Shown: piece by piece, positions 1-64,000 of the stretch
How the letters are laid out: the number at the start of each line of letters is the position of its first letter
Position numbering within the stretch: the stretch's first letter is position 1
NCBI GenBank assembly: GCA_023920165.1
Contig: CP089276.1
Coordinates: 1,426,001-1,490,000 of the forward strand
DNA from: Curvularia clavata
Taxonomy: Eukaryota
Direction of reading: 5' to 3'
Length of the DNA stretch: 64,000 bases
Notes under the pieces: generated by a model
The model's database searches: none
What the model was told of the DNA's origin: nothing
Seen by the model: only the letters and a program-made list of their open reading frames with translations
Program-made: the position numbers and the translations under genes

Positions 1-3000
1 TTCACGAGCGGAAGGATGGGCATGCTAATCTGCTCCATATGCTTCGCTAGATGTACCGTCAATTTCTTCCAACTGTTGCAAATGTTCCCGCAAAATCGAC
101 ATGGCTCATCCTTTGGTTGCTTTTCAGTGTCACGGCGGCACCGTTCGACAATGGACCAAATGTCATCTGTACGAGTGTCAATATTTACAGCAATATTAAG
201 TGGCATCTATCTCACCTTGATCATGAGTCGGTGGAGCTTCTTTGTTGCCAGCTCGGCCAGTGCGTTGTCTAGGTTCAGCAATCTTGTGCTCACGTACAAG
301 ATGTTGCACGAAGTTGTCCTTGCGATAACAAACGTGGTTGCAGTCGGAAATCTGGCATTTCCAGTTCTCAAGCTGACGATGTCGCTCATTCTCGTGGCGA
401 ACCCAATCAGCCTTGCGCTTGAATGACTTTGGTTCGCCGCAATTGGGGAAGGTACATGTAAAGGGCTGCACATCTTCATGGACATGTTTAGTCCAGTCCG
501 AAGGCTTGTAAAATTTCTTCACCTTGAAACACAAGGGACATTCAAACTCTGCAGGAAGACGCTTGACTGGAGGGAGAGGCACCCCCGACGGAAATGCGGC
601 AGAAACAAGGTTTCCCTCTACCATATTCTCACCGTCGTCGTCGGAACCACCGGGAACGGCGACTTGGAAACCAATGAATGGGGTATCGGCTTCTTTGGCC
701 CCTGTTCGTGGAGGAAGCAACTTTGCCTCTCCACCCAGATCCGTGCAGAAGCCGCCTGATGAGCACTTCTTGTTCTGTACAGCATTCAGGTGCTTCACCT
801 TAAATTCCAAAAGTCTCTTGTATCTCCTCATTTGCTCTTGAGTAATACGCTCGACCATGAAGTCAGCCAGGCGCGGATTGAGCTGCCGGGCATTTGTCCT
901 GAAACCCTCATAGGTTGGGATGATAGGGTCAGTGCGAACCGTAAGGTCCATTGTCACTGGATCATGGTCGTCATCGTCGTCATCTCCCGCTGGACTTGGT
1001 TGGGCAGAAGGCTTCGTCACTTCCGTGTCCGCAAGAGGAGAGGCAAGCATAGGCATTGGTGGACCCCCATGCTGTGTCATGAGCTCCGCCAAGCCAGGTG
1101 ACCTACTGATATCACTCCTGCTCCTACTACGTTTGATAACATTCCTAGGACCCTTGTACCACGGACTCGCTGCAGCTGCAGTCAAGCCAGTAGAACTAGG
1201 TGGGCCACCATCTTTGCTATGATTGCTGAAGCTGGTGTCTACTCGAGGTGATTTTGGGCGACCCCAGCTACTCATACGCTTTGGTTTCTCAATAACGGGC
1301 TCTTTCTCTTTAGACTTCTCCGAGGATGCATCCGACTGCTGTACGGGTATGCTACTCTTGCGTTTGAGCAAGTTGCTTGGTGCACGCTTGGGAAGGATGG
1401 TCTCCAAAAAGCTAGGGCGGCGTTGCCGCTCTTTACTCTTTTTGGGATCAGGTTCGATCAACTTTGCCACGCCTGGTGAAGCGCGAAGGCTACCAAGATC
1501 GGACTCGCTCAGACGACGTGATCCTACTGTGGCAGCAAGCGAAGCCTGCTCAATGTCCTTTGCTCTCAACCGGAATCGCATCATGGCAGCATTTGAGGTT
1601 GGCGGTTGGTAATGGATAGGAGGGTTGGATGTCTGTGGCGCCGCAGAGGGTACATCGACCCATGGTTTCACGATAGCGCCATTTTCCGAGATAATTTCAT
1701 GCGTGGGCGGGAAGTAAGGGTTTTCGATATGACTTGCACCAACGTCGATCATAGCAGGCGGAGACTCTGGCTCCAGAGACTCGTCATCTTCGTAATCGTA
1801 GTCACCAAAATCGCTTCGCTCGTCAATGTATACTCCGGGTCCAGGTATACCAGTGTCGTCGACACGATCAAAATCCGTATGCACGCCGAGACCAAAACTG
1901 CTAGATAGCGCTTGTCGTTGAATATCATTATGACTCTTCGCTCGACGCCGACCAGTGAAAGGCTTCAGTAGGTTATTTGCAGGCTCCACGTCGCCTGCTT
2001 CGCTTCCGACCTCGCTCTTGGTGAGCCATTCCTGCACTTCAAGTTTCTTTTCTTCCTTGGATCGTTGTTCGGCAATCTCTTCTATACTAGGGACCAGCAT
2101 ATCCCTCATCTTTAGGCGATCATCAGGACTGAGGCCCGTTTGACCACTTCCCTGCGGCGCCAACCATGAGCCATCGTCGTTGCGTTCCGGCCCGCTGGTC
2201 ACTGGTTGGATATATACCCGTTCTTGTGCAACCGATTCATCGTCCGAGGCATCGTTATGCGCATAGGGCGATAGATGGTTTCCGGAATGGCGACTGCTGA
2301 AGCTTCGTCTGCTGACAGATCTACTGTTGTCTGAGCGTGATGGTGACCCTTCTCTGCTGCTGCTATAGTTCTCTACGCGTACGATGGGGCTCGTCATATG
2401 ACGCGTAAGGGATTGGATGTTGACTGATGGTACATTTCCAGGGCTATTTGTCAGCGCCGGGCTTTGCGTCTGTTTCATGGGTGTCGTCGTGTGCTGGAGA
2501 TGACTCGCGTGGTTCGGTGGCGTTGACACGTTTCCGTTGTACTGTGTCGAAGGAAATGTAGAGCCATCGTCCCCTAACGCTGGGCTAGAATTGTTCGTTG
2601 CACTAGGTGATAGCAATTGCTGGCGTGGATCTAATGAAGTAAAGGATTGAGTCATTGCCGGCTGAGCATTGTACATGTTTAGGGAGCCGGTGGTTAGCGC
2701 CGACATGTCAATGTTCCCTTGGAACGCTGAGAAGTTGCCGGATGGGTTGCTGTCGGCGAAATTCATAGCGGAGAAGTCGTCCAAGATTTGCCCATTTAAA
2801 TTTGGCGTTGGGCATGTGCTTGGGTCCTGATAGTTGGGATCACTGATGTAACCAGCTTCGGGACTGAAATGCTCCACTGATTGCTCAGGGGAGATGTTTT
2901 GGCCGTTTCCGTAAAAAGGTTTTGGGGAAAGATTGTAGTTCTGCAACTGGTTGTAGAGATTTGGCGGGGGGTATGACATGTCCTGATGTAAGGAAGAGTC

Positions 3001-3243
3001 GAGAGAGGACCCGATATGTGGAGTGAAGACGGAGTCTTGTCCAGGAGTACTGGACGATGCTATTGACCCATCATAGACCATGGATGTGGGTTCCGCCGAA
3101 AGCGTGAATGTGCCTTGCGCTTCTGGCATCAGAAAGTTGCTGGTGGCAGGCGTGGGGTGATAGCCGTTAGCCTGCACGTCCTGAACGGGGCGTGGCTGGC
3201 GGCGGTCCTCTGGGTAAGGCTGTGTATGAGTGTCGACCTGCAT
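1..3243 (-). CDS. C2H2 zinc-finger protein/transcription factor; 3' end runs off the window start
   Basis: 1015-aa ORF with tandem C2H2 fingers (CPLC..H..H, CTFPNC..HENERH, CQISDC..HLVREH). Intron 167..215 (GTGAGA...ACAG) leads to a further exon with CRFC..HLAKH that continues past position 1. Confidence 0.85.
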
Positions 3244-5740
3244 CGTTTCTCCGATTGCGCTGGGCGGCCAGCAGGCTGACTCGACAGTAGACTAGATCAA
3301 AAGAACCCAAAAATGGTAGCGAAGAACGAGGCGAAGCGAAACGGTAACGTGACACTTTTAAGATTGTTCAGGGTGGCATAGTGCTGCCTGGTGAGTTGCT
3401 AATGAAGGTTGTGCGAGAGCCACAATGGCAGGAGAGGAGGATGAGGAGGGGCAAGTGTCGCAACACTTTCAGACGTGCAAATAGATCACCTGAAAGGCAA
3501 ATTGAGGGCGGGGGAGGAAAATATCGCGGTGTGGCCGAAGGCAAAAGAGGCCTGGCGGGTGAGACTTGATACCGGCCGGCGATCTGCCTTGCACTGGACG
3601 GAACGCTGGAGATGCTGTGGCTGGAGGCGGTGCGGGCACTTTAAGGTGGTGACAGGGTCGGGATGGGATTTGAGCCAAATTTGGGGACAGTGCGCGCGAG
3701 TAACAGGAGGAAGAGAGGCAATTCCTGGGCTGGTTGGCAGAAACACAGTCAAACTCGAAGTTGACGGTGCAGCTAGCCGCAGCAACGTGGGAGAGTTGGA
3801 GGAGGGCCCGGTCAAGGCGGATTTCCCCAAAAAGTCCAGAATGGTAAGACCGGGGTGGAGCGACGCACGCCAAGCGGACCTTTGTCCGTGAGGTCGAGGC
3901 AATGCGGGCGCAGGGTGTCCTGACGTTTGGTAAGTCGTGAGTGATGTGCAGGCTGGGTGAGAACAAGCGCGACGGTGCGACGGCAACTGTGAGCTTGACT
4001 GGCGCCTCGAGGCAGATTTGCAGATGCGTGACACGGTCTTGGCAAGCTTGATGCAAACGGCACAGCCTCAGTTGCTATACAGAGGCGGGAGCAGGGGGCA
4101 AGTTACGGGGCGAGCGGGTGGCAGTGCCTCCATCTCATACCATATGGAGAAATTGGTACCTCGCACGGTCTGAAGCGGCTCTTCTTGTGTATTCTTGTTA
4201 GTACTGTATTGCAAACAAGCGTTGTTGTCGCAGCCAGCATTGCATGTTTGGGGCATACGATCATGTCGACCTTCGCGGTGCCCGCGCGACGCTGCCCACC
4301 GGCATAGGCTGGCGCTTAGCGGGTTTGCAGCCGCTGCGCATGCTATATAAAGGCTGGCTTGGCTTGCCGTTGGGCCTCAGATGGAATGCATGCCATGACA
4401 GCATACGCCTCTCGTGGCACGTTGGCAGGCTTGACGTGCCGTTCCTCGCGGTCGACTCGTGCTCATGCTCGTGTGCGATGACATTGGGCTGTCACTGGGA
4501 CGAAGCCTCTCTCTATCCACTGCCACGAGCGGCGGGTAAGGCAGCGGGCTAGTCGCTGAGCCCCAGTTTCATCGAGCGGTGCCGAACAGCGCCCTAGAGG
4601 GCAGTGGGGCGACTCGGAAATATGGCAAGACAGCCCGTGGACCTGCTGTCTTGAGCATGCACTGCCGTGGTACCAGCTGCTTGGCTCGAGGATGTCCGCT
4701 GTCATATATATGGTGGTTGGCGAGTAAATCTGAAGCCGCAAAGCGAAGGCCCTTGCAACGCGCCGGTCGTGTGCTGGGAACGCATTGCCGGCTATGCAGT
4801 TACAAGCCTGCCGGCTTGCCATTGGTGGGATCCTGTAGTAGGCGGCACATGGTTGGTGGCCAGTCCATTGTCAAAATTGGGCAAAAGGTTGATCAGAGGC
4901 CCGTCTGCCAGCATCGACATGGCGATATAGAGTAGCAGCTCAGTTGCTAGCCAGCGCAAGGTGCCCGCAGCCTCCCTACAGTGAGTTTGGCGGCTGGAGT
5001 AGCTGACGTCATTGTCAAGGTCGTCGTGGTGTAGAAACGGCACTTGTCTTGACTTGGCTCTCCGCATCCCAGTGGGTTGGCTGTTCCGAAAGTCGTTCAC
5101 GCGAGAGGTGAATCCAGTGGTGGTGATGGTGTTGAGGTCAGCACGAGTCTAGCCACCTGAGCAGAGTTGCTCCTGCCATGTCGCAGGGCAGGCACGACGG
5201 GCGGCCCTTCTAACGGCACCGGATACGGCTATCCACTTTCGGCGGAACGGAGGCTAAGAGCAATGCATCCACTTTGTTTCCCCAACCCAGCTGTCCGCCA
5301 AAATGCCACGACAAGCACACCAGACGGCTGTCACTCTTGCTCCTCATTCTTCCACTGCCTCTCCAGTCCAACTTCTACACGCCTGCATTCGCCACTCCCC
5401 TTCCCCGCCCCAGTGTCCGCGAGCCTGTGTGCATGAGTGGCTGCGTTTGCATGTGACAGCATCACCAGGCTAGACAAACCCAGCGCAAATCACCGTCCCA
5501 AACATTGGGAGCTTTCACTGCCCGTACCACGACTGTGCTCATCTCCTCAGACTGGAAAGCACAGTCTTCTGCGTAACGAAAAACGGACCTGTTCTCGCAA
5601 CAGCTGAAGCTAAAACCACGATATTGTCCCCGTTGGCGCGTGACGATTGCGCCCTCTCGACATTAATCAAAAAGATTGCCATTGCCTCTGCGCACTGGTG
5701 AATTCAGGCTTTACAGACACACACAGCTCGCATTCTAAGA

Positions 5741-6952
5741 ATGCCTGGACTCAACGAGGTCATCCCACGGCCCGACTCGAGGGACCTCCTCCCGCCGCTC
5801 CTCGCCTGCTTGTCGACAGCAAAGGCATCCAAAGACGTACCTCCAGGTCTCCTTCCTCTTCTCTCGCCCATCCTTCGACAGCGGGTCCAGCTTCTATCCT
5901 CCAACGACTGGCTCCCTCTGCTATCTTGGGATCAGGAAGTTGCATCTCGGCTCCCAGCAGCCATTGAAAAAATTAATGTCGAGCCACATCCCTCTTCGGG
6001 CGAGATCGAGGTCGAAGAGCCGGATAAGATCCTGTACCGACGATCAGACGCCGAGACACTACATGCGAGACTGGTACTGGGCGAATATGGAATTATACCT
6101 ACCTATCTTTGGTGCACAGGCGGTGAAGGAGGCAGTCGCTGGTTGTTGGCTGAGCTGAGAGGAATATCAGACGCCGAGGACGGTACCGAATGGTTTGCGA
6201 GCGTCGACGAGGCAAATGAGGCCGGCTTCAGGCGAAAATCAAGCACTACAAAGAGCAACGGCGTCAAGATCCAGCAAACAGCACCGCAGCCAGAGGTGGC
6301 TGTGGAGGAAGATGAGGATGATGGCTCGTACTGGGCTGCCTATGATCAGACCCCTGGAAGAACACCGCAACCCAGACGCTCTCCTGCCCCAGTAAACAAC
6401 AATCGAACACAAGTTGGCCCTACACAATCAGAGCTGGAGTACTTTGCACGGTATGCCACGGAGGTGCAGCCTGCGCTTGACGCTCATGATCCTGATGAAG
6501 AAGGCCCAGCCGCTGGAGAGTCTACGCTGGATGGTAATGCTCTCAGCTACGCCCGTCAACTTCAAACCGAACCTCTCGATACATCCAATCTCGGCCCAGG
6601 TGGCTACGACTCATCCATGCCACCGGCGCACTTGAATGGGCTCACTAACGGTAACAATGTTCACAGTAATGATAGTCCCGTCCGCCAAGAGCCCATAAAC
6701 CAAGAGCAGGATGCAACGGCCAATGCCTTGAACCATCCCCGACCCTCGTCTTCTGCGTCCAGCAACTCGGTCGAGAGGCTTGAACGGAGCGCAGAAAGCT
6801 CCAGTCAGGCGGAGCTTGCTATTAAACAGCATATCAGTACAGACATCAAAAGCCTGTTCCGGTTGGCTAGGGCTTCGGGGATCGAGAGGGAAGAGTTTGA
6901 GAGAATCATTCAACGAGAACTGGAGATTCTGCCCATGCTGGAGCAAGAATAG
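5741..6952 (+). CDS. Fungal hypothetical protein (403 aa)
   Basis: Long intronless ORF with a structured-looking N-terminus, acidic/low-complexity middle and helical C-terminus. No family recognised. Confidence 0.8.
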   Translation: MPGLNEVIPRPDSRDLLPPLLACLSTAKASKDVPPGLLPLLSPILRQRVQLLSSNDWLPLLSWDQEVASRLPAAIEKINVEPHPSSGEIEVEEPDKILYRRSDAETLHARLVLGEYGIIPTYLWCTGGEGGSRWLLAELRGISDAEDGTEWFASVDEANEAGFRRKSSTTKSNGVKIQQTAPQPEVAVEEDEDDGSYWAAYDQTPGRTPQPRRSPAPVNNNRTQVGPTQSELEYFARYATEVQPALDAHDPDEEGPAAGESTLDGNALSYARQLQTEPLDTSNLGPGGYDSSMPPAHLNGLTNGNNVHSNDSPVRQEPINQEQDATANALNHPRPSSSASSNSVERLERSAESSSQAELAIKQHISTDIKSLFRLARASGIEREEFERIIQRELEILPMLEQE

Positions 6953-7245
6953 TTGTAAATCGAGAAAAGGAGACGACGGAAGATTGAACAATTGACGCAG
7001 GGCGAAAAGTTTGTTCCCAGTACCATTCGGAGGCATTCTGCATCAACATGACTTATCATAGCATTCTAACATGACGACAATGGTATCAATGATTATTCAA
7101 CTCTTTTGTTTTTTTGCAGCCAACAAAGCTGAACTAGTTGTGAGAGTAGGCATATCGGCGATGCCCTCAATTCCACCACACAAAAAATTCCTGACCTCAA
7201 TACTCTGACATTCTCAGTCCATGGGTTCCAAAGCATGCTGGCCGT

Positions 7246-8069
7246 CTACCTCCGCCTCTGCGCCTCTCCACTTGCAAACTTGGCACCACTAGCCTTCAGC
7301 TGCTGCAAGATATCCACCGCATTCGAGCTGTCCAAGTTCAGTGTCGTATTCATACCGCTTCCCCGGCCAATCTCCTCAACTACGTTGTTTGGATCCGCCG
7401 CACCAACGATTGGAATCTCAGACGCCAGCCACTGTTGGAAGGGCTTGGCAACAAAGTAGCCGTCCTCGGTAAACCAGCGGGTCATGGGCGCGCGAATGTG
7501 GATAGTTTGCTTTGGGTTCGACTTGTAAGGAGCGGGTGTGAAGACGACGTCGCATTCGTAGATGGGAATATGTTTCTTCGTCCACGAGGAAATCCTGATC
7601 TGTACACACCAGGTCTGTTAGCATCTTGTCGTGCATAAACCAAGTCTACTAGGAAATAAACCCTTCTCAATTGCGAGATTACGTGCCTTGCCTGTCTTTC
7701 CTTCGCCCTCGTATACGAGACCCTTTTCGACAAACCAGAGCCAGTAGGTAAACGCGGTGTTGAGTGCAAAGTAGGCGACTACGGCTGGTAGAGTAAACGG
7801 CTTGCTAGCTTCCCAGCCGAATTTCCAGTCGTAATAGAAGAGGGCGCCGGCGATGGTAACGGCTGTGTAGCCGAGAACTAATCGTATGTCGGTGCTGGTG
7901 TGGATTTGCTTGAACTTGAGGCTGTTGAGGTAATTTGGCAGGGCATCGTCTGTTGTACTCTTGAGATCTATTCGTAAAGTAAAAATATTAGTACCCTAGA
8001 GTTGACCGAGCTGTACACACAGGACGTACCTGGCAGCGAGTGCACAGCGATTTTCTGGGTCGCCGACAT
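7246..8069 (-). CDS. SPC2: Signal peptidase complex subunit 2 (SPC25 family), 3 exons
   Basis: Spliced reading MSATQKIAVHSLP/DLKSTTDDALPNYLNSLKFKQIHTSTDIRLVLGYTAVTIA... with two TM segments, ending ...TRWFTEDGYFVAKPFQQWL...RRR*. The LKxxxDDA and FxxDGYF motifs are typical of SPC25. Confidence 0.88.
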
Positions 8070-8395
8070 GTTTCCTGTGTTAAGGCTGTCGGGCGCAAAC
8101 GGGGCACAACGAATAGCAGAATCGAACGGCGTGAATTTGTACAAGCCCCAGACGCGCTTTCCGAGGGCGGAGACGGGTGATGGGGTAGCTTTCTTTGGTG
8201 GGTGGATGGGACACCTTTCCATAAGGGCAGAGCGCGCGGACCCTGGTCATCCCGCCGGAGCCTCAGCGGCGGCGGAGTAGTTCTCGACTTCGTTCCTAGG
8301 TCCAAGGACAACCACCGACTTTGAATATCGACCTCCCCCCTCCCCCACCCCCCAACATCCACTGCATCACGCGCAATTCGTCTGTCCTCTGCACG

Positions 8396-9653
8396 ATGGG
8401 GCAGCCGGTAGTCCAGACGATCCATAGGGATCCTGCCTTGTTGTATGTTCATTTGGCATCTATTGTTGCGACGAGACGAAACATGGCTGATAGTTCTGCA
8501 GTTGGTGGATTCTCCTCCCCATCACAGTGGTCATGGTGCGAATTACGTTCTATATACATCTTGACTCGGTCTAACATCTGTATAGATTCTCACTGGTATC
8601 CTCCGCCACTACGCCATGACACTGCTCCAGACGACACCCAAGAAGCAAGACGTGCACAAGATCCGGCAGCAGCGCTCGCTCGTCCGCGGCGTCAACCTGC
8701 GCACGAACGCGAACGTCATCTCTCCTGCTTCATTTGCGACGCGCAAAGCATACATGGTGCAGGCCTTTCAGGAGGGAAAGTTCCTGGCTGAGCCTGAGTT
8801 GAGGGGGAAACCCAGACCCAATCCTATGAGCGACCCCGCGGCTATGGAGGGCATGATGGGCATGATGAAGGGGCAGATGACTATGATGATTCCCCAGACA
8901 CTGATTATGGGGTGGATCAATGCCTTTTTCTCTGGCTTTGTCATTAGTAAGTGTGCTTCTCATTCATGGTCTACTTGAGGGGGCGCTATATTGAGGCCGA
9001 TGCTGGACACACGTATTGCGGCAGCTAGCGTGGCTCTTACCTTATGTGGCTGTTGCATATATTGAGAGCTTCGCTGGATACAAGCTTTGCAGCGGCTGCC
9101 CCAGCTTTCGCTTTGCCTGGCGATTGTATACATGGAGAAGCGAGCGTCATCATCTCCCATGGATGCGATTGGTAGGCCTGCATACAGCTCCTGCATTTCA
9201 TGCATCTCTTGCACTGGAAAAGCAATAGGCGTCATGCTAACGTGCGCTACTCCACAGTGAAACTTCCCTTTCCATTGACGCCACAGTTCAAGTCTATGCT
9301 CCAGTCTGGAGTAGGAACTCGTGACCTTGATGTCAGATGGGTGTCCAGTTTGTCCTGGTACTTCCTCACTTTGTTCGGACTCCAGCCCGTGTACAACTTT
9401 ATTCTGGGAAGCAACAATGGTATGATGTTAACAGCCCTTCTTTCGCTTGTGTCAAGCTAATAGTGGTTCTTCAGCCGCCAACCAAGTTTCACAGCAGATG
9501 GCCATGGCGAATCCAGGTGCTGGTGGCATGATGGGCCCTGAGCAGGACCCCGACAAGCTGTTTTTGAACGAAGCTGAGAACCTGGAGGTGCTGGAGCACC
9601 GATGGATACTAGAGGGAATCGAAGAGCGACTTGTCGCTAAACTTGGAGCGTGA
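8396..9653 (+). CDS. EMC3: ER membrane protein complex subunit 3, 5 exons
   Basis: Exons 8396-8442, 8502-8535, 8586-8946, 9258-9419, 9475-9653. Motifs RDPAL.WWILLPI, GWINAFFSGFVIMKLPFPLT, FKSMLQSG and DLDVRWVSSLSWYFL. Confidence 0.95.
9022..9189 (+). ncRNA. Intronic box H/ACA snoRNA (predicted) in EMC3 intron 3
   Basis: Lies in a 311-nt intron (8947-9257); the other EMC3 introns are 50-59 nt. Hairpin 9025-9077, H box ATACAA 9078-9083, second hairpin ~9088-9182, ACA 9184-9186. Pocket strands TACCTT and GAGAG are complementary to LSU rRNA CUCUC-UU-AAGGUA. Confidence 0.72.
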
Positions 9654-11471
9654 CGCCGCAGTACGCCAGGCACTAGCTTCCCCACAGGCACGTAGCCAAG
9701 TGGCGTCCTCGAGTATCTAGGATTGCCTATAAAAATGATCATCCCGTGTTAGCCATGCCTATTCTGATGCCTGGTGGCATACAGCCACCCTTATGATCGT
9801 CTTGATATACCAATCGCACGTCTTTAGTATGGCCTGAGAGCCAAGCTGGATAGCCGCGGAGACAGACGTGTCGAGCAAGGAACGTTTTGCGAGTCGCTAA
9901 CCACAGCAGCTTTGAAACTCTCCCAAGCAATGCACCGAGCCGCCTGCCGCTCCTCTGGCGAATGATAGTTCATGTATATTGACGATGACCACGTCTGGCT
10001 TATCCATACGGTGACGCAGGGGTAACAGCAGGACTGCCACAGGACCTCCAGGTGGGCTGTTCTCAACCTGGTGGGCGCACGTCCTGCAAGCGAGTCCTCC
10101 TCCACACCCCATGTCGCCTGGCCGCCACTCGTCCGTCACCACCACCACGCGAGACGCTCCGCCCCCAAATGCGCCTCAAGAGTCCTTGTCACCTCCGGGA
10201 GATATCCGGCAGATTGCGCCTTCGCCAGCGCACCATGGTGCCTAGCCCGTGAGCCAGGCATAGAGTCGTACGGGACTCACGACTGTTGAGACAGCCTAGG
10301 CGTACCTGCTCACCATCTGCCCCACGAAATAGTCCTCAGCTGTATCCATCCAAAGGACCCGCGGGGACACTATCCGCCAAACCATGCTCTGCCCTATCTG
10401 GATGCCCCAATCGAGCCGTCTAGAGCGAGACGCGCTCCTCCTTTAGTGAGCTATCATGCGACCGCTTCCAATCAAAAATCCCACCACTCCACCCTCCATC
10501 TTCCTCTCGGGACGGGGTTTCCTCTTCATCGGGATCTCCATGTCCCATCAGCCGTCGCTTGTGCAAGATGACCCTCGGAACACGCCTGTCCATTGACGCA
10601 GGTGCGGTAGCACAACAGCGACTAGCAATCAGTCCTTATGCGTGGCCTCCCAATCGAGTGGTCGAAGTTTGGGGTCCAAGTGCTTCGTCATTCTCCCTTG
10701 TGCGCGTCACTCATCGCTTTGCTCACTTTTGGCCCCCAACGGTCAAACTGGTGGGCCGGCACGCGGATTGGCATTTGGACGTGCACATGGGCCGAACCCT
10801 CTTTTGTAGCTGCTCTGCAAGCGACGGGTGTCCGCGGAGTCCAAGTTGGCTTGGTTTCCATCGCGATGCGGCAGTGATCGGCCCAGATGGGAAGATTGCT
10901 TTTGACTTGCAGCTCTCACCCTGGGGCTTATACTCTATCCGCCTTTGACGGCCCTTGCCAGCGACCCAGGAGATAATGGTGGCTGAACAGCTGTGCTTGC
11001 TTGACAGGGGACCCTGTTTACCGGTGAAGCTGAAGCGCGCAGGGTGAACACATGCCAAGCCAAATCAACTTTTATTGGTGGCTTGATGAGGCTCTGCGAA
11101 GGACCTATACGCATAAAGCACTGTGGACCATGAGAGCCTGGGAGATGGAGGTACACCATACGGAGCTCGAGGGCAGTGCAACTCGACTACAAACTTTTCT
11201 AACTTGCTGCCTTGAAAACTCCACCTATTCCTCATAGTTGCACTGCCTCTTTTCCGTTTTGTTACTTCTCTATATCTTTTCCCTTCCCATTCTTGGGGGC
11301 CATATTCGCAAACAGTGTCAGCACGAAGCAACTTCATATTATATGTGTTCTTGATTAAGGTGTCCAAGCCTATAGCCAATGTAAGCTGTAAACTTTGGCG
11401 ATAAACCGTACTTTTTCTTAACACTCCTACTTAGCTAGACGTTTCCAGCCTTCCAGTCGGTTGTCGTTCAG

Positions 11472-12986
11472 ATGTCTATCATGGACGCCCACCAGTTTGG
11501 AGACCTGTCGCAAATGCAGGCGACGGAGGAGCAACGCTTTCCTCTATGGATGACAGCCCAAGATAACTACATGTATTCATACAAGCCGCATGTAGTCCAA
11601 TTCCCCTTGGAAGAAGAGACCTACTTTGACGACCTCGACAATGGCAGCATCAGCGTCCCACCGATGCAGCGCTTCATGAATGACTCATATCCATTCAGTC
11701 ACGGCATGCTACAAGCAAACATACCGTTGAACAGTCAGTACAGGGGACCCATGGAGCAGCAATGGAGCCCAGAAGACTGTTTCCGACAACCCTCGCCCGA
11801 CCGTTCGTCGTCTAGCAACACTAGCCAGAATACTCAAGATGAGCTGCGGTCTCCATACGTATTCCACGCTTCTATGTATACTAGCCCAATGGAGTACTCC
11901 CAGTCGTTGTTTTCATGCTCCTCAACAGAACAATTTCAGAGTGGACCGTTTCAATTCGACACTCCACCGTTTGGAAGTAACTGCACCACTCTTCGCGAAA
12001 TCGAGTACAACCCTGTATCAGAGGTAGTTGCGGAGGAACCTGAAGATGTCATTGTCAAAAAAGAGGTCGTCTCCAGCCACGAGCATGGAGCAATCCACAC
12101 CAGTGAGGCGCCCGAATACAGCACTTACGCAGACTCAGCAATCGGTCACTCCACACGCGTTGCTCAATCAGTCGAACCAGTCGAATTTGTTGAGGACCCT
12201 TCTTCAGACTCTGAGTACAGTCCGCCGTCTTATCGCTCTGGCAAGAGACGGCGGTCTACAGCATCGAGCAGCGGTTCAAGCCGTACATCGAAACGTCGCG
12301 GACATACTCGGAAAGATTCACACACTGCAAGTCCTACAACATCCACTAAGCCTGAGAAGAAATCCCGCCGGGGCTCGAGGGCCTCCCACAGCTCTGTTGA
12401 ACAGGCAGACCATCGTCGCCCTTTCCCATGCCCTCTCGCCGCATACGGCTGCAAGTCCGACTTCAGCTCCAAGAACGAGTGGAAGAGACACGTCAGCACA
12501 CAACACATCAAGCTCGCCTATTGGCGCTGTGACCTGTGTCCAGAAAGCGTAGACCCAAACGATAACAACGCTGAATACCACAACGACTTCAACCGCAAAG
12601 ACCTCTTCACCCAGCACCTTCGCCGTATGCACGCTATCCCCAAGGACAAGTCCTCTCACTCCGCCAAAGAGTTTCCCGTCACAGAGAGCAATCTCCCTGA
12701 GCACCAGGCTCGGTGCAACCGCTGGCTGCGCGACCCACCGCAGCACTCTAGCTGCCTCTTTTGCCATCGTACATTTGAAGGTGAGAATTCTTGGGAGGAG
12801 CGAATCGAGCATGTGGGCCGCCATCTCGAGAAAGACCATGAGAGTCGCGCAGAGATGCTTGACGTCACTACTTGGATCCTGGATGAGAGACTGGAGCAGT
12901 ATTTAGTTGAGGAGGGTCTTGTCGCGAGAGATGGCAGTGGTTGGAAGATTGGAGATGGCAATCCCTGCAGGGAGTCAGAGGAGTAG
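11472..12986 (+). CDS. C2H2 zinc-finger protein (504 aa)
   Basis: FPCPLAAYGCKSDFSSKNEWKRHVSTQH, WRCDLC...FNRKDLFTQHLRRMH and CLFC..WEERIEHVGRH fingers, plus a basic NLS-like tract. Probable 5'UTR intron ~11381-11434. Confidence 0.88.
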   Translation: MSIMDAHQFGDLSQMQATEEQRFPLWMTAQDNYMYSYKPHVVQFPLEEETYFDDLDNGSISVPPMQRFMNDSYPFSHGMLQANIPLNSQYRGPMEQQWSPEDCFRQPSPDRSSSSNTSQNTQDELRSPYVFHASMYTSPMEYSQSLFSCSSTEQFQSGPFQFDTPPFGSNCTTLREIEYNPVSEVVAEEPEDVIVKKEVVSSHEHGAIHTSEAPEYSTYADSAIGHSTRVAQSVEPVEFVEDPSSDSEYSPPSYRSGKRRRSTASSSGSSRTSKRRGHTRKDSHTASPTTSTKPEKKSRRGSRASHSSVEQADHRRPFPCPLAAYGCKSDFSSKNEWKRHVSTQHIKLAYWRCDLCPESVDPNDNNAEYHNDFNRKDLFTQHLRRMHAIPKDKSSHSAKEFPVTESNLPEHQARCNRWLRDPPQHSSCLFCHRTFEGENSWEERIEHVGRHLEKDHESRAEMLDVTTWILDERLEQYLVEEGLVARDGSGWKIGDGNPCRESEE

Positions 12987-13484
12987 TGAATGTCGAAGGG
13001 TGTTTTTTTTTTCTTGTTTTCTTCACTTGGTTTTCATTTTGGGCTTTTTATCAGGTTGTTACGAGTAGCCTTTGTCTGGTCTTTATCAGGAGGCTCAAGA
13101 TGTCTCGGATACACGGTCGCTATTGTTGGATACCCCCTTTTCGTTGCGTTTTGGATACGAATGGTGTTTATAGTTGAGCTTTGAATGGGTTTTCCTATGG
13201 ATTTTCTCTTATCTCTCATATTTTACGACCATAACGACTCTCCAGCTACTTCTACTTGGGTTTTCAGTGTACTTTCTAGCATACTCTTCATCGAAGCAGT
13301 TAAATTTCGGTTTCTGTCTAGCCTAACCAAGTGAGTGCCATCTCAGCGTCAGCCTTATTGCAGCAAACCTTCATAATTACGAAAGACATCAATCTTTGAC
13401 TGAGCTACCACCTTCTACTCTCTCTCTCTTTACCAAATCCCCAGTCTTCGTGCCTGCCTAGGTACTCCACCCACCTACCCTTTT

Positions 13485-14224
13485 CCCTCACCACATACAT
13501 CCACCCTAACTACCCCCACGCACCCGAATCCCACATACCCAGGCATAAAGAAAAGTGAAGCTGCGCCACGCATAAACGAGGTACGGCGCACCGAAGAAGC
13601 TTCATTTTCCCGTGCATAGTCCTGCCTTACCACTGCACCCGCTGCGCCACACCGCTGCGCCCCGCTACCCTTCTCCCCGCCCGCGTGAGCGCCTGCAGAG
13701 GAAGCATGGGACTTTTGTACTCCATACAACTTTCACTCGATGCTTGCCGTTGGAAACGGTGGTACTGACGTCGGCCCATGCATTCTGGAAAGAGGGCGAA
13801 GTTACATGGATATTGTTCCTGCACACACCAGGCTCCAGCGCAACGGTAAGGAAGTACAAAGCCCCCCCCCAAAAAAAAAGTCCTTGCACATGTGCAGGCA
13901 GACTTCTGCAGGACGTTTTGTGGGGAGAAGGAGCCCTGGTCGTGTTCCGGTGTACTGATGCAGGTTGCGTTGGCGGAAGGTTCCCCGGAAGGCAAATGTC
14001 TGCCTACTTTTTTGACGTTGGTGGGTTTTTTTTGCCTTGTGCTAGTCGCCTTGTTGCAACGTCAAAAGATTAGCTGGGTTTCAGGTGATGACCATGTTCC
14101 TGGGAATGTTGGGAATGGAGTTGCGGAAGCGATATGGAATCTCTGAGGAGTTGTTGGGACGCTGCGGCTGGTACAAGGTTAGAGCGTTTAGATGTGTGGT
14201 GTTGGGCTAAGGTATGTGTGAGGG
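13485..14224 (+). ncRNA. Candidate large structured non-coding RNA (unassigned)
   Basis: Many nested helices with the 5' and 3' ends paired and wobbles mostly G-U on the + strand. No credible ORF. Sits in a 2.4-kb gap between convergent genes. Confidence 0.4.
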
Positions 14225-15355
14225 ATATCGATTCGACGATTCGATCTTGCAGCACCATAGCGATCATGAGATTGAATTTTGGACGAACACGGTGTAGAGA
14301 TAGACTATATATACCAGGTGGTAGTTGGATCGCGATCTGCTTTGTCTCTAGAGTGCTTATATACCACTGGTGGAATTACAGAAGATGCGTATTAGTATAG
14401 TAATGCAAAACATGAAATTTAATACAAGTGATCATCTCGATCATTATTCTTTCGCAACTTCTTGTTTCCATTCGTGGTAGTTTGTTACGGGTATTACGGG
14501 GTTCTCATATTTCAAGTCTGACGCATCATGGTTCTTGCTGGTGATATCTCATTCAGAACTTCGATATCACTTACGCCTTCGTGGTCAATTCCTCTCAGGG
14601 TCCTGAACGCTCAAAGAAGAGTTTTCAAATCAGCCCAGAATGGAACGTCAGTTGATTGGGAGGATTAAACCCCCCCAGTGGCATGAATAGAATATGTGTT
14701 TCGCTGGCGCATCAAATCGGGATACAGACAGATACTACAATTCGAAACTGTCCTGTGCTACAAAAATCTCGATCCGCAAGATAGAAAAGCTACGTCTTGA
14801 TCTTTAAACCGATAGAAGCGCAAGTAAATAAGGAGGTGGAAGTACCACCATTGGCACGCAACACGGACCCTAAAGAAACCACTTTTGCTGAAACAGGCAC
14901 ATTAAGCAAAACTGTTAGCACGGAGCTTCGCCCGTCTATCTGGTTTATAGTGAGTTTATTTTCCACTGGAGTATGCCAGGGTGGGGGTTAGGATTTGTAG
15001 TGAATCCTTTCATATACCTTTGACTTCCCTGCCAAGAGAGAAAAGTAACAAGATGAATTCCCTACGTAGCAGTTGAATCGTGCCCCACGAACCCTACACA
15101 CGAAGAGCACCAAAAGTACCAAGAGCAGGAAAGGAACGGGGAGCGGCAGGATATGTATGGGCGAGTTCACCATATATACATTTTCTTTCCATCTATGTTA
15201 CATTTCTATATATGACAGGGTATTTTTTCTTATATATACCACTTTTGTTCCTCCGTTTCTCCTCCTCCAAAGGGAAAAGAAACGAGGCTATGTAATTTGC
15301 GGTTGCGTAGCTATGTAGGAGAGGCGAGGAAAGACAAGAGGAGAGAGTTGAGAAT

Positions 15356-17079
15356 TTACTCCTTCTTGGCAGCAGGTGTTTCTGCTTTGCCAGTGGGATC
15401 GTCCATTGTCCTCGCGCGGTCATCTTGTTCAGCGCGCTCGGCACTGCCGCCGGAGCTCTCGCCAGTGCTAGCCTCTGCTTCTTTGCTCTGCTCCTCAGCC
15501 TTGGCGTCCTGGGTCTCCTTTGCGGGCTTCTCGGCCTCATCAATGTCCTCATGGTCCTTGGGCGAAGCAGTAGCCTTGTTCTCAACGGTCTCAGTTTGTT
15601 CGTTTTCCTCGTTGATGAGTTCCTGCTGCTCCTTGAGGACTTCGAGACGCTGCTTGTTGGTAGCGGCGCCCTCGGCGTTGCGAACCTCTAGATCCATTTC
15701 GTGGTAGAGCTCTTCAGGAATACTGGACAGAACGGCTTCCAGAGCATCAATCTGAGACGTCATTTCCGACTCCTTGCCCTGGGCGTAGACAAAGGCATTG
15801 GAGAGGACCAAGAGAGTTGAAGGAACACCATGCTTGAGACGGAGGTCAAGCCAACTGGTGAGGTCGTCCCGTAACCTGCCGGGAGAAACACCATAGGTTC
15901 GGATACCACGGCTTGCACAAGCAGTCTGGAGCTCGGGCACGGAAAGCGAGTCAACACCCTCGTAGGCAATGGCTCTGTCGTCACGCTTGATCTGACGCAT
16001 GCGCACCCGAATCTGGTAGCGTAGGAAGTTGTCGGTACCAAAGGACGTGATGTTCATGTATCGGCAAATGGAGACAAGTTGAGGACGGGACAAGTTGTCA
16101 AGAGTCAGGTCATCCTTGAAGATCTTGCAGACCTTGATAATCTCCTCTGGTGTTGGCTTCTCGCCAGTTGTGCGCACCTTGCGGAAAAACTCGCCGAATT
16201 CGGCAGTCTGGGCGTTTTCAGGAGACACCGGCAAACCGGTTTCCTTGAGCGTCTGGCGAAGGAAGTCGCTAACGTCCTTACGGGTCGCTCGCAGCGTCTG
16301 AGCCTTGGTGTCCTTTGCTGATTGGCCCTCGTATGTGCTGGGGAGCATGTTGGGGAACAGCTTGAGCGCTACGGGAAGAAGCAATTCCGCAAACGGCACG
16401 ATGACGAAAGGCAGGAAAGGAACCAAACGGGCGAGATCCTGCACTGTGCGTTGGAGCTGGATCAGGTTAGCGTTTGGAGGTTGAACTGGTTCTGGCAGAA
16501 AAAGGAACATACCTGTCGACGCTCTCGTCGAGTGAGCTCATAGCCAGCAGCCATCTTCAAGGCGAGCTTGGAGCTGATCTTGATCTCGAAGCCAAGCAGC
16601 TTGGTTCCATCCCAGTAGTGAACCAACTCCTTCTTGACTTTTTGCCAGACGGTGAGCTTCTTCTTGTCCTCGTCCTTCTTTGCCATGATCTTCTTCTCTT
16701 CCTTAGTCTCGGCTGCTTCCTTGTCTGCTGCCAACTCCCTAATTGTCTGAACATCCTGAGCCGGTGTCTTTGGGTGTGCGGTTGGGCCGGATTTGGGAAT
16801 GATGGTGCCCTTTTCAAGTTGTAGCTTTGCTTGTTGTGGGGCCTTGTCCTGGTCCTGCCTGGAGAGTGGTTGGCTTGCTTTTTTGGGGTCGAAGCCAGGG
16901 GGTGGGTAGTTCTGTGCCGGGTTGGATGACGTCGACTCGGTCTGTAGGGCTCGGAGTGGGATGAGGATGCGAATTGCAGGCGAAGTCCTCAGCATGGGGC
17001 GATGGGTGCGGGTGCTTGTCCTGATGCCTGCTCTGAAGACTGCGGGCGCTGCCCGTGAGGCATTTCTGGTGGCGTACAT
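15356..17079 (-). CDS. MDM38: LETM1/Mdm38-family mitochondrial inner membrane protein, 2 exons
   Basis: Arg/Ala-rich presequence [71 protein letters not shown]. Intron 16457-16512. Confidence 0.92.
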
Positions 17080-17807
17080 TGCGCCAGGGGCGGGCGAAAT
17101 GGGTAGGGAGCGACGTGTATTGGAGCAGCGATTAAGGTATTGGCGCAGGAGAAGCAACAACGAGAGGTGGAAAGGAGAGAGGGGGGGAGACGGGGGAAGT
17201 GGATTGGGTTATGCAGTTGAGAAAATAATGGCCCTGTCTGACGTTGCGTGGTTCGGAGTTAGAGGCCTAGGGACCGCCGTGGCCGTGGCCGGGCGATCGT
17301 CCAAAGCTTGGTCGCCACCAACGGGCCCGCAGAAGCGACTAGATCCACGCCTGTGTCGATGGCATGACGGGCAATTAAATCACCGAGGAACAAACCGGGA
17401 CGAGTCCTGGGCGGGTGCTGTTGTGGTGTTGTGCACGCGGGTCATCTGGAGAATGGCCGAGGCCTGCCGGGTCCGATGGCCGCAACCTCGAGTGGCTCCA
17501 ATGCGACTGAGCAGTGCCGTCCCCTCTTCTCCACGCTTACCCGAAGGTCGCTGGGCTCCTGTCCTGTAGAAAATCGTCCTTGGCCGCGTCGCCATTCTCC
17601 GTCCTGCTTCCTCGTTTCTTTTCTTCCCCAGACCGCCGTTCCCCGCCCTTTCGCCCTGCTTATCATGGAACTTTCTTAATATTTTACCAGCCCGCCGCGA
17701 AGCCCGCTGCGCTTCTCCCCTCGTGCCGACAACTCGCCTAGAATAAATACGCAATCGCAGACCCCCTCTACCCATCTACAGCCATCTTCCAGCACACAGA
17801 CCCCATA

Positions 17808-18658
17808 ATGCATATACCGACACTATCGAGAGCGGCCAGAATCATCCTGGTGGGCGCGCCAGGCGTGGGCAAGGGAACGCAGACAGAACGGTTGATGAAG
17901 AAATTCTCCGAACTATCAGCCATCAGTTCTGGCGACCTGCTGAGGAAGAATGTCAGAGAGCGGACGCCTCTCGGTATGCGCGCTCGCTGCCCACACGTCG
18001 AAAATGCTAATTCGTTGTAGGCATCAAGGCCGAGTCCACGATGAAGTCGGGAAAACTGGTGCCAGACACCATGATCCTGCGCCTGATTGTAAATGAACTG
18101 ACGACACGGGGGTGGATACGAGACAATGCACTGCGCCCATATGCGCTCAACTTCAGCTCCATGGACATGGCCGAACATACCGTCGACTCGGTCATGATTC
18201 CGTCTGAAGTGCGGGCCCCGCGCTACACCTTCTCCAACCACCCTTCGGCATCCTTCATCCTTGACGGCTTCCCGCGAACCGCTGTCCAGGCAATCCAACT
18301 TGACAACATTGTGCCCATCAACCTGGTCGTTCATCTCAACACTCCCAGCGACATCATCATTGACCGCATCTGCAATCGCTGGGTGCATGAGCCCTCGGGG
18401 CGTGTCTACAATACCACCTTCAATGCGCCCAAGGTGCCAGGCAAGGACGACGTAACAGGTGAGCCGCTTACACGGCGCGCAGACGATGACCCAGAGGTGT
18501 GGAAGGCGCGCCTCCAGAGCTTCAAGGAAACCAGCGAGCCCCTGTTGGAGCACTACGACAAGCTGGGCGTCCTGTGGACAGTGAACGGCAACAGCAGCGA
18601 CGAGATATCTCCACAACTGTTTAATGAGTTTGGCAAGCGCTTCGGTGCTGAGCCGTAA
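17808..18658 (+). CDS. ADK2: GTP:AMP phosphotransferase / mitochondrial adenylate kinase (AK3-type)
   Basis: P-loop GAPGVGKGTQ, LDGFPRT, LID region RWVHEPSGRVYN...DDVTGEPLTRRADD. Intron 17974-18020. Confidence 0.92.
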
Positions 18659-19257
18659 TGTGTGACCATGAATGGGCTTGGGTTATGAGTGTTTGATTAT
18701 GTCACGCATGATACCGCTGTACTTTTGATACCCGGATCAGAGGCCCAGGGAGGCCTACTGGGAGTATGAACATGGCTATACACGCGTCAGAGGCGCGCCC
18801 TCGTTTGATCGAGTGTGCCTTGCGCATTCACTGTAGATATTGATTCACTTGAGTGTTATTCCAGGCTTGGTGCACTGGTCAGAGTAGAAATAATCAACAA
18901 ATGTATACCAAAACATACATCTGCTGAGCTATAGCGTACATGACACTCAACTACACACTACAGGAGAGCGCCCATGGCCTTGGAGCCATATACGGGGGCA
19001 TGCAGTGGTGGTCGATTACCTTGGAGGGGGAGGGTAAAGGCGGCAGCCCAGACCACGCTAACGCTGCCTCTCCAACCGACGTCACCGACTCAGCCCCGAG
19101 CCTGCGCTTACCAAGTCTCCAGCAGACGGCAAGCCCTCGCGGCCCATTTGAAGACTTACAAGACGAGCTAGAATACGACCGCCTGAGCGACCTCGAAGAG
19201 CTCAAACACTGTTACCTAATACGCCCTCGGCATTCCACCGCACCCCGCAGACGCGCA

Positions 19258-20586
19258 ATGGCGACCGATTTCAGCGAAGGGCGCCTCGAGACGTTCGTCG
19301 GCAGCCCCCAGAAAGAGCTGCCAGGCACCCAGAACCAATATGTCTCGTACCTCGTCACCACAAAGGTTGGTAGTCAGGCCCGCAGCTGCGGCTTTGTCCT
19401 CGCGTTGCCCGTCTCTAACACGTAGCCCCGCCTATAGTCCGACTTCCAGTCCTTCCAGAAACCCGAATTCTCCGTGCGCCGTCGCTTCACAGACTTTGTC
19501 TTCCTCTGGAAACAGCTATCTAAGGAGTATCCACAATGCGCCGTCCCCCCGCTGCCCGACAAGCACAAGATGGAGTATGTGCGCGGAGACCGCTTCGGTC
19601 CGGACTTTACACAGAGACGAGCCCATTCTCTGCATCGCTTCCTCAAGCGAATAGCGTTGCACCCGGTACTGCGAAGAGCTGTGCTCGTCATCACTTTCCT
19701 TGAGAGCCCAGACTGGAATCAGCATATGAAGGGAAGGCCATCGAGGGCAGCAAGCGGGTCTGACCAGGGCAGTGGGGGCTTCGTCGATGCAATTGCAGAC
19801 ACATTCGTCAACACTTTTACCAAGATACACAAGCCCGACCAGCGCTTCATCGAAGTCAGCGAGCGGGCCAACAAGCTTAGCGAGGATCTGAACAACGTCG
19901 AAAAGGTCACGGTAAAGGTCGCCAGGCGACAGGGAGATTTGGAGACCGACTATACCGATTTAGCGACACAGTGCCAGAAGCTAACTACCATGGAGCCCGC
20001 GGTAGAGGGAAATTTAACCTCATTTGCCGCGTCCGTCAACACTACCTCGCAAGGCTTCAAGTCCATACGGGACCACACAGACCAAAACTACTTGACTAGT
20101 CTGCGGGACATGGATGCCTACATCCAGGCTGTCAAGACTCTTCTCCGGACAAGGGAAGGCAAACAACTGGATTTCGAGCAGCTGAGCGAATATCTGGCCA
20201 AATCTGCTGCGGACCGTGATTCGCTGGCTAGTGCGACAGGGGCGGGCATGGGCGCATCCGGCTTCCTGCGATCTAAAGTCGAAGATTTCCGGGGCATCGA
20301 TCACGACCAAGCGCGCCGGCAGCGCGTCCGCAAGTTGGAGGTGGAGATAGAGCGTCTGACTGGCGAAGTGGAGCTCTCAAAGAAAGCCAGCGAGGCATTC
20401 GACGAACATACCGTCAAGGAGGTGGCTGACTTTGAGCGAATCAAAGCCATTGAGTTCAAGGACACGCTCGGCGATCTGGCAGATGCGCATGTTGAATTCT
20501 TCCAGGGAACGATTGAGACATGGGAGAAGTTTCTGGAGGACATGCGGAAGGAGGAGGATCAAAGGAAGGCGGTTGCAGCATCGTAG
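19258..20586 (+). CDS. SNX4: Sorting nexin-4 (PX-BAR)
   Basis: PX domain YVSYLVTTK/SDF...VRRRFTDFVFL...VPPLPDK followed by a BAR coiled coil. Intron 19366-19437. Start uncertain because the frame is open back to 18940. Confidence 0.9.
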
Positions 20587-20746
20587 AATGGTGACCATCT
20601 TGCGTCTAGCTAGAAGCGACTGCAAGAGTATCTACGTAGCCTGATGCTTCTGCCAATCGTAGTACAGGGGTGCTAGCCTTGTATGACCTTGGTTATATAA
20701 TTTGAGCTTTGGTTCTGAACATGACGAGCGACTCTGTCGGAGAGTC

Positions 20747-20802
20747 CTTGTTGGAGGGCCTTTGTTGAAGGGCCTTTGTTAAAGGGCCTTTGTTGGAGAG
20801 TT
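20747..20802. repeat. 14-bp tandem repeat x4 (TTTGTTRRAGGGCC)
   Basis: cttgttggagggcc / tttgttgaagggcc / tttgttaaagggcc / tttgttggagagtt. Confidence 0.85.
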
Positions 20803-20979
20803 CCTGCTCCAGCGGGTTGCCCGTCGCTGATAGGATATCAATATTTTTTTGCACGTCATAAGATTGAAAAAAAAAGAGACAGAACCATCTTTTCTTCGTG
20901 TGCGTTTCTGATATGATAGGTGCTACATGGTTCAGCCCGAGGGCTGATTGGTAGCAGATAAAGGCCACTGCCACTGTCT

Positions 20980-21430
20980 GCGGTCGAAACCTTCTGACTC
21001 GATGCTCACCTTACGCTTGACAGCCTATCATAAAACCCCACACTTCCTGTCTAAGATTGAAGACCTTTTCTCCCACGGTTGACACTCTGACTCAAGGCCA
21101 TACAGCCCATGGTTGAGGCTCTCGCCCAATATAAAAACCCCATGCCCTCCCTATACGATCCAAGCATCCTTCTTTCCAACACTGTCTACAAAATATCAGA
21201 GTAGCTTTGTTCCACGGTTCACAACCTCTGATTCAAAATTCACGTGACGGTTCCCATCGCCCAATATAAAAACCCCATACCTGCCTCATAAGATTCAAGC
21301 ATCCTTCTTCCCAGTACTCTCAGTAAAAGATCAGGCCCACTTTATTCTACGGTTCAAAGCCTCTGACTCAACATCGCCCATTTTAAAAACCCCATACTCT
21401 CTGTAGCACCTTTCTTCCTCATACTCTCTC
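20980..21430 (+). promoter_or_regulatory. Four degenerate tandem ~95-140 bp modules, each CGGT..CTCTGACTCA followed by TCGCCCAATATAAAAACCCCA
   Basis: TGACTC-like sites at 20995, 21088, 21229 (TGATTCA) and 21364. TATA-like boxes at 21029, 21130, 21265 and 21382. Confidence 0.65.
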
Positions 21431-21663
21431 CATAAGCTTCAAACATTTGTCTTTCACAAGGTCGTCACGACAAACAGTCATAGAATAAAGCCGCCTCACT
21501 GCCTCACTTGACAACATCGCTCATACGGCCCATTGTGAAATATCATACTCTCTTCATCAAGACTAAATCGCCTTTCTTCCACAAGGCAGACGCGACAAAT
21601 AGTCAGAGCATAAAACTGCCCTCACCTGACAATCAAAGCATATCGCTCACCAGGGAGTACGGA

Positions 21664-22323
21664 ATGGCAAACACAGTCATTACTCCAGAGTCCAGTATGA
21701 CTGTACAAACCAGAGAGGCTCCATTTCAACCCTCTCCAGATTGGTCTGCCCTGCCTCTAGAAGTCCGTCACAGGGTGTACAAATATGTCTTCGGCAAAAG
21801 CGTTCTAAACATTGAAAGGAGCGGTGATGTCGCTGGAGATCTCTATAAGCGATTCATCACCAGAAAGCTCAACTGCAGACTGGTGTTTGGAACCTATGAT
21901 GACGAGATGATAGCGCCACTAATCACCTGGCGCGTCAAGACCCCAGACCGTCTTCTCGAGTGGCTTAGCCAGCGGCTTGAGTATCGAGAGCTCATCTACA
22001 AATTGATTATTCACAGCGGCACAAGCAGGGAAGAGGGCCCGCAGCATCTTCACGTTTTTGGGCGCGGTCTTTGCTTTTACACATTTTCGTCATGGTTTGA
22101 TGACCAAAATCTGGCTCTTAAGTGGATACTGCCACGCCTGAAGAGGCTCTCTTTTGAAATTCACAAGAGCCAGATTATTGCCGAATTGCCTGAGGCGGAA
22201 AACCCAAACACAAAATATGAAACGTTGCTTGAATGGATGAAGGATATTGAATTCATCAACCCTGGTGTGCAAGTGAGACTTCGACATGATAGCAAGGCAG
22301 TTGTCGGCGGCATAGAGAATTAG
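21664..22323 (+). CDS. Orphan-like protein with F-box/2EXR-like N-terminal motif
   Basis: Intronless 219-aa ORF from ATG 21664. WSALPLEVRHRVYKYVF resembles the fungal LPxE(I/V)RxxIY motif. Confidence 0.6.
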   Translation: MANTVITPESSMTVQTREAPFQPSPDWSALPLEVRHRVYKYVFGKSVLNIERSGDVAGDLYKRFITRKLNCRLVFGTYDDEMIAPLITWRVKTPDRLLEWLSQRLEYRELIYKLIIHSGTSREEGPQHLHVFGRGLCFYTFSSWFDDQNLALKWILPRLKRLSFEIHKSQIIAELPEAENPNTKYETLLEWMKDIEFINPGVQVRLRHDSKAVVGGIEN

Positions 22324-22547
22324 AATAATAGGGTGTCTAGATTGTGTGTAATGGCTCTAACGTAAGGGAGGAGAAATTAGATATTTTGTCGATTTTTGTT
22401 GATGAATTGTGATAGCTCTAACACACAAGAGGAGCTTGACTTGTTAAGTTTTATTGCTGAAAACGTGTCCTCTGTAATTAGTTATTAGATAATTGAATTA
22501 AACCAAAAAATCCTTCACAAAATCATTTTCATAACATTAATAAGTAA

Positions 22548-22638
22548 CTGTGGCAACTACAGCTACTTTTCAAAGTGGAGTTGTAAGTACTCAGGACGAG
22601 GTGGAGAATAGATACCTGTGACAACTACAGCTACTTTT
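22548..22638 (+). repeat. Two copies of dispersed 23-bp motif CTGTGRCAACTACAGCTACTTTT, 68 bp apart
   Basis: Copies at 22548-22570 and 22616-22638. The same motif occurs at 42866/42935 and, on the minus strand, at 53243/53310/53379. Confidence 0.85.
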
Positions 22639-22970
22639 AAGCAACAGGGTCGGTATGGAGGCCGCCAGGGCCACGGGGCGGGCCTTTCACGTGCCAGAGC
22701 GATTGGGAATGGGAGCTAAGCTATGACGTTCTCAATCTCGCTGGACCCCTTGCAAACCGCTCCCGCGCCGACGGACCCGTCCCTTTTACAAGTTTGACCG
22801 CCGCCCAAGTCAACCGCACCGCCCACCCCATCCCACACGAGACAGGCGGCTCCCAAAGAGTGCAGATTCCCCCGCCACAGCGCATGGTCTGCTCCCTACT
22901 ACACCCTATATAAATTAATCCCGCCCCGCCAATCTTAATGTCGTTGCCACACCCCGTCACAACGCCCACC

Positions 22971-24521
22971 ATGCCGCCGAGCAAAGGTACACCGTTCCCC
23001 CCCTGGCGCGTCCTATTTTAGCTACCGACTTTTTTTAATTTTTTTTGCTAACCACCGACATGTCTGCAGAGACTAAAAGGCATGAGTGCGTGTCTGAAGA
23101 CGCCCTGCAGCATCTCAGGACATACAAATACTCGAGTGTCGACAAATCCTTCATTTCCCGCTACATCCTCAAGCATTACGTACGCTCCCCGCAAACCTCA
23201 CCCACACACCCATCTGACTTTTCCCGCAGTGGAATGCCTTTGTCGAACTCTTGCCGCTCTGGATCGCACCCAACCTCGTCACATTGCTAGGCTTCTTCTT
23301 CATCCTGGGAAATGTTGCGCTGCTCGAGGTGTACATTCCGGATCTCGTCGGACCGGCTCCCTCATGGGTCTACTACAGCTTCGCCTTTGGCATGTGGATG
23401 TGAGCAAGCACTGAGTCTGCGAGCGCTCCCAGCAGCCTGCTAACGGTCGTGCAGGTACTCGACCATGGACAATGTCGACGGAAAGCAAGCGCGTCGCACC
23501 GGCACATCGAGCCCCCTGGGTGAACTTTTCGAGTACGTGACAATATAGCCCAAACGCGCCATATCACGTCACTGACTCTGACATAGCCATGGAATTGATT
23601 CTCTGAATTGCACACTAGCCAGCCTGTTGGAGACTGCTGCTGTTGGATACGGTTCGACCAAGATTGGTGCTTTCACTGCCCTTGTACCTGTCCTCCCCAT
23701 GTTCTTTTCCACATGGGAGACGTACCACACGCACACGCTGTATCTAGGATACTTCAACGGACCTACAGGTGAGTTTGGCCACTTGCGCTCTCTTGGAAAC
23801 TAGCTCACGCGACACAGAGGGTCTGATTCTTGCATGCACCTTCATTTGCATGTCCGGCTACTTCGGCCCGGAAATCTGGTCGACCCCGCTCGCCAACTAT
23901 TTCCCGTCCTACAAAGCAGAGATTGGTGAAATCACCCTCAAGGAACTCTGGGTGCCAATCATCTTATTCACCTTTTTTGTTGCGCATCTTCCTGAGTGTA
24001 TTCTCAACGTTGCGCGCGCCCGCCGGTCTAGGAACCAGCCTTTCCTTCCTTTGATCAAGGAATGGACACCTCTCATCATCTTTGTCGTGTGCAGCATGGC
24101 CTGGCTTGGATCGCCCTACTCGAAGCTACTCGAGGATAACCACCTCGTTCTCTACTGCTTAACCATGTCGCTGGTTTTCGGACGCATGACAACCAAGATC
24201 ATCCTGGCGCATCTCACCCACCAGCCCTTCCCTTACTGGACTGTTATGCTTGCGCCCATGATTGGCGGCGCTCTGATTGTCAACCACCCATACTTTACCA
24301 TTCCCGGCACCACTTTCGGCCCTGTATCTGCCAGCTTCGAGCTCTGGTACCTCCGCGCCTACTTTGTCTTTGCCGCTGTTGTCTACGGAAAGTGGGCGCA
24401 TCTGGTCATCACGAGCATATGCGACTACCTCGGCATCAACTGCTTTACCATCCCCAAGCAGACGAACGAGAAGAAGTCGCGGTCGAACGGTGTTGTAGAC
24501 GGCAAGGGTCGCACCGACTAG
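22971..24521 (+). CDS. Choline/ethanolamine phosphotransferase (CDP-alcohol phosphatidyltransferase; CPT1/EPT1 family), multi-exon
   Basis: [27 protein letters not shown] and the CDP-alcohol motif [27 protein letters not shown]. Multiple TM helices; 5 short introns. Confidence 0.92.
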
Positions 24522-25165
24522 ATGTGTTGACACTTCCTTTTGTTGTTATTAACGCCCGAGTCATGACTGCAGCGACGACAACACGTCATCTATTACTTGT
24601 CGCATCTACGCTTGCCATAGATGCTTCTGCTAGAGGCTTCTTTTCTTACGATCCAAGTCCTTTCTGTTTTGCGGTCCAATGGGCCCCAATTCACGGCTTT
24701 GTTTGGATATACACAGATGTTTTACACATTTTTTCAGTCTTTTAACTGAATGTTAGACGTTGTTGTAATGCACAGGATGGGAGGAGACAAGGCGAGGTCA
24801 AACGCAAGTACGGATGATCTTTCTTGTTATTCTTCATTACTATCCGTTTTTCTATTCTTGATCAGACTTGCATAGCGTGGGGGGAAGGAAGGGATTTATA
24901 CGAGGATAATTGTTTAATATGGGGTCTAGGTTAGCCTACCCTGATGGAGCAGTGCATTACGAAGGGAGATTTAGGTGTAGACGAATACAGTCGCGTGACG
25001 TGTGTTTTATTGTTCTGTTCAGTACAATGCAGTATTGTTTTGATATACCTTTTTCTACCGCCTTTTCTCTCCTAGACTTGATTTCGATACATCACATGTG
25101 GTAGTCCATACTCGTGTGTACAACCACGACACTTGAACCCCAGTCTCACTCAACTACGTAGGTAG

Positions 25166-26361
25166 CTAGCTCTCGTCATTCTCAACCAGCCCCATCCAGT
25201 CCCTCCACGCTGCCCACGCCAAAATCACAAAAGCCTGCGCCTCAGGATTCACTTCCCCGACTGGCATCTCCCTACTTTCCTTCAATGAATCCACCACCGG
25301 ATGCGCAATCCCCGTTTCAGCATCAATGTGTTGCGCAACAGCTTGTAATTTGGCATTCGCCCACGCAGCGTATGGTTCCGCATTAGCTTTCTCGGGTAGG
25401 AGTAGAGCGAATCTGAATGCAGCAGCAGCCATGAGGGCGGTACCAGCGACGTCCGGAAACGCAATATCGTCATCATCATCATCATCATCATCATCATCTA
25501 GATAGTTGCGGAGAAGATGCGAGGGATGCGTGTCCACGTCCATTACTGCATCAAGGGTCCTTTGCAGCAACCCCCGTAGCTTCGTCTGTTCCTCCACCAT
25601 CTGCGGTGCGAAAGCTGAATGCGCAAGCGTAGCAAGGACACGCGATATCCCCGCTGCTGCCCAGGCATTCGCCGTACTCCATACCCCCTTATCACCCTTC
25701 ACATCCGAAAGACCCGGGGCATTGGCGATATGTCGCCACAAACCACTTTTCGTACATAGAACAGCGCTGTACAGTATACACTGCCTCACGCTCTCCTTGG
25801 CTAGTGAAATGTCCTGCGTGGAAACAGCGTGGTAGGCCATGTTGGGTGGAAACATGTAGATTGCGTCGGACCAGAGGGAGGGGTACTCTGAGCGATGGGA
25901 GATTGCGCCGTTGGGGAAACGAGGGGTTTGGGTTAGGAATGTGCTGAGTTGGCGGGATACAGCGGTGGAGTAGGTATCGTGGGTTTCTTTGGGTAAAGAG
26001 GGGGAGTGGGAGAGGAGGGTGGCGGGAAGGAGGAGGGAGAAGGGGTCTGCAGATGAGCCTGGGGTTGTTAATGAATATCCTTATTTTGTAGGTGTATGAG
26101 TAGCGGTGGTGCAGTACCATTGCCCTCACTCAAGGTAGAACTATCGGTGCGTATGTGTGGTAGTACATAGCGCAACGCATCTGCATCTTCAACCCTTAAC
26201 TTAGGGACTTGGCTATTTGGAAATGAATTCGGATGAAAGACACTGTACTCCGGGTTGCAATATTCAAGTAATGCTTCAAATACTGTGCTGTATTCCCAGC
26301 TATGCGATGCGGTTTCCTGGGCTTTGGACAGCACTTTTTCGAGAACGTCTTGTGGGATCAT
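25166..26361 (-). CDS. Glycoside hydrolase family 88/105-like (six-hairpin glycosidase)
   Basis: SWEYST, GSSADP, PRFPNGAISHR..LWSDAIYMFPP, WSTANAWAAAG and PEAQAF motifs. Intron ~26059-26117. An (ATC)n microsatellite at 25466-25498 encodes poly-Asp. Confidence 0.8.
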
Positions 26362-28069
26362 GCTGGGTTGGTGGTGCTATGGGCGCGAAGACGGACTGCA
26401 TCTTGAGGAGTCGTTGAGAACATGGTGGGCGTATCCTGCATGACGTCTTGTTGTCGTGTTTGCCTTTTCGGTTGTTGCCGTTGCCGCCAGCGGGTGGCTT
26501 GGGGAGGGGTTGCGGGCGGCGGTTCTTTTGTGCCGAAGCTGAGCCTCATTGGAACTGCATTGCATCCAGGGCTGAGGTTTTACGACAGGACTGGAGCTCC
26601 TTGTAATTATTTTTTTCCAACCATGCATCTTTTTCGTATACTTGTTGTACAGAATCGAGTGAAGAGTGATATGCGACTCGTTATCAGCGGCACCAAACGA
26701 GACGTGGAAGTCAATTGAAAAGACCAGCAATCGTCTCATGTGTGGCCACCTTTTTCTACAGAGTGATGAGCGGCCGCTGCATTTGTTTCGACCTGGAGGG
26801 GCTGCCGACTTGACAATGCCAGACTGACGTTGACCAAGCCATGGCGTAATTTGATGGCTTGGTTTCCAAGCAGCGTCCTTGGACAATTCTCCACCACAAT
26901 CAAGTGCCGTGATGATCGTTGGACTGTGCCATTACTCAGATCTGGGGAGCGTCCCTGGCCCCAAGTCCGTGTCTGGGGAAGGCAGTGCTATGTCCAACCC
27001 CCTACCTTTTGTCGCGCAGAGAGACAGCTGATGTGCACAGAGTGGAGTAGGCCATGTGGGCATAGCGCCCCGAGGTTAGGGTCTCCACCAGGACCCGCAA
27101 TGGACATGTTCCAAGCCGGACCCTTGGGCCTGAAGCGATTTCTCAGAATATCTTTTACGTTTGCAAACCTCCGCGGTGTGGAGGCTGAAAGATAACAGCA
27201 TCTGGTGTTGCGGCGTACACTGATAAGGTTACGGGCCTAGCATCTGTAAGCGAAGCCAGGAAGAAAACTCTGCACGCTGTAGTGGTTGCATCGAAGGGTA
27301 TTACGCGTAGTTTGACACTGGCCGGAGACATGGTCCTGGGAGAGGTGCCGAAGTGTGCAGCCAGCACGAGACAAGGGTGGCCAATCAAGGGCAGTGCTCC
27401 AACCCCACGATCCCCAGACGAGCAGTGAAAGTCCCCCGTTTGCGTTCCCCCGCCATGGAGCGTACCGTCTGGCAAACCATGGGACGACACTCGACGGGGG
27501 CTAAGCCTTGTAGCGTCTTCTAGTGCGTCTTCCAAAAGGCTTGTCGTGGCTCTGGACAGGGCCGAATTGAGCCTCAACCCCACACGGCGCGCTTTTCTTC
27601 GGCTCAAAGACATAAACCCTCACTGCACTCACTGAGAGGCACCATCACCCACCACGACCTGAACAGTGCCCAGCGCCCAGTACTGCAGAGCCGAGAAAAT
27701 GCGCGTCTTAGCCAGGGCGTCATCAGGCCAGTTGAGTTCCCAGTGGCAACCATCGCGCCAGGCCAAGGCCATTCCCCCGCCTTTTCACCCGGTAGTTTTG
27801 CCATTACCTAACGATAATTGGTTCCCCAGACATGGATCTCTGCGCCGCCGACGCTACCTCATCGTCCCATGCCGTAGATGCGCTTTTGGGTACCACCCAA
27901 CGGGGACAAATGCCCTTTTGAAATTTCTGCCTCCAAGGCCGCGCCCACCACCCGTCTTGCGCCTGGTCGCGACGCCGAGTCTGCTATATAATAGCCCCTA
28001 CGTCCCCCACCCGGAATTGCACAAGCTTGGTACCGGCTAACCAACTCTTCCCCCCTCCAACTACTCATC

Positions 28070-29802
28070 ATGCCGAACCACTACATGGCCGACGAGAAGC
28101 CAGAGGCGACTCCTTATGGCTTCGAGGAAACCAACGTCGGCTTCGAGGAGCCTTTTGTCCATGGCGCTTCTACTGTTGGTGGTGAGACAGGACGCGGAGG
28201 AGACACCCACCGTGGACTGAAGAGCAGACACATTCAGTTTCTGTGAGTCTGCGCGCACAGTTAAACTAAAACAGTGTAGATGCTTACGAATAATACAGTG
28301 CACTCGGAGGTGCGATTGGAACTGGTCTCTTCATTGGCTCTGGCTCTATTCTCGCTCTCGTGGGCCCCGCGCCCTTGTTCATGGCCTACCTCAGCATGAT
28401 GCTGGTCGTGTACAATGTCATGAACAACTTGGCTGAAATGGTTACCTACCTTCCTATGCGTGGTATCACAATACCTTACTTTGTCAAGAGATATGTGGAC
28501 CCTAGTTTGGCTTTCGCGACTGGTTGGAACTACTGGTATGCGTATGCTATCCTCGTTGCTGCTGAAGCCACGGCTGGAGCCATTCTCCTAGAATATTGGC
28601 AAACTCCCGTTCACAACGCTGTCTGGATCACCATTTTCTTGATTGTCGTCCTCTTCCTCAACATTGTTGCCGTCGAGTTCTTCGGAGAAGCCGAGTTCTG
28701 GTTTGCCTCGATTAAGTTTTTGACAATCATTGGCCTCATTATCCTCGGTTTTGTCATTATGCTGGGCGGTAGCCCCAATGACCAAGGGCGCCTTGGTTTC
28801 CGATATTGGAATAACCCCGGAGCTTTCAAGCCTTACATTGCAGAAGGAAACGCTGGAAAGTTCCTCGCGTACTGGACTGCTTTTGTTCGCGCTGGTTTCG
28901 CCTTCATCACTTCGCCTGAACTGATTGCGCTTGCTGCTGGAGAAACTATTGCTCCTCGCCGTAACATCCCCAAGGCTGCTGGTCGTTTCGTCTACCGTTT
29001 GGCCATTTTCTACGGTCTTGGATCTTTCATCATTGGTGTTGTTGTCCCCTCCGACGACGATCGTCTCCTGAGCGGTAGCTCCAACGCTTCGGCCTCTCCC
29101 TTTGTTATTGGTATCCAGAGAGCAGGTATTGAGGGATTGAACCACGTTGTCAATGCAGCCGTCCTGACATCCGCCTGGTCTGCCGGAAACGCCTTCCTCT
29201 TCTCTGGTTCTCGTGTCTTGTACGGAATGGCTCTGAACGGCGAGGCTCCCAAGGTCTTTGGCAGGACTAGCAAGAAAGGCGTGCCATACGTAGCTGTCCT
29301 CGCTACCTGGGCAATTGGTCTCCTCGCTTACCTCAACGTCTCCAACACCGGTGCCCAAGTCTTCCTATGGTTCTCTAATATCTCCACCATCTCTGGATTC
29401 ATCGCCTGGATCGTCGTCATGACCACCTACCTCCGGTTCCGCAAAGCTATGATCTTTAATAACCTTCTGGATACTCTACCCTACCGCACCCCTTTCCAGC
29501 CCTACCTCACCTATTTCACTCTCTTCGTCATCTCCCTACTCACCCTCACCAACGGTTTCCAGGTATTTGTGCCTTCCCGCTGGTCTGTCTCCGACTTTCT
29601 GGCCGCATATATCACCCTCCCTATTTTCCTTGCCCTTTACCTTGGCCACAAGGTCGTGACGAGGACAAAGTTTGCCATTCCAGTGCAAAGGATTGACGTC
29701 ACGACAGGTGTGCGGGAGATGAACGAGCTATGCAAGGACGACATCACGGGTGCGCCGGTAGCAAAGAATGTCTGGCAGAAGATTTGGTACTGGCTTGCTT
29801 AG
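28070..29802 (+). CDS. Amino-acid permease, YAT family (proline-permease/PUT4-like)
   Basis: GLKSRHIQFL/ALGGAIGTGLFIGSG, FGEAEFWFASIK and ASASPFVIGI motifs; 12-TM pattern. Intron 28243-28298. Confidence 0.92.
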
Positions 29803-29960
29803 AGAAGATAGAAGCTAGATCCTCTATTTCCGATGTGTTGCTTGTTATTTAGCGCGCATATGATGATTTCTACTCAGACATGGGTTGCTCAATAAACGAG
29901 CTATGCATGATTCCAAAAGACTTCTAAACTTGGTAAATGTGATGTTGTGTTTGCAATATA

Positions 29961-31139
29961 CGGAGGACGCTCTCAAAAGTTCCTGCCAGCGTCAGCCTTA
30001 TTAGCCGGCCAATAGGACCGAGGTTCTTGGCACCCACTCGCGATTTTCGTGAGCGGTCTATCTGTTTTGAAGCTCTAGATATACCAATATACCCAACTTT
30101 TTGGTGTTGAGATGGCTCCTAACATTGATGTCTCGACCTGTGCCTTGATTGTGACCTTAAAATCTCCTTTTGTAGGCAAAACGACCACCCAGGTTAGCGA
30201 GCTTACTGGCATTCCACCACGGACGATTAACGCGATCTACGGGAGAGCCTGTGAGCGAGGATATGAACCAAACGCCCGTATCGTCAAGCTTCGTCTAGAG
30301 TATCTTGAAGACGCTCCTCGCTCAGGTCGTACACGAGAACAAGAGGTAGTTCAAGAGGAGGTTCTTCAGAGAGTAAGCCGCAATTAATATGGACGAGAGA
30401 CGACCTGTGCTGACCTAGCTGGTGAAATCAGTCTTCTCAGTCACGACGTGTCGTCTATCACTGTGTGGAGAGTACTCAAGGTAGCCGGATACAGCAAGAC
30501 CAAGCCGACGAGGAAGCCTGGGTTGACGAAGAAGATGAGACAGGATAGACTAGACTGGTGTCTAGCTCACAAGGACTGACCGCGTGAGAACTGGAAGAAT
30601 GTCACCTGGTCTGACGAGACTTTAGTCGTTTTAAACCACCGCTGTGGTGGCTAACGTGTATGGAAAAAGTCGGACGAAGCCTTTTTAAAGTCTTGTATTC
30701 GAGAGAGATAGAAGAGATACTCTAAGTTTATGTCCTGGAGCTGCTTCTCGTACGATTAGAAAGGTCCCTGCCATATTTGGACACCCGAGACTACGCAAGA
30801 CAGAAAGGAAGCAACTGCTGAGATTGATAAGATAAATAAGATTCTTGAGCCTATTATAAAGTTAAACTTAACTAAGAAAGGTGCTCAAAGTCTCGAGCGG
30901 AGGCAACTAATATTCGATATCAGACCTAGTGTAAGCTACCTTAACACTAAACTCAAGCTTAGATAGAGCGGATCCTAGTATATATCTAATAGATTATTAA
31001 ACTTGAAAGTGGGAATATGTATCATAAAGGGAGAGGTTATTTTAAGCAGAGAAGCGTTCGATAGATCGGCTGTACTTTGGTGGGTTTTCGGTAGTTTTGA
31101 GAACCTCTGTCTGGCAGGAACCTTCGAAAGCGTCCTTCG
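29961..31139 (+). mobile_element. Tc1/mariner DNA transposon, internally deleted and RIP-mutated
   Basis: 29-bp TIRs cggaggacgctctcaaaagttcctgccag (29961-29989) and ctggcaggaaccttcgaaagcgtccttcg (31111-31139), each flanked by TA. Transposase relic from 30112: EDAPRSGR, KPGLT..RLDWC, WSDET, with in-frame stops. Confidence 0.92.
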
Positions 31140-31348
31140 TACGTGAAGAATGGATTTTAATAAATGCGGTGTTATGCCTACAAGATAGACGGAGAATCAG
31201 TTATATCAAAACCTGCTTCTCTATCTCTGAAAACAGAAAACAGGGCAATCTACAGCTATTTCTAAACTCCGTAAGGACACATATGCCTATTCTCTTTCTG
31301 CACCCACTATATTGCCCGTACTCTGCATCCTCCATTCTCTACACAAGA

Positions 31349-33430
31349 TTACCGCACCCTCACTCCCTCCACCTCCACCACCGGCCCTCGATACACCTTC
31401 CTTGCCCAAACCGCATAATACACCGCGCTTGTCCCCGCAATCACCGACGTTCCCAGAACAGCCCAATTCATATTTTGCGGCGTGACGGCCGCGAAAGTTG
31501 GCCAGAAGCTGAAAAACAAAACAAAGGCAAGGTATGCGCAGGCAAAAGCGTTATTCGCAATTCCCAAAGAAGCGGGGAGGCGCCAGGGGCCCCAGAAGGC
31601 GAGGGGCGCGGGAGTGCTGGGGCCGAGATGTGAGTGCTGGGGAGACACAATGGCGCCGGTGCAGCGGCGGTAGAGGAGGAGGGATGAAGTAAGCAGGTAC
31701 GACGAGAAGAGGCCGGCGATGGCGATGGAGATGACGCCGTTAAAAGCAGTGGTGGATCCGATGTTGATGAGGGCGAGGAGGCACGCGGTGAGGTTGGTGA
31801 AGAGGACAGCTGAGACGGGGATTTGGGTGCGGGTGCTGATCTATCCATATTGTGTCAGAGAAACTTTAACATTTTCGGCAAATGGGGAGGAGAAAGGTAG
31901 ATGTACCTTGCTCAGTGTCTTCCAACCTGGAAGTCCTTTGTCGCGGGCAAAGGCCCAGCAGATGCGTGATGTGGAGGCTGAGAGCCCGACGTTGGCGCTG
32001 ATGGTGAGAAGCATCACGAGTGACGCCATGACTGCGGCGCCAGAACGCGATTGCACTGCGCGGTGGAATATGGCCATGAATGGGAACGCTGGATTTTCTT
32101 CAAGGACGGCGGAGAGGTCGCCCATGCGGAAGAGGACGGCCAGCAGCATGCCAAAACCGAGGGTGCCGTTGATACCAATGCCAATCATGATTGAGCGAGG
32201 GACGACAATCTGTGCGTTTTGGATTTCTTCAGAGAGCTGTGCGGGAAAGTCAGTATCCGTATGTTCTCTGATTTTCATTCAGTACAGAGACTTGGATATA
32301 GCTTGACTTACGTGAATGGGACCGTCACCACCTAAACGCAGTGTTAGTCAATTTTGAATAAGATGGGGGTCAGAGCAGAATACTTACCTACGAAAGCAAA
32401 AACGCTCCCCATTATTCCTATGCAAAAGCTCAATCCTTGACTCTTCCAACCCCCCATATTCAGAAAAGTGGTAAAAATCTCCTTTGCATCTCCCTGTGGC
32501 CCCATTACGAGAATAGGAATCAAGATACCAAAGAAACCAGCAATATGTATGAATAGCGCTGCGCCTTCGAACTTGGGTAAGAGCCAGCCGGCTGCTACAT
32601 TGATGAAGATGCAGAAAGCAATGATGGCCCAGTAGAAGAGTGTAACGTGCCAGTTCTGAGGGACGTAGGTATCCGGTTGGCATAGCATGATAAGACCTTG
32701 GATCAAGCCTCCGGTTAGGAAGGCGCCTGAGCCGAGAGAAGCTAGCCAACCGCAGAGAGTGAGCCAACCTATTAGATGGTATGTTAAAAGGCTGCTACAT
32801 ATGTGCGAATGCGATGGCGGGACGGACCGGAGATATAACTAAGCAACTTCTGGAAATTTCGTGGAGCAAGCATAGATACCCAATGATATTGACCACCGGA
32901 GGTAGGCGCCCTGTTCCTTGTTATTAATTCCCCTTGACATACGTGAAGTGTAAACTTACATTGATACCAATTCGCTGAGTACCATGAAGACAGACACGGT
33001 GCCAATCCATACTGTGATGTAGCCGTAAATGACACCAGCAGGGCCACCACTACCTTTGTTAGGTATTCATATGCTATTGCTTATCGAGATGGTAGTTTAC
33101 TTTTGAAATCCAACGAGGAACAAACTAAGGCAAGTTAGCGATTTGGCTTCAACAAGCGTGAGAGGAGTAACTTGCACCAGAGAGCCTTCCCATGTGATGA
33201 GGACTGTACAGCTGAAGCCCAATATTGCTAAGAATCCAAAGCGGCGCTGTGAGTTTTATATTAGATTGGAGTCTTCCGTGGTTCCAGAGGGTAAAAGTGT
33301 ATCCAATGCATACCTTCAATACAGCCTTTTTGCCCAATTTTGCCAAAGCAAGATCATCATCGTTGTCCACAGACACTGTGGATACTATGTTAAGCTCGAC
33401 ATCACCATGCTTAGAAGGTGATGATGCCAT
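31349..33430 (-). CDS. APC-family amino-acid/choline/GABA permease, many short introns
   Basis: LGKKAVLK/RRFGFLAILGFSCTVLITWEG, APTSGGQYHWVSMLAP, GGDGPIH/LSEEI, SSRICWAFARDKGLP and FWGPWRL motifs. Includes a GC-AG intron at 33125-33175 and micro-exons. Confidence 0.88.
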
Positions 33431-34350
33431 GGTAGCGCGTAGGAGAGGATAACGACGAACAGACGAAAAATGGTGTTGGACAATAACACGAACAACGAAA
33501 AATAACGAAAAAAAACTCCGCGGCCAAAGTTTCAAGTTAATAACCGCATCCATGAAGCTCACTGCATGCACATAGTCACCTACCTAGCCGGGCGTTCGAG
33601 CTCAGATACTGGCACGCCTAATCTGTACTCCCTATAACGCCCGTCTTAACCCACCAGTCACATCACGCCACCAGCCTGCCCTTTTTAGGCGACCTGCTAA
33701 GAACCGCGCTTAGAGGATTCTGCATACATGTGCATTACCGATCTGCCGCAATATAACGCTAAAAGGCGGAAAATGCAGATTGACAGGGGCCGCGGTCTGC
33801 GGGTCGTGATTGCATGGTCGTTGCGTGCATTTCCCAGCAGTCGCAATTAGTACTAGAGATTCTTGCCCAATATACGTACTAATTAGCAAATTCTACATAT
33901 TTTAAAGAACTTATTATTTTTAGTATTTTGTAGACTATTATAGTAATAAATAGCGATACAAACGCGCTGTTCAATGGATAGAAACCGGTTAGAGGGTAAT
34001 ATTGATAGGTTTGCCGGAATAGTGACCAAATTCACGAGATTAGGGTACATATAGACTGCAGTGAGTCGTTCTACTGCCTTACACTACGTGCCCTTATCAT
34101 AACTATAGTTTATTGAGTGTAGAGTCTACCGCCTGTTATTAGGCGCCTAATAAGGTAGTTGTTTTTATTCTGTGACTTAGTTCTATCTAGACTAGTACTA
34201 ACTTTCTGGAACAAGGACTGTAAGGTCTTTAGTGTCTAAGGTCTAGAGCCTAAGATCTTGCGTCTGTATCTCTACTTAGATAGTGTCCTTCACTTTGATT
34301 TTTTTGATGTTTGGTGGGTTGAGGGGCGGCCTGCCGCTTTTTTATGTAAT

Positions 34351-34603
34351 TGTCAGGACCTGGCCCAAACTGGACCATTTCAGTCCAAATTCCTCCCGTC
34401 CTAGCACGATTAGTCAGCTAGGGCCTTCTTAGAACTATAAAGTTCTAGTCATCACTAGAGATGCTCGATAGCGGTTCGTCTCGTGAATATATGGCTGTTA
34501 ACGCATAGTCCTCTCCCATTCATCTCGTGCTGTACCATCATTCTACTACCAGTCTAAAAGTAATATACATTTCGGGCTAATCGCCGCAGACGAGCCACTT
34601 ATA
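34351..34603. mobile_element. Possible solo LTR (RIP-mutated)
   Basis: ~250-bp block starting TGTCA and ending ...CTTATA (possibly RIP-mutated CA) with an internal TATAAA. No clean target-site duplication and no partner copy seen. Confidence 0.3.
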
Positions 34604-35101
34604 GGAAATAAATGAATAAACGCGCTGTTATTAAGTCTCTGTTCTTAGATTCTAACCCTAAAAGCTAGAGGATTACTCTTGACGAGTTTGCCAATACAGT
34701 AGTTGGTACTCTATTGAGAAAAACCAAAAAAAAGAGCGAAGCATCTTTTACACTATTTTGATTATATTGCGCCTGTTTCATTCTATACTTGATTTATAAT
34801 AGGAATACTATACTTTAAAATATTGCCAAAAGATGTGTTTTTTTCTCTATAAAAGATTTGCATTTTATTATAGATCTCTAACCCTGCGATATAAGGAAGT
34901 TTTAATGTCCTTAGTGATTAGCAGTGAATTTGGTGGGCTATAAGCCGTTTCGTGGCCCTGATTATGTTTTTCAGCATAGTAGTTGGGTACGAATAGCACT
35001 TGCGGACTGGGACGTCCTTTGTCGTTGTTGAGTGGGGTGCATGCACCAAGTTCTCAAGTATGAGACCTACCTCACGCAGTGCAAGTAGACGAGCAGAGAA
35101 A

Positions 35102-35350
35102 GAAGAAGAAGAAGAAGAAGAAGAAGAAGAAGAAGAAGAAGACGCAACAACGCATTTAAGGTAAAACATGTAGCTTAAGCAACAACTAAGTTACTATTCA
35201 AATAGCTTGTCAAGTCTACAGTCTAGCAGCGAAAACCAAGGAGAGAGTAAAAAGAGCGTAAAAAGAAAGTAAGAAAAGAAGGTAAAGAGAAGGTAAAGAG
35301 AAGGTAAAGAGAAGGTAAAGTCAAGTAAAGTCAAGTAAAGTCAAGTAAAG
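35102..35350. repeat. (GAA)13 microsatellite plus minisatellites (AGAAGGTAAAG)x4 and (TCAAGTAAAG)x3
   Basis: Located at 35102-35140, 35277-35320 and 35321-35350 respectively. Confidence 0.92.
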
Positions 35351-35447
35351 AGGTAAGATAGTAGAGCAAAAGAGATGTAGGTAGCAGCCAAATTAGTTTA
35401 TAGATAGCAGCTGAGTCATACTTTCGGGCTTGTGACTTTACATCGAG

Positions 35448-35792
35448 CTACGACCTGTCTCCTGGTTCCATGGGCATGCCATGAACATCAAGCCCCATAA
35501 CATTTGCCATGTTCTCGATGATCTCCAGGATTTTAGAAACGTCGGTGGCATGTTCAATCCCGGTTTCGCTCAACTCCAAAGCACACTTGAGGCTGCTAAG
35601 CAGCGTTAAAATGTGCCGGAAGCCGTCGCTTATAGCACACTTGTCGACCTCGAGTGTGGTTGCCCTTGCCAGGGACATGTCGGCATTGTCTTGCTCAGCC
35701 TCCTGGGAGGCTTTGGACTTTGCAGCTCGAGTCGCTGCTGTGATGTCGGACATATCAAAGTCGCGGTCCCTGTCGGGGTCTGGGTTAGTCAT
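35448..35792 (-). CDS. Small uncharacterised ORF (114 aa) in the TE island, with a truncated tandem paralog at 35930-36025
   Basis: Open and not RIP-like inside a RIP-rich region. Shares FDMSDITAA and upstream leader sequence with the 31-aa copy. Confidence 0.45.
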   Translation of the reverse strand: MTNPDPDRDRDFDMSDITAATRAAKSKASQEAEQDNADMSLARATTLEVDKCAISDGFRHILTLLSSLKCALELSETGIEHATDVSKILEIIENMANVMGLDVHGMPMEPGDRS

Positions 35793-36169
35793 GGTAGTAG
35801 TTGGGATTGGTGTTTCGCAATGTGTGTAGGAAGTTTGTGGAGGAGGGATGGTGAGGAATGAGGGATAAGGTGGCGTGGGTAGCAGCTGAGTTATACTGAC
35901 TCTACATCCACATCCTTCTCATTAGATTGTTAGAAGGGTTTGGGCTTTTCGCTTCGAGCCGCTGCTGTGATATCGGACATATCGAATTCGCAGTCCCAGT
36001 CGCGGTCGGTATTGCGGTCGGTCATGATGGTGTTGGCGATTAGGTTAGTGTACTTGTTTTGATCGTCTGTGTTCAAGGTCTCTTGATTGATTTAGGAAGT
36101 TGTAGTGGAGGAGGGATGGTAAGGAATGAGGGAGAAGTGATTTATAACTGCTGGGCTGCCCTGGTCTTT

Positions 36170-38500
36170 TCTCACTTGTCGCGTTTTACTGTTGATGTGT
36201 CGCGGTAATAGCAACGTATATTCTCTCACTTGTGAAGTAATAGTAATGTGTGTTGGGGCTGTGTCTCTGGCGTATTTTGGAATATATTGTTGTTTGGTGG
36301 TATGTATCTAGGTGCGTTTTTAGGGACGATTTGGTCTGTTTTGATGTATAGCTTTATGGCTTTCTCTAGTAATTTAATTTTTTTGGACGACTTTGAGTTT
36401 ATTAATCTGGATGATTGAGGTACTGTCTTTGTATAACCTGTTCTTTAGTGTTGATAGTAGATCCGCGATGTGTTGGATGCGCTTTTTTGTTGCTTGCTTG
36501 TTAATGCTAATCGGCTGTGATTTTGGTTCTGCTATTTTGGTTTTTAAGTCTGGAGATATGATTGCCTATCTTGCTCTGTCCTGTTCTAATTTGAATCTGG
36601 AATCCGCGGTTTTCTGACCGGTTAGGTAGGGATTGGCTGTGCCTGATTCTCTGGTAGCGTTCTGCTTTCGGCTGAAGGTGAAGGGGTTTGGGTTGGTATT
36701 GGGTGTGCCTAATCCTCTGGCGACGTCCTGCTCTCGGTTGTTGGCTGAAGGGTCGGGCATTCTGGGTGTTGCAGAAGATGCGGTTTGACTGATTCGATGA
36801 GGTTCGGGATAGAGGTGGTTGAGTGGAGAGGTGTAGTGGAGAGGTGTAGTGGAGAAGTTGCCGGTGGTTTTGTATATATATACCTATTAAAATTGGCGGT
36901 GGTAGGTGTTGCGTCTCTCACCTAATCTCTAATTTACCTTTACCTGTTGCTTCGCGTTTCCGTAATTTCCGGAACATGCGCTATAATATAGTCGTTAAAA
37001 GGTATGATATCTGGGTCACTGTGGTGATTTGGCCGCTCTACTTTATAGCCACTATCATAAATTCGTCGCGTTCTTAACCGGCTATCGAATTTCGCGTTTT
37101 TCAAGTTATTCCAGTTCGTTTGGGGGTAAAATAGTTTGTGATAGTAGTAGTAAAGGCGAAGTTTATTATAGAGGTAAAGAAATTTAACGTTATCGCGTTT
37201 TAAGGCAGTGTTAAAGGCGTGGGTTTTGTTTTCGTAGTTCATACAATTCAGTCGTTTCCGGCATGTCCTTCTCGCAGTTATCGTTTCTTTGTAGGCAAGC
37301 TGGACAATATCAGATATATGCTTCGAGCCGCCGTATCAACTTCTAGATAAAGAAACAGACGTTCATCTAGGTGTATACTCTTTAAAAGCCTTAATAATAT
37401 TATTCGTCGTGATCTATTTGAAGATTTCCTTTCTGATTCTATCTAGAATATGTAATCGTTATATGCTGGTTTCCCCGTGCTAGTAATATATAAGGCCGTC
37501 CTGGATTATGAAACTGAGTCCCACGAGTGGCTTAGTATCATTGTCTAGCTTCGTTCCGGACTCCTCCTATTCGTCGTCTGGCTTAGAAGTCTCGAGTATT
37601 TGTTTTATCCATTACTATATTAGATCTTCGTATTACATTAAATACATAGTTAAGGTCTTCTAGGAAGTCACTTTGTTCGTTTTGTTCCGTATTAATCAGG
37701 TCTATCACCAGAAAATGATGAGGCCTTTTATTTTTGTCTCCTTAAATCGTTCATTTCTGTGTTTTGCGCTTTTAAAAATCTAATTGGGAAGTCGTTTCTA
37801 TAGTTAGCTTTTTGTGAGGCCAGCCTTCCGGTTTGTGCCAGTCGAGAGTGTACAGTTTTGGCTATCAGTCACCTTACTGTCGGATGTCGTGATGGTACTA
37901 TAAAGATGCGATATAGTTTAGAGTAGCTTTGCTAGATATCGCTTCAGGTTCTAGTTTGATACGGTAATCTGCTGGTAATTATTACGTCTACTCTTCCGTT
38001 GGGATAAGGGTTTAAGTTTTAGAGCAATTAAGTTCCCTGCCTTAAATCTACTTAATAAATCTTTTATTTTTGTATAGCTCCAATCCTTCCCATATCAATT
38101 CGGCTGTATCTGCATACAGAGCCTCGGCTGCTCTGTAGCGTCCTTCCGTAATCAATACCTGAAAGATCGGGTATCCTAGTAGTATAGAGCGCCGTCATGT
38201 TCTTTGTATTTCATTAGAGATAGAGGTCTTCTAGATTGTGGGCTAATATCTGCTGTAATGGCGTATAGATATGCGATTGCTTATGCCAAGTTCAGTATTT
38301 CTAGAGGAATAAGGGCCTCGTGGTCCAGACTTAAGTCGACGTATACCGTGACATATTTGGCGATCAGTTTGACTTAGTCCGATAATAGCAGCAGTTCTGA
38401 TCCTATCGATGTTCGATATTTACAGTTTTAGTTCGTTATACGGAGTGATTAACATCGTCAAGCTATGGTTACTATAGGGTAGTTGCTTGGTTTTCGTTTA
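36170..38500 (-). mobile_element. Degenerate Gypsy-like LTR retrotransposon relic with long 3' region
   Basis: Stop-ridden pol-like translation on the minus strand (FIIQDGLIYY...RKEIF; YCPACLQ, integrase zinc-binding-like) and strong TpA enrichment. Its 3' region is homologous to 52839-53025. Boundaries approximate. Confidence 0.6.
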
Positions 38501-38599
38501 GTAGGCTCCTCAATTAGGCGTCGTGGTTGCTATTTTAGATGCTCTAGGGCTTCTAGATTAGATCGGTTGGTTCGGGCTGTCCTGCGCTTTCAGATAGGT

Positions 38600-41527
38600 G
38601 TGCACTGGTACCCTAGCACACCCGGTGGAAGAAATAACTGGGACCGCAAAATGCCTTGGCGCATTACGACATCTCTGCAGCCCACCAAAACAGCATAAAA
38701 TATATTATGTTTGTTGTCCCAAACCGAATGGGCCTTCTCCCCGATTGGGGCATCTTGTGACAGCGTTATTGTCTTCGATGACAATTCCCAGGATGAGAGG
38801 GAACTTGAGGAGGATCCTAGGGCCGAAAGGCCACATCCTTGGTTTCTAAGATGACATGTCGATCCGGGATGTTTACGTGTTTGATCTTTATTGATTTGCC
38901 ACAAACAACAGAAATGCCAACTTCTGAGCGGTGCAAAAGCTTGGAGTCAGGTTTGCGTGCTTCCTCAGGAATGCGGACATGAACTGATTGACCGAGCAGA
39001 TGCAAATGCTTAACTGAAGGCTTCTTTCCCAGAAGGAGCCGATACAGTGTGTCAGATCTATCACTTCTTTATTCCACTTTTCAGGTTATGAGCCCGGCGC
39101 TCAACCCTACCACCCCGCCGCTGCAGGTTTGTTCCTTCTGATACCTGTCCCTGTGTTATGCGCTTTTCTGATCTGTATACTGCGTCTCAGCCGCTGCCTC
39201 GCTGCCGCTGCATCGCCACCGGTGAAGCTCTGCATGCAATCATTCCTGTCTGATATTCCCGGAAAGCCTATTTGATTGCTATCTGCTGGTATCTCTGCTC
39301 GCTGGTTGCTTGGCTACCTTTACCTTGCTTGCGTCCTCGAAAGTGTCAAGAAAGGCAAGTACATCCTTACTATGATGTTATTAAGCTTCAACTTCAAGAT
39401 TGACCCTGCGTCCCTCTCTATGCTCTCTCTAAGAGGTGAAAACTATATTGAGTAGGAAACCTTTTGAATAATCGCATCCCGCTATGCTGGGATTCTGAGT
39501 ATCGTCAATGGCAAGTGTACTAGAATAAGCCCTATCGATGAAGCCGTAGACAAAGAGAGCTATAATGAAAAAACTCTTGTCATGATCCCGTCGATGCATG
39601 CTGACCTTACCGCCTATGTCTTAAGCTATGAAACCGCAGCAGAAGCTTGGAACTTCCTCGCCGGCAGGTTTGACCGAGATACTGGCAACACTCCTATTTA
39701 GCTTTTTCGTTTGGTCACCAATCTGAGGCATCAAGATGCTGATGACCTCCGGCAATAGATCGATGAGTTCTATAGCCTCGGGTTGAGGACGTATAAACGC
39801 TGACTGATTTCAAAACACAAGGTGGCACAGTCAATCAGGAAAATCTTCGATTTAGACAAAGTCAAGCGTTCATTCTTCCTCATGACCCTTCCTGACACTA
39901 TAGATTATATCGTCGACAACTTGAGCACGCGAAACTTGACCTTTTTTGCCGAGATCAAATTTAAGCTCCTGAATCTTGCCGAATAGCACAGTTTGGAAGT
40001 TGATTTATTAGTCTATGCAAATCCAAAGCCCCGAGGTTCTGGCTCCAGCAGCCAGCCTAGGACGAATATATACACACCAAACCCCCGAGCTGTCTTAATG
40101 ACCTCCCCGTCGAACCGCGAATACATATGGTGCCGAAAACACAATTTCATACTTGTTGGATATCTGCACACCAAATGTGACCGGTTGAGGGAATGGAAGT
40201 AAAAGAAGGCACATAACTAGACCAAATCGGATGTATGTTCTATGGCTTTTCGAAAGAAGGCCAAAGGGGACTAGGCTTAGGATTTCGTCTACATCTTTGA
40301 TGATAAACATTTAGGTAGCGGAGATGAATATATTCTCCGGTTGCGTCAATGAAAATGCAAGACTACTTCGAGCAGCAAGTGTATATGTCGATACCCTTCT
40401 AAGTGAATCTCCGTTTTCTGGATCATGGCTTTTTGATTTGAGAGCCTCACGGTATATGTCTGGTAATATTGATGGCTTTGTTTTTTGTATCCCGGCAAAG
40501 GAACATCCATCGTAGCTGGCCAAACCAAATTCCCGGTTGATGGCTGGGGTACCGTCCGCCTGATCTGCTTGCCCTCTGACGGTTTAACACGTTCCTTAGA
40601 ACTGACCAAGGTTCTCTACAGTAAACGGCTGCATACCACCCGACTCTTTAGCTGGCCGTACATCTGGAACTGGGACTTCAACTTTCTGATAAAGGTCACC
40701 ACATCTCCCTATTCAAGGAAGACGGCACACATGTATGTTGGGCGAAATACACCACGTGGCTTGATGGAGATCTAGATCTCAGATTTTATCTAGTTATTGC
40801 CTTCTAGCACTGTTGCATTCGTATCCTACTAGGAGTTCTATCACACCGTTGGAAATTTCCAAACTCTCTATCCCGAACGTACCTACGCAGGTGCCAACCT
40901 CATTCTAAGAGCATCTGAGGGCTTTTTCTGCGATTAATTTGATTTCGCGAATTCCATTCACGGGAAGCCGAAGGAAAGGATATCCAGAGATGTCAAGCCT
41001 TTCCAAACCATCCATTCTGATCTGTCTGGAAATTTTTCACGGGCTCCGCTTGCCGGCTCTCAATACTTCATTTCGTTTATTAATGAAGCAACTCGATATG
41101 CATGGGTAAAGTTTTTGAAGTCCAAATCGGATGCCATTTAAGCTGTGAAGGACTTCATCGCCATGGCACAGCGACAGCATGACACCAAAATCATGAAATT
41201 CCAAATCAATGGAGGTGGTGAGTATCTCAACAAGAAGCTCCAAGCATACTTCGACCGTCTGGGCATTGTGCATCGCGTCACCCCGCCATACAGCCATGAG
41301 TCCAATGGTCTGGCAGACAGGTTCAACCGGACCATCATGACGTTTGCCAGAACGATGCCGGATGATCACAAACATCTGTTCTTGTGGTCAGAAGTAATTT
41401 CAACTGCTGTCTTTCTCAAGAACATTGTTGTGCATAGTGCTCTTTCTGTCTGGGTGGAAGAATTTCATTGTACGTATACCGGGCTAGTTCATACCTTGAA
41501 TGTACCATGCATAACTGCCTCATAACA
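38600..41527. mobile_element. Truncated Ty1/Copia retrotransposon with internal inversion (39053-41448)
   Basis: On +: LTR end CA then PBS GGTTATGAGCCC (39084-39095), gag (AAEAWNFLAGRF), protease-like WLFDLRASRYMSG and integrase core IHSDLSG...GGGEY...ESNGLADRFNRTI. On -: integrase C-terminus GKKPSVKHLHLLGQSVHVRIPEE..KL at <=39052, and LTR start TGTT at 41527. Confidence 0.9.
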
Positions 41528-42191
41528 AGAGATACAATCTGAGCAGTATCGCTCCCCAGGCTTCCGGATACTCTAAATCTTCCCTTCTGAACTACAAGAC
41601 TGATTCGATTCGGAAGAGAAGCGTGCAGAGCACTATTTTTCCCGGTTTGAGTACTTTTGTACCTTCCTCTTCTTTGCAACTTGGTTAGACATCTACTTCT
41701 TGAGGCACGCTATACATCTGTAATAATCCATAGAACCTAAGAAAATTCTTAAAGTTCGACCATAAGTACCAGGATCTAGCTCCTGAGATAGCTGTTGGTA
41801 TGTTAGAGATTATACAGAGTAGCCCTGATCCTGAAGAAACTGATTACATCTCCCTGAGTCTTTCGCCGATAATGCCGGCTTTCTACGGCAAATTTCTATA
41901 GTGTTTTTACTCCCATAATTTCTTCTGCTAGTAAAGCCTAGCCACGACTTTTAGAGATTCCATTGGATTGGAATCAGTCGCGATGAGAAGGAAATCTTAT
42001 GGTGTTTCATAAACTTAGCCGCCCCCTTCACGCGCGCTTTTTTGGGGATCTCGAATTTTAAAAAGGTATTTCCAGACATAGGGAACAGGATAGAATTAAA
42101 AATAATTAAGATTGATGGCGTGGTAGCGGAATTCTAAGCTATTGTAATCAAGAAGTTTTACTGTCGTCATTGACTTTGGTGGGTTGACACG

Positions 42192-43091
42192 TGTCGAGGC
42201 TCCTACGGTCCCGGTTATTTCTTTCACCGGCTAGGCAGTCGATTTAGTTGATGCGGCGAGCAAATGGATTGTGGATGTTCAAGTGCCAAATATTCTTTGT
42301 GTGAATGTGACTGACGTGGGAGATCGTGTTGCTCCTTGATTGTGTGATATAATGTTTTTTGTCTACTTAAAGTGATTGCCAACAAAAAAAAGTATGACAT
42401 AAAAAGGTGGTATAAACAGCCTGGCGCACTGCCATTCGGCTCTATCAGTCTCGCTTTCTACATTTGCTAATAGCACTTTGTTTTTCCAAGACAACACACT
42501 ATAAATATCCCCTTTCCAAGAACATCAAATCTCCTTGTGGAAAGAAAAGAAAAAGGTATTCATTCTCGCACTGAGCGTTGACGAAGGCATTGCAAACCTT
42601 GTGTTGTTTTCCTTGCTGCTGATGGTAGATTGCTTAAGGGAGAAGGGGGAGGGGGAGGGGGGGAGGATTACAAAATGAAAAGGTGAAGCCTGTATCCATT
42701 TGATAGAAAAAAAAAGAAGAAAAGCAAGGAATGTACAAGAAAGTTGAGAAAAAAAGTGGTTAACGGTTTAATAAAGTCTCTGAATCTGGGTAGAAGGCCT
42801 CCAAATCCAGTAAAGCCGGGAAATCAACACAAGGTTACCTACGCTATCAACGCAGTAAAAAGACACTGTGACAACTACCGCTACCTTTAATAGTAGTTGC
42901 GAGCGCTTAAACATGGTAGATAGATCATAAGTGACTGTGGCAAATACAGCAACTGTTTAAAAAACTGAGGTTTTGTAAGGTGCTGTTTGCTATTTCCCGG
43001 TTTGACTAGTCATGGGAAGGGGGAAAGAAAGAGACGGTACTTAACGGAACCGTCTCATTTCAAACCCATCAGTGCGCGATCGCACCGGTGG
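42192..43091. repeat. Left arm of inverted duplication (MscS 3' end plus downstream region)
   Basis: Reverse complement aligns colinearly with 53105-54118, with many transitions and several indels. Confidence 0.92.
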
Positions 43092-46023
43092 ACTAAAGGT
43101 CCTTTCTGAATCCGCAGTGGTAGGAGGTAGCGCGCCCGACGCACCGGGAGCGTCAACACTAGCTCGCACTGCGTTGGCAGATACAAGTCCCGATCGCGGA
43201 TCCATGGTGTTTGTTCTTGGCGGGGTATCATAGTCAGTTGCTTCCGGGATATCAGCCATTGCGGATTCCTCGTCGTTGCCGTGACGGTTGCGGCCGAAGA
43301 AGCGGTTACGATGCGTGCGTTCGCGCATCGTGGAAGATGCGTTTGTGCTTACGCGCTGGAGACTGGAGCTGCGGCCGCTTTCCTGGGAGTTGCGACCGGT
43401 GCGATCCGTAGAGTGGTTAGGAGAAGTAACACGGATGACGGTGGCACGTGTGCGAGACTCGTTGTCTCGGTCTTCGAGGACGTCGCCGCTGGGGTCGTCG
43501 AGGCCGACGGATTTCATGCCCAGAGAAAAGTCGACGCGGCGGCCCATTTGCGAAAGTGTCTCGGGAGCTCGTGTGCCCGGTTGACGCAGGATGGAGCCTC
43601 GGCGGCCGGGACCGCCAGTGCCTGCAGATGTGGGAGCAGCGCTGTCGGCAGTACCCTCTGCAGGAGTCACGAAAGGCTGGTCTTGGGGTTCGTTGCGAAT
43701 GCGGCCGTTGGGTTGATCCGGGGTGCCGTTGATGCCAACACCAGGTGTAGCAGGGTTTTGCAGGTTCTGGAGATAGACAGGGAACGACTCCTTTTGACCG
43801 GGGTAGCGCATACGGGGGCCTTCGATTTCGCACTCTTGTATAGCCATGGTGAGAGCGCAGATGAACTTGTTGCGACGCTGCAACCTGAGCAATTCGTTCT
43901 GCCAGTTAGACTTGTAGAAGAAGACGACGTTGAGTTCAAGCCAGTGGACTTCCTGCACGGCACGGAGTTCAGTGAGAATGTTGGTCTGATATTCGCGCTT
44001 CTCGGAGGTGACGAATTCAAGAAGGACGTTACGGAGACGCTCGATCTGTTCCAGGGTAGTACCAAACTTGATGATAATAGGAATGGCCTCGGCAAGGGCA
44101 CCTGAACGACGGTGGTTGAGAATAAACAGCGTGTTAAGGTAGCTGTTAGGTGCTTGGACAATGTGACCTTGCATCTTCTTGAACTCAGTGTAGAAGAGAG
44201 CGATTTCCTTGACGAAGTAGTCATCACCTCGGCCGAGATCACCAGTGTTACCGTAGACAGTGACACGGTCACCGACATCGTAAGGGTGCTTGACAAAGAC
44301 GAAGATGCACGACTGCAGGAACTCCTGAGCAGTCGCAGAGAAGAGCCAGGACAGAGCGAGCAGAGCCGACCCGGCCGATGTGAGTACACCCGCAGCCGAA
44401 GTCGAGATAAGCGAGATGAAGACGATGATGGTGATAATGACAACAATGAAGATAAAGACATCATCCAGTTTGGAGACGACGCTGTCAAGATCCTTGAGAG
44501 AGGCAGTAATCGACTTGCGTTCACGGCCAATCTCCACGCAGACAGCTTCGAGTTCTTCCATGGAAATGTCACCGTTCATATCCTTGTCGAACATGGAAAA
44601 CGCAGCTGTGGCTTCCTCGTCGCTGTCGAAAGCGTTGTTCAGGTCTTCAGGGTGCACAGTCTCAGTTTCGGGACGGGCAAAGGTCCGGTATAGGCGACGG
44701 GCTAGTACTTGGGCACCGCTCGTAGTACCAATCAGCTGTAAGACGACTTGGTGTGGGTGGCCACTGTTAGTGACCTGGCGACCAGTGAAATCCCCAGCAA
44801 CCTTTCCAGCAATATCTCCGAACTTATTGAAGCCAACCTTGATATTCTTCTGTGCCTCTGTCAATACCTGGCCAGGAGTGCGGGCGCCAGAACGCGGCTG
44901 CTGGTCGTTCTGCTCGAACTCGGAGTCTTCCATGGCAATCTTCTCCTTGGAGAATTTGTACAGCTTGGTGAGACTGCCGATTTGAAACTTGTTCAGCTCG
45001 ATTCTGTCTTGGTATGTCCGAAGATGGAAACTGATGGCGATGAGCTGGATGATGATCTTTTCAATAAAGTTGAGAACAAAACCAACAAAGAGGGACACGA
45101 GGACCTTGTTCATGTCGCGTTCCCATTCTTTGACCGTCTTGTTTCCATCCAGATGGTGGTTCGTCATAGTTGGGAGGAAAGAGATTTCAATGGCCAGCCA
45201 CCAGAAGAACAGGGTAGCTGGGAGCTCGAGCTGCTTGCCCATATCCCTCCACTTCTTGCTGTTGTTTGTGAAAAGACTAGAGATGAGTCCAATTGGCCAG
45301 GGGAGTAGCTTAGCCAGCACCTATTGATGTTAATTAGCGGCTGGGAATGCTATAATGCAAGGCGAAACTTACCCTGCCTGCCCAAAGTGTCAACCAAACG
45401 ATCATGAGCCAGATGGAAAACCAAACCAGCTTGACACCACCGACAGTAGCCTCTTTGAAGGCCAATGCTCCGACCAGCAGAGGTATCAAGATGATCAGCA
45501 CCATGGGCGTGATATACGTGAAATATCTGACTAGCCATGAGGAGTTGTGGACCCTTTTGAAGAACTTGGAGAAACTTGTGGTAGGGTTTTCTGGTGGCTT
45601 GTAGCGAGCTGCCTGCTCGTGCAATGGGTTCGTAGCCGCATCGAAGTCGTCTACAAGGTCCTCGCGGCGAGATCGAACTCGAGTCATGGACCGGTTCATG
45701 GAGTGGTTTCTCATGAGAGCCTCTTTCTCGTCGAGCCCTTGCTCAATTGCAAGCACGGCGAGGTCATCGTTGAGCCTGCTTGCCTGCTCGCGGGTTTGCG
45801 TGGGTGATTGAACGCCCTTCATGGACATGAGGTCTGGTTCGGTATCAACAGTGAGGTGTGCGCCCGAATGCGATCGGTTGTGCTGTGGTCGTGGGTTAGT
45901 GTCCAGGTGTGGTGGGTGGTGTTCGTCACCATAAACAGTGCCGTCCTCGTCGGAAGATCGCTGGTGGTGGTTACTGTCCATGTCGTAGGTCGGCTCAGGC
46001 CTCTCGATGTTTGGGGTTGTCAT
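43041..46023 (-). CDS. MscS-like mechanosensitive ion channel (fungal Msy1/2 type, EF-hand)
   Basis: EF-hand [13 protein letters not shown] and MscS motif [14 protein letters not shown]...APNSYL. Intron 45321-45372. Confidence 0.93.
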
Positions 46024-48285
46024 GGCGAGTAAGCAGACTCAGTCCGCGATCGTCGCAAATAGCAATCGGCGCGATAAGGGGACCGCGGTAGCCCTGGCGA
46101 GGAACCCAGGATATTATACCGTGCAAGTAGTTATCAACAGGTCCTGAAACGAGTGTTTGTTTTTTTCCGTCAGGGTCAATGAGCAATCGACAGCTCGGGG
46201 TGCCCGTTCTGCCGTTCCTGGACAAAGAGCGAGCTAGCGAGAGGGAATGGTGTGACGTCAGGTGTGGGACGTCGCGTTCGCCAGGGGATGCTAGCGAATG
46301 ACTGGTATGAATGTGTGGTATAGTGCAGCAATTAGTCGAGGGCGAGAGAGAGAAAAGAGAAAAGACGAGAGAAAGGATGGTGGAGGGCAGCAGTACAGTA
46401 TGTAGGACTGGGGTGGAGCTCGCACTGGGGTTAAAGGAGCAACGCGAGGCAGCGCCGGGGCAGTGATTATTTTTGGGGACGTAGCGATCAGAGATGGCAA
46501 TGCCAATCCCTTGCCAGACTGCAGTGGGCACAAAAACTGGGTCGCAAAGGGTCGGCGGACGAGTCTGTGGCCATGGCAAAGTCGACGGTGGGTCTCATCG
46601 CACCGTCTAGAATGTCTGGAAGGTCTGTTGGGACTGGGTTTGAGTAGCAAAATGCGTAGAACGATCAAATGTGCACCAACCAGAGGCAAGCTGTACGCAA
46701 CCTCCCTGTCGCCGTCCCAAGACGCCGCCATCTTGTGTCTTTGCGATACGGCAATACTTTAGTGTCGTGGCAGCTGTGTCGTCCGGCGCCGTTGGGACCT
46801 TCGCGCCGCTCCAGCAGGTGGCGCCAGCCACCGACGTCACACAGCATTCTATGCAGGTCCCGCACATGGCTTTAGTCGCTCTTTTTCACAAGAGAAAAAA
46901 AAATTGTGCCTTGAATTAAGGTAGAGACTGAGAGCCGCAAGTGGCCGGTGACGTTTCGGAGCAGTTCAGCACGACTCCTTTTTGTCCCAAGTCCAATCGG
47001 TTTGCAGCCGCGTGTCGCCGACTCTACCAGGTTCCAGGGCAAAAAAGTTTCCCAGCACTTTCTTATCTTTAATTTCAGGGTCAGGCTGCTTATCGTCCCA
47101 TCCAGTTTCAGAGAAAAACCCTCCAGCTTACACAAAAAGCTTGTCGCGCGCCGATCCTAATCCCGCCCCCTGCATAGCCAAGGCATCCCAGGCGATCGCG
47201 TCGTGGGGGTGTCCCTTTTGAGATCGATTGCGCCAACTCCAGCAAAAGGATCGCATTCTCCAGTTTACAGGACCCGCCAAATCCTGACTCTTCTCCATTC
47301 TTTCTCGCAACAGGGTCGTTCTGGCCATTGCAACGGGACTCACGTTCCCAGTTCCCTGCGTTGCCGGCACTAGACTTACTCATGGCCATCACGAACGCGA
47401 CTCCCTGAGGTCGTACTAACATATCCATTGCAAGCTTTACGAGCGAGTGGAACCCTCGGCTCTCCATCTATCCTTCATCAACGCCCAGGGCTGTAGATGC
47501 GACGTGTCCTCGCAGCCCCAGGACTAAGCGATACGTTGTAAAGATTCGTGGTGGAGGCCGCATTCCCGGATCGCACAACCTGCCGGTTCCGTTTTGCCAA
47601 TTGTGGGCCATTGCCGTCATACTTTGTACAACTCAAGAGATCGTCTTGTCGTCTGGAGCAGATACACACAATGCCGAGGTAGAGAGTACCCTGATTCTTG
47701 GCGCAAAAGCATGTGTCTCCGCACTGAAAACGCGGAGTTGTCTTATTTTTGTCTCCCCGTATTGCCCGGGTAGAATGATGTCAGTTGTCGCAACTCACGT
47801 TCGATGTAACAGCATCATCAGGTTGGAAGCGTAGAAAATTCATGACCAGCCCTTGCATTAGCTTTTTGAGCCGTCTCAGAGCCGTCTCTTTGACAGCCGA
47901 GTGCCGTGGTAGTGTACGAAGTAGTCGTCTGCAAGGCTTGGCATAATCATGTCATAGTTTATGACGATGGCGCACCAAGACCTTTTGCCGTCGCTAACAT
48001 GCTTCTTCCAAACTCATGCCTAGGGCACTGGCTTGCATGGCGATAGGTGTGCTTTATGCTATGTTCTACCGTAAAATACGTTGATGTGCGGTTGCATAAA
48101 TTTTACATACGTTTGACTGGCGCTATGGGAGAGAATATCACAGCATTCTATATTGGGTATAGCGCTGCCTCAGAACGATTCCAAGTTCTGGAAACGAATG
48201 ATAGTATGTGAGTTGAGATCAACTTACCGCATGACTATCCTGCATATATTTACATGGTACTTCCCTCACCCCTTCCTGCTTGAGC

Positions 48286-49775
48286 CTACTGTTTATCCGG
48301 GTAGCCCATCCGAGCCTCGTCTTCGGCTGTACCAAAACCTCCCCAGCCTTCAAACTCATCGGCAAACTTGACTGCCGCATTGAGCCAATGGCTTGACGCA
48401 TCTTCTGAAGCTCCCCATGTCTCTTCTGCCACCTTCATAGCCCTCAGTGCTTCGTTTTGTTAGCGAAAGTACAGCATCCATGCAGATCTCTCTGGCTTAC
48501 CTTTGACGTAGTGCGCATCAATCGCATGGGGTCCGTTTAACGCCTTGTCCACAACGTGCTTCCAAGTCTTATTGCTGTCCTTGCCCGGAATTGCCTTGCT
48601 CATGTCGATCTCTGGTCGCGTCTGGGCAATGTAAACTGCAAGTGCGAATAGCCACCATTGTCGTAACAGGCTGATGTGGTACTTGGCTGGTATCAAAGGA
48701 AGTAAGATGCGAATGGCGTGTGAGCTGGTGAGCACATGGACAATGAAAAAGTCAAACCTGCCCTGAGCAGGAGCTGGCGTGCCCACCAAAAGCCCCATGC
48801 CGAGCTCCTGTGCCGCACGGAATTGTTCGGTTGGATTGGTGATATCCCAGGCGTTCCAATATTCTAGAAATGCCTCCTCTTGCTGTTCGAGTACTTTTGT
48901 GATATCGCCGCTTCTACGGTCGTAAAGACCATCAAACCGGCTGTCTTTGCGTACCTTCTCCAGTACTTCAACCAGACTTGTCTGGGCCCCGACCGCACTA
49001 TGGGGGCTAGGTTTGGTGTATTTGGGATCGTCAATGTACTTGTGCAGAGAGCTGTAGAAGCACGAGCCCATAGCCAGAGCCTCAATTGCGACTGTCTTGG
49101 AATTGAGCTCATATGCGTATCCCAGGTGAATGAGAGGATGTGCGACTGCGTGGTTAGTAGAACGCTAAGATTGTTAGGGATTAAACATACGTCCGGAAAT
49201 CAAGCCATTGATCAACGGCTCCTTGCCTTTGAACAGAAACTCTTCAAGAACTTGGTCGACACTGTACTTCTTGCTAACGAGCTGATCCTCGAAGAAATCA
49301 ATAAAGGCGCGTTGGTATCTGGAGCATAAAGTCAGCAGCCATGGCAGCATAATATATGTTAGTGACCTACTCCCGCTTTCCTAGAAAGTCGCGCCAGTCA
49401 TCCTTGGTAATCTCGCCCGGCGCGTCACGCCAGGGTTCCAGCTCTTCAGCCTCCTTTTCATAGATTTCGTTCAAATGCTCAGCAGTGCCTCCGAGAAGGT
49501 ACGCCGATCCAAGAATCTACATGACATGCTTAGCAGCTGCAGACTTTGCTGAGTGAGCAGCATACGTGTGGCGTGTGGTTGTGGAACCTGAGGTTGTGAT
49601 ATATGATTGCGTAGTTGGCGTGGTTTGCTTTGAGCAGATGCTTTAGGGTTCGTGGTCGCTTGTCAGCAGCGGTTTCAATATCATGGATTTCCACAGAGGG
49701 CAGATCGACGGTTAGATGCGACCCCTCGCCCACACGGAGGAAGGATGGCAGCGATATTCTCGGTAAACTGAACAT
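48286..49775 (-). CDS. Questin-oxidase-like / HypA-like (DUF4243) protein, multi-exon
   Basis: FHNHTPH/ILGSAYLLG, HPLIHLGYAYE, FDFFIVHVLTSSHA and DAHYVK/ALRA motifs; four short introns. Confidence 0.85.
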
Positions 49776-50299
49776 TTTGCGCGGTGGTGTCAGGAGATCC
49801 AAAAGAGCTTGCGGGGAAGAGGCGTAAGAACGAGCTCCTGTTGCGCCTTCCTCGATCTGGTATGACGTGATGTTCGCAGGGCTTAGTGGGGCCGGTATTG
49901 TCGGAACACCGAAGTCTCAACTTCACCAAACTGCTTGTTGCCTTTTCATGCGCCTTGCGCTCTGGCCACTTACTTTAGGCGCTTCTAGACCTTGTTTCAT
50001 GTCCTTTACCCGGTCAGGAAGGTTTGGACGCGCGTTGATTTCTGCGACCCTTTTCAGTGAGAGGCTAGACTCTTGTAAATCTAGCCCTCCACTTATTTCT
50101 AACGGGTATGTCCATGTTTGCTCATCCACCTGGTCTTATTCTCTGACATATTATTCGGCTGATGTCTGATTACGCGGAAAACTGACAATATTGATTCTGG
50201 CTGCGTCTTGACAAATGCAAGCATTATCCTGGGCCTGATTTGCTATTACTTGCGAGCTCTTTTTTTGCTTCGTCAAAAAAGTTTGCAGTAATCAACAGG

Positions 50300-53100
50300 C
50301 ACTTACTCCTACCCTTTTAGGTAAAGTATTGGTTTACACGATTCGGGACAGATGGAATCTACTTTACTCCAACTCAAGAGTAGTGCGCGAGCATCCAAGA
50401 GTTAAAGTATTGCAGGACTTCTGATCAAGCACGCCGACGGAACCACAGATCCAGGAACAGTACAAGTCCAATACCGACCGTGACGCAGACGATAATGCCG
50501 AACATCGCGCATATTATGCAGCCAAAATCGATGACGACTTCAATCCCAGCAGTTGCGCCCCCAGGACATGGAGGAGCCTTTCAACTACGGACTACAGACC
50601 GAGGTGGAAGACGATGAGTTCGAAAGTTCAATGGCATCTTTGGTGAACTATATCGCTCAATCCTTGTGGGAAGACGATTGCCACTGGGAACCCCACACAG
50701 TTGCTCAAATTGTGCACGAATATTCGAACCGAGAATCAACTTGCACTACCATTTCGAGGTGGAATATCGCGGCCGGGATATATTGGCTAGTGGAGTCTAC
50801 GTCACTTGGTCTCCACCAACGAAAAACGTCCCATGTGAAAGAAGCACCAGATCGACAGCGCCAGTTCCACCAGGAGGATTAAGAGGAACATATAACTAGT
50901 GCTTCCTGATAGCGCAAGCCAAAGTCGGGAAAAATACAGCTCCGCTGGACATCACACCGGATACTGGCGCAGTATACTCCTTGGTGGACCGGAATATTAT
51001 CCAGGAACACCTTCTAAATGCACAATGGACACCATGGCAGCAACCAATCTCAACCGGAGCTGTGAGCAAGGACAAGGTGGAGTCGAAGCAGTCGATGTAT
51101 CGGACATTATACCTACCCTCCCGGGATTCATCTGGGCAGGCATGCGACATGCTATGGAGAGTAGCGTTGCTCATCCTTGACCACATAGCCCCAAACATCC
51201 TGCTGGGTATGGATACACCGGCACAATAGGAATTCATCATGGATTTGAGGAATAAGAGGATGATCCAGCCGGCATGCGGCGCAGTGATCACGCCAGTGAC
51301 GTTCCTAGCTAAACATCAGGACAAAGACCAGCAAGATCACGACAAAAGAGCAGACAATCATCCCGGCCCACAGGGCTATCAGAGCATCTATATGCATCTT
51401 AAAGAACATGATCTTATGCTCAAACCAGGATTGCGTGTTGCAAGCCGAAGAACGACCCACCACAGAACGCATCAATCTAGAACGCAATAATCCGGGGCAA
51501 TACAGCCCACGTTCTACTACAGAACGACATATCTCACCCAAAGAACATAACGAGAAGATCACCAGTAGGACGGGCTGTTCCGGCTGACCTCGATACCGGA
51601 TACGCAATGGACCCGAAAACCACGTGAAAGGGGACCCGCTCCCGGACATGGAAGACTCCGACATCCCAGAAGTGGACGACGAGGTCAACCCAGTCGCATG
51701 GTTGAAAAAAGGTCAATGACTTCCTGGATGACTATTGCTTCTCATTTGTGACATGGGAGGAAACTCCTTTTCCACCGCAGTATGGCACCCGGAAGCGAAC
51801 GGACAGAGCAAGAGAAGGGTGGAAACAACACTCCGGTACTTCATCACAGAACACCGGGAGCCATATTACATAGAAGCCATATTAAGTAGAGGCGATACCA
51901 TCCATATAATCTATATACAATTCAAACCAGAATGTCTAAACAAGTGTGATATCTTCTGAATACTTTCTTGGCTTGACCCGTATGACGGTTACCAGCTGTG
52001 ACGGACTGACCCGGAAAGAACATACAGCAGCGCCACTGCAATACCGGGATGTAGCTGAGGAATTGATAGCGTCCGCACGCGTAGAGTGAAAATTTCACTT
52101 TGATAAAAATGCCAGCCACAATGATTGAAACCAGGAGGCCAAGACTTCCTACGCTTAGACGATGGATGAAAACCGGCTGGACAAATTGATCGCAAACTGA
52201 ACAGGTAATGCGAAGGACACGTGCAAGTTATCGAAAAAATCGGCAACAATGCATACCGGGTCGAGAGACCAACCGGGATGAAAATCAACGATCTGGTCAC
52301 AGCGCATCAACTCGAGCCCATGCCTCCCGGTCAGGCACGATGGCGCCGACAAAGGATTCTATACTATTGAGTATAATATTAAATTGAGAACCAACATGCA
52401 AACCGGAGAAACCGAATATCAATTGAACTGTCAAACTCATGGTGAGCCGGGAACAGCGAAAGAAATGCGACGGGACTACAACCAAAGCCATCCCATGACA
52501 ATCCGGGATAAGCGCATCCAGAAACGGATGCCTGTAAGGTTGTCAAAAGCAATCGTAAATGACGAAAACCGGGAAATAAAGAATATTAATAACGAGGATG
52601 AGGTATTCGAGATGGACGAACCACGAGAGCGAACCCCCCATCTTCTAGACCATTAGACTCTAAAACCAGGAGATACGCTCACCATTACAACCGGGAACTT
52701 CAACTTCACTATCGCTAATCAGAGAACTTCCACACCCATACACGCCCCGGAGCAAGCTGATATACAAGTGAGACGCCAGTCAGCCAGAAATGCGGCGAGC
52801 ATATGGCAGGAGTGCCATAACGCCATTATTACCGGGACACTATTATCTCACAAGTGAGAGAATATACGTTACTGTTGCCTTACAAGTAAGAGAACACCCG
52901 TTACTATTATCTCATAAGTGAGAGAACCAAAGATACACAAACACGAAAGTCCCCAAACCCAGCCAGCACCTAAACATATACAACCATACAACAATATGTT
53001 CCAGGATACGCCAGAGACACAGCCCAAGCCAAAGATGCACGAACACGAAAGTCCCCAAACCCAGCCAGCACCAGTGCTGTCTAGAACCCATAAAATTCCC
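50300..53100 (+). mobile_element. Degenerate Gypsy (possibly chromovirus-like) retrotransposon relic, internally deleted
   Basis: Protease DTGA...ILLGMD (~50960-51215), integrase STAVWHPEANGQS..VETTLRYF (~51770-51845), GPY/F-like EGHVQVIEKIGNNAYRV (~52210) and a chromodomain-like relic. 3' tandem repeats at 52838-53072. Boundaries approximate. Confidence 0.8.
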
Positions 53101-53104
53101 CTGC

Positions 53105-53155
53105 CCACCGGCGCGATCGCGCACTGGCGGGTTTGAAATGAGACGGTTCCGTTAA
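53105..53155 (+). pseudogene. Fragment duplicating the last 16 codons plus stop of the MscS gene
   Basis: [16 protein letters not shown] versus [16 protein letters not shown] at 43041-43091. Confidence 0.92.
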
Positions 53156-54118
53156 GTACTGTCTCTTTCTCTCTCCGCTCTCTCTACGACTAGTTAAACC
53201 GGGAAATAGCAAACAGCACTCTGCAAAACTATGGTTCTTTTTAAAAGTTGCTGTATTTATTATAATTACTTATTATTAGAAAATCACAAACCACAAAACT
53301 ACGGGATACAAAAGTAGCTGTAGTTGCCACAGTTACCTATTACCTATCTGCCATGTTTAAGCACACATGACTACTCTTAAAAGTAGCGGTAGTTGTCACA
53401 GTGTCTTTTTACTGCGCTGATAGTGTAGTCGACTTGGTCTCATTTCCCGGTTCAACTGTGCTGATAGCGTAGGTGACCTTGTTTGGACTTCCCGGTTCTT
53501 ACTGGTTGTGGCGGAGGATCTCTCCTTCTACCCAGATTCAGAGATTTTATCAAACCGGGAACTACTTTTTTCCTTTTCAAATTTTCTTATACATTCCGTT
53601 CTTTTCTATTTTTTCCTTAATTAAATAGATATGGACACTTTTATTTATTTATTTTGTAATCCCCCTCTTAAAGCGAATTTGGATTCTTAAGCAAGAAAAA
53701 GTAGGAGAAATTTTGTAATCCCGTTATTGACGCATAGAGCGAGAATGGACACCTTTTTTCTTTTATTTTTAAAAGGGGGATATATTTTCCTTAGAGGAAA
53801 AGATAGGAGTTTGTAGTATTTTGTCTTAGAAAAATAAAGTGCGATTAGTAAATTCATAAAGTAAGACTAATAGAGTCAAACAGTAGTACGCTAGGCTATT
53901 TATACCACTTCTTATTTTATAAGTTACTTTGTTAGCAATCACTTCAAGTAGACCAAAAAACAACATGTCACACAATTGAGGAGCAATACAGTCTCCCGGG
54001 TCAATCACCTTCACAAGAGAATAATCAGCAGTGCAGCATCCACAATCCATTTACTCGCCGCATCAACTAAAACAACTAGCATAGTCTCCAAATCGTGGTT
54101 CCGGATACGGATTCGACA
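53105..54118. repeat. Right arm of inverted duplication, ending next to the alpha-tubulin stop codon
   Basis: Homologous to 42192-43091, with one extra 68-bp unit and an extra ~44-bp tandem copy (53412-53504). The last ~45 bp align only loosely. Confidence 0.9.
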
Positions 54119-54122
54119 AAAC

Positions 54123-56084
54123 TTAGTACTCTCCCTCTTCGATACCCTCGTCATCGAGCGAGTCGTTCGCCACCTCCTGGAAAAATTGTCAGTCTTTTTC
54201 ATGATAAACGGAGCGGGAATGTCGACCTCGTAGTCTTTCTCGAGGGCTGCCAAATCTTCGCGGGCTTCGGAGAATTCACCCTCCTCCATGCCTTCACCAA
54301 CATACCAATGCACAAAGGCACGCTTCGAGTACATGAGATCGAACTTGTGGTCGAGACGGGACCAGGCTTCGGCAATGGCAGTGGTGTTGCTAAGCATGGC
54401 AACACTTCGGTCGACCGAAGCGAGTTCGCTGCCGGGAACGCTGATGGGCCTGTGGCTAGTTAGACATGAAGAATGAAGGTGGGAGTGGAAGGACCTACTT
54501 GGTGTAGTTAATTCCAAGCTTGAATCCAGTAGGGCACCACTCAACCAAGTTGAAGGAGGACTTGGCCTTGAGAGCAGCGGCGGCAGCAGAGCAGTCGCGG
54601 GGAACAATGTCACCACGGTACAGAAGCGCGACAGCCATGTACTTTCCATTGCGAGGATCGCAGACAACCATCTGGTTGTTGGGCTCAAAGCCTGCTCACA
54701 TTAGCAAAGTACATTTGTGGAATTGGCTGCGAAGGAAAACATACACTGGAAGGTAAGGTCGGAGACCTTGAAGCTCTCGTGAGAGCTCTTCTTGGCCGAG
54801 ATGACAGGGGCGTAACTGATGAGCGGGTAGTGGATACGGGGGTATGGGACCAAGTTGGTCTGGAACTCGTTCAGATCAACGTTGAGCGCACCGTCAAAAC
54901 GCAAACTGGAGGTGATGGAGCTGACAACCTGAGCGATCAGGCGGTTGAGGTGCTCGTAGTTGGGGCGGGGGATGTCCAAACTGCGTCTGCAGATGTCGTA
55001 GACAGCCTCGTTGTCGACCAGGAACGTGCAGTCGGAGTTCTCAATGGTGCTATGTGTCGAGAGAACAGCGTTGTAGGGCTCAACGACGGAGTTGGAGACA
55101 CGAGGAGCAGGGTAGACGGCGAATTCGAGCTTGCACTTCTTGCCGTAGTCGGTTGAGAGGCGCTCGAGCAGGAGCGCACCGAATCCAGAACCAGTGCCAC
55201 CACCGAAAGAGTGGAAGATGAGGAATCCCTGGAGGGAAGAGCAGTTGTCTGTGCTTGTCAGCAAGTAGAGTGGGCTGGTCGCAAGGAGAGTGCTTACCAG
55301 CGACGCGACGAATCTTCTCAATGACACTGTCGACCATCTCCTTGCCAATGGTGTAGTGACCACGGGCATCTGCTACCGTTAGCGGTTTTCCCTGTCCGGC
55401 GCATTTCCAGGTACGCACAGTTGTTGGCAGCATCCTCCTTTCCGCTGATCAACAGCTCAGGGTGGAACAATTGGCGGTAGGAGCCAGTTCGGATCTCGTC
55501 GATGGGCTGGTACCGTCAGCGCTTTTCTTTTGTCCAGTGTGGTGTCCACGTACAGAGGGGTCCAGGTCGACAAATATGGAACGGGGAACGTATTTGCCGC
55601 TGCTGGTCTCGGTGAAGAAGGTCTCGTAAGAGCCATTCTCACCAAGGTCCTTGGCCTCGGGGTTGGGGCGACCGTCGGGGAGGAGGCCGTGCTCGAGGAG
55701 GTAACTGAGTGTCGCGTCAGCTGTGAAACGGTCGATTTGGGGCGAATGTCGCGGCCGTCACGTACAGCTCCCAAGCACTGTTACCCAGCTGGGTTCCAGC
55801 TTGGCCGATGTGAAGGTGGCAGATCTGTGAAGGACCGTGTTAGCATTGTTTGTTTGTTTCCTCATGCAATCTTGGTGCGGCGTGGTTTTGTATGTGAGAA
55901 GCTCTCGCCCGAGTCTCTCGCCATGTCTCTCGACTTTCTGCTTTCAAGGCTGCAGGGGAGCGAGGATGATTGCTCGTACTTGGTCTCGTCGAGCGAGGTA
56001 CAAGCGGCGACTAGGGGATGGGAGCTAGCAGGGCGGGGCATGGCTTTGGAGGGCCAATTCAGGCGGACGTACCTCTCCTCGCAT
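54123..56084 (-). CDS. tubB: Alpha-tubulin (tubB/alpha-2 type, MRGE start), multi-exon
   Basis: [31 protein letters not shown] and [50 protein letters not shown]. Confidence 0.96.
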
Positions 56085-56459
56085 GGTGGATGGGTTGCTG
56101 TATCAAACAGACTGTCGAAAGGAACGTCGAGCGCTGGCAGGTCCTGTAGAAGTGCTCTAGGATCAGGCGGTGAGAAGGGCCGCGTTGGTCGTAGCTTGGT
56201 GGGGTTGATGCAGGGGCCGTTGTTTACGCGACGAGGCGTCTTTGCCCCATCCACGCCAGCGGGGAGACGGTGCACGTCCAGAGTGCCTTTGCAGGGCACA
56301 AAGCCCGGCATAATGTTATGCAGTGACCTAGTATCTCGCCGCAAAAAACAATTATCCTCTATGTATTAAATCATCTAGTTGTGCTATACAAGAATGAAAT
56401 CAGGGATATCTCATGTGCTATACTGTGCTTTGCCGTGCAGTAGCCCCGCCGTCTATATG

Positions 56460-58628
56460 CTAGTGACGACTCCTCTCATAGAACGCATCCACGTCTTCAC
56501 ACCCCTTTGGCGTCCGACATACTTTGCGCGCGTCCTCGGGTGCCGTCTTCCATATTACCTCTCGAACCTCTTTGCCAACCTTCTCAATGGCATCCATGGC
56601 CCAAATGACGTCTAAGTGCTCGTATCCTTCAATCACCTTGGCGTGCACCACGTCGACATGAGGCTCGCGACCACGTTCGAAGCGACGAAGAAGCCGACGC
56701 CCATCGACGAGATCGTCGGCACCGCACACCCATAGCGCAAAAGGAGGTGTTCCAGGCCCGTACCAAGCAAAGCGCTCGGCAGACTTGCGGTTGTCTTCAT
56801 TCTTCTCGTCCTCGCCAACACCATCAGCAGCTCGCACCTGTCCCCCCGTACCGCTTGGCTTCTTGCCCTCACGCTCTTTGTCTTCTCTGTCCTCGATTGC
56901 CTTTTCTTCTCGCGTGGCCAAGATGCACTTTTGCTTCGCAAAACACTCTCGTCCAAGCCACCATCGCATACTCTCTGCGCTCACATAGACGGGAGAGAAC
57001 TGGAACAGTCGGTCTCTTAGATCACGCTCCCAACGAGTATCTGACCAGTTGAACAAGAAGGCAAACACACGGTACCCCATTGCGCCGTAGAGCCTTCCTG
57101 GAAGGAGACTGTGCATCGTCATCATAAAGGGTATAAAGGCATGGATACCAAACACAGCGCGGAACATGTTTGGACTGATAACCTGCATGAACTTGAACTG
57201 CGCTTTGTCAATCAGACGCCCAGCATAGGCTGCGGGTGCCAGTGCGCAAAAGACGCTAATCTTCTCGCTGATTTCTGGACGCTGTTCCTTGGCAAGAGCG
57301 ACGAGAGTTTGCGTGGTGCCTTGACTGTGCGCAATGAGACCTAGCTTCTCAAAGCCTGTCTCCGAGAGCACACGTGAAATGAGTGCTGGCAAATCCATTA
57401 CACCCATTTGTCGAATATTCCAACTCCACATGCGAGGGTCGCCATAATCCAAGGTGCTATGCCGAGGCTTGAATCCGCATCGGTTGTTACCCAGCCAAAC
57501 GTCGTAACCAGATTTGGCAAGGAAGAATGCAAGACTATCGTCGTCATTTGTACAGTATGCGCCTGCTGACTGCAAGAGTCCATGGATCATGAGAACAGGA
57601 TACTTCTTGTTACCCGGCTCATGTTGCGAACCAGCAATGCCAGTCCTGTCGCTAGGAAACAACTCTGGTGAGTGCGGTGACCGCTGGTCAGGCTTTGTGC
57701 GCTTGTAGTCGCGGGGGTTATAAAGATGCCAGAGTTCAATGATGAAGCCATCTTCGGTCTGCACGTCGAAGATTTCGCAATCCAACCCAACCCGGCGCGC
57801 GTAATAGCGAGCATCGCAGACTAATGGATCGGGTCCTCCTTCCAAGGGTTCGTATTCTTCCGTCAAGTGCTTGTCTTCTCCACCTTCCAACTGCTTTTCT
57901 GACAAAATTTTGCCTTGTTTCTTCCAAGATTTCTCTGCCGCTCTCCTAGCTTGCCTCCGTTTGACCTCCTCGTTGTAGAATGGGCGTCGCTTTTCCGGGT
58001 TGCGAAAGGTGAGAAACAAGAACAGATGTTTTACCATGCCCGGAAGAGACGTGAATGCGGCACCCAGTATGATAACCAGGAGGAACAGAAAAGATAATAT
58101 ACTAGAGGAGAACCGAAAAAACCAACATTGGCATTTCCTCAGCAGTGTGGGAGGTCCATACATGGGTAACGGGGGAAATAAAGGATTGGTCTTCCAAGGC
58201 GCTTTGGAATCTCCCAAGGGCACATCTGACTTCCCCTCACCTTCAAGCTCGACTTCCTTGGGGAGAACTCCATGTACTGTCCCGTCTTTTGCTTCCCGTA
58301 ACCTGGGCGACAGGGGTGGTTGTTGTGTCGAATGGCCATCCTCGATTATGTTCCTTAACTCGTTGAGTTTTGTCGCTTCCTCGAGGGGCACAGCAGGTAA
58401 GCGGTGTCCGCCCGCCGTCTCAATCACAGGATCTTGCGGTGTTACAAAGTGCGCTTCAATGGCTTGTGTAGAGCCAGTTGTCTCATCTTCCTGTTCTGGC
58501 GTATACTGTCCCAGACGCTCGGCCTGTTGCGCAAACTCTACAGCCGCTTGGGTCTTGGATTTTTTGTCGTCATCTTCATGATGTAGTCGCTCCTCAACGC
58601 GACGCTTGGCCGCCGTTGCAGAGGGCAT
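56460..58628 (-). CDS. AB-hydrolase lipase / sterol esterase (Tgl1/Yeh-like)
   Basis: TEDGFII, HGLLQS, GYDVWLGNNR, nucleophile AHSQG, YEHLDVIWA and an N-terminal TM helix. Confidence 0.9.
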   Translation of the reverse strand: MPSATAAKRRVEERLHHEDDDKKSKTQAAVEFAQQAERLGQYTPEQEDETTGSTQAIEAHFVTPQDPVIETAGGHRLPAVPLEEATKLNELRNIIEDGHSTQQPPLSPRLREAKDGTVHGVLPKEVELEGEGKSDVPLGDSKAPWKTNPLFPPLPMYGPPTLLRKCQCWFFRFSSSILSFLFLLVIILGAAFTSLPGMVKHLFLFLTFRNPEKRRPFYNEEVKRRQARRAAEKSWKKQGKILSEKQLEGGEDKHLTEEYEPLEGGPDPLVCDARYYARRVGLDCEIFDVQTEDGFIIELWHLYNPRDYKRTKPDQRSPHSPELFPSDRTGIAGSQHEPGNKKYPVLMIHGLLQSAGAYCTNDDDSLAFFLAKSGYDVWLGNNRCGFKPRHSTLDYGDPRMWSWNIRQMGVMDLPALISRVLSETGFEKLGLIAHSQGTTQTLVALAKEQRPEISEKISVFCALAPAAYAGRLIDKAQFKFMQVISPNMFRAVFGIHAFIPFMMTMHSLLPGRLYGAMGYRVFAFLFNWSDTRWERDLRDRLFQFSPVYVSAESMRWWLGRECFAKQKCILATREEKAIEDREDKEREGKKPSGTGGQVRAADGVGEDEKNEDNRKSAERFAWYGPGTPPFALWVCGADDLVDGRRLLRRFERGREPHVDVVHAKVIEGYEHLDVIWAMDAIEKVGKEVREVIWKTAPEDARKVCRTPKGCEDVDAFYERSRH

Positions 58629-59442
58629 GTTGCGATGTGGAAACCCTAATTATGTAACGACAGTTGTGGGGAAATGAGTGGGATACGGAGCAGACGGCTA
58701 TTGGCAGAACAGGAACATTGGCCGACTCCGGGTGTGCCGTGAATGTATGCTAAGAAGTAGCAAGTGGGTGAGTGGCAAGGACGCATGGTAGCTTTTGTGG
58801 GTGAGTTGTGGGCGAGATGGGCCAGCCTGCGCCTTGGTTGGAGCGGCCCGTCATTACGTCAGGTGTAAATGGAAAGATGGTGACGAATCAACGACCCGCG
58901 GAAAGTCAATGCGTCTCAACGATAAAGTCCAGGACATCGGTAGCAAGATGAAGCTGCAGAGGGAAGCGAGATACACGTTAGCCTTTGCATAGGATAGCGC
59001 ATGGTACCCTATAGCAGCATGCGGCGACGTTGGCTTTGACACGTGCAGGGTCGACGGACTTGTCTCCGGTGACGGTGCATCCCAACGCCTGTACGTAGCT
59101 AATGATGCATCAAGGTGCGGACATACGCCTAGCTGAACAAATGAACACTGCAGAGCAAAGGGGGCATTATCTCGTAATTGGCGTGATGCGTTGAATACTG
59201 AGAGTATAGAATGGCTGCTGCTAGCAACAAGCCACCAATAAGTGCAGGCGAATAGCTCAACATGTGATAGAGCAGAAGCGGACCTCGTTTCCTCTGGAAT
59301 CCAAGTACATGAGTCGCGCCGTCGTCCCTTGACGCTACGATTGAATCGGTTTGGTGGCCTGGGGAGAGGATGGTAGTGTGTGGATGTCGGTGTTCAGGGA
59401 CGAGACCCATGTACTCGGAGCTGACGGCCATTGTTAGCTCTG

Positions 59443-59448
59443 CCGAGG
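59443..59448. promoter_or_regulatory. CCGAGG, candidate FarA/FarB (CTF1) fatty-acid response element
   Basis: Exact hexamer 109 bp upstream of the PEX6 ATG, in the divergent lipase/PEX6 intergenic region. Confidence 0.45.
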
Positions 59449-59556
59449 CAATACGGCTCCCATCTCACCTCCGACCGGACCGCATGCGCGCGCCAAACAA
59501 GGAGCCTATTGTTCACTCCTCTGTCCGTTGGGACAAACACTTCTACACAACTAACC

Positions 59557-62500
59557 ATGGACGCGCCCAATGGAGTGACGAATCCACGCAAGAGGCGACG
59601 AAGAAGGCGTCTTGACCGCCCTCCTATCTCGGCGCGACTGCTGCTTGACGACCGCATCAAGGGCGAAGTTGCGACTCTATCCGAGGATCTGTTCAACGAC
59701 CTGTTTCCTGGTCCCAAGAGCAAGATCAAGGACACTGGTATGTAAAAGAAAGAGGCTGTCAGCAATTGTGGTAGAGGATGGTTAGCTAACAAGGGCAGGA
59801 GTGAACGGAGAAACCCCAGGCCCAGATCGCATCCGACACGTTGCCATCAGCCCGTGGTTCCCAAACTCTGCTGTCGCTGCACAAAGCATCCCGTGGACAA
59901 TCGTTCCTGTACGGCTGGCTGAGAAGACTGAGAATGCCGCTGCGCGCCCCCACTCGTCCCTCCATATCCCGGCCTCATCGCTTGCGCTACAGTCCTTCTC
60001 CCACGTCCTCCAGACCGTCGCCCCAAACAGAGCACAGAGGAGGGATGCGCCAATTGAGGTCCGTATATACGACGTCGTGCCAGTCGGATTGGACACACTT
60101 TATGTCAACCTTGATACCGAAGCACTGAGGAAACTTGACGAAGTGCACGCCAAATTTGGCGGGGGCTTTATCCCCCAGGTCAATGGAGCCTCGCGCGGAC
60201 CCAGGAGTCGGCCCCTGGAAGCCAACGGCGCGAAAGGAAAGCAAGTTGATGTGGCGGCGCAAGAGGAGGTTTGGCGGAAAGCCGTGCGCGAAGCCTTACA
60301 GGTGCCCACCGTCCTTCACACCGGGGACCTGCTTCCCTTGAAACTCCCTGCCCATCCCATCACCCACGTTCCACCTCCTCCAGTCAAGATCACCGCCTGC
60401 GAGCCTGTTTCGCAAGGCTTGTTGTTACCCAGTACACGCATCGTCATTCTGCAGTCACATCGTAGTAGCTCCAAACACCCCGTCATCCTACCTCCTGTGA
60501 AGCAGGCTCCAGCCACGAATGGCTTCGGCGATGACGACGAGGCTGACGATACTTCGAATGATACCTTCTACTCTGCTGCCGAGGACCGGTTGGATTCTCG
60601 CAATGTGTCCCCTCCAGAAGAGTCGACGGACAATTTTGAGTCGGAACTCTCAGAGAGCGATGCTGGGGACCTCTCTGATGAGTCTGACGACATCATCTCG
60701 CTCAATGCACCTATGCTGCCACCTCAGTCGTCAGGCGTGCTTTCATCCTTTACCTCCGCTACCCCGCGACCTGGAAACTACCGTACAAATGGAAATGCCA
60801 CTCCAGGATCGGTCTACTCTAGTTTCACAGCCACCACTGCCCGAGGTCCCGCCAGCAAAAGCAAAGTCTTCAAAGCCCAAGGACTCCTTCAGAAAATCCC
60901 AGATGACTTGGTACACCCAAAGCCCGGTAGCGAGGACGATGAAGAGGCTCGCGTCTTTGTTGATATCAACACATTGGTCAAGGTCGGATGTTTCTCTGGT
61001 GACTGGGTAAAGATTGAGGGTACTGAAGCGCCCTCTTCACACCCCCTTTTCGGCATCGGCGCATTTGGTGGAGTAGATGATGAGGATAGTTCCAACTGGC
61101 GGCCTGTCAGGGTCTTTGGTCTACCAGAAACCATGTCCAAGAAGGTCGCGCGCTATCCAGTGCAGAAAAGTTCAGAGCTTGATCGAAGGAGTAGTTTCTC
61201 AGGCTTTTCGCAGCCTGTCTCCTCGCTACATGCCTATCTCTCGCCCATTCTTCTTGCCAATCTGGGAAGCCCGTCCCACCTCCGCATCACCCCACTCGCC
61301 CCCAATCAGTCATCACATCTCCCAAGGAGTGCAATCCAGAAACCTCGCTTGACTGGCTCGTCACTGCCTCCGCCCGCCAAAGATGTCACACTTCTAAAAG
61401 TGTCAACACCGCTATCGTCTGACCGCCTGCTCCAGCCTAGTCTTTTCGCAGCCCTAAAGGACCATTTTGAGCAGAAGCGAAGAGTCGTGAAGAGCGGTGA
61501 CCTCATCGGTGTTTCCATTGACGAGTCCCTGGGTCGGGCAGTCTTCCAATCCAGTACCGAGGAAGATGCTGGGAATGAGGAGCTGCTCGCCAGGGCCAAG
61601 CCAGGTACAAGCGAGGAGAGCACAAGTGTCAGTAGCCGCAACCCCAAGGTCGTCTCCTGGTTCAAAATCGGCAACGTATCTACATCTTCCCATCAGTCTC
61701 ATGATGGCGAAGAGCCTGATATTTGGGGCGGCGCTGTTACCGTGGATGCTGCGAGTACAAAAATGGAGATGAATGGTAGTGAGCAGGGCAAGACTCCAGC
61801 GCCGATCAACAACGCATGGCAATATTACCTAGGCGCAAAACGAGCTCCTGTCTCCAGTTCCCAAAAGACAATGACTTTGGATGAGCTGCCCAAGCCTTAC
61901 ATCTCACCGCTTCGCCGACGGTTACGAGAACTCATGTCTGTAGCGACGAGCCCCCGGGCCATCCACCTGGGTCTGCCTCCCATTGCGGTATTGATCACTT
62001 CAACTCAGCGCGGAATCGGCAAGGGTACTATGGCGACCAAGGCCTGTGAAGATCTGGGTCTACACACATTCTGTATTGACGCTTTCGACATTGTCACAGA
62101 AGGGGGTGCTGGAGGTGGCGATGTTAAGACTGAAGGATTTCTCAAAGCAAGAGCAGAGCGAGCTTTGGCATGCGGTGCTGAATATACGGCATTGTTGATC
62201 AAACACATTGATGCGCTGACTGCGGACCGTATGAACACTGCGTTAAAAGAGATCCTAGCCGACTCGCGTGTGCTGATTGCAACAACGACCGAAATCGACA
62301 AAGTGCCTGAAGGCATTCGAGGACTCTTCACACATGAAATCGATATGACAGCACCAGATGAGGGCGAGCGAGAAGGCATACTAAGGAGCATCATCGATGA
62401 CTCTGGTATCAGGCTGTCTCCCGATGCCGATTTGGGCAATGTTGCTGTCAAGACCGCAGCGCTGGTGGCAGGCGATCTTGTCGACGTCGTCGATCGGGCT

Positions 62501-63939
62501 TTGGTCGCAAAACAGCAACGTCTCGAAGCTCTTGCAGCGTCTGCGACGAAATCGCTCAAGTCAGGAGATGCGGTAACCATACGGGATATCGAGCTTGCCG
62601 GTGGTCATGTGAGCAACAGTCTCACAAAAGCTGACTTGGATGGTGCCGTCGACGCAGCACGTAAGAACTTTGCCGATGCGATTGGAGCACCTAAGATCCC
62701 CAATGTAGGCTGGTCAGATGTCGGTGGTCTCACACATGTCAAGGACGCAGTCATGGAAACCATTCAGCTGCCGCTGTCGCGCCCAGAACTCTTCGCCAAG
62801 GGTATGAAGAAGCGCAGTGGTATCTTGTTCTACGGCCCGCCGGGAACCGGAAAGACACTGCTTGCCAAGGCGATTGCTACGGAGTTCTCGCTCAATTTCT
62901 TCAGTGTCAAAGGTCCAGAGTTGCTCAACATGTACATCGGTGAGTCTGAGGCCAACGTGCGACGTGTTTTCCAACGCGCTCGTGATGCACGACCTTGCGT
63001 TGTCTTCTTTGACGAGCTGGACTCTGTTGCACCAAAGCGTGGCAACCAAGGCGATAGCGGTGGTGTTATGGACCGTATTGTCAGTCAGCTTTTGGCCGAA
63101 CTGGACGGTATGAGTGACGGAGGAGAGGGTGTCTTCGTTATCGGTGCAACCAACCGACCGGATTTGCTCGATCAGGCATTGCTGCGGCCGGGTCGCTTTG
63201 ACAAGATGCTTTACCTGGGTGTTTCGGATACCCATGAGAAACAGCAAACCATCTTGGAGGCCTTGACGAGGAAGTACGTACCCATGATCTTCTCTACAGT
63301 CTTGCAAGTGCTAACGTGTGTTGTAGATTTACACTCCATCCCTCGCTCTCTCTACAGCGAGTATCTGAAGGTCTTCCTTTCACATACACAGGTGCTGACA
63401 TGTATGCTCTATGTTCGGACGCCATGCTTAAGGCCATTACGCGCAGTGCCCGCATGGTCGATGACAAAGTCAAGGCCTACAACGACGCACACTCATCCAA
63501 TATCACGATTGCTTACTTCTTTGACCACATAGCCACGGAGGAAGACACGGCGGTCATGGTGACGGAGGAAGACTTCATGGAAGCCCATAGGGAGCTCGTG
63601 CCCAGTGTTAGTGCTGACGAACTTCGCCATTATGATCGCGTGAGGAGGCAGTTTGAGGGTGCGGGCAAGAAAGACGATGAACAGAAAGCAAATGGTGGTC
63701 CAGCACCCCAGCAGTCATCAAGCGGGAAGGGCAAGGGAAAGGCCATCGCGCCAGTGGATGAGACTGATGGCATAACCATTCGGGCCGCAAACATCGAGCT
63801 CAATGGCGATGGCGATGGTACAGCACCTGGTAGCGGCAAAGGTAAAGCTGCTACTTCCAACCATGGCAGTAAGAGCAGCGTGGATATTGCCGAGGGCGGT
63901 TTCGGGGAGTCTACCGAAGACGGTGATCTGTACTCTTGA
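59557..63939 (+). CDS. PEX6: Peroxin-6 AAA ATPase, 3 exons
   Basis: D2 domain GAPKIPNVGWSDVGGL, GPPGTGKT, FFDELD, DSGGVMDRIVSQLLAELDG; degenerate D1 (QRGIGK). Introns 59738-59798 and 63274-63326. Confidence 0.97.
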
Positions 63940-64000
63940 TCTTATTCGTTTAACAGAGACATGGCTGGGCATGCTTACGTCAGTATAGCTTTAATACAAC

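What the first reader, a model, noticed from the sequence alone, without database searches (positions are those of the whole stretch)
13485..14283. ~740-nt extensively self-pairing non-coding segment: candidate unannotated large structured RNA
Seen, nested helices: ccctcaccacatac 13485-98 / gtatgtgtgaggg 14212-24; tcccacatacccagg 13529-43 / cctgggaatgttggga 14099-114; aaagtgaagct/agcttcatttt enclosing tgcgcc/ggcgca (13552-13608); ccttctccccgc 13669-80 / gtggggagaagg 13920-31; cctgcagagg 13692-701 / cttctgcagg 13903-12; ggactttt 13709-16 / aaaagtcc 13876-83; cttgccgttg 13743-52 / caacggtaag 13841-50; ttttgacgttg 14010-20 / caacgtcaaaa 14057-67. The last could pseudoknot with cctac 14003-07 / gtggg 14021-25 across a U-run. 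Most non-Watson-Crick pairs are G-U on the + strand, which favours RNA-level selection over a DNA foldback. There is a CT-rich tract upstream (~13410-13430), an Sm-site-like AATTTTGG at 14275-14282, and the segment lies in an oversized gap between convergent genes. Inference: a Pol II structured RNA. Telomerase RNA is one hypothesis (ACCCTAAC at 13503-13510, pseudoknot, Sm-like site), but the TAACCCTAA template and CR4/5 I would expect are not recognisable. I saw no U1-U6, U3, RNase P/MRP or SRP signatures, so it may be a new RNA.
Basis: partly seen in the sequence, partly recalled or inferred. Interest (0 to 1): 0.7.

Follow-up and report, generated by a model that had tools for sequence, protein, structure and literature searches.

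The report
Fungal non-coding transcript, fold unremarkable
This stretch between two fungal genes appears to be copied into a low-level non-coding RNA, but its many drawable helices are no better than chance and it lacks the hallmarks of telomerase RNA, so it is most likely an ordinary long non-coding transcript.

Summary
Pairing is not above chance. The minimum-free-energy (MFE) z-score is -0.46 on the + strand and -1.19 on the - strand. It is -1.53 when the composition profile is kept, with 6 of 60 shuffles as good. No 120-nt window inside the finding falls below -1.6. The two halves are not a decayed inverted repeat. A relative about 3% diverged has 9 substitutions in the helices: 5 break pairs, 4 are wobble-tolerated, 0 are compensated. 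Divergence matches the neighbouring spacer, 2.75% against 2.78%.

Contigs from three studies cover 13517-14353, and adapter orientation points to the + strand. The stretch looks non-coding, and frame-breaking indels occur in relatives.

Telomerase RNA (TER) is unlikely:
- The ACCCTAAC motif occurs at chance frequency.
- There is no P6.1 or three-way-junction motif.
- No splice-site processing signal follows the Sm-like site, which is predicted to be base-paired.
- Rfam gives no hit.
- The covered RNA is about 0.85 kb.

Best reading: an ordinary fungal long non-coding transcript, or a 3' extension of the upstream C2H2 (zinc-finger) gene's mRNA.

The parts
13411..13431 (+). CT-rich tract (ccttctactctctctctctt), a possible core-promoter element upstream of the transcript. 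Its length varies in a relative.
   Evidence: Sequence read. Run X1 has a CTCT insertion after 13417. The promoter role is an inference from recalled knowledge of filamentous-fungal promoters.
13503..13510 (+). ACCCTAAC, a telomere-template-like 8-mer. It lies 7 nt upstream of the first covered base, 13517.
   Evidence: 2 matches in the window against 1.24 expected. All six permutations give 11 8-mers against 11.7 expected, and a better 10-mer lies at 34652.
13517..13706 (+). Run X15 contig (190 nt) over the 5' part of the segment.
   Evidence: table 8, record 12, 1 difference.
13751..14353 (+). Run X15 contig (603 nt laid) with sequencing-adapter letters at both ends. Its adapter layout matches that at the + strand gene's end and is opposite to that at the - strand gene's end.
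   Evidence: tables 7 and 8 (record 13; loose ends at 13751 and 14353, compared with 13221 and 15160). Contigs from X13 (13897-14047, 14044-14194) and X9 (14184-14335) lie inside it.
13552..13608 (+). Local hairpin (aaagtgaagct/agcttcatttt enclosing gcgcc/ggcgc).
   Evidence: -19.4 kcal/mol, z -2.25, 3 of 200 shuffles as good. It was picked post hoc.
14003..14067 (+).
   Evidence: (z -2.00, 8 of 200). In X1, 14060 C>T keeps the pair as G-U.
14228..14286 (+). Local hairpin that base-pairs the Sm-like AATTTTGG (14275-14282).
   Evidence: z -2.36, 3 of 200. In one search this is the only Sm-like match, and no 5' splice site follows it.
14306..14313 (+). TATATATA, about 40 nt before the contig end at 14353. 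It is a possible 3'-end efficiency element of the yeast UAUAUA type.
   Evidence: Sequence read. The role is recalled knowledge and was not tested.

Best explanation
The segment is the body of a low-level, unspliced, non-coding RNA polymerase II transcript on the + strand, covering at least 13517-14353 (about 0.85 kb). It lies in the spacer between a C2H2 zinc-finger gene and the MDM38/LETM1 gene of an ascomycete. It most likely starts just downstream of the CT-rich tract at 13411-13431 and ends near 14353, about 40 nt after a TATATATA element.

The many long-range helices are a by-product of composition. The 5' half is C-rich and the 3' half is G-rich (GC skew -0.48 to +0.47), so the two halves can always be drawn as paired. 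The fold is not under detectable selection.

Any function is more likely to lie in the act of transcription in a convergent-gene spacer than in a defined RNA shape, and the RNA may have no function at all. One possibility is that the G-rich, positive-skew 3' half helps polymerase pause and terminate before the converging MDM38 unit.

Shown: the helices exist, there is no energy excess, there is no covariation, there is no coding signal, and RNA-library contigs lie on the segment. Inferred: the strand, the transcript ends, the promoter, independence from the C2H2 mRNA, and any role.
For: RNA cover.
- Contigs of X15 (13517-13706, 13751-14353), of X13 (on record as a metatranscriptome; 13897-14047, 14044-14194) and of X9 (14184-14335) lie on the segment. 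They come from three studies.
- In X15 the stretch falls into separate records with depths 133, 4.9, 13.7 and 188. This fits an RNA library rather than DNA of one genome (inference).

Strand.
- The X15 adapter layout at 13751 and 14353 equals that at the + gene's end (13221; X9 shows the same at 13279) and is the reverse of that at the - gene's end (15160) (table 7).
- The adapter identities are recalled, not taken from a call.

No splicing. No joint appears in the segment in 4 of 4 runs laid (table 5).

Non-coding.
- 0 of 13 stop-to-stop frames of 45 aa or more hit Pfam at E<=0.1.
- The 165-aa frame has no homologue at E<=0.01.
- X1 carries +5 nt at 13850-13859 and -1 at 14026, and X15 carries -1 at 13862 and -1 at 14026. 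In X1, 13741 T>C removes the ATG of the 72-aa ORF.

Fold not special..

No constraint.
- X1 divergence is 23 of 837 nt (2.75%) in the covered RNA, against 6 of 216 (2.78%) in the adjacent spacer and 0 of 287 in the end of the coding sequence.
- The longest substitution-free run in the finding (119 nt) is below the roughly 139 nt expected by chance.

Composition. A GC island of 51-61% sits against flanks of about 40-45%, and the skew reverses across it.
Against: - All runs were laid as assembled contigs, so true starts, ends, strand and level are not measured. X13 and X15 could carry some DNA.
- X1's contig runs unbroken from upstream of the C2H2 start codon through to 14409 (record 1). The RNA could therefore be a 3' extension of that mRNA rather than a unit of its own.
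- The comparative test rests mainly on X1, only about 3% diverged, so its power to detect covariation is low.
- Three local hairpins are mildly better than shuffles.
- A GC island in AT-richer spacer still lacks a firm explanation.
Confidence: 0.5

Rival explanations
1. The segment is the distal part of a long 3'-UTR or read-through isoform of the upstream C2H2 mRNA. On this reading there are alternative ends at about 13221-13300 and about 14353, and the segment is not a separate gene.
For: - It lies on the same inferred strand as the C2H2 gene.
- X1 record 1 (3129 nt) bridges from about 1.4 kb before 12700, that is upstream of the ATG at 11472, straight through to 14409.
- An mRNA-embedded functional RNA has a precedent in the U. 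maydis telomerase RNA, which is cut from the 3'-UTR of the Emi1 mRNA (PMC9564094, abstract read).
Against: - A contig that spans two units does not show a single molecule; the tool itself gives this caveat.
- X15 and X9 carry adapter-marked ends of the C2H2 contig at 13221 and 13279.
- A CT-rich, promoter-like tract sits between the two.
Confidence: 0.24
2. The segment is the telomerase RNA. ACCCTAAC would be the template, helix 13485-98/14212-24 the boundary or core-enclosing helix, and the U-rich hairpin at 14003-14067 the pseudoknot.
For: - An 8-nt match to the TTAGGG template lies 4 nt after a long-range helix.
- Runs of U6 and U8 plus A4 lie around a hairpin, loosely resembling the paper's CS3/CS4 pseudoknot sequences, which form U-A.U base triples.
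- The RNA is non-coding and covered by contigs from RNA-type libraries.
Against: - The motif is at chance frequency: 2 found against 1.24 expected, and 11 against 11.7 for all permutations, with a better 10-mer elsewhere.
- It is 8 nt with a 2-nt terminal repeat. N. crassa has a 9-nt template and the Aspergilli have 3-6-nt repeats.
- It lies upstream of the first covered base, 13517.
- No + strand hairpin of 4 bp with an NUNGN loop lies within 13400-14353. The scan found 3 hits in 13200-15350 on both strands, none there.
- The Aspergillus junction motif gives 0 matches at up to 3 mismatches.
- No AUAAGU-type 5' splice site or branch point follows the Sm-like site, and that site is predicted paired.
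- Rfam gives 0 matches at E<=10.
- About 0.85 kb is covered, against the 2,049 and 2,425 nt the paper gives for two TERs.
- In X1, 13497 A>C breaks the proposed enclosing helix.
- The prior that one 64-kb window holds the single TER gene is low.
Confidence: 0.04
3. The segment is a new structured non-coding RNA whose long-range nested helices are functional.
For: The helices exist and are nested and roughly collinear. Three local hairpins reach z of about -2 to -2.4. The MFE contains 55 pairs that span more than 300 nt.
Against: - There is no energy excess.
- 9 of 25 X1 substitutions fall in the helices, against about 6.3 expected from 201 of 799 positions. Of these, 5 break a pair and 0 are compensated.
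- For MFE pairs, 8 are kept, 7 are broken and 0 are compensated.
- There is no sequence constraint.
- No homologous sequence lies next to LETM1 in 20 of 20 metagenomic loci.
Confidence: 0.06
4. The segment is a decayed DNA foldback, MITE (miniature inverted-repeat transposable element) or inverted-repeat relic that happens to be transcribed.
For: Composition is dyad-symmetric, and the helix offsets are roughly constant.
Against: - The left arm against the reverse complement of the right arm gives a local score of 23 against 19.3 +/- 2.0, with 20 of 300 shuffles as good. The global score is 16 against 13.2 +/- 3.6, with 66 of 300 as good.
- There is no second copy in the 64-kb window.
Confidence: 0.03
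5. The segment is an unannotated small protein-coding gene, possibly spliced.
For: GC content is exon-like. ORFs of 72-165 codons are present. A hypothetical spliced frame contains a hydrophobic stretch.
Against: - No Pfam match and no homologues.
- Frame-breaking indels and a lost start codon occur in relatives.
- No splice joints appear in contigs.
- The five X1 substitutions in 13899-14150 avoid the third codon position of that frame (my count).
Confidence: 0.04

Closest known systems
Long intergenic non-coding RNAs of filamentous ascomycetes (review PMC12566771; seen only as a search listing with the start of its abstract)
   Same: More than 200 nt, intergenic, no conserved ORF, likely Pol II with a polyadenylation-like 3' context, no constraint detectable against a close relative, and no match in more distant relatives.
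   Different: Cap, poly(A) tail, true ends and any phenotype are untested here. Independence from the neighbouring mRNA is not shown.
Pezizomycotina telomerase RNA (N. crassa 2049 nt, Qi et al. PMC3592445, sections read; Aspergillus TERs, Kuprys et al. PMC3603654, sections and supplement S1 read)
   Same: A non-coding RNA with a CCCUAA-containing motif near its 5' side, a long-range helix that could enclose a core, and U-runs next to a hairpin.
   Different: No P6/P6.1 junction, no 3' splice-site processing signal, an 8-nt motif at chance frequency, less than half the length the paper gives for two of these TERs, and no Rfam hit.
U. maydis telomerase RNA processed from the 3'-UTR of the Emi1 mRNA (PMC9564094, abstract read)
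   Same: A non-coding RNA lying downstream of a protein-coding gene on the same strand, possibly within a longer precursor.
   Different: That case is a basidiomycete with a different host gene, and here none of the telomerase core domains was found.

Membership tests
Pezizomycotina telomerase RNA | A template complementary to more than one telomere repeat, with terminal alignment repeats (9 nt in N. crassa; 3-6-nt repeats in Aspergilli) | tested here: inconclusive
   ACCCTAAC is 8 nt with a 2-nt terminal repeat. Its frequency is at chance. The organism's telomere repeat is unknown. The motif lies 7 nt upstream of the first covered base.
Pezizomycotina telomerase RNA | P6/P6.1 three-way junction: a 4-bp P6.1 stem with a 5-nt NUNGN loop, highly conserved across the subphylum | tested here: not met
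   The scan of 13200-15350 on both strands gave 3 hits, none on the + strand within 13400-14353. The Aspergillus consensus block gave 0 matches at up to 3 mismatches in the whole window. The Pezizomycotina-wide consensus (Qi supplement) could not be read.
Pezizomycotina telomerase RNA | Pseudoknot with U-A.U base triples (a U-rich CS3 followed by an A-run CS4) | tested here: inconclusive
   U6, U8 and A4 surround the hairpin at 14010-14067, and a 5-bp alternative pairing exists. The arrangement is not the canonical H-type with a U-rich loop 1 over an A-U-rich stem 2. There is no covariation data.
Pezizomycotina telomerase RNA | 3' end made by spliceosomal cleavage: a U-rich site followed at once by a 5' splice site (AUAAGU in Aspergilli) and a branch point | tested here: not met
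   In 13200-15350 the only AU-first hexamers of the kinds searched are at 14692 and 15151 (both ATATGT). GTATGT at 14212 lies upstream of the Sm-like site at 14276, not after it. No branch point follows.
Pezizomycotina telomerase RNA | Detectable sequence or structure homology to known TERs | tested here: not met
   Rfam 15 gives 0 matches at gathering score and 0 at E<=10 in 12800-15400. That Rfam holds an ascomycete TER model is recalled and could not be verified. Reference TER sequences could not be fed to the tools.
Pezizomycotina telomerase RNA | Length in the kilobase range (the paper gives 2,049 and 2,425 nt for two TERs) | tested here: inconclusive
   Contigs cover 13517-14353, about 0.85 kb. 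True ends are unknown because only contigs were laid.
Sm-class RNA (snRNA-like) | A single-stranded Sm site, AU4-6GR, near the 3' end | tested here: not met
   AATTTTGG is present but is base-paired in the local MFE and centroid hairpin at 14228-14286. It lies about 70 nt before the contig end.
Foldback / MITE relic | Arms alignable as an inverted repeat; many copies | tested here: not met
   The arm alignment is not better than shuffles. There is no second copy in the window. Genome-wide copy number could not be tested.
Fungal long intergenic non-coding RNA | Transcribed, more than 200 nt, intergenic, no coding potential | tested here: met
   Contigs from an RNA-labelled run and two runs I judge to be RNA, three studies in all, lie on the segment. 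There are no protein hits and the frames are broken in relatives. Independence from the C2H2 mRNA is not shown.

The most novel reading that the evidence does not exclude
The segment is a compact, non-canonical RNA with a real long-range clamp. One version is a telomerase RNA that has lost the P6/P6.1 junction and is released from the 3' extension of the C2H2 mRNA. The other is a new structured RNA class whose selection is invisible at only 3% divergence.
Probability: 0.05. Interest if true: 0.75.

Novelty: new member of a known kind. Interest (0 to 1): 0.2.

Why it matters
This is mainly a cautionary result. In a sequence whose two halves have complementary base composition, a reader can always draw an impressive set of nested helices, and an 8-nt telomere-like word turns up by chance about a dozen times in 64 kb. 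The real content is modest: one more probable fungal intergenic non-coding transcript, sitting in a convergent-gene spacer. Only if the 5% reading were true, a minimal or mRNA-derived ascomycete telomerase RNA or a new structured RNA, would it matter for telomerase evolution.

Tried and rejected
- **Whole genome:** none is held, so copy number and a search for a canonical TER elsewhere were impossible.
- **Earlier notes of this scan:** none for this genome or this sequence.
- **Syntenic relatives:**
  - A metagenome scan with the LETM1 piece gave 20 loci at 53-98% protein identity.
  - Only the LETM1 coding sequence aligns to the window. None of the 20 loci has a C2H2 homologue or similarity to 13300-14500 better than E 0.84. 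No covariation set could be built.
  - Telomere-like 8-mers in five of these loci (L001, L005, L016, L017, L019) numbered 2, both in L019, a chance level.
- **Parts without cover:** no contig of X15, X9 or X13 lies on about 13301-13516 or 14354-15159. With contigs this proves nothing, and I do not use it as evidence for separate units.
- **Runs not laid:** Their small shares say nothing.
- **Intron ideas:** 13331-13542 (GTGAGT...CTAAC...CAG), 13846-13898 and 14212-14251. No contig shows any such joint.
- **X1's 162-nt skip at 14617-14780:** its ends are AG..AA, so it is an indel and not an intron.
- **snoRNA or other known RNA:** no Rfam match. C/D-like words seen by eye had no terminal stem.
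- **tRNA:** none.
- **ENE-like (expression and nuclear retention element) U-rich clamp:** considered and rejected, because no lower stem flanks the two U-runs.
- **Qi et al. supplement:** unreadable.
- **Check that Rfam holds an ascomycete TER family:** failed.

Full report
**Setting**

The window is fungal. No prokaryote-type genome is held for it. The upstream 504-aa ORF (11472-12986, +) clusters with ascomycete C2H2-type proteins. The downstream ORF (15356-16510, -) is a LETM1/MDM38 protein: PF07766, E 1.8e-87. The two genes converge on a 2.37-kb gap. Inside it, 13400-14300 is a GC island of 51-61% against flanks of about 40-45%. Its GC skew swings from -0.48 to +0.47, so the + strand is C-rich in the 5' half and G-rich in the 3' half.

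**Checking the observation**

Written out, 100 of 101 pairs are canonical, 5 of them G-U.
- The CT tract (13411-13431), ACCCTAAC (13503-13510) and AATTTTGG (14275-14282) are all present.
- Pairing is not more than chance.
  - The 799-nt segment folds to -275.9 kcal/mol against -272 +/- 8.5 for dinucleotide shuffles, z -0.46, with 6 of 20 as good.
  - The opposite strand gives z -1.19.
  - Ordinary shuffles destroy the C-to-G profile, so I also shuffled four blocks separately: z -1.53, with 6 of 60 as good.
  - No 120-nt window inside the finding is below z -1.6 on either strand.
- The three best hairpins, with boundaries chosen after looking, reach only z -2.0 to -2.4.
- The two halves are not a decayed inverted repeat. 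Aligning the left arm to the reverse complement of the right arm gives a local score of 23 against 19.3 +/- 2.0 (20 of 300 shuffles as good), and a global score of 16 against 13.2 +/- 3.6 (66 of 300).
- The helices are therefore real but are what complementary composition gives.
- The G-U argument is circular, since the helices were picked on the + strand with G-U allowed.

**Comparative evidence**

Run X1, a relative about 3% diverged, is laid across the whole segment.

From 201 of 799 positions, 6.3 would be expected. Four are tolerated as wobble pairs, 5 break a pair and none is compensated.
- For the MFE structure, 15 substitutions fall at paired positions: 8 kept, 7 broken, 0 compensated.
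- Divergence is 2.75% in the covered RNA, 2.78% in the adjacent spacer, 1.91% in the C2H2 3'-UTR and 0% in the last 287 nt of the C2H2 coding sequence.
- The longest substitution-free run in the finding (119 nt) is below the chance expectation of about 139 nt.
- The power is low, because this rests mainly on one close relative. What signal there is points against selection on the fold or the sequence.
- More distant relatives could not be used. Twenty metagenomic loci encoding LETM1 relatives share only the coding sequence with the window, and none carries the C2H2 gene or anything like the segment.

**Is it transcribed?**

One run search and one lay were allowed, and all four runs were held as contigs.

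- X15 has contigs on 13517-13706 and 13751-14353. These are separate records from those on the C2H2 3' end (to 13221) and on the MDM38 3' end (from 15160).
- X13, on record as a metatranscriptome, has 13897-14047 and 14044-14194.
- X9, identical to the window where laid, has 14184-14335.
- These are three studies.
- X15's records have four different depths, which fits an RNA library (inference).
- Adapter letters remain at several X15 contig ends.
  - The layout at 13751 and 14353 equals that at the + gene's end (13221; also X9 at 13279) and is the mirror of that at the - gene's end (15160).
  - If the library is stranded, the RNA is on the + strand.
  - This rests on recalled adapter sequences and four junctions, so it is an inference.
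- No splice joint lies in the segment in any of the 4 runs.
- X1's contig runs from upstream of the C2H2 start through to 14409. A 3' extension of that mRNA therefore cannot be excluded.
- Contigs cannot fix starts, ends or levels.

**Coding potential**

- None of 13 stop-to-stop frames of 45 aa or more hits Pfam at E<=0.1.
- The longest frame (165 aa, with no ATG until near its end) has no homologue at E<=0.01.
- X1 has +5 nt within 13850-13859 and -1 at 14026. X15 has -1 at 13862 and -1 at 14026.
- In X1, 13741 T>C destroys the start codon of the 72-aa ORF.
- I take the segment as non-coding.

**Telomerase RNA (TER)**

I read the N. crassa paper (PMC3592445; results sections and passages) and the Aspergillus paper (PMC3603654; sections 21-24, passages and supplement S1 part 3). 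I then tested the defining features.

- **Template.**
  - ACCCTAAC occurs twice in the window against 1.24 expected.
  - Counting all six permutations on both strands gives 11 8-mers against 11.7 expected, and a better 10-mer (CTAACCCTAA) lies at 34652.
  - The motif is shorter than the 9-nt N. crassa template. It has a 2-nt terminal repeat where the Aspergilli have 3-6 nt.
- **Three-way junction.**
  - No + strand hairpin of 4 bp with an NUNGN loop lies within 13400-14353.
  - The conserved Aspergillus junction block has no match at up to 3 mismatches anywhere in the window.
- **3' processing.**
  - No AUAAGU-type 5' splice site or branch point follows the Sm-like site.
  - The only strong 5' splice-site word nearby (GTATGT, 14212) lies before it.
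  - The Sm-like site is predicted to be base-paired.
- **Homology.**
  - Rfam gives nothing, even at E<=10.
  - That Rfam contains an ascomycete TER model is my recollection. I could not verify it.
- **Length.** About 0.85 kb is covered, against 2,049 and 2,425 nt for the two TERs whose lengths I read.
- **Pseudoknot.**
  - U6, U8 and A4 surround the hairpin at 14010-14067, and a 5-bp alternative pairing exists.
  - The arrangement is not the canonical one and cannot be tested without homologues.

I put telomerase RNA at about 4%.

**Conclusion**

- The most likely reading is an ordinary, low-level, unspliced long non-coding transcript from the + strand of a convergent-gene spacer. The helices come from its composition.
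- A 3'-extended isoform of the C2H2 mRNA is the main rival.
- A role in keeping the convergent units apart is a speculation I could not test. On this idea, the G-rich, positive-skew 3' half would favour pausing and termination before MDM38.
- The finding is of low interest, apart from the small residual chance of a non-canonical telomerase RNA or a new structured RNA.

Noticed in passing
window 14362-14479: A strong imperfect hairpin or inverted repeat lies just downstream of the RNA contig end at 14353. Sliding-window z is -4.6 (+) and -3.6 (-). The 141-nt fold gives z -3.14, with 0 of 200 shuffles as good. Both X1 contigs end at its centre (14409 and about 14410). It is the only significantly stable local structure in the whole gap.
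   Followed up: partly
window 34652-34661 (+), within the ORF-poor, AT-rich stretch 33553-35448: CTAACCCTAA is a better telomere-template-like word than the one in the finding, and a second CTAACCCT lies at 34878. Rfam at E<=10 gave nothing relevant there (weak TeloSII_ncR30 and snoTBR5 matches, far below gathering score). A 10-mer is expected about 0.7 times per window by chance.
   Followed up: partly
window 14618-14779: A 162-nt stretch of the spacer is absent from relative X1, replaced by a single C. The ends are AG..AA, so it is an indel and not an intron.
   Followed up: no
window 13850-13879: A hypervariable C9/A9 homopolymer region: X1 has 8 substitutions and 4 small insertions there, and X15 has a 1-nt deletion. 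At 14026 the T8 run is one T longer in the window than in X1, X15 and X13. This may be a window-specific change or a homopolymer assembly error.
   Followed up: no
L001, L005 and L019, about 880-1085 nt downstream of the LETM1 stop: A block of about 111 nt is conserved at 89-93% among three metagenomic relatives whose surrounding spacer is only 68-76% alike. It is not a tRNA and is not present in the window's gap.
   Followed up: partly
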